64,000 nt of DNA, from contig JAWMAR010000481.1 in assembly GCA_036785375.1 (NCBI GenBank), forward strand, positions 1,178,001-1,242,000, in the 5' to 3' direction. A program made the position numbers and the translations under genes. Every line of letters begins with the position of its first letter. Positions within the stretch are counted from its first letter, which is position 1. This document shows positions 1 through 64,000 of the stretch, one piece after another. This DNA comes from Leucoraja ocellata. Lineage: Eukaryota. The notes under the pieces are model-generated. The model had not been told where the DNA came from, searched no databases, and saw only the letters and a list, made by a program, of their open reading frames with translations.

Positions 1-275
1 CAATGGAAAGTGCCCGGGGAGGGAGTGGTACGGCAGGGAAGGGAAGAATTGACAAGGTTGTTGCGGAGGGAGCGTTCTTTGCGGAAGGCAGACATGGGGG
101 GAGATGGGAAGATGTGGCGAGTGGTGGGGTCACGTTGGAGGTGGCGAAAATGGCGGAGGATGATTTGTTGTACTTGCCGGCTGGTGGGGTGAAAGGTGAG
201 GACTAGGGGGACTCTGCCCTTGTTGCGAGTGCGGGGATGGGGAGAGAGAGCAGTGTTGCGGGGTATGGAAGAGAC
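1..275 (-). mobile_element. Penelope-like element fragment (RT C-terminus/linker)
   Basis: Reverse complement is near-identical to 14585-14860 of the Penelope ORF (RNKGRVPLVLTFHP...FRKERSLRNNLVNSSLP). Confidence 0.85.
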
Positions 276-332
276 ATAGGGAGGAAACTGTTCCTGAATC
301 TGGAGGTGTGCGTTTTCAAACTTCTGCACCTT

Positions 333-855
333 TCCTAATTTGAGGACGGACATTTTTGCTATTGAGGGATTGTAGCGTAAGTTCACCAGGTTAATTCCCG
401 GGATGGCGGGAATGACATATGATGAAAGAATGGGTCGACTGGGCTTGTATTCGCTGGAATTGAGAAGGATGAGAGGCAATCTTATAGAAACACATAAAAT
501 TCTTAAAGGATTAAACAGTCTAGATGCAGGAAGAATGTTCCCGATGTTGGGGGAGTCCAGAACCAGGGGTCACAGTTTAAGAATAAGGGTTAGGCCATTT
601 AGGACTGAGGTGAGAGAAAAACCTTCACGCAGAACATCTGTGGAATCCTCTGCCACAGAAGGCAGTGGAGGCCAATTCACTGGATGTTTTCAAGAGAGTT
701 GAATGTGGCTTTTATGGATAAACGTAATCAAGGGATATGGTGAGATAGCAGGAATGGGGTATTGATTTTGGATGATCAGCCATGATCATATTGAAAGGCG
801 GTGCTGGCTCGAAGGGTGTGTGGCCAACTCCTGCATCTATTTTCTATGTTTCTAC
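333..855 (+). mobile_element. CR1 LINE 3' fragment (also at ~4283-4805 and ~8225-8747)
   Basis: CR1 RT C-terminal peptide (RLGLYSLELRRMRGNLIETHKILKG...RTRGHSLRI) followed by a TTCTATGT-type tail. Confidence 0.9.
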
Positions 856-1369
856 ATCGTGGTGAGTCCAGCACTCGTTGATGTCTGGTCCTGAAGAAGG
901 GTACTGTACCAAAATGTCACCCACCCATGTTCTCCAGAGATGCTGCTTGACCCGCTGAGTTACTCCAGCACTCTGTTCTTTCATAGTCTGGCTGGTGTCT
1001 TGCTTATATGAAAGAGCTACATTGCCAACACACACAAGCTCCAACTTTGCTGTCAACATGAAACTGTTGACAGTTCAATAAATGAAATACGTTGATGAAA
1101 CCCGAGTGATGGACAAGATAATGCTTCACAGGAGAAAGTTAAAACTGCATTGAATTAAACCCCACATGTAGAAACTGAACTAAAGGAAGATGTTTCCAAA
1201 AGTTATGAGCTTGATTCTATTACTCCAGAAGTGAAGGGCAGGTGGGGGAGGGTCTTAGGCACCCCTTCATTTGATCAACACAAGGGATAAGGGGTTGGCT
1301 TAATCATACTTTGATCTGTCAAGGAATAAACGTGAAACACTATTCAATCTCAAGTATTTTCATTTTGAC

Positions 1370-1646
1370 ATACAGTGTGGCAACGGGCCCTTTGGCCCAC
1401 CGTGTCCATGCCGACCAGCATTCACTTGTATGCCAGCACTATCCTATACACTGGGCGCTTTTTACCAAAGCCAATTAACCTAAAATCCTGTACGTCTTTG
1501 GAGTGTAGGAGGAAACCAGAGCACCTGGAGAAAACCCACGCGGGTTACGGGGAGAACGTACAAACTCTGTACAGACAGCACCCGTAGTCAGGATTGAACC
1601 CGGGTCTCCGACGCTGTGAGGCAGCAACTCTACCGCTGCACCACCC
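1370..1646 (-). mobile_element. tRNA-derived SINE (elasmobranch HE1/V-SINE-like); repeated in each tandem unit
   Basis: Reverse complement starts GGTGGTGCAGCGGTAGAGTTGCTGCC...CCCGGGTTCAATCCTGACT (pol III A and B boxes). Confidence 0.75.
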
Positions 1647-2081
1647 TACCTTGTTGGGGAAAAATAATTAAAAAGCAGCAGGATATTTTTGACATTTGCC
1701 AAATGAGAGTTGTCTACAGTCAAAGCATGTGTAGCTAGTTCCTGGCTCGAAAATACTTCCGCTTTAACAGTTTGACGCACAACTCTTTAAACCTAAAAAC
1801 TCCACTGTTGAAATGCAATTCAATATTTGACAAATCTGAACACGGTAACAGACAGATATAAAGCACACAGAGGGATTACTGGAGTGCATTTTCCCTTTGT
1901 AGTCCCTGAGAAATCAGTGGCAGTGGCAGATGGTTGTTCTGATGTTCTAAGCCATGCCAATCCAGATATGATTGAATGACGGAGAGGACTTGATGTGCCA
2001 AAAGGAGAAGGAACAATCATTGGCTTTCAAAGTTTGCAGAGGGCTAACATACAACTCGCTTAGCATCAAGTAAATTGATCA

Positions 2082-2312
2082 GCACGGTAGCACAGTGGTA
2101 GAGTTGCCGCCTTACAGTGCCAGAGACCCGGGTTCGATCCTGACTATGCCTGCTATCTGGACGGAGTTTGTATGTTCTCCCTGTGTCCTGCATTAGTTTA
2201 ATTTGGATGCTCTGGTTTCCGCCCACATTCCAGAGATATGCCGGTTTGTAGGTAAATTGACTTCTGTAAATTTCCCCTAGTGTGTAGGATATAGGACTAG
2301 TGTACGGGTGAT
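2082..2312 (+). mobile_element. tRNA-derived SINE; copies at ~6031 and ~9974
   Basis: GCACGGTAGCACAGTGGTAGAGTTGCCGCC...CCCGGGTTCGATCCTGACT with A/B boxes; same family as 1370-1646 in the opposite orientation. Confidence 0.75.
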
Positions 2313-5300
2313 TGTAGTGTACGTGTGAATTCCAGAGATTCACCACTCTCTGTGTGAAAAAAGTTTTCTTCATCTCGGTCCTAACTCTGACTGATGAGGG
2401 CCAAAGTGCCAAAATATTTTTTGACCACCTGACATACCTGCGACATGACCTTCAAGGAACCATGCAACCATCAACCATTCCTCTGCCCACCTGGCTAATT
2501 GATCCAGATCCTGCTGCAATCATTCACAACCATCTTCACTATCTGCAAAACCACTCACTTCTGTATCATCAGCAAACTTGCTAATCTTGCCCTGTTCTGT
2601 GACGTTTCAGAGTGCTGGAGTAACTCAGCGGGTCAGGCTGAGTATAGAAGTTGGGAGGTCATGTTGCAGTTGCATAAGAAGTTGGTGAGGCCGCATTCAG
2701 AGTATTGTGTTCAGTTCTGGGCACCATGTTATAGGGAAGATATCATCAAACTGGAAAGGGTACAGTGAAGATTTATGAGGATATTGCCAGGACATTTCAC
2801 TCCTCTTTCAAATCTGCTCTACTTATCTACATGCATTTTTCTTCTTCACTTTTTAGTCATAGAATGATGCAGTGTGGAAACAGGCCCTTCAGCCCAACTT
2901 GCCCACACCGACTGACATGTCCCATCTAAACTAGTCCCACTCACACGCGTTTGGCCCATATATCCATCTAAATCTGTCCTATCCATGTACGTGTCCAAAT
3001 GTCTCTTAAACATTAGGATAGTCCCAGCCTTAACTACCTCCTCTGGCAGCTCGTTACATACACCCAGCACCCTTTGTGTGAAAAAGCTACCTCAGATTCC
3101 TGTTAATTTCTGAAATATTGGTCATAAATTTGGTGCAAAAATGCTCCAAAATAAGGCTCAGAATGCATCAGAGAGCATCTAAAACCCCTGAGCTTCCAGG
3201 GCCCTTAAGCGGGCCCTGGACCCTAGCATCGAGGGACTTCACGCTTCGCGCTCGTGATGTGCGCAGTGCACACATTATTTTACATTAATTTTTTGTAACC
3301 CTGTCATGCCACCCCCCTTTTTGACAAGCTTTGTACGGGGACATGGGGGGAGGGGTGGGAAGAGGTGGGGGAATGTTGGAGACCGGAGACAGGGTTGTCA
3401 CTGGATGGATAGGATTCTCTCCCATAAAGAAAAATTCAGAGGTGGCAGAAGAACCCTTCGTCCCTATGTTCCGGATGTAGGGGGATTCCAGAACCAGGGG
3501 TCACAGTTTAAGAATAAGACCCGTTGAGTCACTCCACCTTTTATCTAGGTCTATTAACAGATTCACATCTACCTTAGATCTCCTCTTGTAAGTCTGCGTG
3601 GCTCTGTCCTTTGTCTCCGGCATTCTCGAAACTCCTTGCTTGGGTTATTGATCAACTCCGCGAAGGTTAGAGTTTCCACCTCTAGTAGCTGCTGGTTGTT
3701 TCTATGCCTGGCAATAGGGTTATTGTGTACCCACTTCAAGTTGACTGATGAAATGGAGCCAGTTTGCCAAGTTGACAGATGAAATGGAGCCCGTCTCTCA
3801 TGGTTACGGATGCAGTTCACTGTGAGGTCACCGGCCAGGCACATTATGAGGTCACCTCTGAATATGATGGTTTACAAACTTGCGATCTTACGAATGGAAG
3901 GCAGGCCCAGAAGGGAATAATCCACTTCACCATATGAGCAACTGGACTCAAGTGTTAGATACAAGGAACTCAGTTCAGTTAAGATTATTGTCACGTGTAC
4001 AGAGAAAAGCTTTTTATCACGTGCTAAAACCAGTCAGCAGAAAGACAATGCATGATTACAATCAAGCCATTTACAGTGTATAGATACATGGTAAGGGAAT
4101 AACATTTAGTGCAAGGTAAAGCCAGCAAAGTCCGATCAAGGATAGTCTTAGGGTCACCAATGAAGTCAATAGTAGTTCAGCACTGCTCTCTGGTTGTGGT
4201 AGGATGATTGATTTGCCTGATAACAGCTGGGAAGAAACTGTCCCTGAATCTGGAGGTGTGCGTTTTCAAACTTCTGCACCTTTCCTAATTTGAGGAAGGA
4301 CATTTTTGCTATTGAGGGATTGCAGCGTAAATTCACCAGGTTAATTCCCGGGATGGCGGGAATGACATATGATGAAAGAATGGGTCGACTGGGCTTGTAT
4401 TCGCTGGAATTGAGAAGGATGAGAGGTAATCTTATAGAAACACATAAAATTCTTAAAGGATTGAACAGTCTAGATGCAGGAACAATGTTCCCGATGTTGG
4501 GGGAGTCCAGAACCAGGGGTCACAGTTTAAGAATAAGGGTTAGGCCATTTAGGACTGAGGTGAGGGAAAAACCTTCACGCAGAACATCTGTGGAATCCTC
4601 TGCCACAGAAGGCAGTGGAGGCCAATTCACTGGATGTTTTCAAGAGAGTTGAATGTGGCTTTTATGGATAAACGTAATCAAGGGATATGGTGAGATAGCA
4701 GGAATGGGGTATTGATTTTGGATGATCAGCCATGATCATATTGAAAGGCGGTGCTGGTTCGAAGGGTGTATGGCCAACTCCTGCATCTATTTTCTATGTT
4801 TCTACGTCGTGGTGAGTCCAGCACTCGTTGATGTCTGGTCCTGAAGAAGGGTACTGTACCAAAATGTCACCCACCCATGTTCTCCAGGGATGCTGCTTGA
4901 CCCGCTGAGTTACTCCAGCACTCTGTTCTTTCATGGTCTGGCTGGTGTCTTGCTTATATGAAAGAGCTACATTGCCAACGCACACAAGCTCCAACTTTGC
5001 TGTCAACATGAAACTGTTGACAGTTCAATAAATGAAATACGTTGATGAAACCCGAGTGATGGACAAGATAATGCTTCACAGGAGAAAGTTAAATCTGCAT
5101 TGAATTAAACCCCACATGTAGAAACTAAACTAAAGGAAGATGTTTCCAAAAGTTATGAGCTTGATTCTATTACTCCAGAAGTGAAGGGCAGGTGGGGGAG
5201 GGTCTTAGGCACCCCTTCATTTGATCAACACAAGGGATAAGGGGTTGGCTTAATCATACTTTGATCTGTCAAGGAATAAACGTGAAACACTATTCAATCT

Positions 5301-8300
5301 CAAGTATTTTCATTTTGACATACAGTGTGGCAACGGGCCCTTTGGCCCACCGTGTCCATGCCGACCAGCATTCACTTGTATGCCAGCACTATCCTATACA
5401 CTGGGGACTTTTACCAAAGCCAATGAACCTAAAATCCTGTACGTCTTTGGAGTGTAGGAGGAAACCAGAGCACCTGGAGAAAATGCACGCGGGCTACGGG
5501 GAGAACGTACAAACTCTGTACAGACAGCACCCGTAGTCAGGATTGAACCCGGGTCTCCGACGCTGTGAGGCAGCAACTCTACCGCTGCACCACCCTACCT
5601 TGTTGGGGAAAAATAATTAAAAAGCAGCAGAATATTTTTGACATTTACCAAATGAGAGTTTTCTACAGTCAAAGCATGTGTAGCTAGTTCCTGGCACAAA
5701 AATACTTCCGCTTTAACAGTTTCACGCTTAACTCTTTAAACCTAAAGACTCCACTGTTGGAATGCAATTCAATATTTGACAAATCTGAACACGGTAACAG
5801 ACAGATATAAAGCACACAGAGGGATTACTGGAGTGCATTTTCCCTTTGTAGTCCCTGAGAAATCAGTGGCAGTGGCAGAGGGTTGTTCTGATGTTCTAAG
5901 CCATGCCAATCCAGATATGATTGAATGACGGAGAGGACTTGATGTGCCAAAAGGAGAAGGAACAATCATTGGGTTTCAAAGTTTGCAGAGGGCTAACATA
6001 CAACTCCCTTAGCATCAAGTGAATTGATCAGCACGGTGGCACTGTGGTAGAGTTGCCGCCTTACAGTGCCAGAGACCCGGGTTCGATCCTGACTATGCCT
6101 GCTATCTGGACGGAGTTTGTATGTTCTCCCTGTGTCCTGCATGGGTTTAATTTGGATGCTCTGGTTTCCGCCCACATTCCAGAGATATGCCGGTTTGTAG
6201 GTAAATTGACTTCTGTAAATTTCCCCTAGTGTGTAGGATATAGGACTAGTGTACGGGTGATTGTAGTGTACGTGTGAATTCCAGAGATTCACCACTCTCT
6301 GTGTGAAAAAAGTTTTCTTCATCTCGGTCCTAACTCTGACTGATGAGGGCCAAAGTGCCAAAATATTTTTTGACCACCTGACATACCTGCGACATGACCT
6401 TCAAGGAACCATGCAACCATCAACCATTCCTCTGCCCACCCGGCTAATTGATCCAGTTCCTGCTGCAATCATTCACAACCATCTTCACTATCTGCAAAAC
6501 CACTCACTTCTGTATCATCAGCAAACTTGCTAATCTTGCCCTGTTCTGTGACGTTTCAGAGTGCTGGAGTAACTCAGCGGGTCAGGCTGAGTATAGAAGT
6601 TGGGAGGTCATGTTGCAGTTCCATAAGAAGTTGGTGAGGCCGCATTCAGAGTATTGTGTTCAGTTCTGGGCACCATGTTATAGGGAAGATATCATCAAAC
6701 TGGAAAGGGTACAGTGAAGATTTATGAGGATATTGCCAGGACATTTCACTCCTCTTTCAAATCTGCTCTACTTATCTGCATGCATTTTTCTTCTTCACTT
6801 TTTAGTCATGCAGTGTGGAAACAGGCCCTTCAGCCCAACTTGCCCACACCGACTGACATGTCCCATCTAAACTAGTCCCACTCACACGCGTTTGGCCCAT
6901 AAATCCATCTAAATCTGTCCTATCCATGTACGTGTCCAAATGTCTCTTAAACATTAGGATAGTCCCAGCCTTAACTACCTCCTCTGGCAGCTCGTTACAT
7001 ACACCCAGCACCCTTTGTGTGAAAAAGCTACCTCAGATTCCTGTTAATTTCTGAAATATTGGTCATACATTTGGTGCAAAAATGCTTCAAAATAAGGCTC
7101 AGAATGCATCAGAGAGCATCTAAAACCCCTGAGCTTCCAGGGCCCTTAAGCGGGCCCTGGACCCTAGCATCGAGGGACTTCACGCTTTGCGCTCGTGATG
7201 TGCGCAGTGCACACATTATTTTACATTAAATTTTTTGTAATCCTGTCATGCCACCCCCCTTTTTGACAAGCTTCGTACGGGGACATGGGGGGAGGGGTGG
7301 GAAGAGGTGGGGGAATGTTGGAGACCGGAGACAGGGTTGTCACTGGATGGATAGGATTCTCTCCCATAAAGAAAAATTCAGAGGTGGCAGAAGAACCCTT
7401 CGTCCCTATGTTCCGGATGTAGGGGGATTCCAGAACCAGGGGTCACAGTTTAAGAATAAGACCCGCAGAGTCACTCCACCTTTTATCTAGGTCTATTAAC
7501 AGATTCAGATCTACCTTAGATCTCCTCTTGTAAGTCTGCGTGGCTCTGTCCTTTGTCTCCGGCATTCTCGAAACTCCTTGCTTGGGTTATTGATCAACTC
7601 CGCGAAGGTTAGAGTTTCCACCTCTAGTAGCTGCTGGTTGTTTCTATGCCTGGCAATAGGGTTATTGCGTACCCACTTCAGGTTGACAGATGAAATGGAG
7701 CCAGTTTGCCAAGTTGACAGATGAAATGGAGCCCGTCTCTCATGGTTACGGATGCAGTTCACTGTGAGGTCACCGGCCAGGCACATTATGAGGTCACCTC
7801 TGAATATGATGGTTTACAAACTTGCGATCTTACGAGTGGAAGGCAGGCCCAGAAGGGAATAATCCACTTCACCATATGAGCAACTGGACTCAAGTGTTAG
7901 TTACAAGGAACTCAGTTCAGTTAAGATTATTGTCACGTGTACAGAGAAAAGCTTTTTATCACGTGCTAAAACCAGTCAGCAGAAAGACAATGCATGATTA
8001 CAATCAAGCCATTTACAGTGTATAGATACATGGTAAGGGAATAACATTTAGTGCAAGGTAAAGCCAGCAAAGTCCGATCAAGGATAGTCTTAGGGTCACC
8101 AATGAAGTCAATAGTAGTTCAGCACTGCTCTCTGGTTGTGGTAGGATGATTGATTTGCCTGATAACAGCTGGGAAGAAACTGTCCCTGAATCTGGAGGTG
8201 TGCGTTTTCAAACTTCTGCACCTTTCCTAATTTGAGGAAGGACATTTTTGCTATTGAGGGATTGCAGCGTAAATTCACCAGGTTAATTCCCGGGATGGCG

Positions 8301-10854
8301 GGAATGACATATGATGAAAGAATGGGTCGACTGGGCTTGTATTCGCTGGAATTGAGAAGGATGAGAGGTAATCTTATAGAAACACATAAAATTCTTAAAG
8401 GATTGAACAGTCTAGATGCAGGAACAATGTTCCCGATGTTGGGGGAGTCCAGAACCAGGGGTCACAGTTTAAGAATAAGGGTTAGGCCATTTAGGACTGA
8501 GGTGAGGGAAAAACCTTCACGCAGAACATCTGTGGAATCCTCTGCCACAGAAGGCAGTGGAGGCCAATTCACTGGATGTTTTCAAGAGAGTTGAATGTGG
8601 CTTTTATGGATAAACGTAATCAAGGGATATGGTGAGATAGCAGGAATGGGGTATTGATTTTGGATGATCAGCCATGATCATATTGAAAGGCGGTGCTGGC
8701 TCGAAGGGTGTATGGCCAACTCCTGCATCTATTTTCTATGTTTCTACGTCGTGGTGAGTCCAGCACTCGTTGATGTCTGGTCCTGAAGAAGGGTACTGTA
8801 CCAAAATGTCACCCACCCATGTTCTCCAGAGATGCTGCTTGACCCGCTGAGTTACTCCAGCACTCTGTTCTTTCATGGTCTGGCTGGTGTCTTGCTTATA
8901 TGAAAGAGCGACATTGCCAACGCACACAAGCTCCAACTTTGCTGTCAACATGAAACTGTTGACAGTTCAATAAATGAAATACGTTGATGAAACCCGAGTG
9001 ATGGACAAGATAATGCTTCACAGGAGAAAGTTAAAACTGCATTGAATTAAACCCCACATGTAGAAACTAAACTAAAGGAAGATGTTTCCAAAAGTTATGA
9101 GCTTGATTCTATTACTCCAGAAGTGAAGGGCAGGTGGGGGAGGGTCTTAGGCACCCCTTCATTTGATCAACACAAGGGATAAGGGGTTGGCTTAATCATA
9201 CTTTGATCTGTCAAGGAATAAACGTGAAACACTATTCAATCTCAAGTATTTTCATTTTGACATACTGTGTGGCAACGGGCCCTTTGGCCCACCGTGTCCA
9301 TGCCGACCAGCATTCACTTGTATGCCAGCACTATCCTATACACTGGGCGCTTTTTACCAAAGCCAATTAACGTAAAATCCTGTACGTCTTTGGAGTGTAG
9401 GAGGAAACCAGGGCACCTGGAGAAAACCCATGCGGGTTACGGGGAGAACGTACAAACTCTGTATAGACAGCACCCGTAGTCAGGATTGAACCCGGGTCTC
9501 CGACGCTGTGAGGCAGCAACTCTACCGCTGCACCACCCTACCTTGTTGGGGAAAAATAATTAAAAAGCAGCAGAATATTTTTGACATTTACCAAATGAGA
9601 GTTGTCTACAGTCAAAGCATGTGTAGCTAGTTCCTGGCACGAAAATACTTCCGCTTTAACAGTTTCACGCACAACTCTTTAAACCTAAAGACTCCACTGT
9701 TGAAATGCAATTCAATATTTGACAAATCTGAACACGGTAACAGACAGATATAAAGCACACAGAGGGATTACTGGAGTGCATTTTCCCTTTGTAGTCCCTG
9801 AGAAATCAGTGGCAGTGGCAGATGGTTGTTCTGATGTTCTAAGCCATGCCAATCCAGATATGATTGAATGACGGAGAGGACTTGATGTGCCAAAAGGAGA
9901 AGGAACAATCATTGGGTTTCAAAGTTTGCAGAGGGCTAACATACAACTCCCTTAGCATCAAGTGAATTGATCAGCACGGTGGCACTGTGGTAGAGTTGCC
10001 GCCTTACAGTGCCAGAGACCTGGGTTCGATCCTGACTATGCCTGCTATCTGGACGGAGTTTGTATGTTCTCCCTGTGTCCAGCATGGGTTTAATTTGGAT
10101 GCTCTGGTTTCCGCCCACATTCCAGAGATATGCCGGTTTGTAGGTAAATTGACCTGTAAATTTCCCCTATTGTGTAGGATATTGGACTAGTGTACGGGTG
10201 ATCGTTGGTTAGCGTGGACATGGTGGGCGGAAGGGCCTGTTTTCATGCCATCTCTCTAAAACAAACTATTGCCTTCACCTCGTTGGTCTCAGTTTAACAT
10301 TGCTTGTGAAAGTCAGCAACGTGCAAGATTCTTTCAATAGCCCTCAGACCAGTGAGCCCATGGGCTCATCTCTTAACCAGACAGTCAAAACCTTTTTTAG
10401 TTTAGTTTATAGATACAGCACTGTATCAGGCCCTTCAGCCCACTGAGTCCACGTCAACCAGCGATACCCACACATTAACTACCCTGCACACACTAGGAAC
10501 AATTTACATTTATACCAAGCCAATTAATCTACAAAGCAAAAACCAGAAGGTATTTTACTTGTCTAAATGTCTCACCCAGCTAGATTTTAAAATAAGCCTG
10601 CATTCTTCAATGTGGGTGGTTTAAGTGGGAAACTATAAATCTGAACTAGGATTAATCCTGTATTATTCACTAATGGCTGCATACTACACTTGGGAGTTTT
10701 GTCTTCTTAAAAACATCTGTCACTTACACAGAAACTTTGAGTGTAACTACTTGGGGATTTTCACTGAACCTTGGCTCACAGCACAGGACCCTTGGCTTGA
10801 GCATAACTCTTGGATCTAAGCAAGCACATCAAACAATTTCCCCTACAACCACAA

Positions 10855-10959
10855 GAGATGCAACCACCTGTCCCTACACCTCCCTCGCCTCCGTCCAAGG
10901 ACCAGGCCAGTTCTTTCAGGTGAGGCAGAGGTTCATTTGCATCTACTCCAACCTCATCT
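10855..10959 (+). mobile_element. Old Penelope GIY-YIG fragment, 5' half (continues at 15452)
   Basis: Encodes TCPYTSLASVQGPGQFFQVRQRFICIYSNLI, homologous to the 14870-14975 region of the long Penelope ORF. Confidence 0.75.
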
Positions 10960-11632
10960 GAGTGATCGGAGTGGCGGCGCGGCTCTGGCTGCAGCGGCTT
11001 ACCGGCGGTCCCGTTGTCTTTGTGTTTTTTATGTTGTTTATTTTGTTTGTTTAGTCTAGTTTTTGGTTTTAGCTTGTGTTTTGGGGGGGGGGGGGTGTTG
11101 AAACGGGGTTTGCAGTCTCTCCCTGCGGGGGAATACGACCTTTTTGTCGTATTCCCCTTCTCTGCCTCCGTCTGCACTGAGGCCTAATGGAACTGACGAC
11201 CTCGAGGCTCCGGAGGCAGAGCACCGTCAGGACTCGCCCTGAGCTCGCTCCCGTGAGGGTGGTCCGGCTCAGGGCTGGAAGAGGTTGGGACGCTCCCGTG
11301 AGGACGGCCAGCCCGAGCGTGGAATGAGGCTCCCGTCAGAGCGGCCGAGCTCGGGGAGGTGCGGCGCTGGCAGCCCGATGGAGGTTCGGCGCCCAAGTCG
11401 GGGCGGCCCGGTCTGGGGGAGAAAGCGGCGCCCAAGTCGGGGCGGCCCGGTCCGGGGGAGGGTCGGCGCCCAAGTCGGGGCGGCCCGGTCCGGGGGAGGT
11501 TCGGCGCCCATGTCGGGGCGGCCCAGCCCGAGGCTGAAGACGGCACAGTACTCACGTGAGGGTGGCTGGGACGGTGTTCTGGCGGCGGTGGCCTGAGTCC
11601 GGGGTTCGGCCGCGGGCCAGCAGCTGTTTCTG

Positions 11633-14600
11633 CAGAGTTTAAGAGGGAACTGCAGATGCTGGAGATGCTCATCTGCTTCCTCGGGGCCTGCCTGCGCCTC
11701 CATCTCATACCCCATGGCTTCCAGCTACAGTTCCCTACCTCCCAGTTCGGACCGCAACCGGACCATCGGTACCGACTGGCCATCCACCGGCATACCCAGC
11801 AATTCTCCAACCGGGCACTGAGGTCCACCCTGGCCGCGATGCGCCGACACCAGCAGGAACTTACATCTACACTCCCTGAACTTCAGGCCTCACTTACCCA
11901 GACCTGCAACGGACCCCAATTATATTTTATCCGCCGGAAGATCCACCGCTTCAATCAACAATTCCTGGCCCATCTGAACTCCACCAAGGACCTCAAATTA
12001 TCCCGCCTCCAGGCCGCTCCCGACGGCCCGCAACACCCGCAGACTCCGGGCCCCGACTCTGCCCTGCATCGCCTGCCCGAGTCCCGCGACGCCATCTTGG
12101 CCACGAGGAGCGCCTTCAACACTCACCAGGACGCCGCCTTCACCGACTTCCGCGCTGATGCTGCCGCCGCCGACCCTCACCTGCCCACCGATAACGCCCA
12201 GCCTCGCCGCTACGGTAACTCAGACTTTCTTCTCCCCGCCGATTCCTCCGACCCTCGCTGCTCTCTGGGACAGCCTAGCCTCATCGCCGCACCGGGCCTA
12301 CCCTACGCCACCGCCTCACCGGGCCTCCCCAACAACGCCGCCGGACCCGACCTACCGGGCATCACCGCCGGACCCGACCTACCGGGCATCGCCGCCGGAC
12401 CCGACCCCGACCAACCGGGCATCGCCGCCGGACCCGACCCCGACCCACCGGGCATCGCCGCGGGACCGGGGCCTTCCCAGCATGGCCGCTGCACCACACC
12501 CCGCTCATCCCGTTGCCTCCCCGGGCTGGCCGAGCCTTGCCGCCGCGCCGACCATCCACCCATCGGGACCTCCCACACATCGCCCGCGGACCCCGACTCA
12601 ACCGACCATCGACGCCGGACATCGGGTCCGCTGACCCGCGCCACCGGACTCTCACCATCGGGTCCGCTGACCCTCGCCTCTGGACTACCACCATCGGGTC
12701 CGCTGACCCGCGCCACTCCACCTCCCTCCAACAACCCACAGCCGTCGCCTTACCTGGAGCCTGGACTCTCCACTGGGCCTGAAGCCCTCACGCTGCTCAC
12801 TCCCACTCTCCTGGGTTTGACTCCACTGGGTCCTAGTGCTAGTCGACCCAGCCTGGTCTACCTCAGTGGCAGTTCGACTGAGTCTCCTCCCCCCACCCCC
12901 TCTAACTGTAAGTCTCCTCCCCCCACCCCCTCTAACTGTGTGGCCCCTGCCCTTCCCCACACACACCACAGCCCTCTCACCCCCCCACCCCCTGACCACC
13001 CACCACCCCCCCACCACACATCGCCTCGTCCCCACCTGCCTTCCTCCGGCCCCAACCCCCATCCCTGTCGAGTGTTCACCATCCCCCCCGACCTCCCCCT
13101 CTCCAACACCGAACGGTCCGTCCTCAACAGAGGTCTTACCTTTGTCCCCCTCCGTCCCCACCTCAATGAATTCCGCGCCCACCACGACTTGGAGCGCTTC
13201 TACCGTCGCCTCCGCCTCACAGCTTTCTTCCATGGGAAGGAGTCCTCGCCCCCCACTGATGACCCCTTTTCCCGTCTCCAACGCACCCCCTCCTCGTGGA
13301 ACCCCCCTCGTGGCCAATTTCCGGCTTTAGAACTTTTTATCAATAACTGCCGTCGCGACATCAACCGCCTCAACTTCTCCACTCCCCTGTCTCACTCCAA
13401 TCTCTCACCACAGGAACGTTCTGCCATCGACTCACTCCGCAACAACCCAGATTTGGTTATCAAACCCGCTGACAAGGGAGGTGCCGTGGTAGTCTGGCGC
13501 GCCGATCTCTACAAAGCTGAGGCCACGCGCCAACTATCGGACACCTCCTCCTACTTACCCCTGGACCATGACCCCACTGACGAGCACCAGGCCACCATCT
13601 CCAGCACCATCACCAACTTCATCCACTCCAATGCCCTACCCGACCGAGCCTCCAACCTCATCGTTCCCCAGCCCCGCACAGCCCGATTTTACCTTCTCCC
13701 TAAAATCCACAAACCTGATTGTCCCGGAAGACCCATTGTCTCCGCCTGTTCGTGCCCCACCGAACTCATTTCCAAATACCTTGACTCCATCCTATCACCC
13801 TTGGTTAAATCCCTCCCTACCTATGTCCAAGACACCTCAGACACTCTCCGTCGTCTCCGCGCATTCAATTCTCTAGGCCCTCACCCCCTCATCTTCACCA
13901 TGGACGTCCAATCACTATACACCTCCATCCCCCACCACGATGGTCTCACAGCCCTCCGGTTCTTCCTCGACCAGAGAAGCAACCCATACCCAGCCACTGA
14001 CACTCTCCTCCGCCTAGCGGAGCTGGTCCTTACCCTCAATAACTTCGCGTTCGACTCCTCCCACTTCCTCCAAATACAAGGCGTAGCTATGGGCACACGC
14101 ATGGGCCCCAGCTATGCCTGCCTATTTGTAGGTTACGTCGAGCAATCCTTGTTCAATACATACCAGGGCCCCATCCCCAACCTCTACCTCCGCTACATCG
14201 ACGACTGCTTTGGTGCCACCTCCTGCACCCGCACACAACTGACTGACTTCATCCACTTCACCACTAATTTCCATCCAGAACTGAAATACACCTGGACCAT
14301 TTCCGACACTTCCCTACCATTCCTTGACCTCACTATCTCCATTGCAGGTGATAGACTTCTGACCGACATACACTATAAACCCACTGACTCCCATGGCTAT
14401 CTGGACTACACTTCTTCCCACCCTGCTTCCTGTAAGGACTCCATCCCCTACTCCCAATTCCTCCGTCTACGCCGCATCTGCTCCATGGATGAGGCGTTCC
14501 ACACCAGGACATCTGAAATGTCCTCACTATTCAGGGAACGGGGGTTCCTCTCCTCCACCATAAATGAGGCTCGCACCAGGGTCTCTTCCATACCCCGCAA

Positions 14601-14983
14601 CACTGCTCTCTCTCCCCATCCCCGCACTCGCAACAAGGGCCGAGTCCCCCTAGTCCTCACCTTTCACCCCACCAGCCGTCACATACAAAAAATAATCCTC
14701 CGTCAGTTTCGCCACCTCCAACGTGACCCCACTACTCGCCACATCTTCCCATCTCCCCCCATATCTGCCTTCCGCAAAGACCGCTCCCTCCATAACTCCC
14801 TTGTCAATTCTTCCCTTCCCTCTCGGTCCACCCCCTCCCCGGGCACTTTCCCTTGCGGCCGCAGGAGATGCAACACTTGTCCCTTTGCCTCCCCCCTCGA
14901 CTCCGTTCAAGGACCCAAGCAGTCGTTCCAGGTGCGACAGAGGTTTACCTGCATCTCTTCCAACCTCATCTATTGCGTCATCT
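11633..14983 (+). mobile_element. Young Penelope-like retrotransposon, 3'-truncated within the GIY-YIG endonuclease
   Basis: 16-bp direct repeat CCAGCAGCTGTTTCTG at 11617-11632 and 14984-14999; short inverted tail piece (GGAACTGCAGATGCTGG) at the 5' end; uninterrupted ORF. Confidence 0.85.
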
Positions 14984-15132
14984 CCAGCAGCTGTTTCTGT
15001 AGAACTGGTGGGCGGCAGCTTCAACCACCCCGGGCCGCGGTGTTGAGCCGCGGGACTGTTCTTAACATCGCCCAGGGGGGGGGTATCGCCCCAGCGCAGA
15101 GGGAGAAGAGGAGGGAAGAGACTGCGACCTAA
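11656..15132 (+). CDS. Penelope-like RT ORF (Pro-rich N-terminus, RT, partial GIY-YIG; last ~50 aa are read-through into flank)
   Basis: IKPADKGGAVV, PGRPIVS, FTMDVQSLYTSIP, GVAMGTRMGPSYA, YLRYIDD, LPFLD, CGRRRCNTC, FTCISSNLIYC; the YIGET half is missing. Confidence 0.9.
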   Translation: MLEMLICFLGACLRLHLIPHGFQLQFPTSQFGPQPDHRYRLAIHRHTQQFSNRALRSTLAAMRRHQQELTSTLPELQASLTQTCNGPQLYFIRRKIHRFNQQFLAHLNSTKDLKLSRLQAAPDGPQHPQTPGPDSALHRLPESRDAILATRSAFNTHQDAAFTDFRADAAAADPHLPTDNAQPRRYGNSDFLLPADSSDPRCSLGQPSLIAAPGLPYATASPGLPNNAAGPDLPGITAGPDLPGIAAGPDPDQPGIAAGPDPDPPGIAAGPGPSQHGRCTTPRSSRCLPGLAEPCRRADHPPIGTSHTSPADPDSTDHRRRTSGPLTRATGLSPSGPLTLASGLPPSGPLTRATPPPSNNPQPSPYLEPGLSTGPEALTLLTPTLLGLTPLGPSASRPSLVYLSGSSTESPPPTPSNCKSPPPTPSNCVAPALPHTHHSPLTPPPPDHPPPPHHTSPRPHLPSSGPNPHPCRVFTIPPDLPLSNTERSVLNRGLTFVPLRPHLNEFRAHHDLERFYRRLRLTAFFHGKESSPPTDDPFSRLQRTPSSWNPPRGQFPALELFINNCRRDINRLNFSTPLSHSNLSPQERSAIDSLRNNPDLVIKPADKGGAVVVWRADLYKAEATRQLSDTSSYLPLDHDPTDEHQATISSTITNFIHSNALPDRASNLIVPQPRTARFYLLPKIHKPDCPGRPIVSACSCPTELISKYLDSILSPLVKSLPTYVQDTSDTLRRLRAFNSLGPHPLIFTMDVQSLYTSIPHHDGLTALRFFLDQRSNPYPATDTLLRLAELVLTLNNFAFDSSHFLQIQGVAMGTRMGPSYACLFVGYVEQSLFNTYQGPIPNLYLRYIDDCFGATSCTRTQLTDFIHFTTNFHPELKYTWTISDTSLPFLDLTISIAGDRLLTDIHYKPTDSHGYLDYTSSHPASCKDSIPYSQFLRLRRICSMDEAFHTRTSEMSSLFRERGFLSSTINEARTRVSSIPRNTALSPHPRTRNKGRVPLVLTFHPTSRHIQKIILRQFRHLQRDPTTRHIFPSPPISAFRKDRSLHNSLVNSSLPSRSTPSPGTFPCGRRRCNTCPFASPLDSVQGPKQSFQVRQRFTCISSNLIYCVISSSCFCRTGGRQLQPPRAAVLSRGTVLNIAQGGGIAPAQREKRREETAT

Positions 15133-15451
15133 GACTTTTGCCTCCATCACAGTGAGGAGATGCTGGGTGGACTCACTGTGGTGGATGTTAATGTGTGTTT
15201 ATTGTTGTTTTATTGTATGGTATTATATGTATGACTGCTGCAATTTCGTTCAGATTTCTNNNNNNNNNNNNNNNNNNNNNNNNNNNNNNNNNNNNNNNNN
15301 NNNNNNNNNNNNNNNNNNNNNNNNNNNNNNNNNNNNNNNNNNNNNNNNNNNNNNNNNNNNNNNNNNNNNNNNNNNNNNNNNNNNNNNNNNNNNNNNNNNN
15401 NNNNNNNNNNNNNNNNNNNNNNNNNNNNNNNNNNNNNNNNNNNNNNNNNTT

Positions 15452-16058
15452 TGAACTCCTTTATATCAGCGAGACCAAGCACAGGCTTGATGATCGCTCC
15501 GCTGAACACCACCGCCCAGTCCGCCTGAGCCTACACGATCTCCTGGTTGCTAAACGCTTTAACTACCCCTCCCATTCCCACACTGACCTGTCTGCCCTGG
15601 GCCTCCTCCACTGTCAGAGTGAGGCCCAGCGCAAATTGGAGGAACAGCATCTCATATTTTCCTTGGGCAGCTTACACCCCAGCAGTATCACTATTGACTT
15701 CTCTAACTTCAAGTAGTGAACCCTTGCTTTCCCTCTCTCTCCGTCCCTCCCCCACCCTAGTTCTCTGACTAGTTTCACTGTCCTCCTGATTAAATATTAC
15801 TGATTGTGTGCCTCGTTGTCACCTTCCCCATAGCTAACGATGCACCTTTCTACATTTCCTTATCACGATCTGCTTTGATCTATCCTTTTCACACCTTTCC
15901 CCTCCATATCGCTACACCCCCTCCCAGTCTGAAGAAAGGTCTCACCCCAAAACATCACCCATTCCTTCTCTCGAGAGTTGCTGCCTTACCCGCGGAGTTA
16001 CTCTAGCAATTTGTGTCTATCTTCGGTGTAAACCAGCATCTGCAGTTCCTTCCTTCAC
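15452..16058 (+). mobile_element. Old Penelope 3' end (second half of GIY-YIG plus tail)
   Basis: ELLYISETKHRLDDRSAEH...QRKLEEQHLIFSLGSLHP, then the CTGAAGA...CCAGCATCTGCAGTTCC tail. Confidence 0.8.
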
Positions 16059-16503
16059 AACTGTCAATGTATGTGAACCACATTCCCTCATGATACTAAT
16101 AAGCACATACCATTTGCAGAGGCAGCAGACAATGATCAGTTTAAGACACTATATGGGAAAATAGGACTTATGTTCCCTTTCCACAAACCTTAATGGACCT
16201 CAGACCGTAAAGGACCTTGCTTGCCTCGAGGAATGAGGGGGGCTCCTCATAGAAACTTACCGAATAGTGAAAGGCCTGGATAGAGTGGATGTGGAGAGGA
16301 TGTTTCCACTAGTGGAAGAGACTAGGACCAGACTGCACTTTATTGCTCCTCGTTAGATCAGGAACTAAAATAAGAATCCCGCAGTACATTGAGCAACATC
16401 AGGTATCAGGAAAGATGTTTGCCGTAAATTGCCCCATCTGCTCACTTGAACATTTCCAGCCTCATCCCATCTCTGGTTTTAAGCCAAATATCTGTGCCTG
16501 CCT

Positions 16504-16908
16504 TATAACCATATAACCATATAACAATATAACCATATAACCATATAACAGCACGGAAACAGGCCATCTCGGCCCTACAAGTCCGTGCCGAAATTTTTCC
16601 CCTTAGTCCCACCTGCCTGCACTCATACCATAACCCTCCATTCCCTTCTCATCCATATGCCTATCCAATTTATTTTTAAATGATACCAATGAACCTGCCT
16701 CCACCACTTCCACTGGAAGCTCGTTCCACACCGCTACCACTCTCTGAGTAAAGAAGTTCCCCCTCATATTACCCCTAAACTTCTGTCCCTTAATTCTGAA
16801 GTCATGTCCTCTTGTTTGAATCCTCCCTATTCTCAAAGGGAAAAGCTTGTCCACATCAACTCTGTCTATCCCTCTCATCATTTTAAAGACCTCTATCAAG
16901 TCCCCCCT
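16504..16908 (-). mobile_element. Young CR1 3' fragment with (ATAACCAT)n tail
   Basis: GDLIEVFKMMRGIDRVDVDKLFPL...; almost identical to 62015-62406. Confidence 0.9.
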
Positions 16909-17404
16909 TCTCCCCATAACCCTTGATTCCACTAGTCCCTAGAGCTCTATCTAACTCTGTCTTAAATCCATCCAGTAATTTGGCCTCCACTGCCCTATAA
17001 GGATATAGGACTAGTGTACGGGTGATCGTTGGTTGGTGTGGACTCGGTGGGCAGAAGGGCCTGTTTTCATGCCATCTCTCTAAAACAAACTATTGTCGTT
17101 ACCTCGTTGGTCTCAGTTTAACATTGCTTGTGAAAGTCAGCAAAATGCAAGATTCTTTCTATAGCCCTCAGACCAGTGAGCCCATGGGCTCATCTCTTAA
17201 CCAGACAGTCAAAACCTTTTTTAGTTTAGTTTATAGATGCAGCACTGTATCAGACCCTCCTGGTTGCGAAACGCTTTAACTACCCCTCCCATTCCCACAC
17301 TGACCTTTCTGTCCCGATCACATTGACAACCCAGACGCGGCTCCGACCCTCCCCCTCTCCCTCTCCCGCCCCCACTCACTGATTCATGTTTTCCCCCAGC
17401 ACCT

Positions 17405-17858
17405 CCGCTGAGAGAATGGAGAGGCTGGGCTTGTATACTCCGGAGTTCAGAAGGATGAGAGGGTGTCTTATTGAAACATATAAGATTATTAAGGGTTTGG
17501 ACATGATAGAGGCAGGAAACATGTTCCCAATGTTGGGGCCAGAACTAGGGGCAACAGTTTAAGAATAAGGGGTAAGATATTTAGAACGGAGATGATGAAA
17601 CACTTTATCACACAGAGAGTTGTGAGTGTGGAATTCTCTGCCAGTGGGCGGTGGAGGCCGGTTCTCTGGATACTTTCAAGAGAGAGCAAGATAGGGCCCT
17701 TAAAGATAGTGGAGTCAGGGGATGTGGGGAGAAGGCAGGACTGGGGTACTGATTTGGGATGATCAGCCATGAGCACATTGAATGGTGGTGCTGACTCGAA
17801 GGGCCGAATGGCCTACTCCTGCACCTATTGTCTATTGTCTATTGTCTATTGTCTATTG
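17405..17858 (+). mobile_element. CR1 3' fragment with (CTATTGT)n tail
   Basis: ERLGLYTPEFRRMRG-like coding remnant and terminal heptamer repeats. Confidence 0.85.
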
Positions 17859-18786
17859 ATTGTGGCCCTGACTGCTGCTTCAGTCTTAAACCTGATTCAC
17901 TGAGCAGCCTTGGTTCTCATCAGCAAACATCAGCTGAAACACATTGTGCAGGGATTCTGCCCACGGCATTTTGTAATGCTGTAAATGCAGCTTGTCACAA
18001 CTTTTTAGTTTGTCCTTAGTTTATTGCTTTGATGCTGCCAATTCCCATCTACCCGATCACTTTAACTACAGTCATCAGGGTGGATCTCTATGATCAGCTC
18101 GAGTAAACACAGAATAAGTTGCTGGTGGGAGTCTCTCAGCTCCATCAGAACCTAAAATGCAGGTGTACGTACATCTGGACAGCTCGTTCCCATTAATCAG
18201 TGTAATCATGATCAATGAAAATCACCAGCACTTTGAGCCCATTTCTAAACGTGGCAAATTTACTGAAATGCGGAGAGGGTCTTCATTGCCCATTGGTTTT
18301 AATTCTTTCAGCCCCATTTCGTGGGGTAAACATGAACCTGTTAGTGCAAAACACAGCATCAGAATTATTTTTTTCATATGTAAAGCAGTATGCTTATTCT
18401 TTGTAGTAACAGCTCTGCTGGGAGGGCCCCCTGCTCAAATTAAACCTGCCCGTGCAACCTATGAGGAAGTGTAAGGAGAAGGACTGGGTCGAAATGTTAT
18501 CAGAGTTTCAGACATCTGGCAGTTATTAATAACAAATGATTGCTGCGATTCAAGTAAATCAATGGCTGTCTTTGATACCTCATGAAGTTTTCATCCACGT
18601 TAATGCAAATGATAATGTAATGAAATTTAATGAAGTGGATCTCCCTCCTCTTAAAGCCCAGATAAACATGTGGCAGTCTGTGGTATTGTGAGGTGTTGAT
18701 TTGTTCAATGGGTTTATTTAATTTCTGCAGGTTCAATTTGTCTGCCATTAGCAGTCATGATATTGTATTACAGAATATAATAAAAA

Positions 18787-19745
18787 TGATCTGCAGATGC
18801 TGGTTTGTACCAAAGATCGACACAAAATGCTGGAGTAGCTCAACAGGTCAGGCAGCATCTCTGGAGAAAATGGGTAGGGGAAGTGTCAGCTTGGGACCCT
18901 TCTTCAGTCTGAGGAGAGAAGCGAGAGAGGGATTGCAAGGGTTACTTGAAGTTGGAGAAATCAATATTCATACCGCTGGGTTGTAAGCTGCCCAAGCATA
19001 ATATGAGGTGCTAGTTCTGCAATTTGCATGTGGCCTCAGTCTGACAGTGGAGGAGGCACAGGACGGAAAGGTCAATGTGGGAATGGGAAGAGGAGTTAAC
19101 ATCTTTGGCAACTGGTAGGTCTCGTAGGCCAAGGCGGACTGAGCCTAGGTGTGTCAGCAAAATGATCGCCCAGTCTGTGCTTAGTTTCACCGATACATTG
19201 GAGGTTGGAGGAGGTGCGTGAACCTCTGCCTCACCTAAGAGGACTGTCGGGGTCCCTTGCAATCCCTATCTCTCCCTCCCTCCACCACCCGAGACAACTT
19301 GCTAGTTTCATGGTTCGTATCCCTTTATTATCACTTCATCCACAGCCAACAATAGACCATTGTGGGCTCTACCTTTCCTGAGTTATCGATGATGGCTCTC
19401 ATTTATTTTGTACCTTTTCATATCTCTAGTTTCCCATTCCCCTGACTCAGTCTGAAGGACGGTCTTGACCCAAAATTTCTCCAGAGATGCTATCTGACCC
19501 GCTATATTACTCCAGCATTTTGGGCCTATTCAGTGTAAACTAGCATCTGCAATTCCTATCAATACTCTCCCTCACCTCTATCCACCTATCACTTGCCAGG
19601 TTTTGTCCTACCCCCCCCCCCCCCCGCCCCCCCCACACACACTCCACCACCACAATCAATGAAGAAGAATCCCAACCTGAAACATCGCAACCATGTTCTC
19701 CAGAGATGCTGCCTGACCCATTGTTACTCCAGCACTTTATTTTGT
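18787..19745. mobile_element. Decayed Penelope 3' ends (minus copy ~18787-19260, plus-strand tails ~19260-19745)
   Basis: GIY-YIG C-terminal remnant on minus (HSHIDLSVLCLLHCQTEATCKL) and repeated CTCCAGAGATGCTGCCTGACCC...TTACTCCAGCA tail. Confidence 0.65.
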
Positions 19746-20097
19746 AGTGGTGCCTTTAGTATTTTTAGTTTGAGGTAACAAAAGAAAGATATTATAGGTA
19801 TTGAAAATACCTTTATTTTTTAAATCCTGTGGGAAAAGTAACTTTCTTATTGCGAATCTGAAACACTTTAGCCCCGAAGCCTCCTTTCCCCCATTGGTAT
19901 CATTGTCTTTACAAAGTGATTTTGTACAACATGAAGCTTCTTCAGAACACAATTATCACATTGGAGCAGATTATTTGTAAAGGGTCCTGAACACTTGCCC
20001 ATCAGCACTCCATAGCAGATGCAGCACAGGTCAGTACAGAGGAGAGTTTCTGCCATATTATAACAAGATCTTTCCTGGTCCCAGCACACTGATGCAA

Positions 20098-21162
20098 TTA
20101 TAGGTCCTTTTCAGAATGGCAGGCAGTGGCGAGTGGAGTGCCGCAAGGCTCGGTGTTGGGGCCGCAACTGTTTACCATATATATTAATGATTTGGAAGAG
20201 GGAATTTGGAGCAACACTGGCAAATTTGTGGATGACACAAAGCTGGGTGGCAGTGTGAACTGTGAAGAGGATGTTGGGAGGTTGCAGGGTGACCTGGACA
20301 GGTTGAGTGAGTGGGCAGATACGTGGCAGATGCAGTATAATAAAGATAAATGTGAAGTTACCCACTTTGGTGCCAAAAACAAGGGGGCAGATTATTATCT
20401 CAATGGGGTTAGGTTAGGTAAGGAGGAGGTGCAGCAAGTCCAGGGTGTCCTTGTACACCGGTCACTTAAAGTTGGCTTACAGGTACAACAGGTAGTGAAG
20501 AAAGTTAATGGAATGTTGGCCTTCATAACAAGAGGATTTCAGTATAGGAATTAAGAGGTTCTTCTGCAGATGTATAGGGCCCTGGTAAGACCACATCTGG
20601 AGTATTGCTTACAGTTTTGGTCTCCTAATTTGTGGAAGGACATCCTTGTGATTGAGGCAATGCAGCGTAGGTTCACGAGATTGATCCCTGGGATTGCGGG
20701 ACTGTCATATGAGGAAAGATTAAAAAGACTTGGCTTGTATTCACTGGAGTTTAGAATTAAGAGGTGGGATCTTATAGAAACATATAAAATTATAAAAAGA
20801 CTGGACAAGCTAGATGCAGGAAAAATATTCCCAATGTTGGGCGAGTCCAGAACCAGGGGCCACAGTCTTAGAATAAAGGCAAGGCCATTTAAGACGGAGG
20901 TGAGAAAAAACTTTTTCACCCAGAGAGTTGTGAATTTGTAGAATTCCCTGCCACAGAGGGCAATAGAGGTAAAATCACTGAATGGATTTAAGAGAGAGTT
21001 AGATAGAGCTCTAGGGGCTAGTGGAGTCAAGGGATATGGGTAGAAGGCAGGCACGGGTTATTGATTGGGGACGATCAGCCATGATCGCAATGAATGGCGT
21101 TGCTGGCTCGAAGGGCCAAATGGCATCCTCCTGCACCTATTTTCTATGTTTCTATGTTTCTA
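20098..21162 (+). mobile_element. CR1 LINE, 5'-truncated
   Basis: SGVPQGSVLGPQLFTIYINDL, KFVDDTKL, LVRPHLEYC; TTCTATGT tail. Confidence 0.92.
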
Positions 21163-21745
21163 TAAAGAAGGCACATCAACGCCTCTACTTCCTGAGATGA
21201 TTACGGAGAGTCGGTATGTCAAGGAGGACTCTCTCGAACTTCTACAGGTGCACAGTAGAGAGCATAATGACTGGTTGCATCGTGGCCTGGTTCGGCAAGT
21301 TGAAAGTCCAGGAGCAGAAAAGAATGCAGAAAGTTGTGACCACTGCCCAGTCCATCATCGGCTCTGACCTCCCCCACCATCTATCGCAGTCGCTGCCTCA
21401 TAAAGGCTGCCAACATCATGAAAGACCCACACCATCCTGGTCACACACTCTCCGTTGCCATCAGGAAGAAGGTACAGGAGCTTGAAATCTGGAACATCCA
21501 GGTTCAGGAACAGCTTCTTCCTCGCAGTCATCAGGCTAGTAAACACACCATCAAACAAACTCTGAACAATAACAGCCTATTGCACTTCATCTGTTCATTT
21601 ATGTGTGTGTGTATATGGTCTATGGTTTATAGACACACTGAACTGTTCTATATTATGTTTACATATTCTGTTGTGCTGCAGCAAGCAAGAATTTAATTGT
21701 CCTATCTGGGACACATGACAATAAAACTCTCTTGACTCTTGACTC
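21163..21745 (+). mobile_element. Rex1/Babar-like (L2-group) LINE 3' fragment
   Basis: TLSNFYRCTVESIMTGCIVAWFG; ends ACAATAAAACTCTCTTGACTCTTGACT. Confidence 0.75.
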
Positions 21746-21757
21746 TTTCACCCCTCT

Positions 21758-21788
<31 letters not shown>

Positions 21789-22104
21789 CCCTCGCCCTTT
21801 CATCCTTTTCCAAATGACTTCTCTCTGTCTTCATTCTTCCTGTCTCTCTTCTGCTTTCCCTTTCTCCCTCTGTGCTCTGGATTTTCCCCTCATTTTTCTC
21901 TCCGTAACTCACTCCCAATCTCTCTGTCAGGTGCTGCTGGGTAGCCAGTGGTGAGATTGTCATCTTACAGTCGTAAGACTGGGAAGATTTAAAAAACCTG
22001 TCTTAAATACAGGCAACAGCTAGGTATGGAGAGATATATGGATAAACAATGTCAGTGGTAACAGGAGTGGTGAGGAGAGAAACAGAGGTTGCTGTTTAGT
22101 TAGT

Positions 22105-22775
22105 CACTCAAGTCAAGTCCAGTCAAGTCAAGAGAGTTTTATTGTCATGTGTCCCAGATAGGGCAATGACATTCTTGCTTGCTGCAGCACAACAGAATAT
22201 GTAAACATAGTACAGAAAAGGAGATAAAAGTTCAGTGTGCCTGTAGACCATAGACCATATATATACACAATAAATAACCGGATATGTTGCAATAGGCTGC
22301 TATTGTTCAGAGTTTGTTTGATGGCGTGTTTAATAGCCTGATGGCTGTGGGGAAGTTGCTGTTCCTGAACCTGGATGTTCCAGTTTTCAAGCTCCTGTAC
22401 CTTCTTCCCGATGGCAACGTAGAGATGAGTGTGTGGCCAGGATGGTGTGGGTCCTTGATGATGTTGGCAGACGTTTTGAGCCAGCGACTGCGATAGGTCC
22501 CTTCGATGGTGGGGAGGTCAGAGCCGATGGTGGACTGGGCAGTGGTCACAACTTTCTGCATTCTTGTCTGTTCCTGGACGTTCAAGTTAACGAACCAAGC
22601 CACGATGCAACCGGTCAGCATGCTCTCTACTGTGCACCTGGAGAAGTGCGAGAGAGTCCTCCTTGACATACCGACTCTCCGTAATCTTCTCAGGAAGTAG
22701 AGGCACTGATGTGCCTTCGTTATGATTGCATCAGTGTGCTGGGACCAGGAAAGACCTTTGGAAATATGTACGCCA
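22105..22775 (-). mobile_element. Rex1/Babar-like LINE 3' fragment, inverted relative to 21163-21745
   Basis: GVHISKGLSWSQHTDAIITKAHQCLYFLRRLRR...PSGRRYRSLKTGTSRFRNS; (CTTGA)n tail. Confidence 0.78.
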
Positions 22776-23024
22776 GCTGACTGTGATTCCATAAGGAAAT
22801 TACCAATTGCATTGGGCTCAAGAGCAAAGCAGGAAGGTTTGCTTTGTGTTGAGGGACCACTGCTAGGTTTGGTTTAATCCTGAGCTTGAATTTAAACCAA
22901 TGCTCTTAACGTGCCTTAGTTGATGGGAAACGCTGGGATACAAAGGGTTTTATGCAGCTGTTTAATAGAATTAGACCACATCTGGAGCTCTGGGTGTGAT
23001 TCCGGGCAGCACCGCTCAGGAAGA

Positions 23025-23822
23025 ATAGACAATAGGTGCAGGAGTAGGCCATTCGGCCCTTTGAGCCAGCACCGCCATTCACTGTGATCATGGCTGATCA
23101 TCCACAATCAGTACCCCGTTTCTGCCTTCTCCCCATATTCCCTGACTCCATTATCTTTAAGAGCCCTATCTAGCTCTCTCTTGAAAGTATCCAGAGAACC
23201 GGCCTCCATCACCCTCTGAGGCAGAGAATTCCCCAGACTCAAACTCTCTGTGTTAAAAAGTGTTCCCTCATCCCATTCTAAATCCCTTACCCCTTATTCT
23301 TAAACTGTGGCCCCTGGTTCTGGACTCCTCCAACATCAGGTACACATATTCTGCCTCTAGCATGTCCAAACCCTTAATAATCTTGTATGTTTCAATAAGA
23401 TCCTTTCTCATCCTTCTAAATTCCAGATTATACAAGCCAAGCCGCTCCATTCTCTCAGCATATGACAGTCCCACCATCCTGGGAATTAACCTTGTAAACC
23501 TACGCTGCACTCGCTTAATAGCAAGAATGTCCTTCCTCAATTTAGGGGACCAAAACTGCACAAAATACCCCAGGTGTGGTCTCACTCGGGCCCTGTACAA
23601 CTGTAGAAGGACCTCTTTGCTCCATTACTCAACTCCTCTGGTTATGAAGGTGAACGTGCCATTCACTTTCTTCACTGCCTGCTGTACCTGAATGCTTACT
23701 TTCATTGACTGATGTACAAGGACCCCCAGATCCCATTGTACTTTCCCTTTTCCCAACTTGACACCATTCAAATAATACTCTGCCTTTCTGTTTTTGCCAC
23801 CAAGGTGGATAACCTCACATTT
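23025..23822 (-). mobile_element. CR1 LINE fragment
   Basis: VRPHLGYFVQFWSP...ERLGLYNLEFRRMR; CR1 3' UTR. Confidence 0.88.
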
Positions 23823-24722
23823 AATAGGGCTGCCAACATTGGGTGAGAGTTGAGAGTGAGAAATTGTCCCCCCCCCTCCCACGTTAGGGAGCTTTTGCAT
23901 TTTTCAGCTTTAAATTGTGCAATCTGGTGCATACTGTAGTGAGTCTTTTAACTTACACTTGAATGCAACATTTATGCTTTAAATTGGATTAGGTATGAAT
24001 AAGGTTAAGCTAAATTGCATTCCTGATTACATTCCACAATAGAGCCAGGCTCTGATCAACAGCACATGGTGCAGCACATGAATGACTATATTCATGTATG
24101 GAAATCAGATTATATTCATGCTGTTATGCATATATATATATAGAGAAAAACACAGAGAAATAAGGCAAGAGTCGGACTTCCACCACTGTCTGTACAAATA
24201 AATCAATCGACCTTACCTTTTGAATTTAGAGACAAGTTGAAAATAATGCCACATATTCAATCATATATGGTTCAATGAAATTAAGATATATATGTAAAAA
24301 ATATAAATGGAAACAGGCACTTCAGCCCACCAAGGCCACACTGACCAGCAATCTATCATATACCATTTACGTCCATCACGCCAGGGACAATTTACAGAAG
24401 CCAATTAACCTACAAACCAGCACTTCTTTCAGATATGGGAGAAACCGGAATATCCTGAGAAAACCCATGTAATAGTAAGGCAGCAACTCTACTGCTGCGC
24501 CACCGTGCCACACCATTAAATTATTTTTTCTGTAATATATTTATTATGGTGTCACGTCAATAAAGATGAACATGTGATTCTGATTTCTGCCCTTAGCTGG
24601 ATAACACACATCTCAAATCATTGCATTTCAACCTCTTCAGTCTGAAGGTCTCAACCCAAAACATCACCCATTCTTTCGCTCCAGAGATGCTGCCTGTCCT
24701 GCTGAGATTTACTAGTTTTTAG

Positions 24723-25873
24723 CAAAGATCTTATAGCGAAGCAAGATAGACTACTCCTGCTAAATGCAATGGACTGACGTGTAGTACGCTATGGAGGGGA
24801 TCATGGGCATTTTTCCACGCCCATTTTAGCAACCTGAGCCTACCTGACCCCACCCGACTCGCACTGTAATCAATGTTGCGGGGCAACAGTTTGTGTGGGC
24901 CTGATTCATAAATCTGTCAGTTCAAACTTCTTGACAAGAATAAAATTTGATTCTGGTAATTGTCTTTTTTAATGTTTTTTAAATCATTTATTTTTAAATG
25001 GCTCACAAGCAGCGTTTGAGTTGATTTTGTAGTAACCGGAACCGACCCAACTCGCAGGGTGATTGACAGGGGGGGACTTTTTGTGCGTGATATAGGGTTA
25101 GATTCATAATTCTGTTAGTTCATAATTCTGTTGATTCTTGTTAAAGAACAAAATGTTTATAAACACACATACATGAAAATTATATAAATGTATATAACAC
25201 ACACAATTATATTTCTTCTAATCCAATAATGAACTTTATTTCAGACTAGACAAGGGACATTAAATAAGAAACATTGTAAATAAGAAACATTGTCTTGAGG
25301 CACTCTCTCTGCCCGCTGCCCCGCACTCTCTCTCCCCGCTGCCCCGGGCCCCGCACTCTCTCTTCCCGCTGCCCCAGGCCCCGCACGCTCTCTCCCCACT
25401 GCCCCGAGTCCCGCACTCTCTCTCCTCGCTGCCCCGGGCCCCGCACTCTCTCTCCCCGCTGCCCCGGGCCCCGCACTCTCTCTCCCCGCTGCCCCGGGCC
25501 CCGCACTCTCTCTCCCCGCTGCCCCGGGCCCCGCACTCCCTCTCCCCGCTGCCCCGGACTCTCTCTCCCCGCTGCCCCGGGCCCCGCACTCTCTCTCCCC
25601 GCTGCCCCGGGCCCCGCACTCTCTCTCCCCGCTGCCCCGGGCCCCGCACTCTCTCTCCCCGCTGCCCCGGGCCCCGCACTCCTTCTCCCCGCTGCGGATC
25701 CAATCTTTGGCCGGAAGCAAGAAGGCGGGAGCAAGAAAGCGGAACAAGATGGCGGAACAAGATGGCGGAGTCAGGTTGCTAAAATGTGTCCTATAATCAC
25801 CCATGAATCCGCCCATGAGCGTACCTCACGTTTGCGTGAGAGTAATCCATCTTGCTTCGCTATAAGATCTTTG
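24723..25873. mobile_element. Non-autonomous DNA transposon (MITE), 25-bp TIRs, 8-bp TSD (P or hAT superfamily)
   Basis: CAAAGATCTTATAGCGAAGCAAGAT (24723-24747) and its exact reverse complement (25849-25873); TSD GTTTTTAG at 24715-24722 and 25874-25881; inserted in a Penelope tail that resumes afterwards. Confidence 0.92.
25298..25695. repeat. 30-bp GC-rich minisatellite, ~13 copies, inside the MITE
   Basis: Unit GCCCCGCACTCTCTCTCCCCGCTGCCCCGG; explains the repetitive ORFs in this interval. Confidence 0.95.
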
Positions 25874-26443
25874 GTTTTTAGTGTCTATCTTCAGTTTAAA
25901 CCAGCATCTGCAGTTCCTTCCTACACTGTTTGTTAAGCAAAATAGCAAGATTAAACTACAACTTACCAGTTTGAAGTTTGATCTGTATTTTATGAGGAGG
26001 AACGTTGAGGGAATACGTGAAGAACCCATTCCAACGCATGCGTGTCATTCTTCAAAGCAGCGGTGTGAGGTCACAGAAACTATAATGACCTAACATAGTA
26101 AGATTATCAAAGAGATACCAGTTTTTGATATGATCATAGGAGGGTGGGAGCGGAGGGCACATATTCCCTCAACGTTCCTCCTCATAAAATACAGATCAAA
26201 CTTCAAACTGGTAAGTTCTCGTTGAATCTTATTATTTTACTTCGGAGTCACGTGAGTGACTACGTGAAGATTTCAAAGCTCTGTGACCTCATGCCGTGGA
26301 ATGAGTCCATGCTTCACAACTGCCTTGGGTATTGGGAGAGAGCATCATTAGCAATTTTTAAAATACACTTATACAAAGACGTGTGATACAACGAAAAATA
26401 AATTAATTAATTGAAATCATAGCCCTGTAACCTTTCAGGCAAA

Positions 26444-27398
26444 TTATATTGTTGAACGTAAAATGGTTTCCGAAAACGATGATGGCTCCAAAACTGGTTT
26501 ATTATAAAACCTTTGGAAAATCCTTTCAGATGACCATCCTGCCATTCTGAGGATTTGGTCTGTGGGCACCTCCAGAATATTTTGCTGCGGATGTTGCTGC
26601 AGCCCTGGTGGAATGAGATTTAAAAACATTAGTGTCTATTCCTGCCATCTTTAGGACATATTTGAGCAACCTTGATATAGTTTGGGTCATGACCCTTTTG
26701 TGCGGTTTCTTGTAAGAGATTAACAACGCCATTTCCTGACCTCGAATGCTCTTAGTATATTCTATGTATAATTGGATATGTCTTGCTATACACAGGCGTC
26801 CATCATATGGATATGCCATAAATTCAATCACTTGACCCGATGAACCTGGTCTGTTTTCTTTTATTAAATCCTGTATGACAAACACCAGTTTCTCGGGTGA
26901 GATGATCAGGGAGTCCAGGCTCAGTTTGCTTAATGACTGGACTCGTTGTGCGGTAACTAACGCCATGAGCATAACCATCTTCATGGTCAGTTTCTGAGGT
27001 GACAATGCTGTTATGGGCGACCAGCTCCTCAGCATGTTTAGAACGACACCCACCTCCCAGATTTTGGAGTACCTGGTTTTAGGGGGATTTGCATTGAATA
27101 TGCCCCTCATAAGTTTTGTTACCAGGGGGTGCGTTCCCACCGTGTGCCGCTCCGTTCCTTGTGATAGGTAATTGGAGAGTGCACTTCTGGCACTATTGAT
27201 GGTACTGTAGACCAATCGATTATCATAATGGAGGCTTGTTAAAAATTCCAATACGGCCGGAATGTTCTTGGCCCTTTGGTTGAGGTTGTTGTCAAAGCAG
27301 TATATACCCCATTTCTTGATGTGTCCAAGGTACTGCTTCCGTGTTGACAGTCTTTGTGCAGATGAGATGAGATTCATCGTCCTGTCTGACAGCCCCAT
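26444..27398 (-). pseudogene. DIRS tyrosine recombinase (frameshift near the C-terminus)
   Basis: STINSARSALS, LMALVTAQRVQSL, FKSHSTRAAATS; the ILRMAGWSSERIFQRFY end is in another frame (26444-26629). Confidence 0.9.
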
Positions 27399-27415
27399 GC
27401 CGTGTAGTGGGTCTT

Positions 27416-29322
27416 TCAGACTCTACAAATTAACAAATCCATAGTCTTATGGCATGGATAACTGCACCCAGTCACTGGATGAATTAATAAATTTGGGCTA
27501 TGTCCAATAAGGGAACATGGTTCTAACACCATCCCCTGTATGACCGAATACCACGGTTGAGTAGGCCAATCGGGTACTATGAGAATTCCAGATGCCGAGT
27601 CTTGTTGAATTTTCCTTAGTACCCGATTGATGAGGCAGAACGGGGTAAATGCATAAAAAGGCCATTTCCCCCATATGCAGAGAGAAAGCATCTGTAGCTT
27701 CTGCCCCAGGGTCTGGTTCCCAGGACTCATACCTTGGTAATTGGTGATTCAACCTGGTTGCAAAAAGATCAATATCTGGTCTACCATATTTTGCTGTAAT
27801 TTCAGCAAATATATTTTTGTTTAACATCCATTCCGTGTTTTCGTTAAATTTGTGTGACCTGGTGTCTGCCACTGAATTTAGCTTACCTGGTAGGTATGTT
27901 GCCGATATCCAAACGTTTCTTTGGATATACCATTGCCAAATTAAATTTGCCAATTGATCACAAGATGTCGATATATTTCCACCGATGTGATTAATATATG
28001 CCACCGCGGTGGTATTATCAATTTGTAATCGTACATGCTGGTGCTTAATTGCTGAGCAATATGACTTAAGGCCATAAAATGCCCCTAACATCTCTAGGTA
28101 ATTAATACCACGTGTGTTAAGTAACACTGCCTCTTCTTCCTTCCACCTCCCTCCACAACTGGAAACAGAGTTAGTGGCTCCCCAACCAATGGCGCTGGCA
28201 TCTGTTTGTAATACCATAGACGGGTTGTCAATAATGATGGGGTTGGAGCAATACCTAATGTTATGTACGCACCACTGTAGTTCAATTATAGCTTCCGTAG
28301 GCAGCTCCATAGGTCTATCAAAATGACCCTAGTTAAATTTGAGTGCTCTAATTTGGGCTCTTTGCAAATTTTGATAATGTAATGGCCCAAATTGTGTGGC
28401 CGGGAATGTGGCCACAATCTTCCCAATTATCCGGGCTACCCGTCTAATGGAGAGTCTGTTGGTGTTAAGAAGCTCGCTGCAATCCTCCTGTAGGGCTGCG
28501 GCTTATCTATTGGTAAAGTTATTGACATATTGACCGTGTTAATGATGAATCCTAAATAATCCATATTAGTTGCTGGTATCAATTTACACTTAACTGGATG
28601 GATGATAAACCCTAGTTGTTCAAACAATTGTTTTGTGGCGAGTACTGTTTGATGTGCCAATTCATAAGTTGTGCCAACAATAAAGATGTCATCTAAATAT
28701 GCCATCACCCTATGGCTTTGTTTACGTAACAATGCCAAAGCTGGTTTCAGAATTTTAGTAAATAATCTGGGGGCTGATGTTTGCCCCTTTGGTAAAGCTC
28801 TATATTGCCAAAGTTCCCCCACCCAGTTGAATTTCAAATACCGTCTGTGATCCCCTCTGATGGGTACTGTATGGTATGCATCTTTTAAGTCAATGCTTGC
28901 CATATAGAACCTGACACTAATTCTTTAGCAGTAATAAAAGTATCCATCTTAAAATGAACATATTGAACGAATGTGTTTAGGGTTGAAAGGTCAATGATAA
29001 TCTTGCAACCCCCATCTTTTTTATTTTTAATAAATATGTTTGATACAAATTCTAATTTTTCATGAATAGTATGCTCAATCACACCTTTTGTATACAATCT
29101 TTGTAGCTCCATGTGGGCTTTAGATTGTTCGGTTTTTGTAAGGACAAAATGCCTTTCTGGTGTTTGTTGTACTGGGGGGTTATTGGGATGAGTAAATTCT
29201 ATCAAATAACCCTGAATACTGCTTAGAATATACGAGTCTGTAGTGAATTTATACCATTCATAACTGTAGTATTGCAACCTCCCCCCCACCGTCGTGGGTC
29301 CTTTTTTACAGAAGAAACACAC
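27416..29322 (-). pseudogene. DIRS RT / RNase H / N6A-methyltransferase-like ORF, fragmented
   Basis: VGGRLQ, SIDLKDAY, YLDDI, LQTDASAIGWG, INYLEM, IDNTTAVAYIN, DIDLFATRLN, LIVPDWPTQPWY, spread over several frames. Confidence 0.9.
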
Positions 29323-29353
29323 TCACCTACCTCCATGGTTACTGGTGGTTGTG

Positions 29354-30743
29354 TTATTTCCTTGGTTTTTTGAAAAAGGGGGGTTCTGGTTTTATATCTC
29401 GTGTTCGGGGTTGTGTGGGAGGTTGAGGCTTGTATTGATTTCGGGCACTGCCACTGGTATGAGCCACATTTTTTGGTCTTGCATGTGGCTGGTACCGTGC
29501 TCCAAAATAAGCCTTTGCGCTGGCTTTGATGAGCCCCAGTGTCTTGGCTTCTTCATCCAGTTTTTTGACTTGTGCGCTCAAGTCTTGTACAAACAAAAGG
29601 GTTGAGGTATTTGCGGTTCTTTGTTTACAAATGATAGCATATTTGGGGTCCAGTGCTGGCGGAATGGCAGCCTTCCGCATGTTGTTCAGCTCATATTGCA
29701 CATTCCAAAACAGAGCTAATGCGTCTTGGTGGTCTTTAGTTAGCTCTGTTTTGTCCAGGGTGCGGGTGTATGCTGTGATCCCTGCCATCAGCCCCTTTAA
29801 AGTTTTCTGGATCTTGAGGTACTGGTTCCTGATGTTGCTCCCCATATGCTGCCAAATGCATTGGTTGACAGTTACCAGGTGGCAGATGTCTGGTCAGTGT
29901 CTCTGTAAATATTTGTTGTTGGAGTTTATGGCCAGACATATAGTTAATACTAGCTGCCATCCTGGGATCCAAGTCTACCCCTGTTTGACTTGGTTTAAAG
30001 TAATCAGCCACCATGTCCAGCAGTGTATCTTTCCCTGCTGTTTTAGGATCATGGGACGCTGTATTACCAGGCTCTGGCCCATCAGGGTCCTGCCCACTCT
30101 TTTTTATAGAGTTACAGATCTCTAGGGGTCCCGCACGGGGTACCCATATGGGGCTTGCCTGCCCACTATGGCTAGTCTCCACATCCATGGGACTGCCACT
30201 GTGAAGGAGCTCCTCGAGCAGCTCCTTTAAACGGTCTTTGTGCTGAGCTGCACATGCCATTTTTGGCTGCTCCCAATCCTGCAGCCTTTCAGCAGTGTGC
30301 TGCTCTTTGCTGTATCCCCGCTGTTCCCGTCCCCGGTACTCACGGGTGCTGGTTTGTGGGCTTTCCTCATTCCCCCGCTGGCCATACCGGTCCTGACTGT
30401 AGGTCCACGTCTGTTCCCGGTCAGCTGTTTCTTCTGGCTGGCTGTTTCTCCTGGCTGCTTCGTATGCAGCCACTCATAGCGGGTCTCGCTCAGCCCTGGT
30501 CCGATGTTGATACGGGCTGGTCGCCCGCTGCTGCTCCAAGTCGGGCTCTTGGTGAGTTTTTCGGTGAACTTTTCCTCCCGCCCGGGAAGTAAATTTTGTC
30601 GGTGTCAGAACGCTTTCTGGCACAGCTGGTTCCTCTGCCGAGGTATGTAGAGCCAGCGGCTGCTGTCTCTGCCCTTCATCCGTGTTCTCAACACGTTTTT
30701 CGGGCAGCTTTTTAGCGGGCCGCTTCCTCTTTACTCTATCCAT
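29354..30743 (-). pseudogene. DIRS ORF1 (gag-like), fragmented
   Basis: Position upstream of RT inside the ITRs; three consecutive ORF pieces (QYLKIQKTL...ELNNMRKAAI). Confidence 0.65.
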
Positions 30744-31376
30744 TTTCCTGTTGAAATAAAATGTAGAGTGCCTTACCTGCCTTTTGCTGGCCGTTTTGTC
30801 ATTCTCCCGTTACTGGGGGACGTCCTCCCCCTCCTGTTGACTCGTGCAATGCGTGTAGCGATATGACACGCATGCGTTGGAAGCGGGTTCTTCACGTAGT
30901 CACTCACGTGACTCCGAAGTAAAATAGGTCCGATTCTCATAATATTTTTCACCTCAACTAAGTTTTTCCTTCATCTCCGTTACTGCAGAGAATACAATCC
31001 CAGTTATCAAATCTTTCTTCAAAATGAAAAAAAAAATTCCAGCCCTGCCAACATCTTCATAAATCACTCCTGGATACTCTCCAGAGCAATTACACCCTTT
31101 CTACAATGTGTCATAGTCTTACAGCATGGAAACAAGCCCTTCATCCCAACTTGTTCATGCAGATCAAGATGCCCCATCTAAACTAGTCCCATTTATCCGC
31201 TTTTGGCCTACATCCCTTTAAACCTTGTGTGCCAGTGTGTGTGCCAGTGTGTGTGTGTGTGTGTGTGTGTCAGTGAAGTGGCAAAAACATCCGGAGTGAG
31301 CGGAGACTTGGCGATGCCCCAGGAGCATTTCCCTCTCGGGAATGCGGGCTGGCCCAGGTGCTCCTTGTGCAGCTGG

Positions 31377-31505
31377 GGTCCGGGGGAGGTGAGGGCCAGT
31401 GACCCGGGGGTCCGGGGGAGGTGAGAGTCAGTGACCCGGGGGTCCGGGGCAGGTGAGGGTCAGTGACCCGAGGGTCCGGGGGAGGTGAGGGTCAGTGACC
31501 CGGGT
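31377..31505. repeat. 32-bp G-rich tandem repeat, ~4 copies
   Basis: GGTCCGGGGGAGGTGAGGGTCAGTGACCCGGG units. Confidence 0.85.
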
Positions 31506-31764
31506 GTCGGGCATCAAAGCGGACCCTTAGCCCGAGATTCATCCCCGCGGCTCCGGATGAGGCACCGACGCCCCCACTCACCCGGTCCGTTCCTGGCTAC
31601 AGGCCGGGGTTAAAACTCCATGGGGTGTGGACAGAACGACCGACGGACATAGAGCCGCTGGTGGTGAGGGTGAGAGATGTGTACCGTGCCTTGGGGGGGA
31701 AAAGGGAGGGGGGTTGGTGCTGGGACCACCGTCGTTTCTCACCTCATCTGCACGGGAGAAACTA

Positions 31765-32083
31765 AACTCCATTTTTCTCTCTCCCGCATTTCTTAAAAAG
31801 TGGAATAACATTAGCTACCCTCCAATCCACAGGAACTGATCCTGAATCTATAGAACATTGGAAAATGAACACCAATGCGTCCATGATTTCTAGAGCCACT
31901 TCCTTAAATGCCCTGGGATGCAGACCATCAGGCCCTGGGGATTTGTCAACCTTCAGTCCTAGCAGTCTACCCAACACCATTTACAGCCTAATGTGGATTT
32001 CCTTCTGTTCCTCCGTCACCCCAGATCCTCTGGCCACTAGTACATCAGGAAGATTGTTTGTGTCCTCCTTAGTGAAGACGGAT
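31765..32083 (-). mobile_element. CR1 internal fragment
   Basis: KSPGPDGLHPR...VPVDWRVANVIPLFKK. Confidence 0.85.
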
Positions 32084-32391
32084 GTGTGTCCTTGGAGGCG
32101 GTGCAGCGGGTGCATCCCCTCCAGGGACAGTGGCAGTGGGAGAGAAGTGGTTGGAATATCAGGTCTGGTTCTATGCTCCCTGAGGTGAGGAGAATTGAAG
32201 GTGTAATTGGGGAGATTAAAATAATCACTGGATGCACTGGAGCAGACGAAGAATCTGCTTCCTCTGCCGTGGATCCAAACAAGGACAAAAACATAAACAT
32301 GGCATCCAGGATATTGGTAACCCAGAACTGCCCCTGGAAGCTGTCAAGACTGGGGTTCAGTTGAAAGTTTCCACATGGACAGAATGTTAGA

Positions 32392-34436
32392 AACATAGAA
32401 ACATAGAAAACAGGTGCAGGAGTAGGCCATTCAGCCCTTTGTGCCAGCACTGCCATTCAATATGATCTTGGCTGATCATCCAAAATCAGTAACCTGTTCC
32501 TGTTTTTCCCCATAGCTCTTGATTCCGTTAGCCCAAATAGCTATATCTAACTCTCTTGAAAACATCTAGCAATTTGGGCTCCATTGCCTTCTGTGGCAGA
32601 GAATTCCACAGATTCACAACTTGATGGGTGAAAAAGTATTTCCTCATCTCAGTCCTAAATGGCCTACCCCTTTTTCTGAAACTCTGGTTCTGGACTCCCC
32701 CAACATCGGGAGCATTTTTCCTGCATCTAGCCTGTCCAATCCCTAAAGAATTTTATATGTTTCTATATTCCCTCTCATCTTTCTAAATTCCAGTGAATAC
32801 AAGCCCAGTCGACACATTCTTTCATCATATGTCAGTCGCGCCATCCTGGGAATTAACCTGGTGAACCTACTCTGCACTCCCTCAATAGCAAGAATGTCCT
32901 TCCACAAATTAGAAGACCAAAACTGCACACAATAATACTCCAGGTGCGGTCTCACCAGGGCCCTGCACAACTGCCGTAGGACCTCCTTGCTCATTTACTC
33001 AAATAATCTCGGTAGGAAGGCTTAAATGCCTTTAGCTTTCTTCACTGCCTGCTGTTCCTGCATGCTTACTGTCAGTGATTGATGTACAGGGAAACCCAGG
33101 TCTCGCTGCACTTCCTCTTTTCCTCATCTGACACCATTCAGATAATAATCCACCTTCCTGTTCTTACCACCAAAGTAGATAACCTCACATGTATCCACAT
33201 TATACTGCATTTGCAATGCAACTGCCCACTGACCCAACCTATCCAAGTCATCCTGCAGCCTCTTAACATCCTCCTCAGCTCACACTGCCACCCAGCTTTG
33301 TATCATCTGCAAACGTGGAGATGTTACATTTGATTCCCTTGTCTAAATTGTTAATCTATATTGTAAATAATTGGGGTCCCAGCACCAAGCCTTGCGCCAC
33401 CCCACTTGTCATTGCCTGCCATTCTGAAAAGGCCATGTTAATTCCTACTCTTTGCTTCATGTCTGCCAACCAGTTTTCTATCCATGTCAGTACCCTACCC
33501 CCAATACTGTGTGCTCTCATTATGCACACAAATCTCTTGTGTGGGCCTTGTCAAAGGCTTTTTGAATGTCCAGATACACAACATCCATTGGCTCTCTCTT
33601 ATCCATTCTAGTTGTTACATCCTCAAAAATTTCCAGAAGATTAGTCAAGCATGATTTCCCCTTCATAAATCCATGCTGACTGACCGATCCTGTCACTGCT
33701 TTAAAAATGCGCTGCTATTACATATTTAATAATCGACTCAAGCATCTTCCCCACTATCAATGGAAGGCTAACTGGTCTATAATTCCCTGTTTTCTCTCTC
33801 CCTCCTTTCTTAAAAAGTGGGGTTACATTAGCTACCCTCCAGTCCACAGGCACTGATCCAGAGCCTATAGAACATTGGAAAATGATCAAGAATGCATTCA
33901 CGTTTTCTATGGCCACCTCCGTGAGTACTCTGGGATGCAGACCATCAGGCCCTGTGGATTTATCGGCCTTCAGTCCCAACTGTTTACCCAACACCATTTC
34001 ATGACTAATATCAATTTCCTTCAGTTCCTCCATCACGCCAGATCCTCAGTCCCCTAGTATTTCTGGGATATTGTTTGTGTCTTCCTTAGTGAAGACAGAA
34101 CCAAAGTACTTGTTTAACTGGTCTACCATTTCCTTGTTTCCCATTATAAATTCATCTGTTTCTGACTTTGAGGAACCTACATTTGTCCACTAATCTTTTC
34201 CTCTTCACATACAGTACAGTATCAAAAAATGTTTTAACGGTCAGTTTTGATATTCCCCGCAAGCTTTCTTTCATACGATTTTTCCCCTCTTTATTAATCC
34301 CTTTTGTCCTCCTCTGCTGAATTCTAAATTTCCCCCAATCCTGTGGTTTGCTGCTTCCTCCAGCCAATTTATATGCCTCTTCCTTGGATTTAACACTATC
34401 CGTCATTTTCCTTGTTAGCCACAGTTGAGCCACCTT
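32392..34436 (-). mobile_element. CR1 LINE, ~2 kb decayed copy
   Basis: GPDGLHPRVL, NYRPVSL, LVRPHLEY; (AGAAACAT)n tail at the left end. Confidence 0.9.
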
Positions 34437-34999
34437 CTTTGGTGATTAAAGGACTCCATTTATCCAAGGTGGATAAATGGAGTTCAAACACAGACCAGCA
34501 GAGAGTGGGGATGGGCTGTAGGGGTGAAGAACCTTTTTAATGATCCTCTATGCATGGGACATATTTGAACACAATCTCTGCATGCAGCTGTTGATTTACC
34601 AGAAACATGTTTCATATTTTGACTGTTGATGGGTGTGTGAAACTGGACAGTGATGTGGGCACTATTTCCTTCACCTCAGATTTCCTGTTGGAGATGGCAG
34701 CTTGTCTTAATCTGAACAGGGGGAATCCCACAGGGAACAGACTTGCTAAAAAGAACAAGCAGGCTGCTTGACATATGGAAATATGTCCCTGACTTAAAGA
34801 CCAACACCGATAAACAATTCTTACGTTGCTGAAAAGATAACTGACCAATAGGACTGAGTCTGAAGACAGAGATATGCTTCATGCAAGTGTGGAGAATATC
34901 GGTCATTTTTAGAAAAACAACTCAGCATTTAGTCGGATTAAACCTAATTTTCCATTTCTTTGCCCATTTCTGAGCTGATATATATCGTCTATACTTTAG

Positions 35000-35480
35000 A
35001 GTGCATCTGCCCACTAACCCAACCAATCCAAGTCACCCTGCAGCCTCATAGCATCCTCCTCGCAGATCTATACTTTAACATCCTTGCTCACTGTCCGCAG
35101 ATCCCTGCAGAGCTCAGCTGGTCACAGACTTCCACTCTGAATAACGACCTTCACCACAACCCTCTGTCTTCTATCAGTAAACAGGTATTGACCCAGATGA
35201 CAAAATCACTCTGAAGGCCGTGCATTTTGACCTTCTTGGACAACCAACCATGGAGAACCTTTTCAAATGCCTTACTATGGTCCATATGGACAACATCCAC
35301 TGCCCTACCTTCATCGATCACGTTTGTCACCTCCTCAAAAAAATCATTCAAGTTAGTAAGACATGATCTGTGGCGTACAAAGCCATGCTGATGGTTCCTT
35401 ACTAGCTCATTGGCTTCCAAATGGTAGTAAATCCTATCCCAAAGAATCCTCTCCAATTACATTCCTACCACTGATGTGAT
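35000..35480 (-). mobile_element. Older CR1 RT fragment
   Basis: QHGFVRHRSCLTNLNDFFEEVT...AVDVVHMDHSKAFEKV. Confidence 0.82.
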
Positions 35481-36326
35481 GCAAAACATACTTTGGAATA
35501 CAAGTGGAACCAAAACATTCATACCCCGAGAGAAAGAAAATACTGAATGTCTAATCTATCTCTAAATGCCTTTTAATCATTGCTGTCGTATCTGCTTCCA
35601 CAACGTCCCCTGGTAATGCATTCCAAACATCAATGTTTTGTACAATCTTCATATCTACTGTCATACGCCTGAGGACATCGACCACCTCCATGTCCATAAT
35701 ACACACTGTCCTCAAGACATCTCCATTAACTGTCCCAAGTTCCTGTAAAAGGGCAAATGGCAATGGTAAAAGTGAGGTTGAAAGGGTAACAGGACATCTG
35801 TTTAGCTGCCATGGGAGTTGGATTGAGCTGTGTTTGTTGCTCTATGTCTGTTGGAGCTGCATGATTTTGAACTGTTGTGAGACTATTCTGAAGTAGGAAC
35901 AGATGCTCCACAGAACATCTCTCCCTGGGATTTCCTGCCATTGAGCACTTGGCTGCTCCCTTGACTGGGCAGCCTCCTGTTTCTCAGTGTGACTGCTTCT
36001 CTTAGTGTTGCACTTCCTGTTCTTGAAAACATGGATCAAAAGACCCATAGCTGACACAGATCAAAGGGTTTTCTAACAGCAGTGAGGGGACACCTGTCCA
36101 GGAGTGAAACTCAGTTTTAATCTCTGCGAGAGAAAATTCCTCACCAATATATAATCCTCCTTCCACCCAAGATATTCTGGTTCACATTGATTCTTCCAAG
36201 GTTAGTGGAGGCAGAAGATTCTGCTAATAAGTTTTATCAATTCAGTCCCTTTCTCTCACTGCATGGGTTCTCCCTGTCAATCTCTCTCAGGGGGCTAACT
36301 TTACACTGCTTACAGCTTCTCTGCAG

Positions 36327-36367
<41 letters not shown>

Positions 36368-37696
36368 AGAGGGTTATCTGTAAACTGACCGGTGAACCTC
36401 ACTCCCTTCTCTCTCAGCTTGATATCTGTACACTGAGTTGTGAATCTGTGGAATTCTCTGCCACAGCCAACAGTGGAGGCCAATTCACTGGATGTTTTCA
36501 TGAGAGAGTTATATTGAGCTCTTGGTGCTAAATGAATCAAGGAATATGGGGAAAAAGCAGGAATGTGGTACTGATTTTAGATGATCAGCCATGATCATAA
36601 GGGCCAAATGGCCTACTCCTGCACCTATTTATCTATGTTTCTGTTCTACACTGACTGGTGTCTCCCAATCCCTCTCTCTCATGGGGATATCTGTACGCTG
36701 ACCAGTGTCTCTCAATGCCTCTCTCTTGGCATGTTTNNNNNNNNNNNNNNNNNNNNNNNNNNNNNNNNNNNNNNNNNNNNNNNNNNNNNNNNNNNNNNNN
36801 NNNNNNNNNNNNNNNNNNNNNNNNNNNNNNNNNNNNNNNNNNNNNNNNNNNNNNNNNNNNNNNNNNNNNNNNNNNNNNNNNNNNNNNNNNNNNNNNNNNN
36901 NNNNNNNNNNNNNCTCCCTTCTGTAAACGGATCGGTCTCCCTCATTACCTCTCTCTTGGGCATTGTCCCACTGTCAGGGGTATATTTGTACACTCATACA
37001 TGGGATATCTACAGTCTGATACCATTATACCAGCCAAGCTCATTTAAGACCATTATACCAGCCAAGCTCATCACCAAACTCGAGGGACTTGGAGTCAGTA
37101 CTCACCTTTGCAACTGCATTATTGACTTCAGTTCAGTTCAGTTTAGTTTATTCTCATGTGCACAGTGGCATTGTGAAAAGCTTTTGTTGTGTGTTAATCT
37201 GTCAGCAGAAGGACAATGCATGATTACAATTAAGCCATTTAAGGGCATGTCCCACTTAGGCGACTGCCTGCAACTGTCATAGTCGTAGAATGCAGCCGAA
37301 AAACTGGCGACTTGACCCCCCCACAACAATGTCTACGACAAACTCCAACAACATACCACCGAGTCGAAGTCAAGCTAACGCAAGCTACCGACAACCGGCG
37401 ACCCAATCGTCGTGACGTGGGACGTCCACCTACGACAACCTACGACGACACTTACGACAATCTACGACCACACAGGCGACAAGCGGTCAACTTGCATCCA
37501 CCTGCGACAAGCCACGACAAGTTACGACTGTCGGAGACAACTGAAGACAATTCATGTCATTTTGGCCTCCAAAACAATGGAATTATAAGAGGGGATGTAT
37601 TGTTTCCAACATCTGAGGACATTGCTCTCACATGCAGAAGCCCTGCTGCTTGCAGCAGCCCTCATGCTTAAAGATCAGCAAGACAGAAGGACAAGA

Positions 37697-38455
37697 ATGG
37701 TGGCCGATTAGGAAAGGGGGAGATGCAACGAGACCTGGGTGTCATGGTACACCAGTCATTAAAAGTAGGCATGCAGGTGCAGCAGGCAGTAAAGAAGGCG
37801 AATGGTATGTTAGCATTCATAGCAAAAGGATTTGAGTATAGGAGCAGGGAGGTTCTACTACAGTTGTATAGGGTCTTGGTGAGACCACACCTGGAGTATT
37901 GCACACAGTTTTGGTCTCCAAATCTGAGGAAATACATTCTTGCCATAGAAGGAGTACATTGAAGGTTCACCAGACTGATTCCTGGGATGTCAGGACTTTC
38001 ATATGAAGAAAGACTGGATAGACTCGGTTTGCACTCACTAGAATTTAGAAGATTGAGGGGGGATCTTATAGAAACTTACAAAATTCTTAACGGGATGGAC
38101 AGGCTAGATGCAGGAAGATTGTTCCCGATGTTGGGGAAGTCCAGAACAAGGGGTCACAGTTTAAGGATAAGGGGGAAATCTTTTAGGACCAAGATGAGGA
38201 AAACATTTTTCACACAGAGAGTGGTGAATCTCTGGAATTCTCTGCCGCAGAAGGTAGTTGAGGCCAGTTCGTTGGCTATATTTAATAGGGAGTTAGATGT
38301 GACCCTTGTGGCTAAAGGGATCAGGGGGTATGGAGAGAAGGCAGGTACAGGATACTGAGTTGGATGATCAACCATGATCATATTGAATGTCGGTGCAGGC
38401 TCGAAGGGCCGAATGGCCTACTCCTGCACCCATTTTCTATGTTTCTATGTTTCTA
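37697..38455 (+). mobile_element. CR1 3' fragment
   Basis: LVRPHLEYCTQFWSP, RLGLHSLEFRRLRGDLIETYKIL; TTCTATGT tail. Confidence 0.92.
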
Positions 38456-38741
38456 AGAAGAATGAGGAAGAGGAAGTCCAAGAAGAGGTGTGTGTTTGGT
38501 TGAATCCCTTGTCCCTGTAGAGACCCAGGTTGGGCCAATATGACAACCTGATGACTGAGCTCCAGCAAGAAGATGAGGCTGCCTTCAGAAACTTCACCAG
38601 GCTTCCCCCGAGCTGTTTCAGGAGCCGAAGACACTGGGTGGGCCGTCTCCTGGAGAAAAAAGAGACTCATGGAGAAGCCACTGTCGTAGCCTGGTGTAGC
38701 TAGTCACGTCAACTGTTGCCGATGGTCGCCAGCTGTCATAG

Positions 38742-38960
38742 CATGTCGTTGGTATGGTCATAGCATGTTGCTGGTATGGTCATAGCATGTTGCCGGTATG
38801 ATCGTAGCATGTCGTTAGTATGGTCATAGCATGTCACCGGTATGGTCGTAGCATGTCACCGGTATGGTCGTAGCATGTCGTTAGTATGGTCGTAGCATGT
38901 CGCCGGTATGGTCGTAGCATGTCGTTAGTATGGTCGTAGCATGTCGCCGGTATGGTCATA
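38742..38960. repeat. 22-bp tandem repeat, ~10 copies (Harbinger subterminal region)
   Basis: CATGTCGCCGGTATGGTCGTAG units. Confidence 0.9.
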
Positions 38961-39751
38961 CATTGTTGTAGATTGTCGCTGATATAGGCGTAGATGGACT
39001 TCATTCATAGCATCACAACTGGCTGTTGTAGCTTGACTTCTGTGCTCTATCTACCTCATTGGAGATCCTCGCACTATCTTTGATCAGAATTTACTGGTTT
39101 TATCTTGCACTGAACTTTATTCATGTTATTCCCTTCATCATGTTTCTGCTCACTGTGCTCAAATGTAATCATGTATTGTCCGTCTGTTGTCTGGTTAACA
39201 TGCAACTAAAGCTTTTCACTGTACCTCGGTACATGTGACAATAAACTCAACTCAAACTGACTGGTGTCTCTCAGTCCCTCTCATTGATGTGGATATCTGC
39301 ACTAACTGGTCTCTCTCAGTCCCTCTCTCTCACCACGATATCTGTACACTGACCGGTCTCTCTCAGTCCCTCTCTCTCACCACGATATCTGTACACTGAC
39401 CGGTGAAATTTAGCCCCTCTCTCCCAAGGCAGGGGATATCTACATTGACAGATGTCCCTCTCTCTCAGGGGGATATCTGTACACCGACTTTTAACTCAGC
39501 CCCTCACTGGGGATCTGAGTGACCTCTTGCTCCACAAAGTGTTCATCATTGTAATGAGTGGATGGAGCAGAGTGGGATCAATCTTTAATCCGGATCTCAT
39601 CATTGCCCCTCCACCTGTTGTGGAGACAAACACCTTTTGGGGAATTGAACTGGGTGCTGGGGACAGGGACAGGAAGCCGCGCCTCTGGTTTCAGTGGGTG
39701 GGGAAACCGCGGCTACCTCTCTCTCTGTCTCTCACTCACAGCTCACTTTCC

Positions 39752-39759
39752 TATTTAAA
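39752..39759 (+). promoter_or_regulatory. TATA-like box of the VH promoter
   Basis: TATTTAAA ~90 nt upstream of the leader ATG; no octamer seen nearby, as expected for chondrichthyan VH promoters. Confidence 0.6.
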
Positions 39760-39848
39760 CAGCGCTGACTGCTGCTCCCGACAAAGCCGGCCTTGAGCTG
39801 AAGCCGCCCATTCCTGGAGTGTCCAAGTGTGTGTCAGTGCTCAGAGTG

Positions 39849-39894
39849 ATGGGGGTCGCTGCTTATCTCTGTCTCCTTCTGTCCTGTCTGCCAG
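39849..39894 (+). CDS. IgW (IgX) heavy-chain leader exon
   Basis: MGVAAYLCLLLSCLP+G, phase-1 donor G|GTGGGT; not in the ORF track. Confidence 0.92.
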
Positions 39895-40028
39895 GTGGGT
39901 GTCCCCCCGCGGCCGGCGGGCGGGCGGGCGGGCGTCACCCCCACTCGGGGCCGGGCTGCTTCTCGGACACTCTTTGACCCTCTGCCTCTTCAACTGTTTA
40001 TTCAACTTTGTTTCTCTTTTATTTGCAG

Positions 40029-40319
40029 GCGTTCGATCCGCGGTCGTGCTGAATCAGAAACCGACCGAGGTGGCAAAGCCCGGAGAGTCCCTCAAACTGA
40101 TCTGTGTAACCAGCGGGTTCACCCTCAACAGCTCCAGCGTGCATTGGGTGAAACAGGTCTCCGGGAAAGGGCTGGAGTGGGTGGGAATGATAAATAATGC
40201 TGCTGAATATTACGCGCCTGCCTTCAGCGGCCGATTCACTGTTTCCAGGGACAGCAGCAATGTCTATCTCCAAATGACCCGCCTGAGTCTGGCCGACACG
40301 GCTACCTATTACTGTGGGG
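40029..40319 (+). CDS. IgW VH exon (open frame)
   Basis: Acceptor TTTGCAG; GVRSAVVLNQKPTEVAKPGESLKLICVTSGFTLNSSSVHWVKQVSGKGLEWVG...RFTVSRDSSNVYLQMTRLSLADTATYYCG with canonical Cys, Trp, Cys. Confidence 0.96.
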
Positions 40320-40358
40320 CACAGTGAGAGGAAACGGGGCCGGGCCGGTACAACAACC
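40320..40358 (+). promoter_or_regulatory. 23-RSS 3' of V
   Basis: CACAGTG (40320-40326), 23-nt spacer, ACAACAACC (40350-40358). Confidence 0.93.
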
Positions 40359-40566
40359 CAGGGGAGAGAGAACCTGCCGTCAGCTCGGAGCCAAGCGCCG
40401 TGGGTGGATCTGGAGTCACGGGTCGATCAGAACCGGTGTCCGTCTCTGACACACGGTCAATGGTTGGGCGAGAAGAAACATCGATGAACAGAGAGAGACC
40501 TTGGGCTCCAAGTTGACAGTCGGACGTGCGGAGTAACTGGGCTCGGAGACAGTGAGAGAGGATGTG

Positions 40567-40594
40567 GGTTATTGTACGGCGGTGAATCACTGTG
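40567..40594 (-). promoter_or_regulatory. 12-RSS 5' of the fused DJ
   Basis: GGTTATTGT (40567-40575), 12-nt spacer, CACTGTG (40588-40594). Confidence 0.93.
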
Positions 40595-40643
40595 ACTATA
40601 TGAGACTACTGGGGTGCAGGAACCTCGCTGACAGTGACTTCAG
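40595..40643 (+). CDS. Pre-joined D-J segment (ACTATATGA + JH DYWGAGTSLTVTS)
   Basis: WGxG motif and donor CAG|GTAAGA; no 23-RSS before J; TGA at 40601-40603 is in the J frame. Confidence 0.88.
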
Positions 40644-40859
40644 GTAAGACCAATTCCTCAATTCCATTTTACCCAGTTGTGTTTTATTAATGTATGGTCT
40701 TTGCCAATTCTGTAATTGACCTGAACTCGGTGTGATATTTGGAACGGATTTCCCGGACACAGGCGGGTTTCTCCAGAGTTGGAATCTACCCAGCAACAGT
40801 ACATTTCCCACCACGTTGAACTGCCCCACAGGCTGTTCTTTCCCTGAGTCTCGCCATCA

Positions 40860-42140
40860 TCTGCCTTCAGTCCATCTTGTGCATGCCGACCAAGCTGGCT
40901 TTCTGGGCTCGGCCAATTGGCCACATATCCTTCTCATCCATATACCGGATTTTTCGTAATTCTATCTGCTTTTATAGTTTTCTCTGGCAACTCATTCCAG
41001 ATACTGCCTACCCAATGTGAATAAAAATGCCCCTGAAGTGCCCTTTTTAATCTCTCCCCACTCACCTTACGCCTGTGCCCTCTTGTTTTAGAAACCTCTA
41101 TCCTGGGGCAAAGCCTGTGAGCGTGCACCTTATCCATGCCCCTCATGATCTTGTTCACCTCAATAAAGTTACTGCCCAGTGTCCTTTGCCCCAAAGGGGA
41201 AAAAACCCACCTTATCCTCCCTCTCCCTAAAACAGAACCTCACATGTCCAGACAATATCTTGGTGAATCTTTTCCAAGTCCTTTCCAATATAATGACATC
41301 CTGTAGCTGTGTGACCAGAACTACACACAGTACTTACTCCAAGCGTGGTCTCACCAATGACTTATACAGCTGCATCATCATGTCCCAACTTTTATACGCA
41401 GTACCCTTCCCATTGAAGGCAGTCTGACAAAAGCCACCTCAGCTCCCTGTCCACCTAACTCGCCACTCTCAGCGAACCATGCCTCTGTATTTCCACATCT
41501 GTCTGTTCTACAACACCCTTCAGGCGCTACCATTTACTGTGTAAGTCCAGCCCTGGTTTGATCTACCACAGTTCAACACTCCCTCACTTGTCAGAGTTAA
41601 ATTCCATTTGGCATTCCTTGGCTCCCTTTCCCAACTGATCTTGATCTTATTGTAAACTTATCCCTCTCACTGTCCACTCATGCTCTGATTTTGGTGTCAT
41701 CTGCAAACTTACTATCAATGTCCACTATATTGTATGGCAAACTGTTAATGTAGATAACCAACAACAGTGGTCTCTGCACTGACCCCTGCAGTAGTCCACT
41801 TCCTCCAAGCTAATTTAGTTCATGTTGGGTTTCATGAGATCTAACCTTCCACACCAGCCCACCATGCCAGACCTTATTGAACCTTATCAGGTTCATGAGG
41901 CACAATTCCCCCAACACAAGCCATGCTGTCCCTAATCCTTGGCCCACCCTCCCAAATGATCTAGATCGTGTACATTTAGGACTATCCCTAATCAGTCCAT
42001 GTCTATCCAAATACGGGTAGTTCCTATCCCTAAGGACATTCCCACCAATGACGTCAAGCTCACTGGTGTAGATCCCTGGCTTGGCCCTAATGTCCTTCTT
42101 CAATTACGCGTCAGTATCAGCCACCCTCCAGTCTTTTGGA
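40860..42140 (-). mobile_element. Old, decayed CR1 in the J-C intron
   Basis: IEVNKIMRGMDKV...KTRGHRRKV...WVGSIWNELPE and TTTGCAGATGACACCAAAA (FADDTK) on the minus strand. Confidence 0.75.
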
Positions 42141-43425
42141 GATTAATCTGCCTGTTTCCACACTATTAATCTATGACGCTATGACTCCAGTACCTGCTCC
42201 CGCAAAGCGATCCCATCAAACACATCCAGGTCAGACAGAGCATGAGTCAAATGCAGAATAAATCTCCCCATGTCACTGTGCTGTCAGCTACAGATTAGAT
42301 ACAAAGTTCCATCTTCCTGTCCCAACACTCCCAGGGAAGGGACAGCACAGGTTAGACAAGGAGTGAGGCTCCATCCAACCTGTCTCCACACACACCCAGG
42401 GTACGGGTTAGTCACTGAGTGAAGTTCCCTCTACACTCTCTCCCAGGGCAGGGACTGAGTGTTTGACACAGAGTCAAGCTCCCTCTACATTGCTCTGTCA
42501 AACACTCCTTGTGTAAATGCTTCAGAACACAGAACATTCTCTAGATTGTAAATCACATTGATGCTGGTTCAAAAACAAAGGTTCACAATAATGAATGATT
42601 TGAAAGTAATGAGAGAATGTTGTACATGGTTCTACTGTAGATGTGGGGTTTAGTACACCAGGTTTTCGTTGCGTCTTGTATTGAATTTCAACATTTAGAG
42701 ATCCTTAGTAAGTCAATACCTTTTATTCTTCACTGTGAATTCACTGATGCGCATAGTTTAGATTCTGAGTCAAGTTGCTTGGTGTTTTTGACGTGGGTTT
42801 TGCTGCACAAAAGAGCTGCTTTTTCCCAGTTCACAGATGGAGGCACGGCTCAAATTTGCTGCCCTCCTCCGCCAGCCGACTGACTGGGTTTGTCCAACAC
42901 GTGCTTTGTTCCATTAACCAGGGCTGCTGGTGTCTCAGTGAATCTCAGTGATTGACAGAGCACCTTTCATGGTGTTCCCAAGCGCTTCACAGGCAGTGAG
43001 GCATGTTCACAATAGAGCCGTGTTGTAAAGGAGGGACTGTGGATCCACTCTGCACACAGCAGAATCGGCATACCGCTGGTGAGGGGAAAATGTTGTCCGA
43101 GCCACCACAGTTACAGTGATCCAATGGACGGGCATCAGGCTACAATCAGACCCCAGTTTAATTCCGCAACAACTGTGGAATTTAAACTTTGTTCGTAATC
43201 TGGGACAGATTGGACCAGTGTCAGATTTTCTTTTGTTAGTAACCTGGATTATGTGCACAAATCCACAGTAATGATGACCCCTCAGTTTCCCCGCTGTCCC
43301 TCAGAGGAGGAGATCTATTGTCCTTACCCAGTCGAGCCTATTTCTGACCCCTGACCCAGCAACGCAATTGGCACTAAATGCCCCCAGGATGGCAACCCAG
43401 ACGGGCAATTTATTGCCCCTTCTCA

Positions 43426-44455
43426 CCCCAGCACCCAGCTCCTCCCCCCAACACCCAGCTCCTCCCCCCAGCACCCAGCTCCTCCCCCCAGCTCCTCCCC
43501 CCAGCACCCAGATCCTCCCCCCAGCACCCAGCTCCTCCCCCCAGCACCCAGCTCCTCCCCCCAGCACCCAGCTCCTCCCCCCAGCACCCAGCTCCTCCCC
43601 CCATCACCCAGCTCCTCCCCCCAGCACCCAGCTCCTCCCCCCATCACCCAGCTCCTCCCCCCAGCACCTCCCCCCAGCTCCTCCCCCCAGCACCCAGCTC
43701 CTCCCCCCAGCACCCAGCTCCTCCCCCCAGCACCCAGCTCCTCCCCCCAGCACCCAGCTCCTCTCCCCAGCACCCAGCTCCTCCCCCCAGCACCCAGCTC
43801 CTCCCCCCAGCTCCTCCCCCCAGCACCCAGCTCCTCCCCTCAGCACCCGGCTCCTCCCCTCAGCACCCAGCTCCTCCCCCCAGCTCCTCCCCCCAGCACC
43901 CAGCTCCTCTCCCCAGCACCCAGCTCCTCCCCCCAGCACCCAGCTCCTCCCCCCAGCACCCAGCTCCTCCCCCCAGCACCCAGCTCCTCCCCCCAGCACC
44001 CAGCACCTCCCCCCAGCACCCAGCTCCTCCCCCCAGAACCCAGCTCCTCCCCCCAGCACCCAGCTCCTCCCCCCAGCACCCAGCTCCTCCCCCCAGCACC
44101 CAGCTCCTCCCCCCAGCACCCAGCTCCTCCCCCCAGCACCCAGCTCCTCCCCCCAGCACCCAGCTCCTCCCCCCAGCTCCTCCCCCCAGCACCCAGCTCC
44201 TCCCCCCAGCACCCAGCTCCTCCCCCAGCTCCTCCCCCCAACACCCAGCTCCTCACCCCAACACCCAGCTCCTCACCCCAGCACCCAGCTCCTCCCCCCA
44301 GCTCCTCCCCCCAGCACCCAGCTCCTCCCCCCAGCACCCAGCTCCTCCCCCAGCACCCAGCTCCTCCCCCCAGCACCCAGCTCCTTCCCCCAGCACCCAG
44401 CTCCTCCCCCCAGCACCCAGCTCCTCCCCCCATCACCCAGCTCCTCACCCCAGCT
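43426..44455. repeat. 20-bp C-rich/G-rich tandem array, ~50 units, in the J-CH1 intron
   Basis: Unit CAGCACCCAGCTCCTCCCCC with occasional 12-bp CAGCTCCTCCCC sub-units; explains the Pro/Gly-rich ORFs. Confidence 0.97.
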
Positions 44456-44809
44456 GCTAGTATGATGTGTTTTCCTGTCTCTGACCCACCTCCTGACCAC
44501 ATTAGGAACATTGATCCAAATTAAACTGCACTCACCACCTGCTGATCCCGGGATGGAAAACACTGTGAGCTACAAGTCTCGCCGCCTGATATCATTGATC
44601 CTCCTGCACGAAACACTCGACAGCTCAGGCAGCATCTGTGGGGAGAGAAGCAGAATCACCCTTTCACTTCAGTGCTCTATCATCAAACTCTTTCAGTACA
44701 GTTTCTGACAACCACTATTTCCACTTTTATTTGATGTTTTTTTATTTTGTTGAAGGTTTCCACAACCCCAGGACATCTCAAAGCATTTCCCAGCCCATTA
44801 ATAACTCAG

Positions 44810-45390
44810 AGACATGGAGTCATACAGCATGGAAACAGGCCCTTCAGCTCAGCTTGTGCAAGGCAGCCTGATGTTCCATGTATGCTAGTCCCACTTGCCC
44901 ATGTTTACCTCATGTCCTCTAATTTTCCTATCCATGTATCTGTCCAAGTGTTTTTTAAATGCTGTTATCGTACCTGCCTCAACTGTTTCCTCTGGCAGCC
45001 TGTTCCATATATCCACCACCCTGTGTATGAGAAAGTTCCCCACACATTCCCATTAAATCTTGTTCCTCACATCTTACACCTATATCTTGATTCCCCTATC
45101 CTGTGTAATAGACTGTGCATTCACCCTATCTATTCCCCTCATGATTTTATACACCTTTATAGGATCACTCTTCTGCCTTCTAGAGGTATAAAGGAGTAAA
45201 GTCCGAGCCTGCCCTACTTTTCCCTCCAGCTCAGGCCCTTGAGTCCTGGCAACATACTTGTGAAACTTCTCAGCACTCTTCTAGCCTAATGATATCTTTC
45301 CGAGAGTAGCTTGATGAAAACTCAACATTGTATTCCAAATTCAGCCTCACCGATTTCTTGTAACATTCTAGTATAACATCCAACTTCTGA
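44810..45390 (-). mobile_element. Decayed CR1 3' fragment
   Basis: CATACAGCATGGAAACAGGCCCTTC tail and CR1 C-terminal coding remnant. Confidence 0.75.
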
Positions 45391-46100
45391 ACAGTAAACC
45401 CTCATTATAACGGACCATGGTGTGGGGGGGATAGTATTCATTATTGCCGAATGTAGCTTTAAACAAGAAAGGTATTACCCGTATATGTAGTTGAAACAAA
45501 GAATGCAGATACTGGTTAATACACAAAAAGACACAAAGTGCTGGAGTAATTCAACTGGTCAGGGAGCATCTCTGGAGAACATCAATAGGTGAGGTGGGGA
45601 ATCTTCTTCAGACTGATTCAGTCTGCTGGGTTACTCAAGCACTTTGTGTTATTTCACCTTAAAACCAGGCGCCATTGTCTCTGCTCTGCACCAGCGAGTC
45701 CTTCTTCATCCACCGCACGGTCCGGTTACACGGCTGTGGTTGTGGCTCACAATGTAGCTTCTGACTGGCAGTGCTTTCTTCAGGCTTATAGATATAGATC
45801 TGGTTATAGATATGGTCCTTCTGGCACCATACCATGTGGTTCCTGACCTGGGACACATCACCCAGAGCACAGGCCGGTTTGTCCCTCTGGTTTGGCAGAT
45901 GTTGCTTCGCCAGTGTGAGATCAACATTTCACTGCTTGGTCATGCACGGTGTGAAAGGGAGTGGGAAAGGAACTATTTGTCTGCTCTGCCTGGCCTTCTC
46001 TCAGCCTGAATCACCTGCATGCAATCAGCATGAACCTGTTGCACGCGCTGGTAATAATCCATTTACAATAGAAACAACTGTTAATTTATTTCCATTTCAG

Positions 46101-46406
46101 AGGATGTGGTTTTGCCTTCAGTCCACATCACCTCTTCCTGCAACACGGAATCTGGCCAAGAGATCAGCATCCTCTGTCTGGTCAAGGACTACCTGCCTGA
46201 GATCATCAATCAGACATGGTCCACCAGCTGTGGGGTCATCAACGATGGAATCACAAATTACCCACCAGTGTTGGGACAAAACAACAAGTACACAATGAGC
46301 AGCTTGCTGCGAGTCCCTGTAGCAGATTGGAACAGGAAAACCTACTACTGCAAGGCAGGATCCAAGCCGGACAACATGGTAATAACGGCGTTCTCGAAGC
46401 TTCAAG
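46101..46406 (+). CDS. IgW CH1 exon
   Basis: Acceptor TTTCAG, donor G|GTTAGT; EDVVLPSVHITSSCNTESGQEISILCLVKDYLPEIINQTW...DWNRKTYYCKAG; includes the N-terminal light-chain-linking Cys. Confidence 0.96.
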
Positions 46407-46455
46407 GTTAGTGTGAGATTTTGTTGTCCATTTAAAGCTGATGATAGAACTAAAG

Positions 46456-46932
46456 TGTCCAAACCCTTAATAATCTTAATTAAACTCCAGGGTATACAAG
46501 CCCAGCCGCTCCATTCTCTCAGCACATGACAGTCCCGCCAATCAGGGAATTAACCTGATGAACCTACGCTGCACTCCCTCAATAGCAAGAATGTCCTTCC
46601 ACGCATTAGGGGACCAAAACTGCACACAATACTCCAGGTGTGGTCTCTACTAGGGCCCTGTACAACTGCAGAAGGACTTCTTTGCTCCTATACTCAACTC
46701 CTCTTGTTATAAAGGCCAACATGCCATTCGCTTTCTTCACTCCCTGCAGTACCTGCATGCTTATTTTCATTGACTGATGAACAAGGACCCCAAGATCCCA
46801 TTGTACTTCCCCATTTCCCAACTTGACCCAATTAAGATAGTAATCTGCCTTCCTATTTTTGCTACCTCACATTTATCCACATTAAACTGTATCTGCCATG
46901 CATCTGCCCACTCACCCAAACTGTCCAACTCA
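46456..46932 (-). mobile_element. CR1 fragment lacking both ends
   Basis: KANGMLAFITRGVEYRSKEVLLQLYRAL; stops at IIKGLDT with no 3' UTR or tail. Confidence 0.88.
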
Positions 46933-47173
46933 CCTGTAGATTGCCCTTTCCCTTTCATTGAAATGTCAGTGCCTGGATTATTTTTGAACTCATCTCCACA
47001 CTCTTTAAAGTATTGTCTGATCCTGGATAAAGTGAAGCAGTTTATCGTGGTCGGCATAATCTTATGCTGATAAATACTGAGGACACAGACTGGGAATATG
47101 TGAATCTCCTCTTTCCTCAACACGGGAGGTAAAAATCTCTTAACATTTAAATCAATTAATCTTCCATTTCCAG

Positions 47174-47349
47174 GTGGAGAATGTCCCGGCTGTTCGAAGT
47201 GTCTGCCGAAGTTCATCTACCAGAGTAATCTCAATGTGACATTCTCAGATGGTTCTACCCAGCAGTATCATTGTTGGGCAGGAAAGTGTGAAATAAAGCA
47301 ATTGGCTGCGTATGGAATTTGTCATTCTATTATTACTACCCATTTATAA
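47174..47349 (+). CDS. IgW short-form Cys-rich secretory tail exon
   Basis: Acceptor TTTCCAG; GGECPGCSKCLPKFIYQSNLNVTFSDGSTQQYHCWAGKCEIKQLAAYGICHSIITTHL*; matches the skate IgX tail as remembered; not in the ORF track. Candidate AATAAA at 47624-47629. Confidence 0.9.
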
Positions 47350-49239
47350 GATTCAAATCCAACCCCTGGTATCTACTGGGATCAAAGTGTACCAGAGTGG
47401 GGAAAATACCCAATTCAAGCTGTCTCCCTCTCCCTTCCATTAGTTGCCTGTATATTCATTCATTTGCAGACATTGTTGCTTCACATCCCAGTGCCACTGG
47501 CCAGATTTATTCATGCTCAGACTCTAGTCAGCAAGGACCACCCAGAGATCGAAAGGCAGGAGATGTTTAAGGTAAACGGTGTGAAATGTCAAAGTGGCTC
47601 AGTAAAAAATAGGATGACCCTATAATAAATGCAAACTGGTGAGGCAAGATCTAGGGCTCTAACCGGTCTCCTGTCCTATACTGGCTTTGGGTGAAAACCG
47701 TAGTTAGCACAAATTGCCACAGATTTATTAACCCACCTCCCGGACACAGACCTCAGTCCAAAGGAGAAACTCAGGGAATGCAAGGAATGTTGCAAGGAAT
47801 GGACGTGTTTGGTTATAATCATCTAAGGTTGAGCAAGACAAAATGTCTCTTGTGGAAGATACCAGCATTTGACAGGATGGAGAGTATCCATACTCTGCCA
47901 GGTTTCATAGGAGGCGGTTTCCCCCCGACACCGCGATGGTGGAACTACACGACTGTCACTGATATGGGACGGGATTGAGCATCTTGCAAACACACATGTT
48001 TAACAATATCACATTGCTGATTAAAACAAGATTCACAGAGCAAAAACATTGCACACTGTTAAACTAGACTTATAAATTTCTGATGACTCTGCAACAACTG
48101 TCATCCACACTAATACCATGCACATAACTATTTTTGAAAGGAATTTGCTCACCATTTTGCTTAAAGAAAGAGGGGTTGTGAAATAGACAACTTCTTACAT
48201 TGACAAATGTTATGTCTCCTGTCAGACAGACTCTGCTTTCTACGCAGCTGAAGGCTTTGATCTCCAGGCTCACTGAAAGTTTCAATTCTGACACAAACCT
48301 AATCACACTCCACAATAAGTGTTTAAGAGCAAAATCAGCTCATGTGGTCCAAGTGACTAAGTGTGTAAACAGTGCACACACAAGAGTGAGCTGAGTGCAA
48401 TTAGACTCATGACGCTGCTTCAGAAGACAAGTGGCAGTGCAGGTCAGTCAGGGGCAATGAATGAATAAATCATTCTCTTCCTCGCCCAATGATTCTGATG
48501 TGAAACGGGAAAATACATCTAATGCAGAATTTCATCCCAATCTGCAGCAGGAGAGGGACCTTGATACTTCTAACCATTTATGATTTGCTCTGCTGTCACT
48601 GGAGAGTCAGCCACTAATTTATTTCTGATCATTTCTATCAATTACTGAAATGCCTCAAAGTCTTCACTGGAGCACAGTCACACTAAACTGACACTAGTCT
48701 GTGGCTGAGTGAGTTTTGGTGTTTGTGGGCAACACTGCAACATGACACAGCAAGTGGTACAAAGGTGAAAGGAGTGCAGGCTTACGAGTGCCCTGAGCTG
48801 GAAGAATGACACCTTTACTGAAGGTTGTGTTTGTGGTGAAGGTTTCAGAGATGGTGAGACACATGGTCAGAGTAAGGCTGTGATATCAGCATGTGACATT
48901 CTAAACTGAGGGAATCCCAGGCTTGGCAGCCAGGGAAAAAAGTTGCTTTTCTCATTCATGTTGCTCAGTATTACTAATCGATGCAGCAGGAGTTCCAAGC
49001 AAAGCACATATCAAATTGTGCCCCTGTAATGTACCAGCTGATCATGGTGATGGGAAAGAGAGTCAAATCCCAGTTGACGGATCCTTTGTTCTGTTTTTTT
49101 CAGTCAAAACACTCAACCTGCTATTTAACACGAGTTTTTCTACTATTCTGTTTGCAATGAATCTAGCCAGTGTATAGTTTGATCTGCCATTGATCAGTCT
49201 TTTATGTGATGACATAAACATCTTAATGTTCTTTTATGA

Positions 49240-49495
49240 GACACCTGTTTGGATTTCTACGACCAGACCGGTGCTACGGCTCTTTGGGCGACTGAGGAGA
49301 ATACTCACGACCATACAGGTGACACCCTGCCGACATAGGTGAAGCCTGTATGGTCATGAGTAGTCGCCCAATGGTTCGTACCTTGTTCTGGTCGCCGCTG
49401 GATTTTCAACATGTTGAAAATTTTGGGCGACCTGCAACGACCTATGACGGTGGCCGGCAGTCGCTGAAAAAGTTGCGTAAGTGGGACAGGCCCTT
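49240..49495. mobile_element. Harbinger-like MITE fragment in the intron before CH3
   Basis: Right end TAAGTGGGACAGGCCCTTTA is the reverse complement of the same TIR type seen at 37241. Confidence 0.6.
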
Positions 49496-49550
49496 TAGTA
49501 ACAGATGAGTCTCAACTAAAATTCTGAACTTTTCCGTTTCTGATCCACAG

Positions 49551-49853
49551 CATTGGCCGTCTTCATTCAAAATCCTGGCATGAAAGAGATTTGGATCAAC
49601 AAGACCGCTACGCTGGTGTGTTCAGTGATCTGTAGTGATCCGAGCCAGGTCCATCTCACCTGGAAGGTGGGAGGAAAGGAGAGAAGTGAAGGAGTTATGA
49701 CCCGTACACCGAGCCATGAAGGCACCCAAAACCCTGTGACCAGTGAACTCCGGACCAGCGTCGAGGAGTGGACCAGCGGGGTGGAGTTTGTGTGCTTCGC
49801 CCAACAATCTTCATCATCCTCACCAGTGTCAGCGCGGACCAACCATAACAAAG
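49551..49853 (+). CDS. IgW long-form CH3 exon
   Basis: Acceptor CACAG, donor G|GTGGGC; IQNPGMKEIWINKTATLVC...VHLTW...EEWTSGVEFVC (C1-set Ig domain). Confidence 0.93.
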
Positions 49854-49894
49854 GTGGGCAACAGATCAGTGATTAAATGGGTGTGACAGATAGA

Positions 49895-50365
49895 GAGAGA
49901 GGGTACAGAGAGGATTTACAAGGATGTTGCCAGGGCTAGAGAGCTATAGGGAGAGGTTGAGTGGGCTGGGACTCTATTCCTTGGAGTGTCGGAGGATGAG
50001 GGAATATCTTATTGAGGTGTATAAAATCATGAGAGAAATAGATTGGATAGATGCACAGAGTCTCTTGCCCAGAGTAGGTGAATTGAGTACCAGAGGACAT
50101 AGGTTTAAGGTGAAGGGGGAAAGATTTAATAGGAATCTGAGGGGTAACTTCTTCACGCAAAGGGTGGTGGATGTATGAAACAAGCTGCCAGAGGAGGTAG
50201 TTGAGGCAGGGACTATCCTAACATTAAAAAAACAGACAGGGACAGGTTTTGAGGGACATGTACCAAACACGGCGGGAGAGACTAATGTAGCTGGGACATG
50301 TTGGCCGGGGTGGGCAAGTTGGGCTGAAGGGCCTGTTTCCACACTGTATCACTCTATGTCTCTAT
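49895..50365 (+). mobile_element. CR1 3' fragment
   Basis: MLPGLESYRERLSGLGLYSLECRRMR...NFFTQRVV. Confidence 0.88.
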
Positions 50366-50399
50366 GAGAGAGTTTAACATTTATTTTGCTCTGTTCCAG

Positions 50400-50717
50400 T
50401 TGAGCCAAATAAACCTGAAGTCAGACTGCTGCTTCAAACACACGAAGAGACCAAGCATAGCCACAAGGTCACCCTCGAGTGTGTGGTCTCTGGATTCTAC
50501 CCAGACCTCATCAACGTCACTTGGAGTAAAGACGGTGCCCTGATCTCCAACAACACCAGCGCTGCACCAACTGCTCTGGAGCAGGCGGGCACTTTCAGTG
50601 CCAGCCACTTCCTGACCATGAGTACAGAGGATTGGAAGTCAGGCTCACGTTTCAATTGTACAGTGTATCATCGCGCCTCCAACACCATCATCACGAAGGA
50701 TGTGAAGAACATCCAAG
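50400..50717 (+). CDS. IgW CH4 exon
   Basis: Acceptor TTCCAG, donor G|GTAGGC; EPNKPEVRLL...VTLECVVSGFYPDLINVTW...EDWKSGSRFNCTVYH. Confidence 0.95.
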
Positions 50718-51715
50718 GTAGGCTCCTGGGATTCACTCCATTCTCCACATTGTAAACTGTGCCACACATGGGCAGCATTGTAACATGGTGCAGTCCTGTT
50801 GTGAGCTTGTAAGTGAATTTGGCCACAGAAATAATTGTATCTTTGACGTTGCTTTAGTAACTTGAGGGCAATCCAAGCCAGTCGACAGGCCAGACACGGT
50901 GGAGATCCACAATACTCTTCTTCAAAACGGTCTTTCCCTCTGCCTTTGTACTTAATGCCAGTGGGTGCCTCAGCTGTGACAGGGTGTCCAGCAGAGCAGC
51001 TCTCTCCCTGCCCCAGAGTGGCTACAGTCAGTCTGGGCAATGTGTAGCAGCCTCTGGAACAGGCCGGCTGCAACACACTACATTCTGACAAAGCAGCAGG
51101 AGAGTTTAGTTACACCTCATGGATACAAAATGCATTTAAACAGTTGTGACTAAATGAAAGGACACAATATGCTGGAGTAACTCAGCAGGTCAGGCAGCAT
51201 CCCTGGAGGACATGGGGAGGTGAGGCTTTGAGTCGAGACCTTTCTTCATCCTACTCCGGTCCACTCGCGACTAAATAAAATAATGCCGCTGTTTCTATTT
51301 TATAATATAAAGTGAAGAACTTTACGCTGACTGGTTAGCACGCAACAAAAGCTTTTCATTGTACCTCGGTACACGTGACAATAAACTAAACTGAACTGAA
51401 CATTTTGACCTCATACATTAGCTCGATTTGCCTCTCCTCAGAGGGAATTTTATACATTTGATTCAGTAAATAGCTGGTAGCAGGTTCAGTGATCACAAAA
51501 CTGTCAAATAATGTAAATGTCAACTTGTTAATTCACATTGTTTAGCACGCTTTCCTTGTGGGATCAATAGGAAGCTTCATTCCTACACCAATGTAGATAA
51601 ATCTCCCTGATGTTGATGGGACCAGCATATCATTCAGTGGAGATGTGCACAAAATACTTCAGTAGCAAGCTGCTCCATCAGGGAACGATGACATAATAAA
51701 TGTGATTTCTCCCAG

Positions 51716-52036
51716 ATGAATGTTCAGATACCCGCCCCTCGGTCACTTTAAGCAAACCTTCCTTCGAAGAGATCTGGATCAACAAAACAGCCACCATTCT
51801 GTGTAAGGTGGTTCACGGTGATTTAGAGGGATTCAGGGTCACCTGGCAAGTGAATGAAATGAAGAGAGAAGACGGGGTGACAACTCGTGGTGTAGAGAGG
51901 ATCGGAGGTACAGACACCATCACCAGCGGACTGACGGTCCCCGCTGCAGAGTGGGAGAGTGGGGCTCTGTACACCTGTGTTGTGGAGGACAAGAGTTTGC
52001 CAACACCGGAGAGCAGATCTTTGCAGAAGCTGACAG
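51716..52036 (+). CDS. IgW CH5 exon
   Basis: Acceptor CCCAG, donor G|GTACGT; ECSDTRPSVTLSKPSFEEIWINKTATILC...EWESGALYTCVV. Confidence 0.95.
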
Positions 52037-52434
52037 GTACGTGTTGACAGAGGTTGGTGCGAGTCTGATCTGAGCAAATGGACACACTTATCACATCCAG
52101 CATAGAAAATAATTGCAGGAGCAGGCCATTCAGCCCTTCAATCCTGCACAGACATTCAATATGAGCACGCCTGATCATCCATATTCAGTACTCTCTTCCT
52201 GCATTCTCTTCATATCCCTTGATCCCTTTGCCCTAAGAACTGGATCCAACTCATTCTTGCATATATCTAATAATTGGGCTTCAATGCTGTCTGTGGCAGA
52301 GAATGTCCAGGTTCACCACTATCTGTGTGAAGACATTTCTCCCCCTCTCACACCTACACACCTTCACCTCAGACTGTCATCTCCTTGCTTGGATTCACCA
52401 ATATCTGAAACATTCTTCCTCTGCCTCACCTGTT

Positions 52435-53645
52435 CATAGAAACATAGAAAATAAGTGCAGGAGGAGGCCATTCGGCCCTACGACCCAGCACCGCCATTCA
52501 TTGTGATCATGGCTGATCGTCCCCAATCAATAACCCATGCCTGCCTTCTCCCAATATCCCTTGATTCCACTAGCCCCTAGAGCTCCATCTAACTGCATCT
52601 TAAATCCATCCAGTGATTTGGCCTCCACTGCCCTCTGTGGCAGGGAATTCCACAAGTTCACAACTCTCTGGATGAAAACGTTTTTTCTCACCTCAGTCTT
52701 AAATGGCCTCCCCTTGATTCTAAGACTGAGCCCTAGTTCTGGACTCGCCCAACATTGGGAACATTTATCCTGCTTCTAGCTTGTCCAGTCCTTTTATAAT
52801 TTTATATGTTTCTATAAGATCCCACCTCATTCTTCTAAACTCCAGTGAATACAAGCCTAGTCTTTTCAATCTTTCCTCATATGACAGTCCCGCCATCCCA
52901 GGGATCAATCTCGTGAACCAACACTGCACTGCCTCAATCACAAGGATGCCCTTCCACAAATTAGGAGACAAAACTGTACTCAATACTCTAGATGTGGTCG
53001 TACAAGTGCCCTATACAACTGCAGAAGAACTTCTCTACTCCTATACTGAAATCCTCTTGTTATGAAGGCCAACATTCCATTAGCTTTCTTCACTGCCTGC
53101 TGTATCTGCACGCTAACTTTCAGTGACCGTTGTACAAGGGCACCCAGGTCTCGCTGTACATCCCCCTTACCTAACCCCATTGAGATAATAATCTGTCCCC
53201 TTGTTTTTGCCACCAAAGTGGATAACCTCACATTTATCTATATTATACTGCATCTGCCACGCATCTGCCCACTCACTCAACCTGTCCAGGTCACCCTGCA
53301 ACCTCCTAACATCCTCTTCACAGTTCACACTGCCACCCAGCTTTGTGTCATCCGTAAACTTGCTAGTGTTGCTCCTAATTCCCTCTTCCAAATCATTAAT
53401 ATATATGGTAAACAGTTGCGGCCCCAGCAACGAGCCTTGCGGCACTCCACTCGCCACTGCCTGCTATTCTGAAAATGACCTGTTCACTCCTACTCTTTGC
53501 TTCCTGCCTGCCAACCAATTTTCTATCTACGGCAACACCCTACCCAATACCATGTGCTCTAATTTTAGTCACCAGTCTCCCGTGCGGGACCTTATCAAAG
53601 GCTTTCTGAAAGTCTAGATACCATACATATACTGGCTCCCCTTCA
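52435..53645 (-). mobile_element. CR1 LINE, 5'-truncated
   Basis: SGVPQGSLLGPQLF, KFTDDTKL, LVRPHLEY; same subfamily as 20098-21162. Confidence 0.92.
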
Positions 53646-54099
53646 TCAATCCGATTAAGAATTTCATAGTTATTCTCAGATTCCTTTGGATTTTTCTGAT
53701 CTCCAGTGGATATCTAATGGATATTGGGTGGACTTACAGATGGTCAGAGAGTGTGAAAATAAGATTAAACTCAGCTGATTAACCACATCATTAATATCCC
53801 AAGTCACCACGACAGCCTCGCCCATTACCACACTTATTCCCTCAGCGTGAGTTGCTTAGATAGAATCGAGGGAGAGGGAATTGCAACTTTCACAAGCCGA
53901 GATACAGACTGAGTCAGGACTGGAAGGGCAGGGAGCTTGAGGCAAACACCAGCCAATCATTTAAGCAGAAGGGGAGATGGAACAGACAGCGCAGAAACAG
54001 GCTGGTCCAAGGACTGAGTTCCATTTTCAGTAGAGTCTCAGCATTCAGTGGCTCCTGTTGATTAACTAACCAATTTAAACTCACTGGAAGCTATAGTTC

Positions 54100-54858
54100 A
54101 GTTTAGTTTAGAGATACAGCGACCTTCGGCCCATCAAGTCCACGCCAACCAGCGATCCTCGCACACTAACATTACCCAGCACATACCAAGGACAATTTAC
54201 AATTAAACCAAGTCAATTAGCCTACAAACAATAGACAATAGACAATAGGTGCAGGAGTAGGCCATTTGGCCCTTCGAGCCAGCACCTCCATTCAATGTGA
54301 TCGTGGCTGATCATCCCCAATCAGTACCCCGATCCCGCCTTCTCCCCATATCCCCTGACTCCGCTATCTTTAAGAGCCCTATCTAGCTCTCTCTTGAAAG
54401 TATCCAGAAAATCGACCTCCGCCGCCCTCTGAGGCAGAGAATTCCACAGATTCACAACTCTCTGTGTGAAAAAGTGTTTCCTCATCTCTGTTCAAAATAG
54501 TTTAACACTTATTCTTAAACTGTGGCCCCTGGTTCTGGACTCCCTGAACGTCGGGAACATGTTTCCTGCCTCTAACGTGTCCACACCCTTAATAATCTTA
54601 TGTTTCGATCAGATTCCCTCTCATCCATCTAAATTCCAGAGTATACAAGCCCAGCCGCTCCATTTTCTCAGCATATGACAGTCCCGCCATACAGAGAACA
54701 TGTACATTTTTGTAGTGTGGGAGGAAACCTGAGCACCCGGAGAAAACCCACGCGGTCACGTACAAACTCCATGCAGGCACCAGCCATAGTTGGGATCAAA
54801 CCCCATGTCTCTTGCATTGTAGGCAGCAATTCTACCACTGCGCCACCATGCCGCCCTG
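54100..54858 (-). mobile_element. tRNA-SINE interrupted by a CR1 3' fragment (~54230-54690)
   Basis: SINE head GGCGGCATGGTGGCGCAGTGGTAGAATTGC on minus at ~54855; CR1 with (CAATAGA)n tail nested inside. Confidence 0.75.
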
Positions 54859-55051
54859 TAAAATGCACCAGAGGCATGATTTCTATTCCATACATCCCTA
54901 CAATGAGCAGAAAGGAAAAGCCTTTAGTTTCAGGTGAACTGAGGTCCCTCAGGATGTAAACGGGGTCCATGTCAGTATAAGATTGGAATGTATTGTGTAA
55001 GTACAGAATTATCGACAGATTCAGTCTAACTCAGGTTCTCTCTGTTCCCAG

Positions 55052-55437
55052 ATGGAGTTGAGATACGTCCTCAAGTCTACCTCCTCCCCCCTTCATTGGA
55101 TGAGGTGGAGACGGATAAGACAGCCACCTTGACGTGCCTGGTCACCAAATTCTCTCCTGCAGATATCTATGTGGCCTGGATGGCCAACGACACCCTTCTG
55201 AAGACAGGGATCGTGAACCAGCCCGTGACCAAGGACACCAGGAATGGGTGGAACACCATGACCAGTCAGTTGAAGGTTTCTCCAGAGGACTGGAACTGTG
55301 GCACCACCTTCTCCTGTGTTGTGGGACATGGATCCATCACAACCAGTCTATTCAGAAGCATCAATAAATCTCACAGCAAACCCACCCTGGTCAATGTCTC
55401 ACTTGTTCTGACTGACAGCTTTAAATCTTGTGTGTAA
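55052..55437 (+). CDS. IgW CH6 exon with long-form secretory tailpiece
   Basis: Acceptor TTCCCAG; RPQVYLLPPS...TATLTCLVTKFSPADIYVAW...FSCVVGH...KPTLVNVSLVLTDSFKSCV* (NVS sequon, penultimate Cys). Confidence 0.97.
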
Positions 55438-55729
55438 CATGATTCATTTCTCAAACACTTGTTTTGTTCATTTCTGGATGTATTAACTGACCCAGAGGAT
55501 GATGGGTTAGTTCCCTAATACATCATCAAAATGTGAACCTTTGTAAATCATTAAAAACATAATGCCACACGAGATATAAATGAAGCCACAGCCATGATTC
55601 ACCACAAATGTCTGAGCTTCTGGATGCATTTACAGAACTATTTCTGCCGTGCTTGAACAGATTTTAACCCTGTATGGGATCACACGAGGTATTAAATCTA
55701 TGTATGTGTCAATGTATCAATACAAGATC

Positions 55730-55780
55730 AATAAATGTGATGTGAAAAAGGTTTTGTGTGCGTGTCTGTGTTTTGGGTGG
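55730..55780 (+). terminator. PolyA signal of secretory IgW long form
   Basis: AATAAA at 55730-55735 followed by a GT-rich downstream element. Confidence 0.75.
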
Positions 55781-56390
55781 CAGTACATGGGTAGCTTGGG
55801 ATGTGATGTGTGCACATTCTAGGAGAAGCACATTCTGGGAGAAATAGTTGTTGTTGGATCAATGTGTCCAAAACCTTCCACCATTGGGTGTTCTCACACC
55901 CACGCCTGGACCAGTTGAAGACAGAGATTGATTGTGGTCGTTAACTCCATTATCACTGTGCCGTGTGACCGTCAGGGTGACACAAGGTGAACTGATTGGT
56001 CCGTGGTCTTTCCTTGCCCAGCTGTGACAATGTACCTGATGCCAGCTCACACACGGCAAACCAAATCTGGGCAGATCTCCTGCGTCGGGTAGTGCTTGCT
56101 TTCTCCCTCTTTCCCCTCCCCTTCCCAGCTCTCCCACAGCCCACCTGTGTTTAGCTGTTTGGTTTCAGGATAAATATTAGCTCAGGACTCTGAGCAGGGC
56201 TTCCGGTGGCGGCATGCTTTGCTAGCAGTCGCAAATCTTTTAGCTCCGCTGAAAAAAATCGCGATTTTTCGCGTTAAAATCGGGTCTGGAGGTCGGGACC
56301 GATTTTAAAGACTTACCGGAATTTCATGTCGCGGTGCTGATGACGTCATCAGTAAGCGCCGTGGATTTAACGGAGGGAAAGGCATTTTAA

Positions 56391-57422
56391 ATGAAAAATA
56401 CATCTCCAGGTCAGAGCCCACAGAGGAAAGTGACAAAACACCTGCTGAAGACTCAGGAACATAAAGAAACTGCAAAACTAACCTCTGGAGTGGATTCTGG
56501 AATGGCTACACGATCTAAGACTGAGTTGATCACAAAAGAGAAAACTGAAATGGAGGAATTAAAGAACTCGGTAAGAGATTTGAAAAATGATGTGAAAGCT
56601 GGAAATTTAAACTTGATGGAAAACATACAATCCATTAATGCTGGTAATGAAAAAATACTCGCGGGCATTGGTGCTCTGCAAAAAAGAGTTGATGATGTGC
56701 AAGAAGAGCTAACGGGGAAAATTACTAAGGTGGCAGAAGAGTCCACAAAGATGTTTGAGGCTGTGCATGAAACTATTTCCGCAAATGCAATTGCAGTGAA
56801 AGATTTGGAAGCTGTTGTGGAAGAGATGGCTGGAGAAATGGAGGCAATGAAGTTAGAATTAGACAGCCTCAAGAGCCAATTTACAAAAGTATCTGATAAA
56901 TGTGTTGAACTAGAAGCTCGCTCAAGACGTCAAAATATACGAATACGTGGAGTGAAAGAGGGAGCTGAGGGGGAAAACGCTCGTGAGTTCACTGCCAATT
57001 TAATCAAACATGTACTCAATTTACCTGAGGCACCAGTAATTGAAGAAGCACATCGACTACCTAGATTTAAACCAAGATTTCAAGGAGAACAAGCCTACCC
57101 ACGACAGATCATAGTCAAACTTCGGGATATCCCAACAGTGGAAGCGCTGATGAAAAAAATTAAACACGGAGAGAAGATGATGTATGGAAATGATTCTATT
57201 AAACTTCTACGGGACTACCCTTATGAGATTGTGCAAAAGAGAAGAAAGTTCTCACAGACCAGAGAAGCTCTCTACGGTGTCAAGGGCGTCATATGTGGAG
57301 TGTTTTATCCGGCTAGGATGCGTATCACTTTCAAGGGAATCTCAAAAACATTCACTAACCCGGTAGAATCCCTTAAATACGCTCAAGAAATCGTGGCTAA
57401 GGCAGCAACAAAAGAAGATTGA
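56391..57422 (+). CDS. L1 ORF1p
   Basis: Coiled coil, LEARSRRQNIRIRGVKEG, IEEAHR, PRQIIVKL, YPARMRI. Confidence 0.93.
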   Translation: MKNTSPGQSPQRKVTKHLLKTQEHKETAKLTSGVDSGMATRSKTELITKEKTEMEELKNSVRDLKNDVKAGNLNLMENIQSINAGNEKILAGIGALQKRVDDVQEELTGKITKVAEESTKMFEAVHETISANAIAVKDLEAVVEEMAGEMEAMKLELDSLKSQFTKVSDKCVELEARSRRQNIRIRGVKEGAEGENAREFTANLIKHVLNLPEAPVIEEAHRLPRFKPRFQGEQAYPRQIIVKLRDIPTVEALMKKIKHGEKMMYGNDSIKLLRDYPYEIVQKRRKFSQTREALYGVKGVICGVFYPARMRITFKGISKTFTNPVESLKYAQEIVAKAATKED

Positions 57423-58358
57423 TCACCAGACGTCATGAACTAATTAATGTGCTTATTCCCCCAACAAGAATATTAGTAGAAAATTGAAAAAAGTGAATAA
57501 CACCAAGCTTTAAAAATGATTATTCGCAACAGATTTTCCACGAGACATGTCTAGACATTATAATCTTCTCTCGAATTTAATTCAAGGACATGCGATGCTC
57601 AAACCAGGAAACATTGATAACAGAAGAATGCAGTTCTGCTGAAGCTGAGAGAGACTGAAAAACATCACATGGCTTACATACTCTTACAGACTCTTACAAA
57701 GTATAGAGAATTATTAGTAATTAATAACTAACAATACTAATACATAAACTGATATTGATAAAAATGTGTTATAACGCAGACAACATGGTAATCTCACAGG
57801 TTCCGCAGCTCGAGTGGGGAGGGGAAGAGACTCAGGCACCTGGCTTAATTCCAGGAGCCTGACTCTGTTTAACCCTTTCAACGAACAGCTCACTTTTAAC
57901 AATACTAAAACCAATTACAAATAGTTAAGAGATAAAGAGAGAGGAATATATGTAACTGAATACTTGATTAGATTTGATAAGTCGGAATGAAACATATATA
58001 TATATATACTGCAATGGGGTGAAATAGAACTGATTTGGAAACGGTACCTACCCCCTAGGTTATGAGTAATAAAGTCAGTGGGGCTAACCTCATAACAGCT
58101 ACGCCGGAAGCAATATTGATGTCGTATCCCACAGACGAGTGGGCCACTCACTACGGTGTCGGAAACCCAGACACCGTACATTTATTCTATATACTTTTTG
58201 TTTTAATCACAATATGTCACATTTATGTGTTTTTTTTTCAAGGACAATCGCGGAGGGGAACTACCAAGAAAGTCTATAATATAAATGCTCCCAAAATAAC
58301 CAGAGTCCTGAGGTATGGATGCACCATAGTAAGTAAGGTCATTAAAATTGGTAAAAAT

Positions 58359-61300
58359 GTATGACGACAATCAAAGGAAAATGGGAGGAGTCACACTATG
58401 TAGTTGGAATATAAGGGGTATTAATGAACCTATTAAAAGGGGCAAGATACTAGCTCAGTTGAAAGCATACAACACGGACATTTCGTTCCTACAGGAAACG
58501 CATCTTAAACATCAAGATCAGACGAGACTGAGGGCTAACTGGATAGGCCAAACATTTCACTCTTCATTCACTTCTAAATCCAGAGGTACTGCAATTATTA
58601 TTCGTAAAGGAATTCCATTTAAATCAAAGAATACTATTTCAGATAAGGAAGGGAGATATCTTATAGTAGCAGGAGAGATCAATAATACGCCAATTACGCT
58701 GGTAAATATATATGCGCCCAACTTTGATAACCCTCAATTTTTTAATAAAATTCTGAATATAATTGCAGAATTTAATTATCAAAATGTTATAATTGGAGGA
58801 GACTTCAACTGTGTTTTAGACCCTTATTTAGATAAATCGATGCAAAAACAAAAAGGTAATATGAAATCTAAAACCAGTGAACTCTTACATACATATATGG
58901 AAAACACAAATATAGCAGATGTATGGAGGATTGCAAATCCGACGGGAAGGGACTACTCGTTCTATTCAACGGTGCATAAAACATATTCACGGATAGACTA
59001 TTTTCTTGTGGATACAAAATTAATTACACACACTATGAATCCTAAATACCACATTAATGCGATTTCAGATCACTCTCCTTTAACCTTTGTTTTAAAATTA
59101 GAAGGAATGTCTATGAATAAATCGTTCTGGAGGTTTAATTCGCAACTTTTAAAAGACCCACAAGGGAGTATATATCTAAAAAAACAGATGGACTTATTCT
59201 TTGAGATAAATGATACACCAGATATATCCCCCACGCTATTATGGGAATCCTTTAAAGCATTTATTAGAGGAGTCATTATTTCATTTCAAGCTTATCAAAA
59301 TAAAAAGAATAAGAAAGAACAAAGACATTTAGAAGAACAAATAAAACAATTAGATACAGATAATGCTAAAGATCCAACTATGGATAAACATAATAAAATC
59401 CTATTATTGAAATTCAAGCTGAATAAATTATTGTCAGAGAAAGTTATAACATTATTCCAAGTTACAAAACAAGAACACTTTGAATTCGGGGACAAACCAC
59501 ACAAACTTTTAGCACGCCAATTGAAAAAACGGGAAAAAGAGAATGCAATACTAAAGATTAAATCAGATAGTGGGGAATTATTAACATTACCCAAGGATAT
59601 CAATAAAAGATTTGCTCAATTTTACGAAAATCTATATACATCTAAAACGTCAATAGATAATAATAAAGTTTCAGAATTTCTGGAAAATTGTAACCTCCCA
59701 AAATTAGAATTGAGGGAACAAGAGGAACTGGGAGCAACAATTACTTCTAAGGAGATAGAAGACACAATAAAAACACTAAAGAACGGCAAAACACCAGGAC
59801 CAGACGGATTCAGTAGTGAATTCTATAAAGCCTTTTACGATATAGTTACCCACGATTACAGAAAATGTATACATACGCTTTTAAAGAGCAAAGCTTACCC
59901 GAAACTTTAGCAGAATCAACGATCACATTAATACTTAAAAAAGATAAAAACATAGAAGAACCAGGCTCATATAGAGCTATTGCTTTGTTAAATACGGATC
60001 AAAAAATAATAGCGAAAACACTAGCCAGTAGACTAAGCAGGTACGTTAGTAGATTAATAAATGGAGATCAAACAGGATTTATACCTAAGAGACACTCATT
60101 CAATAATTTGAGACGTTTGCTTAACATAATGCACTCACAAAAATCTCACGACCAAGAGTCATCTATTATCTCACTGGACGCAGAAAAAGTGTTTGATCAA
60201 GTAGAATGGGATTATATGATTAAAGTATTGCAAAAATTCCAATTGGGAGAAAACTTTATCGCATGGATAAAACTATTATATAACAAACCTACGGCTAGAA
60301 TATTAACTAATAATATTTTATCCTCGAAATTTGAACTATCAAGGGGCAATAGACAAGGATGCTCATTATCACCGCTGTTATTTGCTTTGGTAATTGAACC
60401 CCTTGCTGAAAAAATAAGAACACATCCGGATATTTATGGTTATAATACAAAATACTCAAAGAATAAAATATCCCTATATGCCGATGATGTACTACTGTAC
60501 ATCACAAAACCACAAATTAGTATACCAAACATATTAAATTTAATTGAAGACTTTGGATCCTTTTCGGGATATAGAATAAATTGGAACAAAAGTGAAATTA
60601 TGTCGATAAAACCAAAAGACTCAACACATCTTCGGAAATTTCCCTTTAAAATAGCTACAGAAAAATTCAAATATTTGGGAATTGAAATTATTAGAAATTA
60701 CCAGGATATGTTTAAAGCCAATTATAATCCCTTACTCAAGAAATTGAATAATCTGATTAAATTCTGGAAAACACTTCCGATGTCCTTAATAGGCAGAATA
60801 AATGCTATTAAAATGATTTTCTTACCACAAATTCTATACCTATTTCAATCAATACCTATATATCTCCCAAAAAAGTTTTTCAAAAAATTGGACTCAGACA
60901 TTACAAATTTTATATGGGATTATAAATCCCATAGAATACAAATAGCACACCTTAATAAACGAAAAGAGCTGGGGGGTCTAGCGCTCCCTAATTTTATGTA
61001 TTATAATTGGGCAGTAAATATTAAAAATATGATTCACCTGCTGGACAATTCTGCACAGCAGGCGGACTGGATGGTAATGGAAAAAGGGGACTGCTCCCCG
61101 AGTAATATAGGAGCGACCATCCTCTCACCAATAAATTTGAATAATAAAAATTATAATAAAAATCCAATTATACATAACACAATAAGAACATGGAAACAAA
61201 TAAAACAGAATTTAAAATTAAGAAACCTATCTCTTTTAATACCAATAGTCAATAATCCATTGTTTAAACCATCAATCATAGACAAATCATTTATACAATG

Positions 61301-62912
61301 GGAAAGAATGGGAATCAAAACGCTCGAAGATCTGTATGAATTGGGGAATTTACTATCATTTCAACAACTACAACTGAAATATAATTTGAAAAATAACCAA
61401 TATTTTAAATATCTTCAAATTTGTGATTATCTGAAAAAACACACAAAAGACTATCATAATATGCCTTCCGACTTATTGGATGAAGCAATGAAGACCAAGG
61501 CGGAATCAGCTAATTTAATATCGTACCTATATAATATCATTTTAAACATAGAAATACCCACAACAGATGGAATTAGAAAAGATTGGGAACAAGAATTAGC
61601 TATAAAAATCTCAAAAGAGACCTGGGATAATCATTTACTACAGGTACATGGTAAATGGTAGGGAATTGAAGAATACAGTTGAACAGAGGGATCTGGGTAT
61701 AACCGTGCATAGTTCCTTGAAGGTGGAATCTCATATAGATAGGGTGGTAAAGAAAGCTTTTGGTATGCTAGCCTTTATAAATCAGAGCATTGAGTATAGA
61801 AGCTGGGATGTAATGTTAAAATTGTACAAGGCATTGGTGAGACCAAATCTGGAGTATGGGGTACAATTTTGGTCGCCAAATTATAGGAAGGATGTCAACA
61901 AAATAGAGAGAGTACAGAGGAGATTTACTAGAATATTGCCTGGGTTTCAACAACTAAGTTACAGAGATAGGTTGAATAAGTTAGGTCTTTATTCTCTGGA
62001 GCGCAGAAGGTTAAGGGGGGACCTGATAGAGGTCTTTAAAATGATGAGAGGGATAGACAGAGTTGATGTGGACAAGCTTTTCCCTTTGAGAATAGGGAAG
62101 ATTCAAACAAGAGGACATGACTTCAGAATTAAGGGACAGAGGTTTAGGGGTAATATGAGGGGGAACTTCTTTACGCAGAGAGTGGTGGTGGTGTGGAATG
62201 AGCTCCCAGTGGAAGTGGTGGAGGCAGGTTCATTGGTATCATTTAAAAATAAATTGGATAGGCATATGGATGAGAAGGGAATGGAGGGTTATGGTACGAG
62301 TGCAGGCAGGTGGGACTAAGGGGAAAAAAATTTGTTCGGCATGGACTTGTAGGGCCGAGATGGCCTGTTTCCGTGCTGTAATTGTTATATGGTTATATGG
62401 TTATATAGGTGCATAAATGTTCGATCAACGTACGACATACGCTCATCCAATTTAAAACATTACATAGATTATATTATTCAAAAACTAAATTAAATAAAAT
62501 CTTCCCTAATGTTTCACCAATCTGTGATAAATGCCTGTGTCAAGAAGCTACCATAGCGCACTCTTTTGTTTTTTGTACAAAAATCCAAAAATTCTGGTAT
62601 GAAATATTTGATATTTTTTCAAAATTGATCAAAATAAAACTGGTACCAAAACCAGAATGGATTATCTTCGGAATATCGGAAGGTAACCCTGAATTAAACG
62701 TGTTTCAGAAGAATTTATTTAATTACGGGCTAATAATGGGAAAAAAGCTTATACTTAAATTCTGGAAAAATGCGTCGACACCAACAATAAAAATGTGGAT
62801 ATCAAATATGTTTGAAACATTACATCTGGAAGAGATGAGATTCCTCCTAGCAGGTAAAGCAGACCAATTCCAAAAGACGTGGTCTATGTTTCTGGACCTA
62901 TTACAAGTATGA
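58359..62912 (+). pseudogene. L1 ORF2 (APE endonuclease, RT, Cys-rich C-terminus); frameshift at ~59851 and CR1 insertion
   Basis: SWNIRGIN, FLQETH, NIYAPN, GGDFN, SRIDYF, SDH; KTPGPDGF; SLDAEKVFD; RQGCSLSPLLF; LYADDVL; CDKC...AHSFVFC. Confidence 0.93.
61646..62406 (+). mobile_element. Young CR1 inserted into L1 ORF2
   Basis: Open 223-aa CR1 C-terminus, (GGTTATAT)n tail; flanks AGGTACAT / AGGTGCAT; L1 peptide HLLQVH|KCSINVRH rejoins across it. Confidence 0.93.
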
Positions 62913-64000
62913 GGTGCAATAGTAATTTAAAAAAAAAACAAATATATAAATAAGTGGTATCAGGACCTGGTAACGGGAGGTAAAACAACAAAAACAGACT
63001 TGGTTGGTAGTCCCCTTTCTGCGGAGTTTAATGTTATAATAGAGCGATTGTTTCTATTTACTCTTTCTTTCTTTTCTAGGGTCTATTTTCTCAATTTACT
63101 TCCTTCTCTAACTTCTTTCCTAAGGAGCTTTCTTTTCCCAACACTCTTGCACTTCACGAATCTCTTACACTTTCTTTACTTTCCTTACTTCTACCTTTTT
63201 CTTAAAGCTCAAAAAAAAATGAAGCGGTACAAAAAATGTATTAAGATATATGTGTTGTGTAGGATTGTAATTTACCGTACTTCTAATAAAAAAAAAATAA
63301 ATAAAAAAAATAAAAAAAGAAGGACTCTGAGCAGAACTCTTGTGGTCATGTTGTGGCATTGCTGACATATACCTGAGAAGCACCTCCTTAAAGCCTCATC
63401 CCAAAGACAGCAGCTTTCATGAGGTGACATTGCTCACCACTGAGCCACACATGACATCTGTGTCCAACAAGGGGGATGGTTGTTTGAGGAGTCTCTGTCC
63501 TCAGTGGGTGTGCACGGATGATGTTGAATAAAAGAGACAACTCATCATTGGTAACTCTTCTATTCCAATGTTACAATTAAGCATCTGCCTGTCGGTGCTT
63601 AAAGTAAATCTGTCCTTGAATTTGCTGCTATGTGCTTTCAAGCTTCTTGTATCTTCTGGAGAGGGGAGTAGAGACAATGACTGGGATGTGAAGGTTCCTT
63701 GATGATGTTGGCTGCTTTCCTGAGGCAGCGTGAAGTGTCGATGGTGGAAGGTCTATGGTGGGGGATGCAATGCCTAATGTGTGGGCTGAGGGATGTTTGG
63801 TTTGGTTTAGTTTATTGTCACGTAGACTGAGGTACAGTGAAAATGCTTTTTGTTGCGTGCTAACCAGTCACAGAAAGACTATATAATTACAATCAAGCCA
63901 TCCACAGTCTACAGATACATGATAAATGGAAGAATGTTTTGTGCAAGGTAATGTCCGATTAAACATAGTGCGAGGGTCTCCAGTGCGGTAGATGATATCT

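Follow-up and report, generated by a model that had tools for sequence, protein, structure and literature searches.

A likely inherited D1-J join in an IgW cluster of Leucoraja ocellata and possible sequence signs of RAG cutting at heavy-chain gene segments

The window analysed here, the whole stretch of 64 kb of Leucoraja ocellata DNA, harbors an antibody heavy-chain cluster in which the V segment carries a 23-spacer RSS, while a 12-spacer RSS leads almost directly into J. The locus raises the question how D and J came to be fused, whether the joint is inherited and whether a stop codon at the joint plays a role in the use of the gene. A first-pass annotation had listed a V with its 23-RSS, 208 bp of DNA, a 12-RSS followed by J, a TGA and a V end of only 4 nt, all of which are present in the sequence:

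39849..39894, + strand: IgW leader exon MGVAAYLCLLLSCLP; GT donor intact, same sequence in the seven non-C128 siblings
40029..40319, + strand: IgW VH exon; open frame, Pfam V-set E 3.6e-12, CDR2 GMINNAAEYY
40313-40319, + strand: V coding end TGT GGGG; 4 nt past the second Cys codon
40320..40358, + strand: V 23-spacer RSS; heptamer perfect, nonamer with 1 mismatch, 1 spacer base unlike C1015a
40359..40566, + strand: V-D1 intergenic DNA, 208 bp; unrearranged, between both RSSs
40567..40594, - strand: D1 5' 12-spacer RSS; same sequence as the D1 5' RSS of the unrearranged siblings L002-L004
40595..40602, + strand: D1 remnant ACTATATG; first 8 of the 13 nt of sibling D1 ACTATATGGGTGG
40601..40603, + strand: TGA in the J frame, made by the junction; 40603 is a lone base belonging neither to D1 nor to J
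40604..40643, + strand: JH DYWGAGTSLTVTS; 8 nt missing at the 5' end, GT donor intact

Downstream of the 12-RSS the sequence reads ACTATATGA-GACTACTGGGGT..., also written ACTATATGA GACTACTGG..., up to the J donor GT past 40643. Only the V 23-RSS and the D1 12-RSS had a perfect heptamer in an RSS scan of the 64 kb; a weaker match (3 mismatches) was found at 48010. The locus is a single L-V-(D)-J-C minilocus with a V 23-RSS, a feature of IgW clusters, and one of ten IgW clusters detected in the assembly by a CH1 search, some of which are perhaps allelic copies. A T cell receptor J with a 12-RSS was ruled out by the WGxG motif of J and the Ig constant exons downstream.

Unrearranged IgW siblings are organized as V-23 / 12-D1-22 / 12-D2-12 / 23-J, with D1 ACTATATGGGTGG, D2 TATACTGGCC and J (A/A)TTATCTTGACTACTGG or ACTATCTTGA(A/C)TACTGG in the alignment. 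Compared to C1015a, the unrearranged reference with flanks about 1-2% off the window, the joint consists of bases 1-8 of D1, one A and J from base 9 onwards. Absent from the window are 809 bp including four RSSs, namely the D1 3' RSS, D2 with both of its RSSs and the J RSS. No RSS base is left over at the joint, and the breakpoints are set back from the coding ends by 5 nt in D1 and by 8 nt in J. As in partially germline-joined IgH genes, segments are fused, the intervening DNA and RSSs are gone and the breakpoints are located in the coding ends. Breakpoints a few nucleotides inside two coding ends are typical of RAG coding joints. The first-pass annotation had proposed a fusion of D(s) and J, which the sibling alignment bears out and refines, the remnant being D1 only, with D2 contributing at most one base. 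The remaining 23/12 pair, regarded there as still compatible, is intact. The objection that IgW J segments might normally carry a 12-RSS fails, since the J 23-RSS is kept in eight of nine siblings and the ninth has its own D2-J join. Judged from sequence, the junction A could be an N base, the last base of D2 or belong to a duplication of 2 nt that followed joining at a TG microhomology. The D1 and J ends are both trimmed, hence no P nucleotide is readable there. A hybrid joint was ruled out for the window, in which 8 nt of D1 are kept. The exact pattern of a D1-type 12-RSS followed by J within 30 nt had two matches in 3.44 Gb, the window locus and one IgM cluster, and the reversed control had none.

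Descent from a split close paralogue is supported by the J-C intron, which is 1.3-1.9% away from that of the seven non-C128 siblings, a group that includes three unrearranged clusters; the tree of this intron has a weakly supported star shape from which the order of events does not emerge. The V-D1 interval (RSSs counted in) shows 2 differences in 264 columns to the unrearranged C1015a/b. CDR1-FR2-CDR2 (window 40110-40215) is 14-28% apart among most IgW clusters, with promoters, introns and spacers at about 1%, and the CDR1/FR2 of the window is similar to that of V regions from other genera of skates (P0003, P0005). This pattern suggests that old V variants sit inside homogenised flanks.

We consider it probable that RAG activity in a germ cell fused D1 to J, with D2 gone. 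What is left is one V-to-D1J step, for which productive joins are predicted to be rare. Since the D1 3' RSS (22) and the J RSS (23) are of the same class, a legal path goes via D2. D1-D2 and D2-J joins, both 12/23, would form the two steps; nibbling in both would have erased the 10-nt D2 and left D1 (8 nt), A and J (-8 nt), with N addition minimal or absent. The junction created the TGA in the J frame. Total loss of D2 in two steps is within range, because other joins removed, by our reading, 6-8 nt from the 5' end of D2 (D1-D2 joins of L067, L068 and L071/L074) and 3-6 nt from its 3' end (D2-J joins of L055 and C2945). At most one N base is present at the window joint, which fits the low TdT activity that passages of PMC2193156 report for germline joins, and passages of PMC2193153 describe coding-joint features consistent with RAG. 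A single RAG join of the D1 22-RSS to the J 23-RSS, against the 12/23 rule and skipping D2, would explain the joint without any D2 base and would need one event instead of two, with 13 instead of about 23 nt trimmed. It nevertheless appears unlikely, as every other join found here is 12/23-legal with D2 trimmed by 3-8 nt per side, and as the V-DDJ form of shark lymphocytes arises by legal steps according to passages of PMC2435157.

A deletion independent of RAG, by microhomology between the D1 and J RSS borders (GAATCAC/GTGTGACTAT) and followed by mutation, would have passed through an intermediate allele 12RSS-ACTATCTTGAC. The two borders are alike at 15 of 16 nt and ACTAT starts both D1 and J. 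However, three D1-specific bases are kept, the window having ATG after ACTAT like D1 and not CTT like J, for which reason we regard this route as extremely improbable; it would require an extra insertion plus substitutions matching D1 by chance, and the nonamer, spacer and heptamer are all of the D1 type.

The D1-J joint, whatever its route, is very likely of germline origin, as judged from the genome context in one assembly and one sequencing run. Six of 24 public runs were compared (X1, X3, X4, X9, X8, X6), all as assembled contigs, in which low-depth branches are lost. Run X1, which may be the assembly's own sample, contains a 57-nt contig (40573-40629, depth 2.5) that includes the joint without any difference; it flanks the junction base by 30 and 26 letters, less than the 31-letter bridging threshold. 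The window V is present exactly in run X3. That the joint is instead somatic (a lymphocyte clone or early mosaic) or an assembly product, with an unrearranged inherited allele, is quite improbable. V-DDJ does occur in nurse shark thymocytes and spleen (passages of PMC2435157), with the same order of V-23RSS and 12RSS-DDJ, and the window joint is found in no other cluster. Moreover, no contig crossing the joint is listed in X3, X8, X6 or X4, where D1 or J ends appear unrearranged only and where contigs drop variants. On the other hand, the consensus of a 1.5-Mb contig is not normally set by one clone, an unrearranged copy of the window V does not exist among the ten clusters of the assembly, X1 has the same joint, and inherited partial joins occur often in this genome. 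In the passages of PMC2435157, the V-DDJ forms are unique to a clone, carry N/P additions and are rarer than VD-first forms, whereas in the window the joint is the consensus of the assembly and no more than one base is added; longer N stretches are usual in somatic joints according to passages of PMC2193156. Depth in X3 was about 50 over V, 86 on the D1 contig and 99 and 25 on the two J contigs; its use as a measure of copy number was dropped due to uneven depth in the GC-rich spacer. Run X8 has J spliced to CH1 at high depth over window 40560-40646 as well as unrearranged D1 and J RSS contigs; the X8 sample transcribes IgW, from whichever cluster, and the latter contigs may stem from sterile transcription of IgW clusters that are not rearranged.

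Besides the window, the only V-D1J cluster, the IgW clusters comprise five unrearranged, three VD1-D2-J and one VD1-D2J configuration. At least 22 IgM clusters were retrieved by the J pattern (configurations missed by regular expressions were read by eye), among them 13 unrearranged, three VD1-D2-J, one VD1-D2J, four VD1D2-J and one V-(12RSS)J; no fully joined cluster was found among the 22 retrieved. Partial joins are thus present in 5 of 10 IgW and 9 of 22 IgM clusters, or 14 of the 32 IgH clusters examined. The joints of C481b/C3005 and C1442b/C2945 (IgW) and of L071/L074 (IgM) are identical within each pair, and were therefore inherited. Four IgM joints (L055, L060, L067, L068) have, by our reading, 2 added nucleotides mirroring an untrimmed end, which would fit P nucleotides. 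P nucleotides are a mark of hairpin opening. C1442b (L010) and C2945 (L009) share the V family and the V-D1 joint, and D2-J is joined in C2945 only; both may represent two successive germline joins, possibly as an allele difference. In the IgM cluster L052/L073 (G000:C1356:249767-249811, - strand), the V-23RSS is unjoined and the D1 12-RSS borders immediately on J, which has lost 5 nt; D bases are absent, and the J frame is free of stops. This corresponds by sequence to a hybrid joint, in which a signal end is placed directly on the coding end of its partner. L073 has the appearance of a hybrid joint made in the germline, which would yield a heavy chain that lacks D and rearranges in one step, or of a joined D1D2J that was later reopened. 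A predicted protein of Rhinoraja (P0003, YYCATDYVGGTV) is similar to the V-D1-joined clusters here (YYCARDYTGGTV), hinting at a V-D1-joined IgW in another skate.

Germline VD-J, VD-DJ and VDJ clusters are described in passages of PMC5192425 and PMC4279169, and V DD-J and V D1-D2J together with one germline hybrid joint of a shark in passages of PMC2193153. The joined IgH genes of horn shark and little skate in these three sources share with the window one V, two D and one J, the clean removal of RSSs, the coexistence within a genome of clusters with and without joins and little N addition. The window differs from them in that V is unjoined, D1 and J are fused, D2 is gone and a stop is in frame; furthermore, the review passages (PMC5192425, PMC4279169) describe IgM, whereas the window is IgW. 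Among the open papers found, in the parts available, there was no report of a germline V-DDJ or a germline-joined IgW of this form, a provisional result. The joined nurse shark NS4 (kappa) light chains, as described in passages of PMC2193156, are similar in that joined and split copies are nearly identical, events occurred repeatedly and independently, and joints show trimming, P bases (here in the four IgM joints) and little TdT activity. In contrast, they are complete VJ joins, several of them in frame, expressed in pups and found in several animals, while the window joint is partial and bears a stop.

Downstream of J, five C1-set exons are located in the window, with the following features:

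46101..46406, + strand: IgW CH1; 87% identity with P0007, a little skate cDNA; six private changes, all non-silent, with an extra Cys among them
46457..46481, strand not assigned: site of the CH2 deletion, about 2.2 kb lost compared to sibling C481b
47174..47349, + strand: orphan cysteine-rich short-form secretory exon; matches the P0007 tail
49551..49853, + strand: IgW CH3; open, AG/GT intact
50400..50717, + strand: IgW CH4; open, AG/GT intact
51716..52036, + strand: IgW CH5; open, AG/GT intact
55052..55437, + strand: IgW CH6 with long-form secretory tail and stop

A transmembrane (TM) exon is located past the window at C481:1256508-1256621 (tblastn with an IgM TM). CH1 is 87-91% identical to P0007, P0001 and P0006. 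A short form with a cysteine-rich tail and a long form of six domains are described for IgW in passages of PMC4279169, which also treat IgX as equivalent to IgW. Both forms are represented here, with the full set of six C exons present in the siblings C481b and C128a. The window cluster is skate IgW, an assignment resting on the cysteine-rich tail and the equivalence of IgX and IgW, as database names are generic; a search of the PDB for the isotype returned mammalian antibody chains only. The little skate IgW/IgX cDNA P0007 and the batoid predictions P0001, P0003, P0005 and P0006 are similar in leader, J, cysteine-rich short tail and the long-form CH3-CH6 with its secretory tail, but the window cluster lacks CH2, and hence a complete C region, as well as the stop of the short tail. 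This stop (47299-47301) reads CAA, resulting in a read-through of 16 additional codons, while TAA or TAG is kept in all eight siblings retrieved for this exon. CH2 was found in three (C481b, C3005, C128a) and absent in five (window, C1015a, C1442a, C1442b, C2945) of the eight clusters whose DNA covers the site, with C1015b and C128b outside this count. Its loss is a derived trait shared with four siblings, two of them unrearranged, and speaks against a canonical IgW rather than against IgW descent. After CH6, a near full-length element with ORF1-like and endonuclease/reverse-transcriptase ORFs (ORF2 in pieces) occupies window 56391-62909. We take this element to be LINE-like; as the similarity of the window to C1442a, C481b and C128a ends at about 56197, it may have inserted recently between CH6 and the TM exon. 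Past the window (G000:C481:1245970-1254951), three extra CH4-like exons are located between CH6 and the TM exon, compared to one or two in siblings.

Because the junction places TGA in the J frame, only joins that trim at least 7 nt from the DJ end can be read, as the first-pass annotation had claimed and an enumeration of joins confirmed: none was productive with 0-6 nt removed, against a fraction of about 0.27-0.33 with 7-12 nt. The modelled productive fraction was 2-7% under geometric trimming with a mean of 2-5 nt, which is our assumption and not taken from skate somatic data. The very short CDR3 expected in the same annotation is supported, as Cys and Trp were separated by a median of 3-4 residues under these assumed trimming models. 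Its reading of the stop as a gate fared less well. The TGA is made of the TG of D1 and one junction base, and other signs of decay are present. With CH2 absent, the short-tail stop lost and six private non-silent changes in CH1, we read the TGA as most likely an accident of joining in a copy undergoing decay rather than as a designed or selected gate. Private changes in the C exons were 6 non-silent to 1 silent in the window, 6 to 5 in C2945 and 4 to 4 in C1442b, all of them small numbers. The locus is not dead, as leader, V, both RSSs, the five C exons, splice sites and the TM exon are intact.

That stop and short V end form a selected gate, providing a rare short-CDR3 IgW with a special role, e.g. 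in early life like IgM1gj, could draw on the open V frame and the intact RSSs and C exons, on the expression of joined genes in shark pups (passages of PMC2193156) and on the divergence of V, which differs from each sibling at 22-28 of 97 CDR1-FR2-CDR2 sites with flanks at about 1%. This divergence is, however, common to all siblings, joined or unjoined, the stop is owed to a single junction base, and the private CH1 changes are all non-silent, one adding a Cys, next to the lost short-tail stop. A functional pre-joined receptor such as IgM1gj has its VDJ fully joined in frame and is expressed with no need to rearrange; in the window cluster, V is still separate and a stop interrupts the DJ frame. 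Weak additional evidence is that the joint is not listed in X4, from one related species. We therefore consider a selected gate highly unlikely; the cluster is likely an incipient pseudogene or a minor contributor rather than a gated specialist receptor. The view of the first-pass annotation that it is rarely productive or an incipient pseudogene is supported by the enumeration and the signs of decay.

The second peculiarity of the locus is the V end, GGGG at 40316..40319 compared to GCGAGAGA in the siblings. Eight nucleotides follow the Cys codon in 19 of 20 unjoined V ends (14 IgM, 6 IgW), against four in the window only. The window V reads TGTG+GGG and continues into its own heptamer, spacer and nonamer, the sequence form of an open-and-shut joint. 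It is fairly likely that this end is an open-and-shut RAG scar with 7 nt lost and 3 nt added at an untouched heptamer; RAG would have made a further cut at the V RSS, and the coding end, rejoined to its own signal end, would have gone from 8 to 4 nt. Alternatively, it could be a 4-nt deletion plus two substitutions. Runs X1 and X3 had no contig cover over 40333-40373, at the V end and its 23-RSS. Open-and-shut and hybrid joints (passages of PMC3906580 and PMC2193153) are similar in that a trimmed coding end is rejoined to a signal end. The open-and-shut joints in PMC3906580 are somatic products, as were the other reports found, by their listings somatic mammalian events, while the window scar is proposed to be germline; no report of germline open-and-shut joints in sharks or rays was found among the open papers in the parts available.

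It is the genome-wide excess of deletions at heptamer borders that bears on RAG cleavage at the V end. In the retained V-to-J DNA of the 32 clusters, seven of 14 deletions of at least 3 nt adjoin a heptamer on the coding side, compared to 0.11 expected (P 4e-12; a hand tally in one assembly, set up post hoc after the pattern had been seen, with sliding allowed in the expectation). The tally did not count indels below 3 nt, any insertion, artefacts of aligning across joined intervals, the cluster L073 or the 4 nt by which the C128a J is further shortened. The seven are D2 5' of L060 and L055, D2 3' of L054, J of L065, V of the window, and D1 5' and J of C128; without the window and the slippage-prone L054, 5 of 12 remain (P 1e-8). 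Within coding ends alone, the product of chances is 4e-5. Selection on the ends that form CDR3 may add to the excess. The IgM clusters L054, L055, L060 and L065 and the IgW clusters C128a/b (L005, L006) have D or J ends shorter by 3-10 nt at intact or near-intact heptamers. At the V ends of C128, six of the eight heptamer-side bases are unlike those of the siblings. On balance, we favor that germ-cell RAG regularly cuts IgH clusters of the skate lineage, producing partial joins such as V-D1J as well as heritable open-and-shut or hybrid scars on segments that look unrearranged.

The window joint is real and likely an inherited D1-J join of the RAG type. Pre-joined antibody genes of sharks and rays have long been known, and the locus alone is a modest addition; it contributes a D1-J join before V in IgW, an order not listed in the available parts of the literature found, with a stop that likely sidelines the gene. 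The census allows each joint to be read base by base against near-identical split siblings, and the trimming of unjoined coding ends at the RAG cut site is a more interesting lead than the single locus. If true, germline RAG would edit inherited V, D and J ends even without joining them, which would open a route to new D and J lengths and even to heavy chains without D. How frequently RAG acts in germ cells, a question of long standing, would then become testable.

Follow-up and report, generated by a model that had tools for sequence, protein, structure and literature searches.

A genomic deletion of CH2 shared by six IgW heavy-chain clusters of Leucoraja ocellata, and the CH2-less chains predicted from them

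The window, which is the whole 64,000-nucleotide stretch of Leucoraja ocellata DNA analysed here, contains one IgW cluster consisting of a leader, a V exon, a joined D1-J, CH1, a 767-bp intron, a Cys-rich tail, and CH3 to CH6. The names CH3 to CH8 were assigned by order and by likeness to database models. P0007, a little-skate IgX cDNA protein, served as the comparison sequence for CH1 and the tail.

39849..39894, forward strand: IgW leader exon with an ATG and a phase-1 donor; 8 of the 10 clusters share its sequence exactly
40029..40319, forward strand: open VH exon ending in YYCG (Pfam V-set, E 3.6e-12)
40320..40358, forward strand: V recombination signal with a 23-bp spacer; heptamer and nonamer match the unjoined sister clusters
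40567..40594, forward strand: 5' recombination signal of D1 with a 12-bp spacer, the same in C1442b and C1015a/b
40595..40643, forward strand: germline-joined D1-J with D2 lost and a TGA at 40601-40603 in the J frame, by comparison with unjoined clusters
46101..46406, forward strand: open CH1 exon, phase 1-1 (Pfam C1-set; 87% identical to P0007)
46407..47173, forward strand: CH1-to-tail intron, 767 bp
47174..47349, forward strand: Cys-rich secretory tail of the short form (95% identical to the P0007 tail)
49551..49853, forward strand: open CH3 exon (frame, Pfam, spliced contigs)
50400..50717, forward strand: open CH4 exon (frame, spliced contigs)
51716..52036, forward strand: open CH5 exon (frame, spliced contigs)
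55052..55437, forward strand: open CH6 exon with the long-form secretory tail (frame, genome-wide CH6 search)

The identity of CH1 and the tail to P0007 indicates that this is a skate IgW locus. The V signal with its 23-bp spacer and the D1-J join with its 12-bp-spacer signal give the arrangement of a V-D-D-J minicluster, and the IgW-type CH1, Cys-rich tail, CH3 to CH6, long secretory tail, further C-domain pairs and TM exon are all those of IgW. The TM exon of this cluster lies beyond the window, at about G000:C481:1256475. A canonical IgW cluster has CH2 between CH1 and the short tail; here CH2 is deleted, and the cluster is an IgW-derived variant rather than a canonical IgW cluster. Between CH6 and TM, the region G000:C481:1245000-1257000 and the sister clusters carried one to four extra CH3/CH4-like exon pairs, which varied in number and in some copies held stops or frameshifts. 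Individual downstream CH7/CH8-like copies were damaged in C1015a and C1442b, and the downstream CH3-like copy in C128a and C128b (L016, L017) had a deletion at its start, with 17 gap columns relative to the window copy.

The first-pass annotation had proposed that the CH2 exon is missing, that only 767 bp separate CH1 from the tail, and that a deletion breakpoint lies near 46456, where a CR1 element lacks its 3' end. These proposals were borne out by a CH2 search and an alignment to paralogous clusters, checks of the kind that it had suggested. A six-frame Ig-motif scan of the window found only V, CH1, CH3, CH4, CH5 and CH6, and neither of the runs of N (15260-15449 and 36737-36913) falls between J and CH3. 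When the CH2 of an intact paralogue was used as the query against the genome, four true matches were obtained (88-100% identity, the next at 36% or less), none of them in or near the window cluster. A displaced CH2 elsewhere in the genome was rejected as a candidate, as the only four true matches among the best candidates scored genome-wide sit in other clusters. Alignment to the intact paralogue C481b defined a deletion of 2,124 bp that took CH2 together with the 3' end of the CR1, and the following two features mark its edge.

46455..46457, forward strand: GTG microhomology of 3 nt at the deletion junction, from the C481b alignment and the junction 30-mer
46458..46940, reverse strand: CR1 remnant, C-terminal region of the reverse transcriptase, 3' end removed, by comparison with C481b

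The breakpoint lies 51 nt past the CH1 donor on one side and inside the reverse-strand CR1 on the other, with GTG flanking both, and the 3-nt microhomology suggests repair of the break by end-joining. About 330 bp of the CR1 3' end are missing from the window, whereas C481b has the complete element and C128a lacks it; this indicates that the CR1 inserted first, the deletion followed, and amplification came last. Close to the junction, the window copy has lost another 29 bp of its own. A scan of the shortened intron in three copies, with a crude splice score, revealed no open exon that could replace CH2, and the idea that the CR1 remnant supplies a hinge-like exon was rejected for these three copies.

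Own-genome searches recovered at least 10 CH1, at least 10 CH6 and at least 4 CH2 exons of IgW type; the counts are lower bounds because the searches score the best candidates only. CH2 was present in C481b, C3005, C128a and C128b, and the window cluster, C1442a, C1442b, C1015a, C1015b and C2945 lacked it. The junction 30-mer was found in 6 of the 10 clusters, on four contigs. Clusters C1015a and C1015b were 99.8% identical over 50 kb, while the other compared pairs were mostly 95-99% identical, and these two may be one locus assembled twice. Some small contigs are possibly alternative haplotypes, which makes the locus count for a haploid genome uncertain. The loss of CH2 is a stronger case than the first-pass annotation had held, because the deletion defines a subfamily of six clusters (five distinct); its reading as a genomic domain deletion rather than a splice variant agrees with the 2,124-bp loss that clips a CR1. 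We are close to certain that the deletion is real, germline and common to a subfamily.

The introns of the deleted clusters mostly differed by 0.4-2%. In the CH1 region the six deleted copies formed one clade (98/97), whereas in CH3-CH4 they were intermixed with intact clusters, and over 24 kb the 3' half of the window matched that of the intact C3005 at 99.3%, so sequence is exchanged between clusters. On this evidence, the deletion arose once and was then amplified. A young L1-type element with ORF1, endonuclease and reverse transcriptase lies just 3' of CH6 (window 56391-61658); C3005 and C1015b have it too, C481b and C1442a/b do not, and it marks exchange between clusters. The J-CH1 intron contains a C-rich minisatellite with units of about 20 bp (window 43419-44458), which is reduced in length in C481b and C3005 and seems to be missing from the C128 clusters. 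Elsewhere in the window, a GC-rich frame of 1,190 codons (11560-15129, forward strand) had a weak reverse-transcriptase match and a second frame (26529-28328, reverse strand) a weak tyrosine-recombinase match, both below the Pfam cut-off; these frames are likely to be DIRS-type elements.

Four of the deleted copies, C1442a, C1442b, C1015a and C1015b, had V, CH1, tail, CH3-CH6 and TM exons that were all open, and recombination signals resembling those of CH2-bearing clusters. Their V exons, judged by eye, differed mainly in CDR-like loops. The TM exon was open in all 10 clusters. Two of the six deleted copies were damaged, the window copy by a stop in D-J and C2945 by a stop in CH1. Germline joining also differed by cluster: D1-J was joined in the window, VD1 in C1442a, VD1 by another join in C481b and C3005, and VD1 together with D2J in C2945, while C1442b, C1015a/b and C128a/b were unjoined. 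Such varied joins among clusters only 1-3% apart suggest repeated, recent germline RAG activity.

Three traits single out the window copy: the D1-J with its TGA, the shortened end of the V exon, a few nt short of the V exons of unjoined sisters, and the stop-less tail. In its D1-J join, D1 was trimmed by 5 nt, 1 nt was added and J was trimmed by 8 nt. For a V-to-DJ join to be productive, trimming has to take 7 nt or more off the D end so that the TGA is lost, which is unusual; trimming of this extent is possible, since an 8-nt trim is present in the window's own join. The usual tail stop, kept by the other nine clusters, is CAA at 47299-47301 in the window, giving a tail of 57 rather than 41 residues that reads 16 residues further, past the first AATAAA, and the mRNA would be stop-less if that AATAAA is used. 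The TGA and the lost tail stop, like the recurrence of the junction in 6 of 10 clusters, go beyond what the first-pass annotation had described. Among the open members of the CH2-less subfamily the window copy ranks as the weakest, and it is likely to be rarely used. Inter-cluster switching is known in sharks, according to passages of PMC4279169, and by analogy with such reports the window copy could act as a constant-region acceptor for other clusters.

All constant-exon junctions and the TM acceptor were in phase 1, so CH1 could be joined in frame to the tail, to CH3, to the CH7/CH8-like pairs or to TM, and the four sister clusters with open exons lead to a prediction of V-CH1-tail and V-CH1-CH3-CH4-CH5-CH6 chains. 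The first-pass annotation had predicted a V-CH1-tail and a five-domain isoform from phase-1 exons; the phases were confirmed and both splices would be in frame, but the prediction is weakened for the window copy itself, because its D1-J TGA demands at least 7 nt of D trimming.

The sequences show that a CR1 inserted behind CH2 in one skate IgW cluster and that a single germline deletion then removed CH2; the break was probably repaired by end-joining. Copies of this deleted cluster make up 6 of the 10 IgW clusters in the assembly, and they have kept exchanging their 3' halves with CH2-bearing clusters. We propose that in the intact sister copies, ordinary splicing would carry the CH1 donor to the next acceptors and yield three products: a secreted V-CH1-Cys tail chain without Fc, a secreted V-CH1-CH3-CH4-CH5-CH6 chain, and a membrane V-CH1-(CH7-CH8)-TM chain. 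To be productive, the window copy would need to lose 7 nt or more from D, or to receive a VDJ from another cluster by inter-cluster switching. We put the probability that intact sister copies express the predicted CH2-less heavy chains at roughly 55%. The bolder version, in which most IgW clusters encode a secreted, single-C-domain, F(ab')2-like V-CH1-tail without Fc plus a five-domain long form, as a young IgW subclass made by one deletion and cluster duplication, is doubtful. The tail has five Cys, and a disulfide-linked F(ab')2-like product is a candidate. An AlphaFold model of the canonical short IgW (P0007) was uninformative, having a mean pLDDT of 65 with the tail mostly below 50, and among the 60 matches listed from a PDB sequence search there were only mammalian-type antibody chains.

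The main rival to expression of CH2-less chains is that the deleted clusters are silent: young duplicates that hitch-hiked on amplification and make little or no antibody, with frames kept open by recency and homogenisation, and that yield at most V segments or sterile transcripts. We regard this as a serious possibility, somewhat short of even odds. Introns only about 1-2% different, 3' halves held in common with intact clusters over distances such as the 24 kb shared with C3005, and damage already present in two of six copies are what this explanation would give, but four copies have kept V exons, recombination signals and TM exons open, with V differences mainly of the CDR-like kind.

None of the listed runs is recorded as containing RNA from the stretch, which counts as evidence in neither direction. 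Four sequencing runs were aligned to a 9.9-kb stretch, where CR1 and SINE reads dominated. Run X4 gave a 2,399-nt contig of CH1, a 299-nt segment and CH3-CH4-CH5-CH6, and run X1 an 832-nt contig linking CH1 to CH3 with a CH2-sized insert; no CH2-less transcript was seen, both of the listed contigs that splice CH1 to CH3 holding an insert of CH2 size. Reads of run X21 showed the CH1 end of CH2-bearing clusters (7/7 at 46381, 6/6 at 46389 and 6/6 at 46394). None of the 15 joints listed, out of 4,850, was a CH1-tail or CH1-CH3 joint, and all 15 came from repeats. As contigs drop rare forms and the sampled organisms may lack the deletion, these negative results are weak evidence against expression. 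Protein searches gave similarly weak negatives: no CH2-less IgW protein was found among 9 of 15 database matches compared, all 9 having CH2 after CH1; the tail followed CH2 in 3 of 3 tail-bearing matches (from 5 candidates); and a search for short proteins of 55-177 aa returned 0 matches from 1 candidate. The X4 contig and two little-skate database proteins, P0007 and P0001, have CH2 alongside a CH1 that carries the codon loss; none of the ten clusters pairs the two, and P0001 has CH3-CH4 doubled. The CH1 type of X4 matches none of the ten clusters, so cluster content may vary, and indeed seems to vary, between animals or close species.

Selection on the exons was read in two ways. Changes segregating among the six deleted copies comprised 21 synonymous, 36 non-synonymous and 1 nonsense. 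A dN/dS estimate, suggested in the first-pass annotation, did not separate the groups and was uninformative: it was 0.71 (P 0.11) in the deleted copies and 0.75 in the four intact clusters, neither significantly below 1. A ratio indistinct from neutrality is consistent with silent duplicates, yet the intact clusters have an equally high one. Counted over 1,731 exon nt, the six copies had no frameshift and one nonsense change, where intron rates predicted 6.7 loss-of-function changes (P ~0.01); the intron indel rate includes 1-2-bp events that are possible errors and the count omits the window D-J stop, the lost tail stop and the downstream extra exons. This deficit argues against silence, but CH1 and the tail alone had 1 loss-of-function change against 1.8 expected; most of the open-frame signal came from CH3-CH6, which exchange with intact clusters. 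Such exchange can produce the same deficit, which is therefore confounded.

A far less probable explanation, now largely refuted, is that the deleted subfamily was positively selected, with the CH1 C-terminus remodelled to sit on its new neighbour. The six deleted clusters are indeed set apart from the four intact ones by the loss of one codon and by five amino-acid substitutions within the final 22 codons of CH1, whereas the neighbouring 51 intron nt are identical to C481b. The same CH1 end, however, is found together with CH2 in the Amblyraja radiata gene model P0006, and P0007 has both CH2 and the codon loss, so these changes are older than, or independent of, the deletion, and adaptive remodelling was rejected. 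Least probable of all is an assembly artefact in which CH2 was collapsed or misplaced: the junction is known from the assembly alone and C1015a/b are near-identical, but it recurs identically in six clusters, spread over four contigs, and these clusters have diverged in their flanks, carry separate insertions and belong to one CH1 lineage; the window copy also carries its private 29-bp loss.

The reading that intact sister copies express CH2-less chains was compared with known systems. Passages of PMC4279169, PMC5192425 and PMC6795676 describe IgW forms, generated by alternative splicing, that have 2, 4, 6 or 8 C domains. Skate IgW/IgX is known in a short form, V-CH1-CH2-Cys tail (P0007 of little skate and P0010 of clearnose skate), and a long form of six C domains; the window cluster has the same exons in the same order, with the CH1 and tail identities to P0007 given above, and the CH2 of C481b reads by eye like that of P0007. 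In contrast, CH2 of the window subfamily is deleted in the genome and the predicted forms have 1, 3 or 5 C domains. The closest known case is nurse shark IgM1gj, likewise a cartilaginous-fish IgH cluster without CH2, and abundant in neonatal serum according to passages of PMC5192425 and PMC4279169. IgM1gj is of IgM class, with a fully germline-joined VDJ, is a proven serum protein and keeps Fc domains, whereas the window subfamily has IgW constant domains in six clusters that still undergo rearrangement, none of them fully joined, a short form predicted to have no Fc domain, and is known here from genes alone; it therefore does not belong to the IgM1gj type, defined by IgM domains and a fully joined VDJ. 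In Antarctic teleost IgT, CH2 was reduced by genomic change to a hinge-like remnant of 8-17 residues (passages of PMC7916673), while the skate subfamily lost the whole exon, with no open replacement in the three copies scanned. IgW domain forms, IgM1gj and Antarctic IgT are covered jointly in passages of PMC5192425, PMC4279169, PMC6795676, PMC7916673, PMC12227049, PMC2435157 and PMC5037838. No description of a CH2-less IgW was found in the literature searched; the primary IgW and skate IgX papers lie outside that search, and an earlier report is possible. Duck IgY(deltaFc), a naturally Fc-less secreted antibody, retains both CH1 and CH2 and arises through alternative RNA processing.

In this assembly the CH2-less subfamily outnumbers the intact clusters, while the described IgW forms all have an even number of C domains. 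To our knowledge, the function of IgW is unknown, and the subfamily provides a natural experiment on the roles of CH2 and the Cys tail. With IgM1gj as the first, it would represent a second, independent loss of CH2 among cartilaginous fish, observed while the copies are only about 1-2% divergent, and a secreted V-CH1-tail chain, if real, would rank with the smallest antibodies of conventional type. Even silent clusters would illustrate the reshaping of antibody clusters by deletion, duplication and exchange, and would caution that counting clusters gives too high a figure for the IgW repertoire in use.
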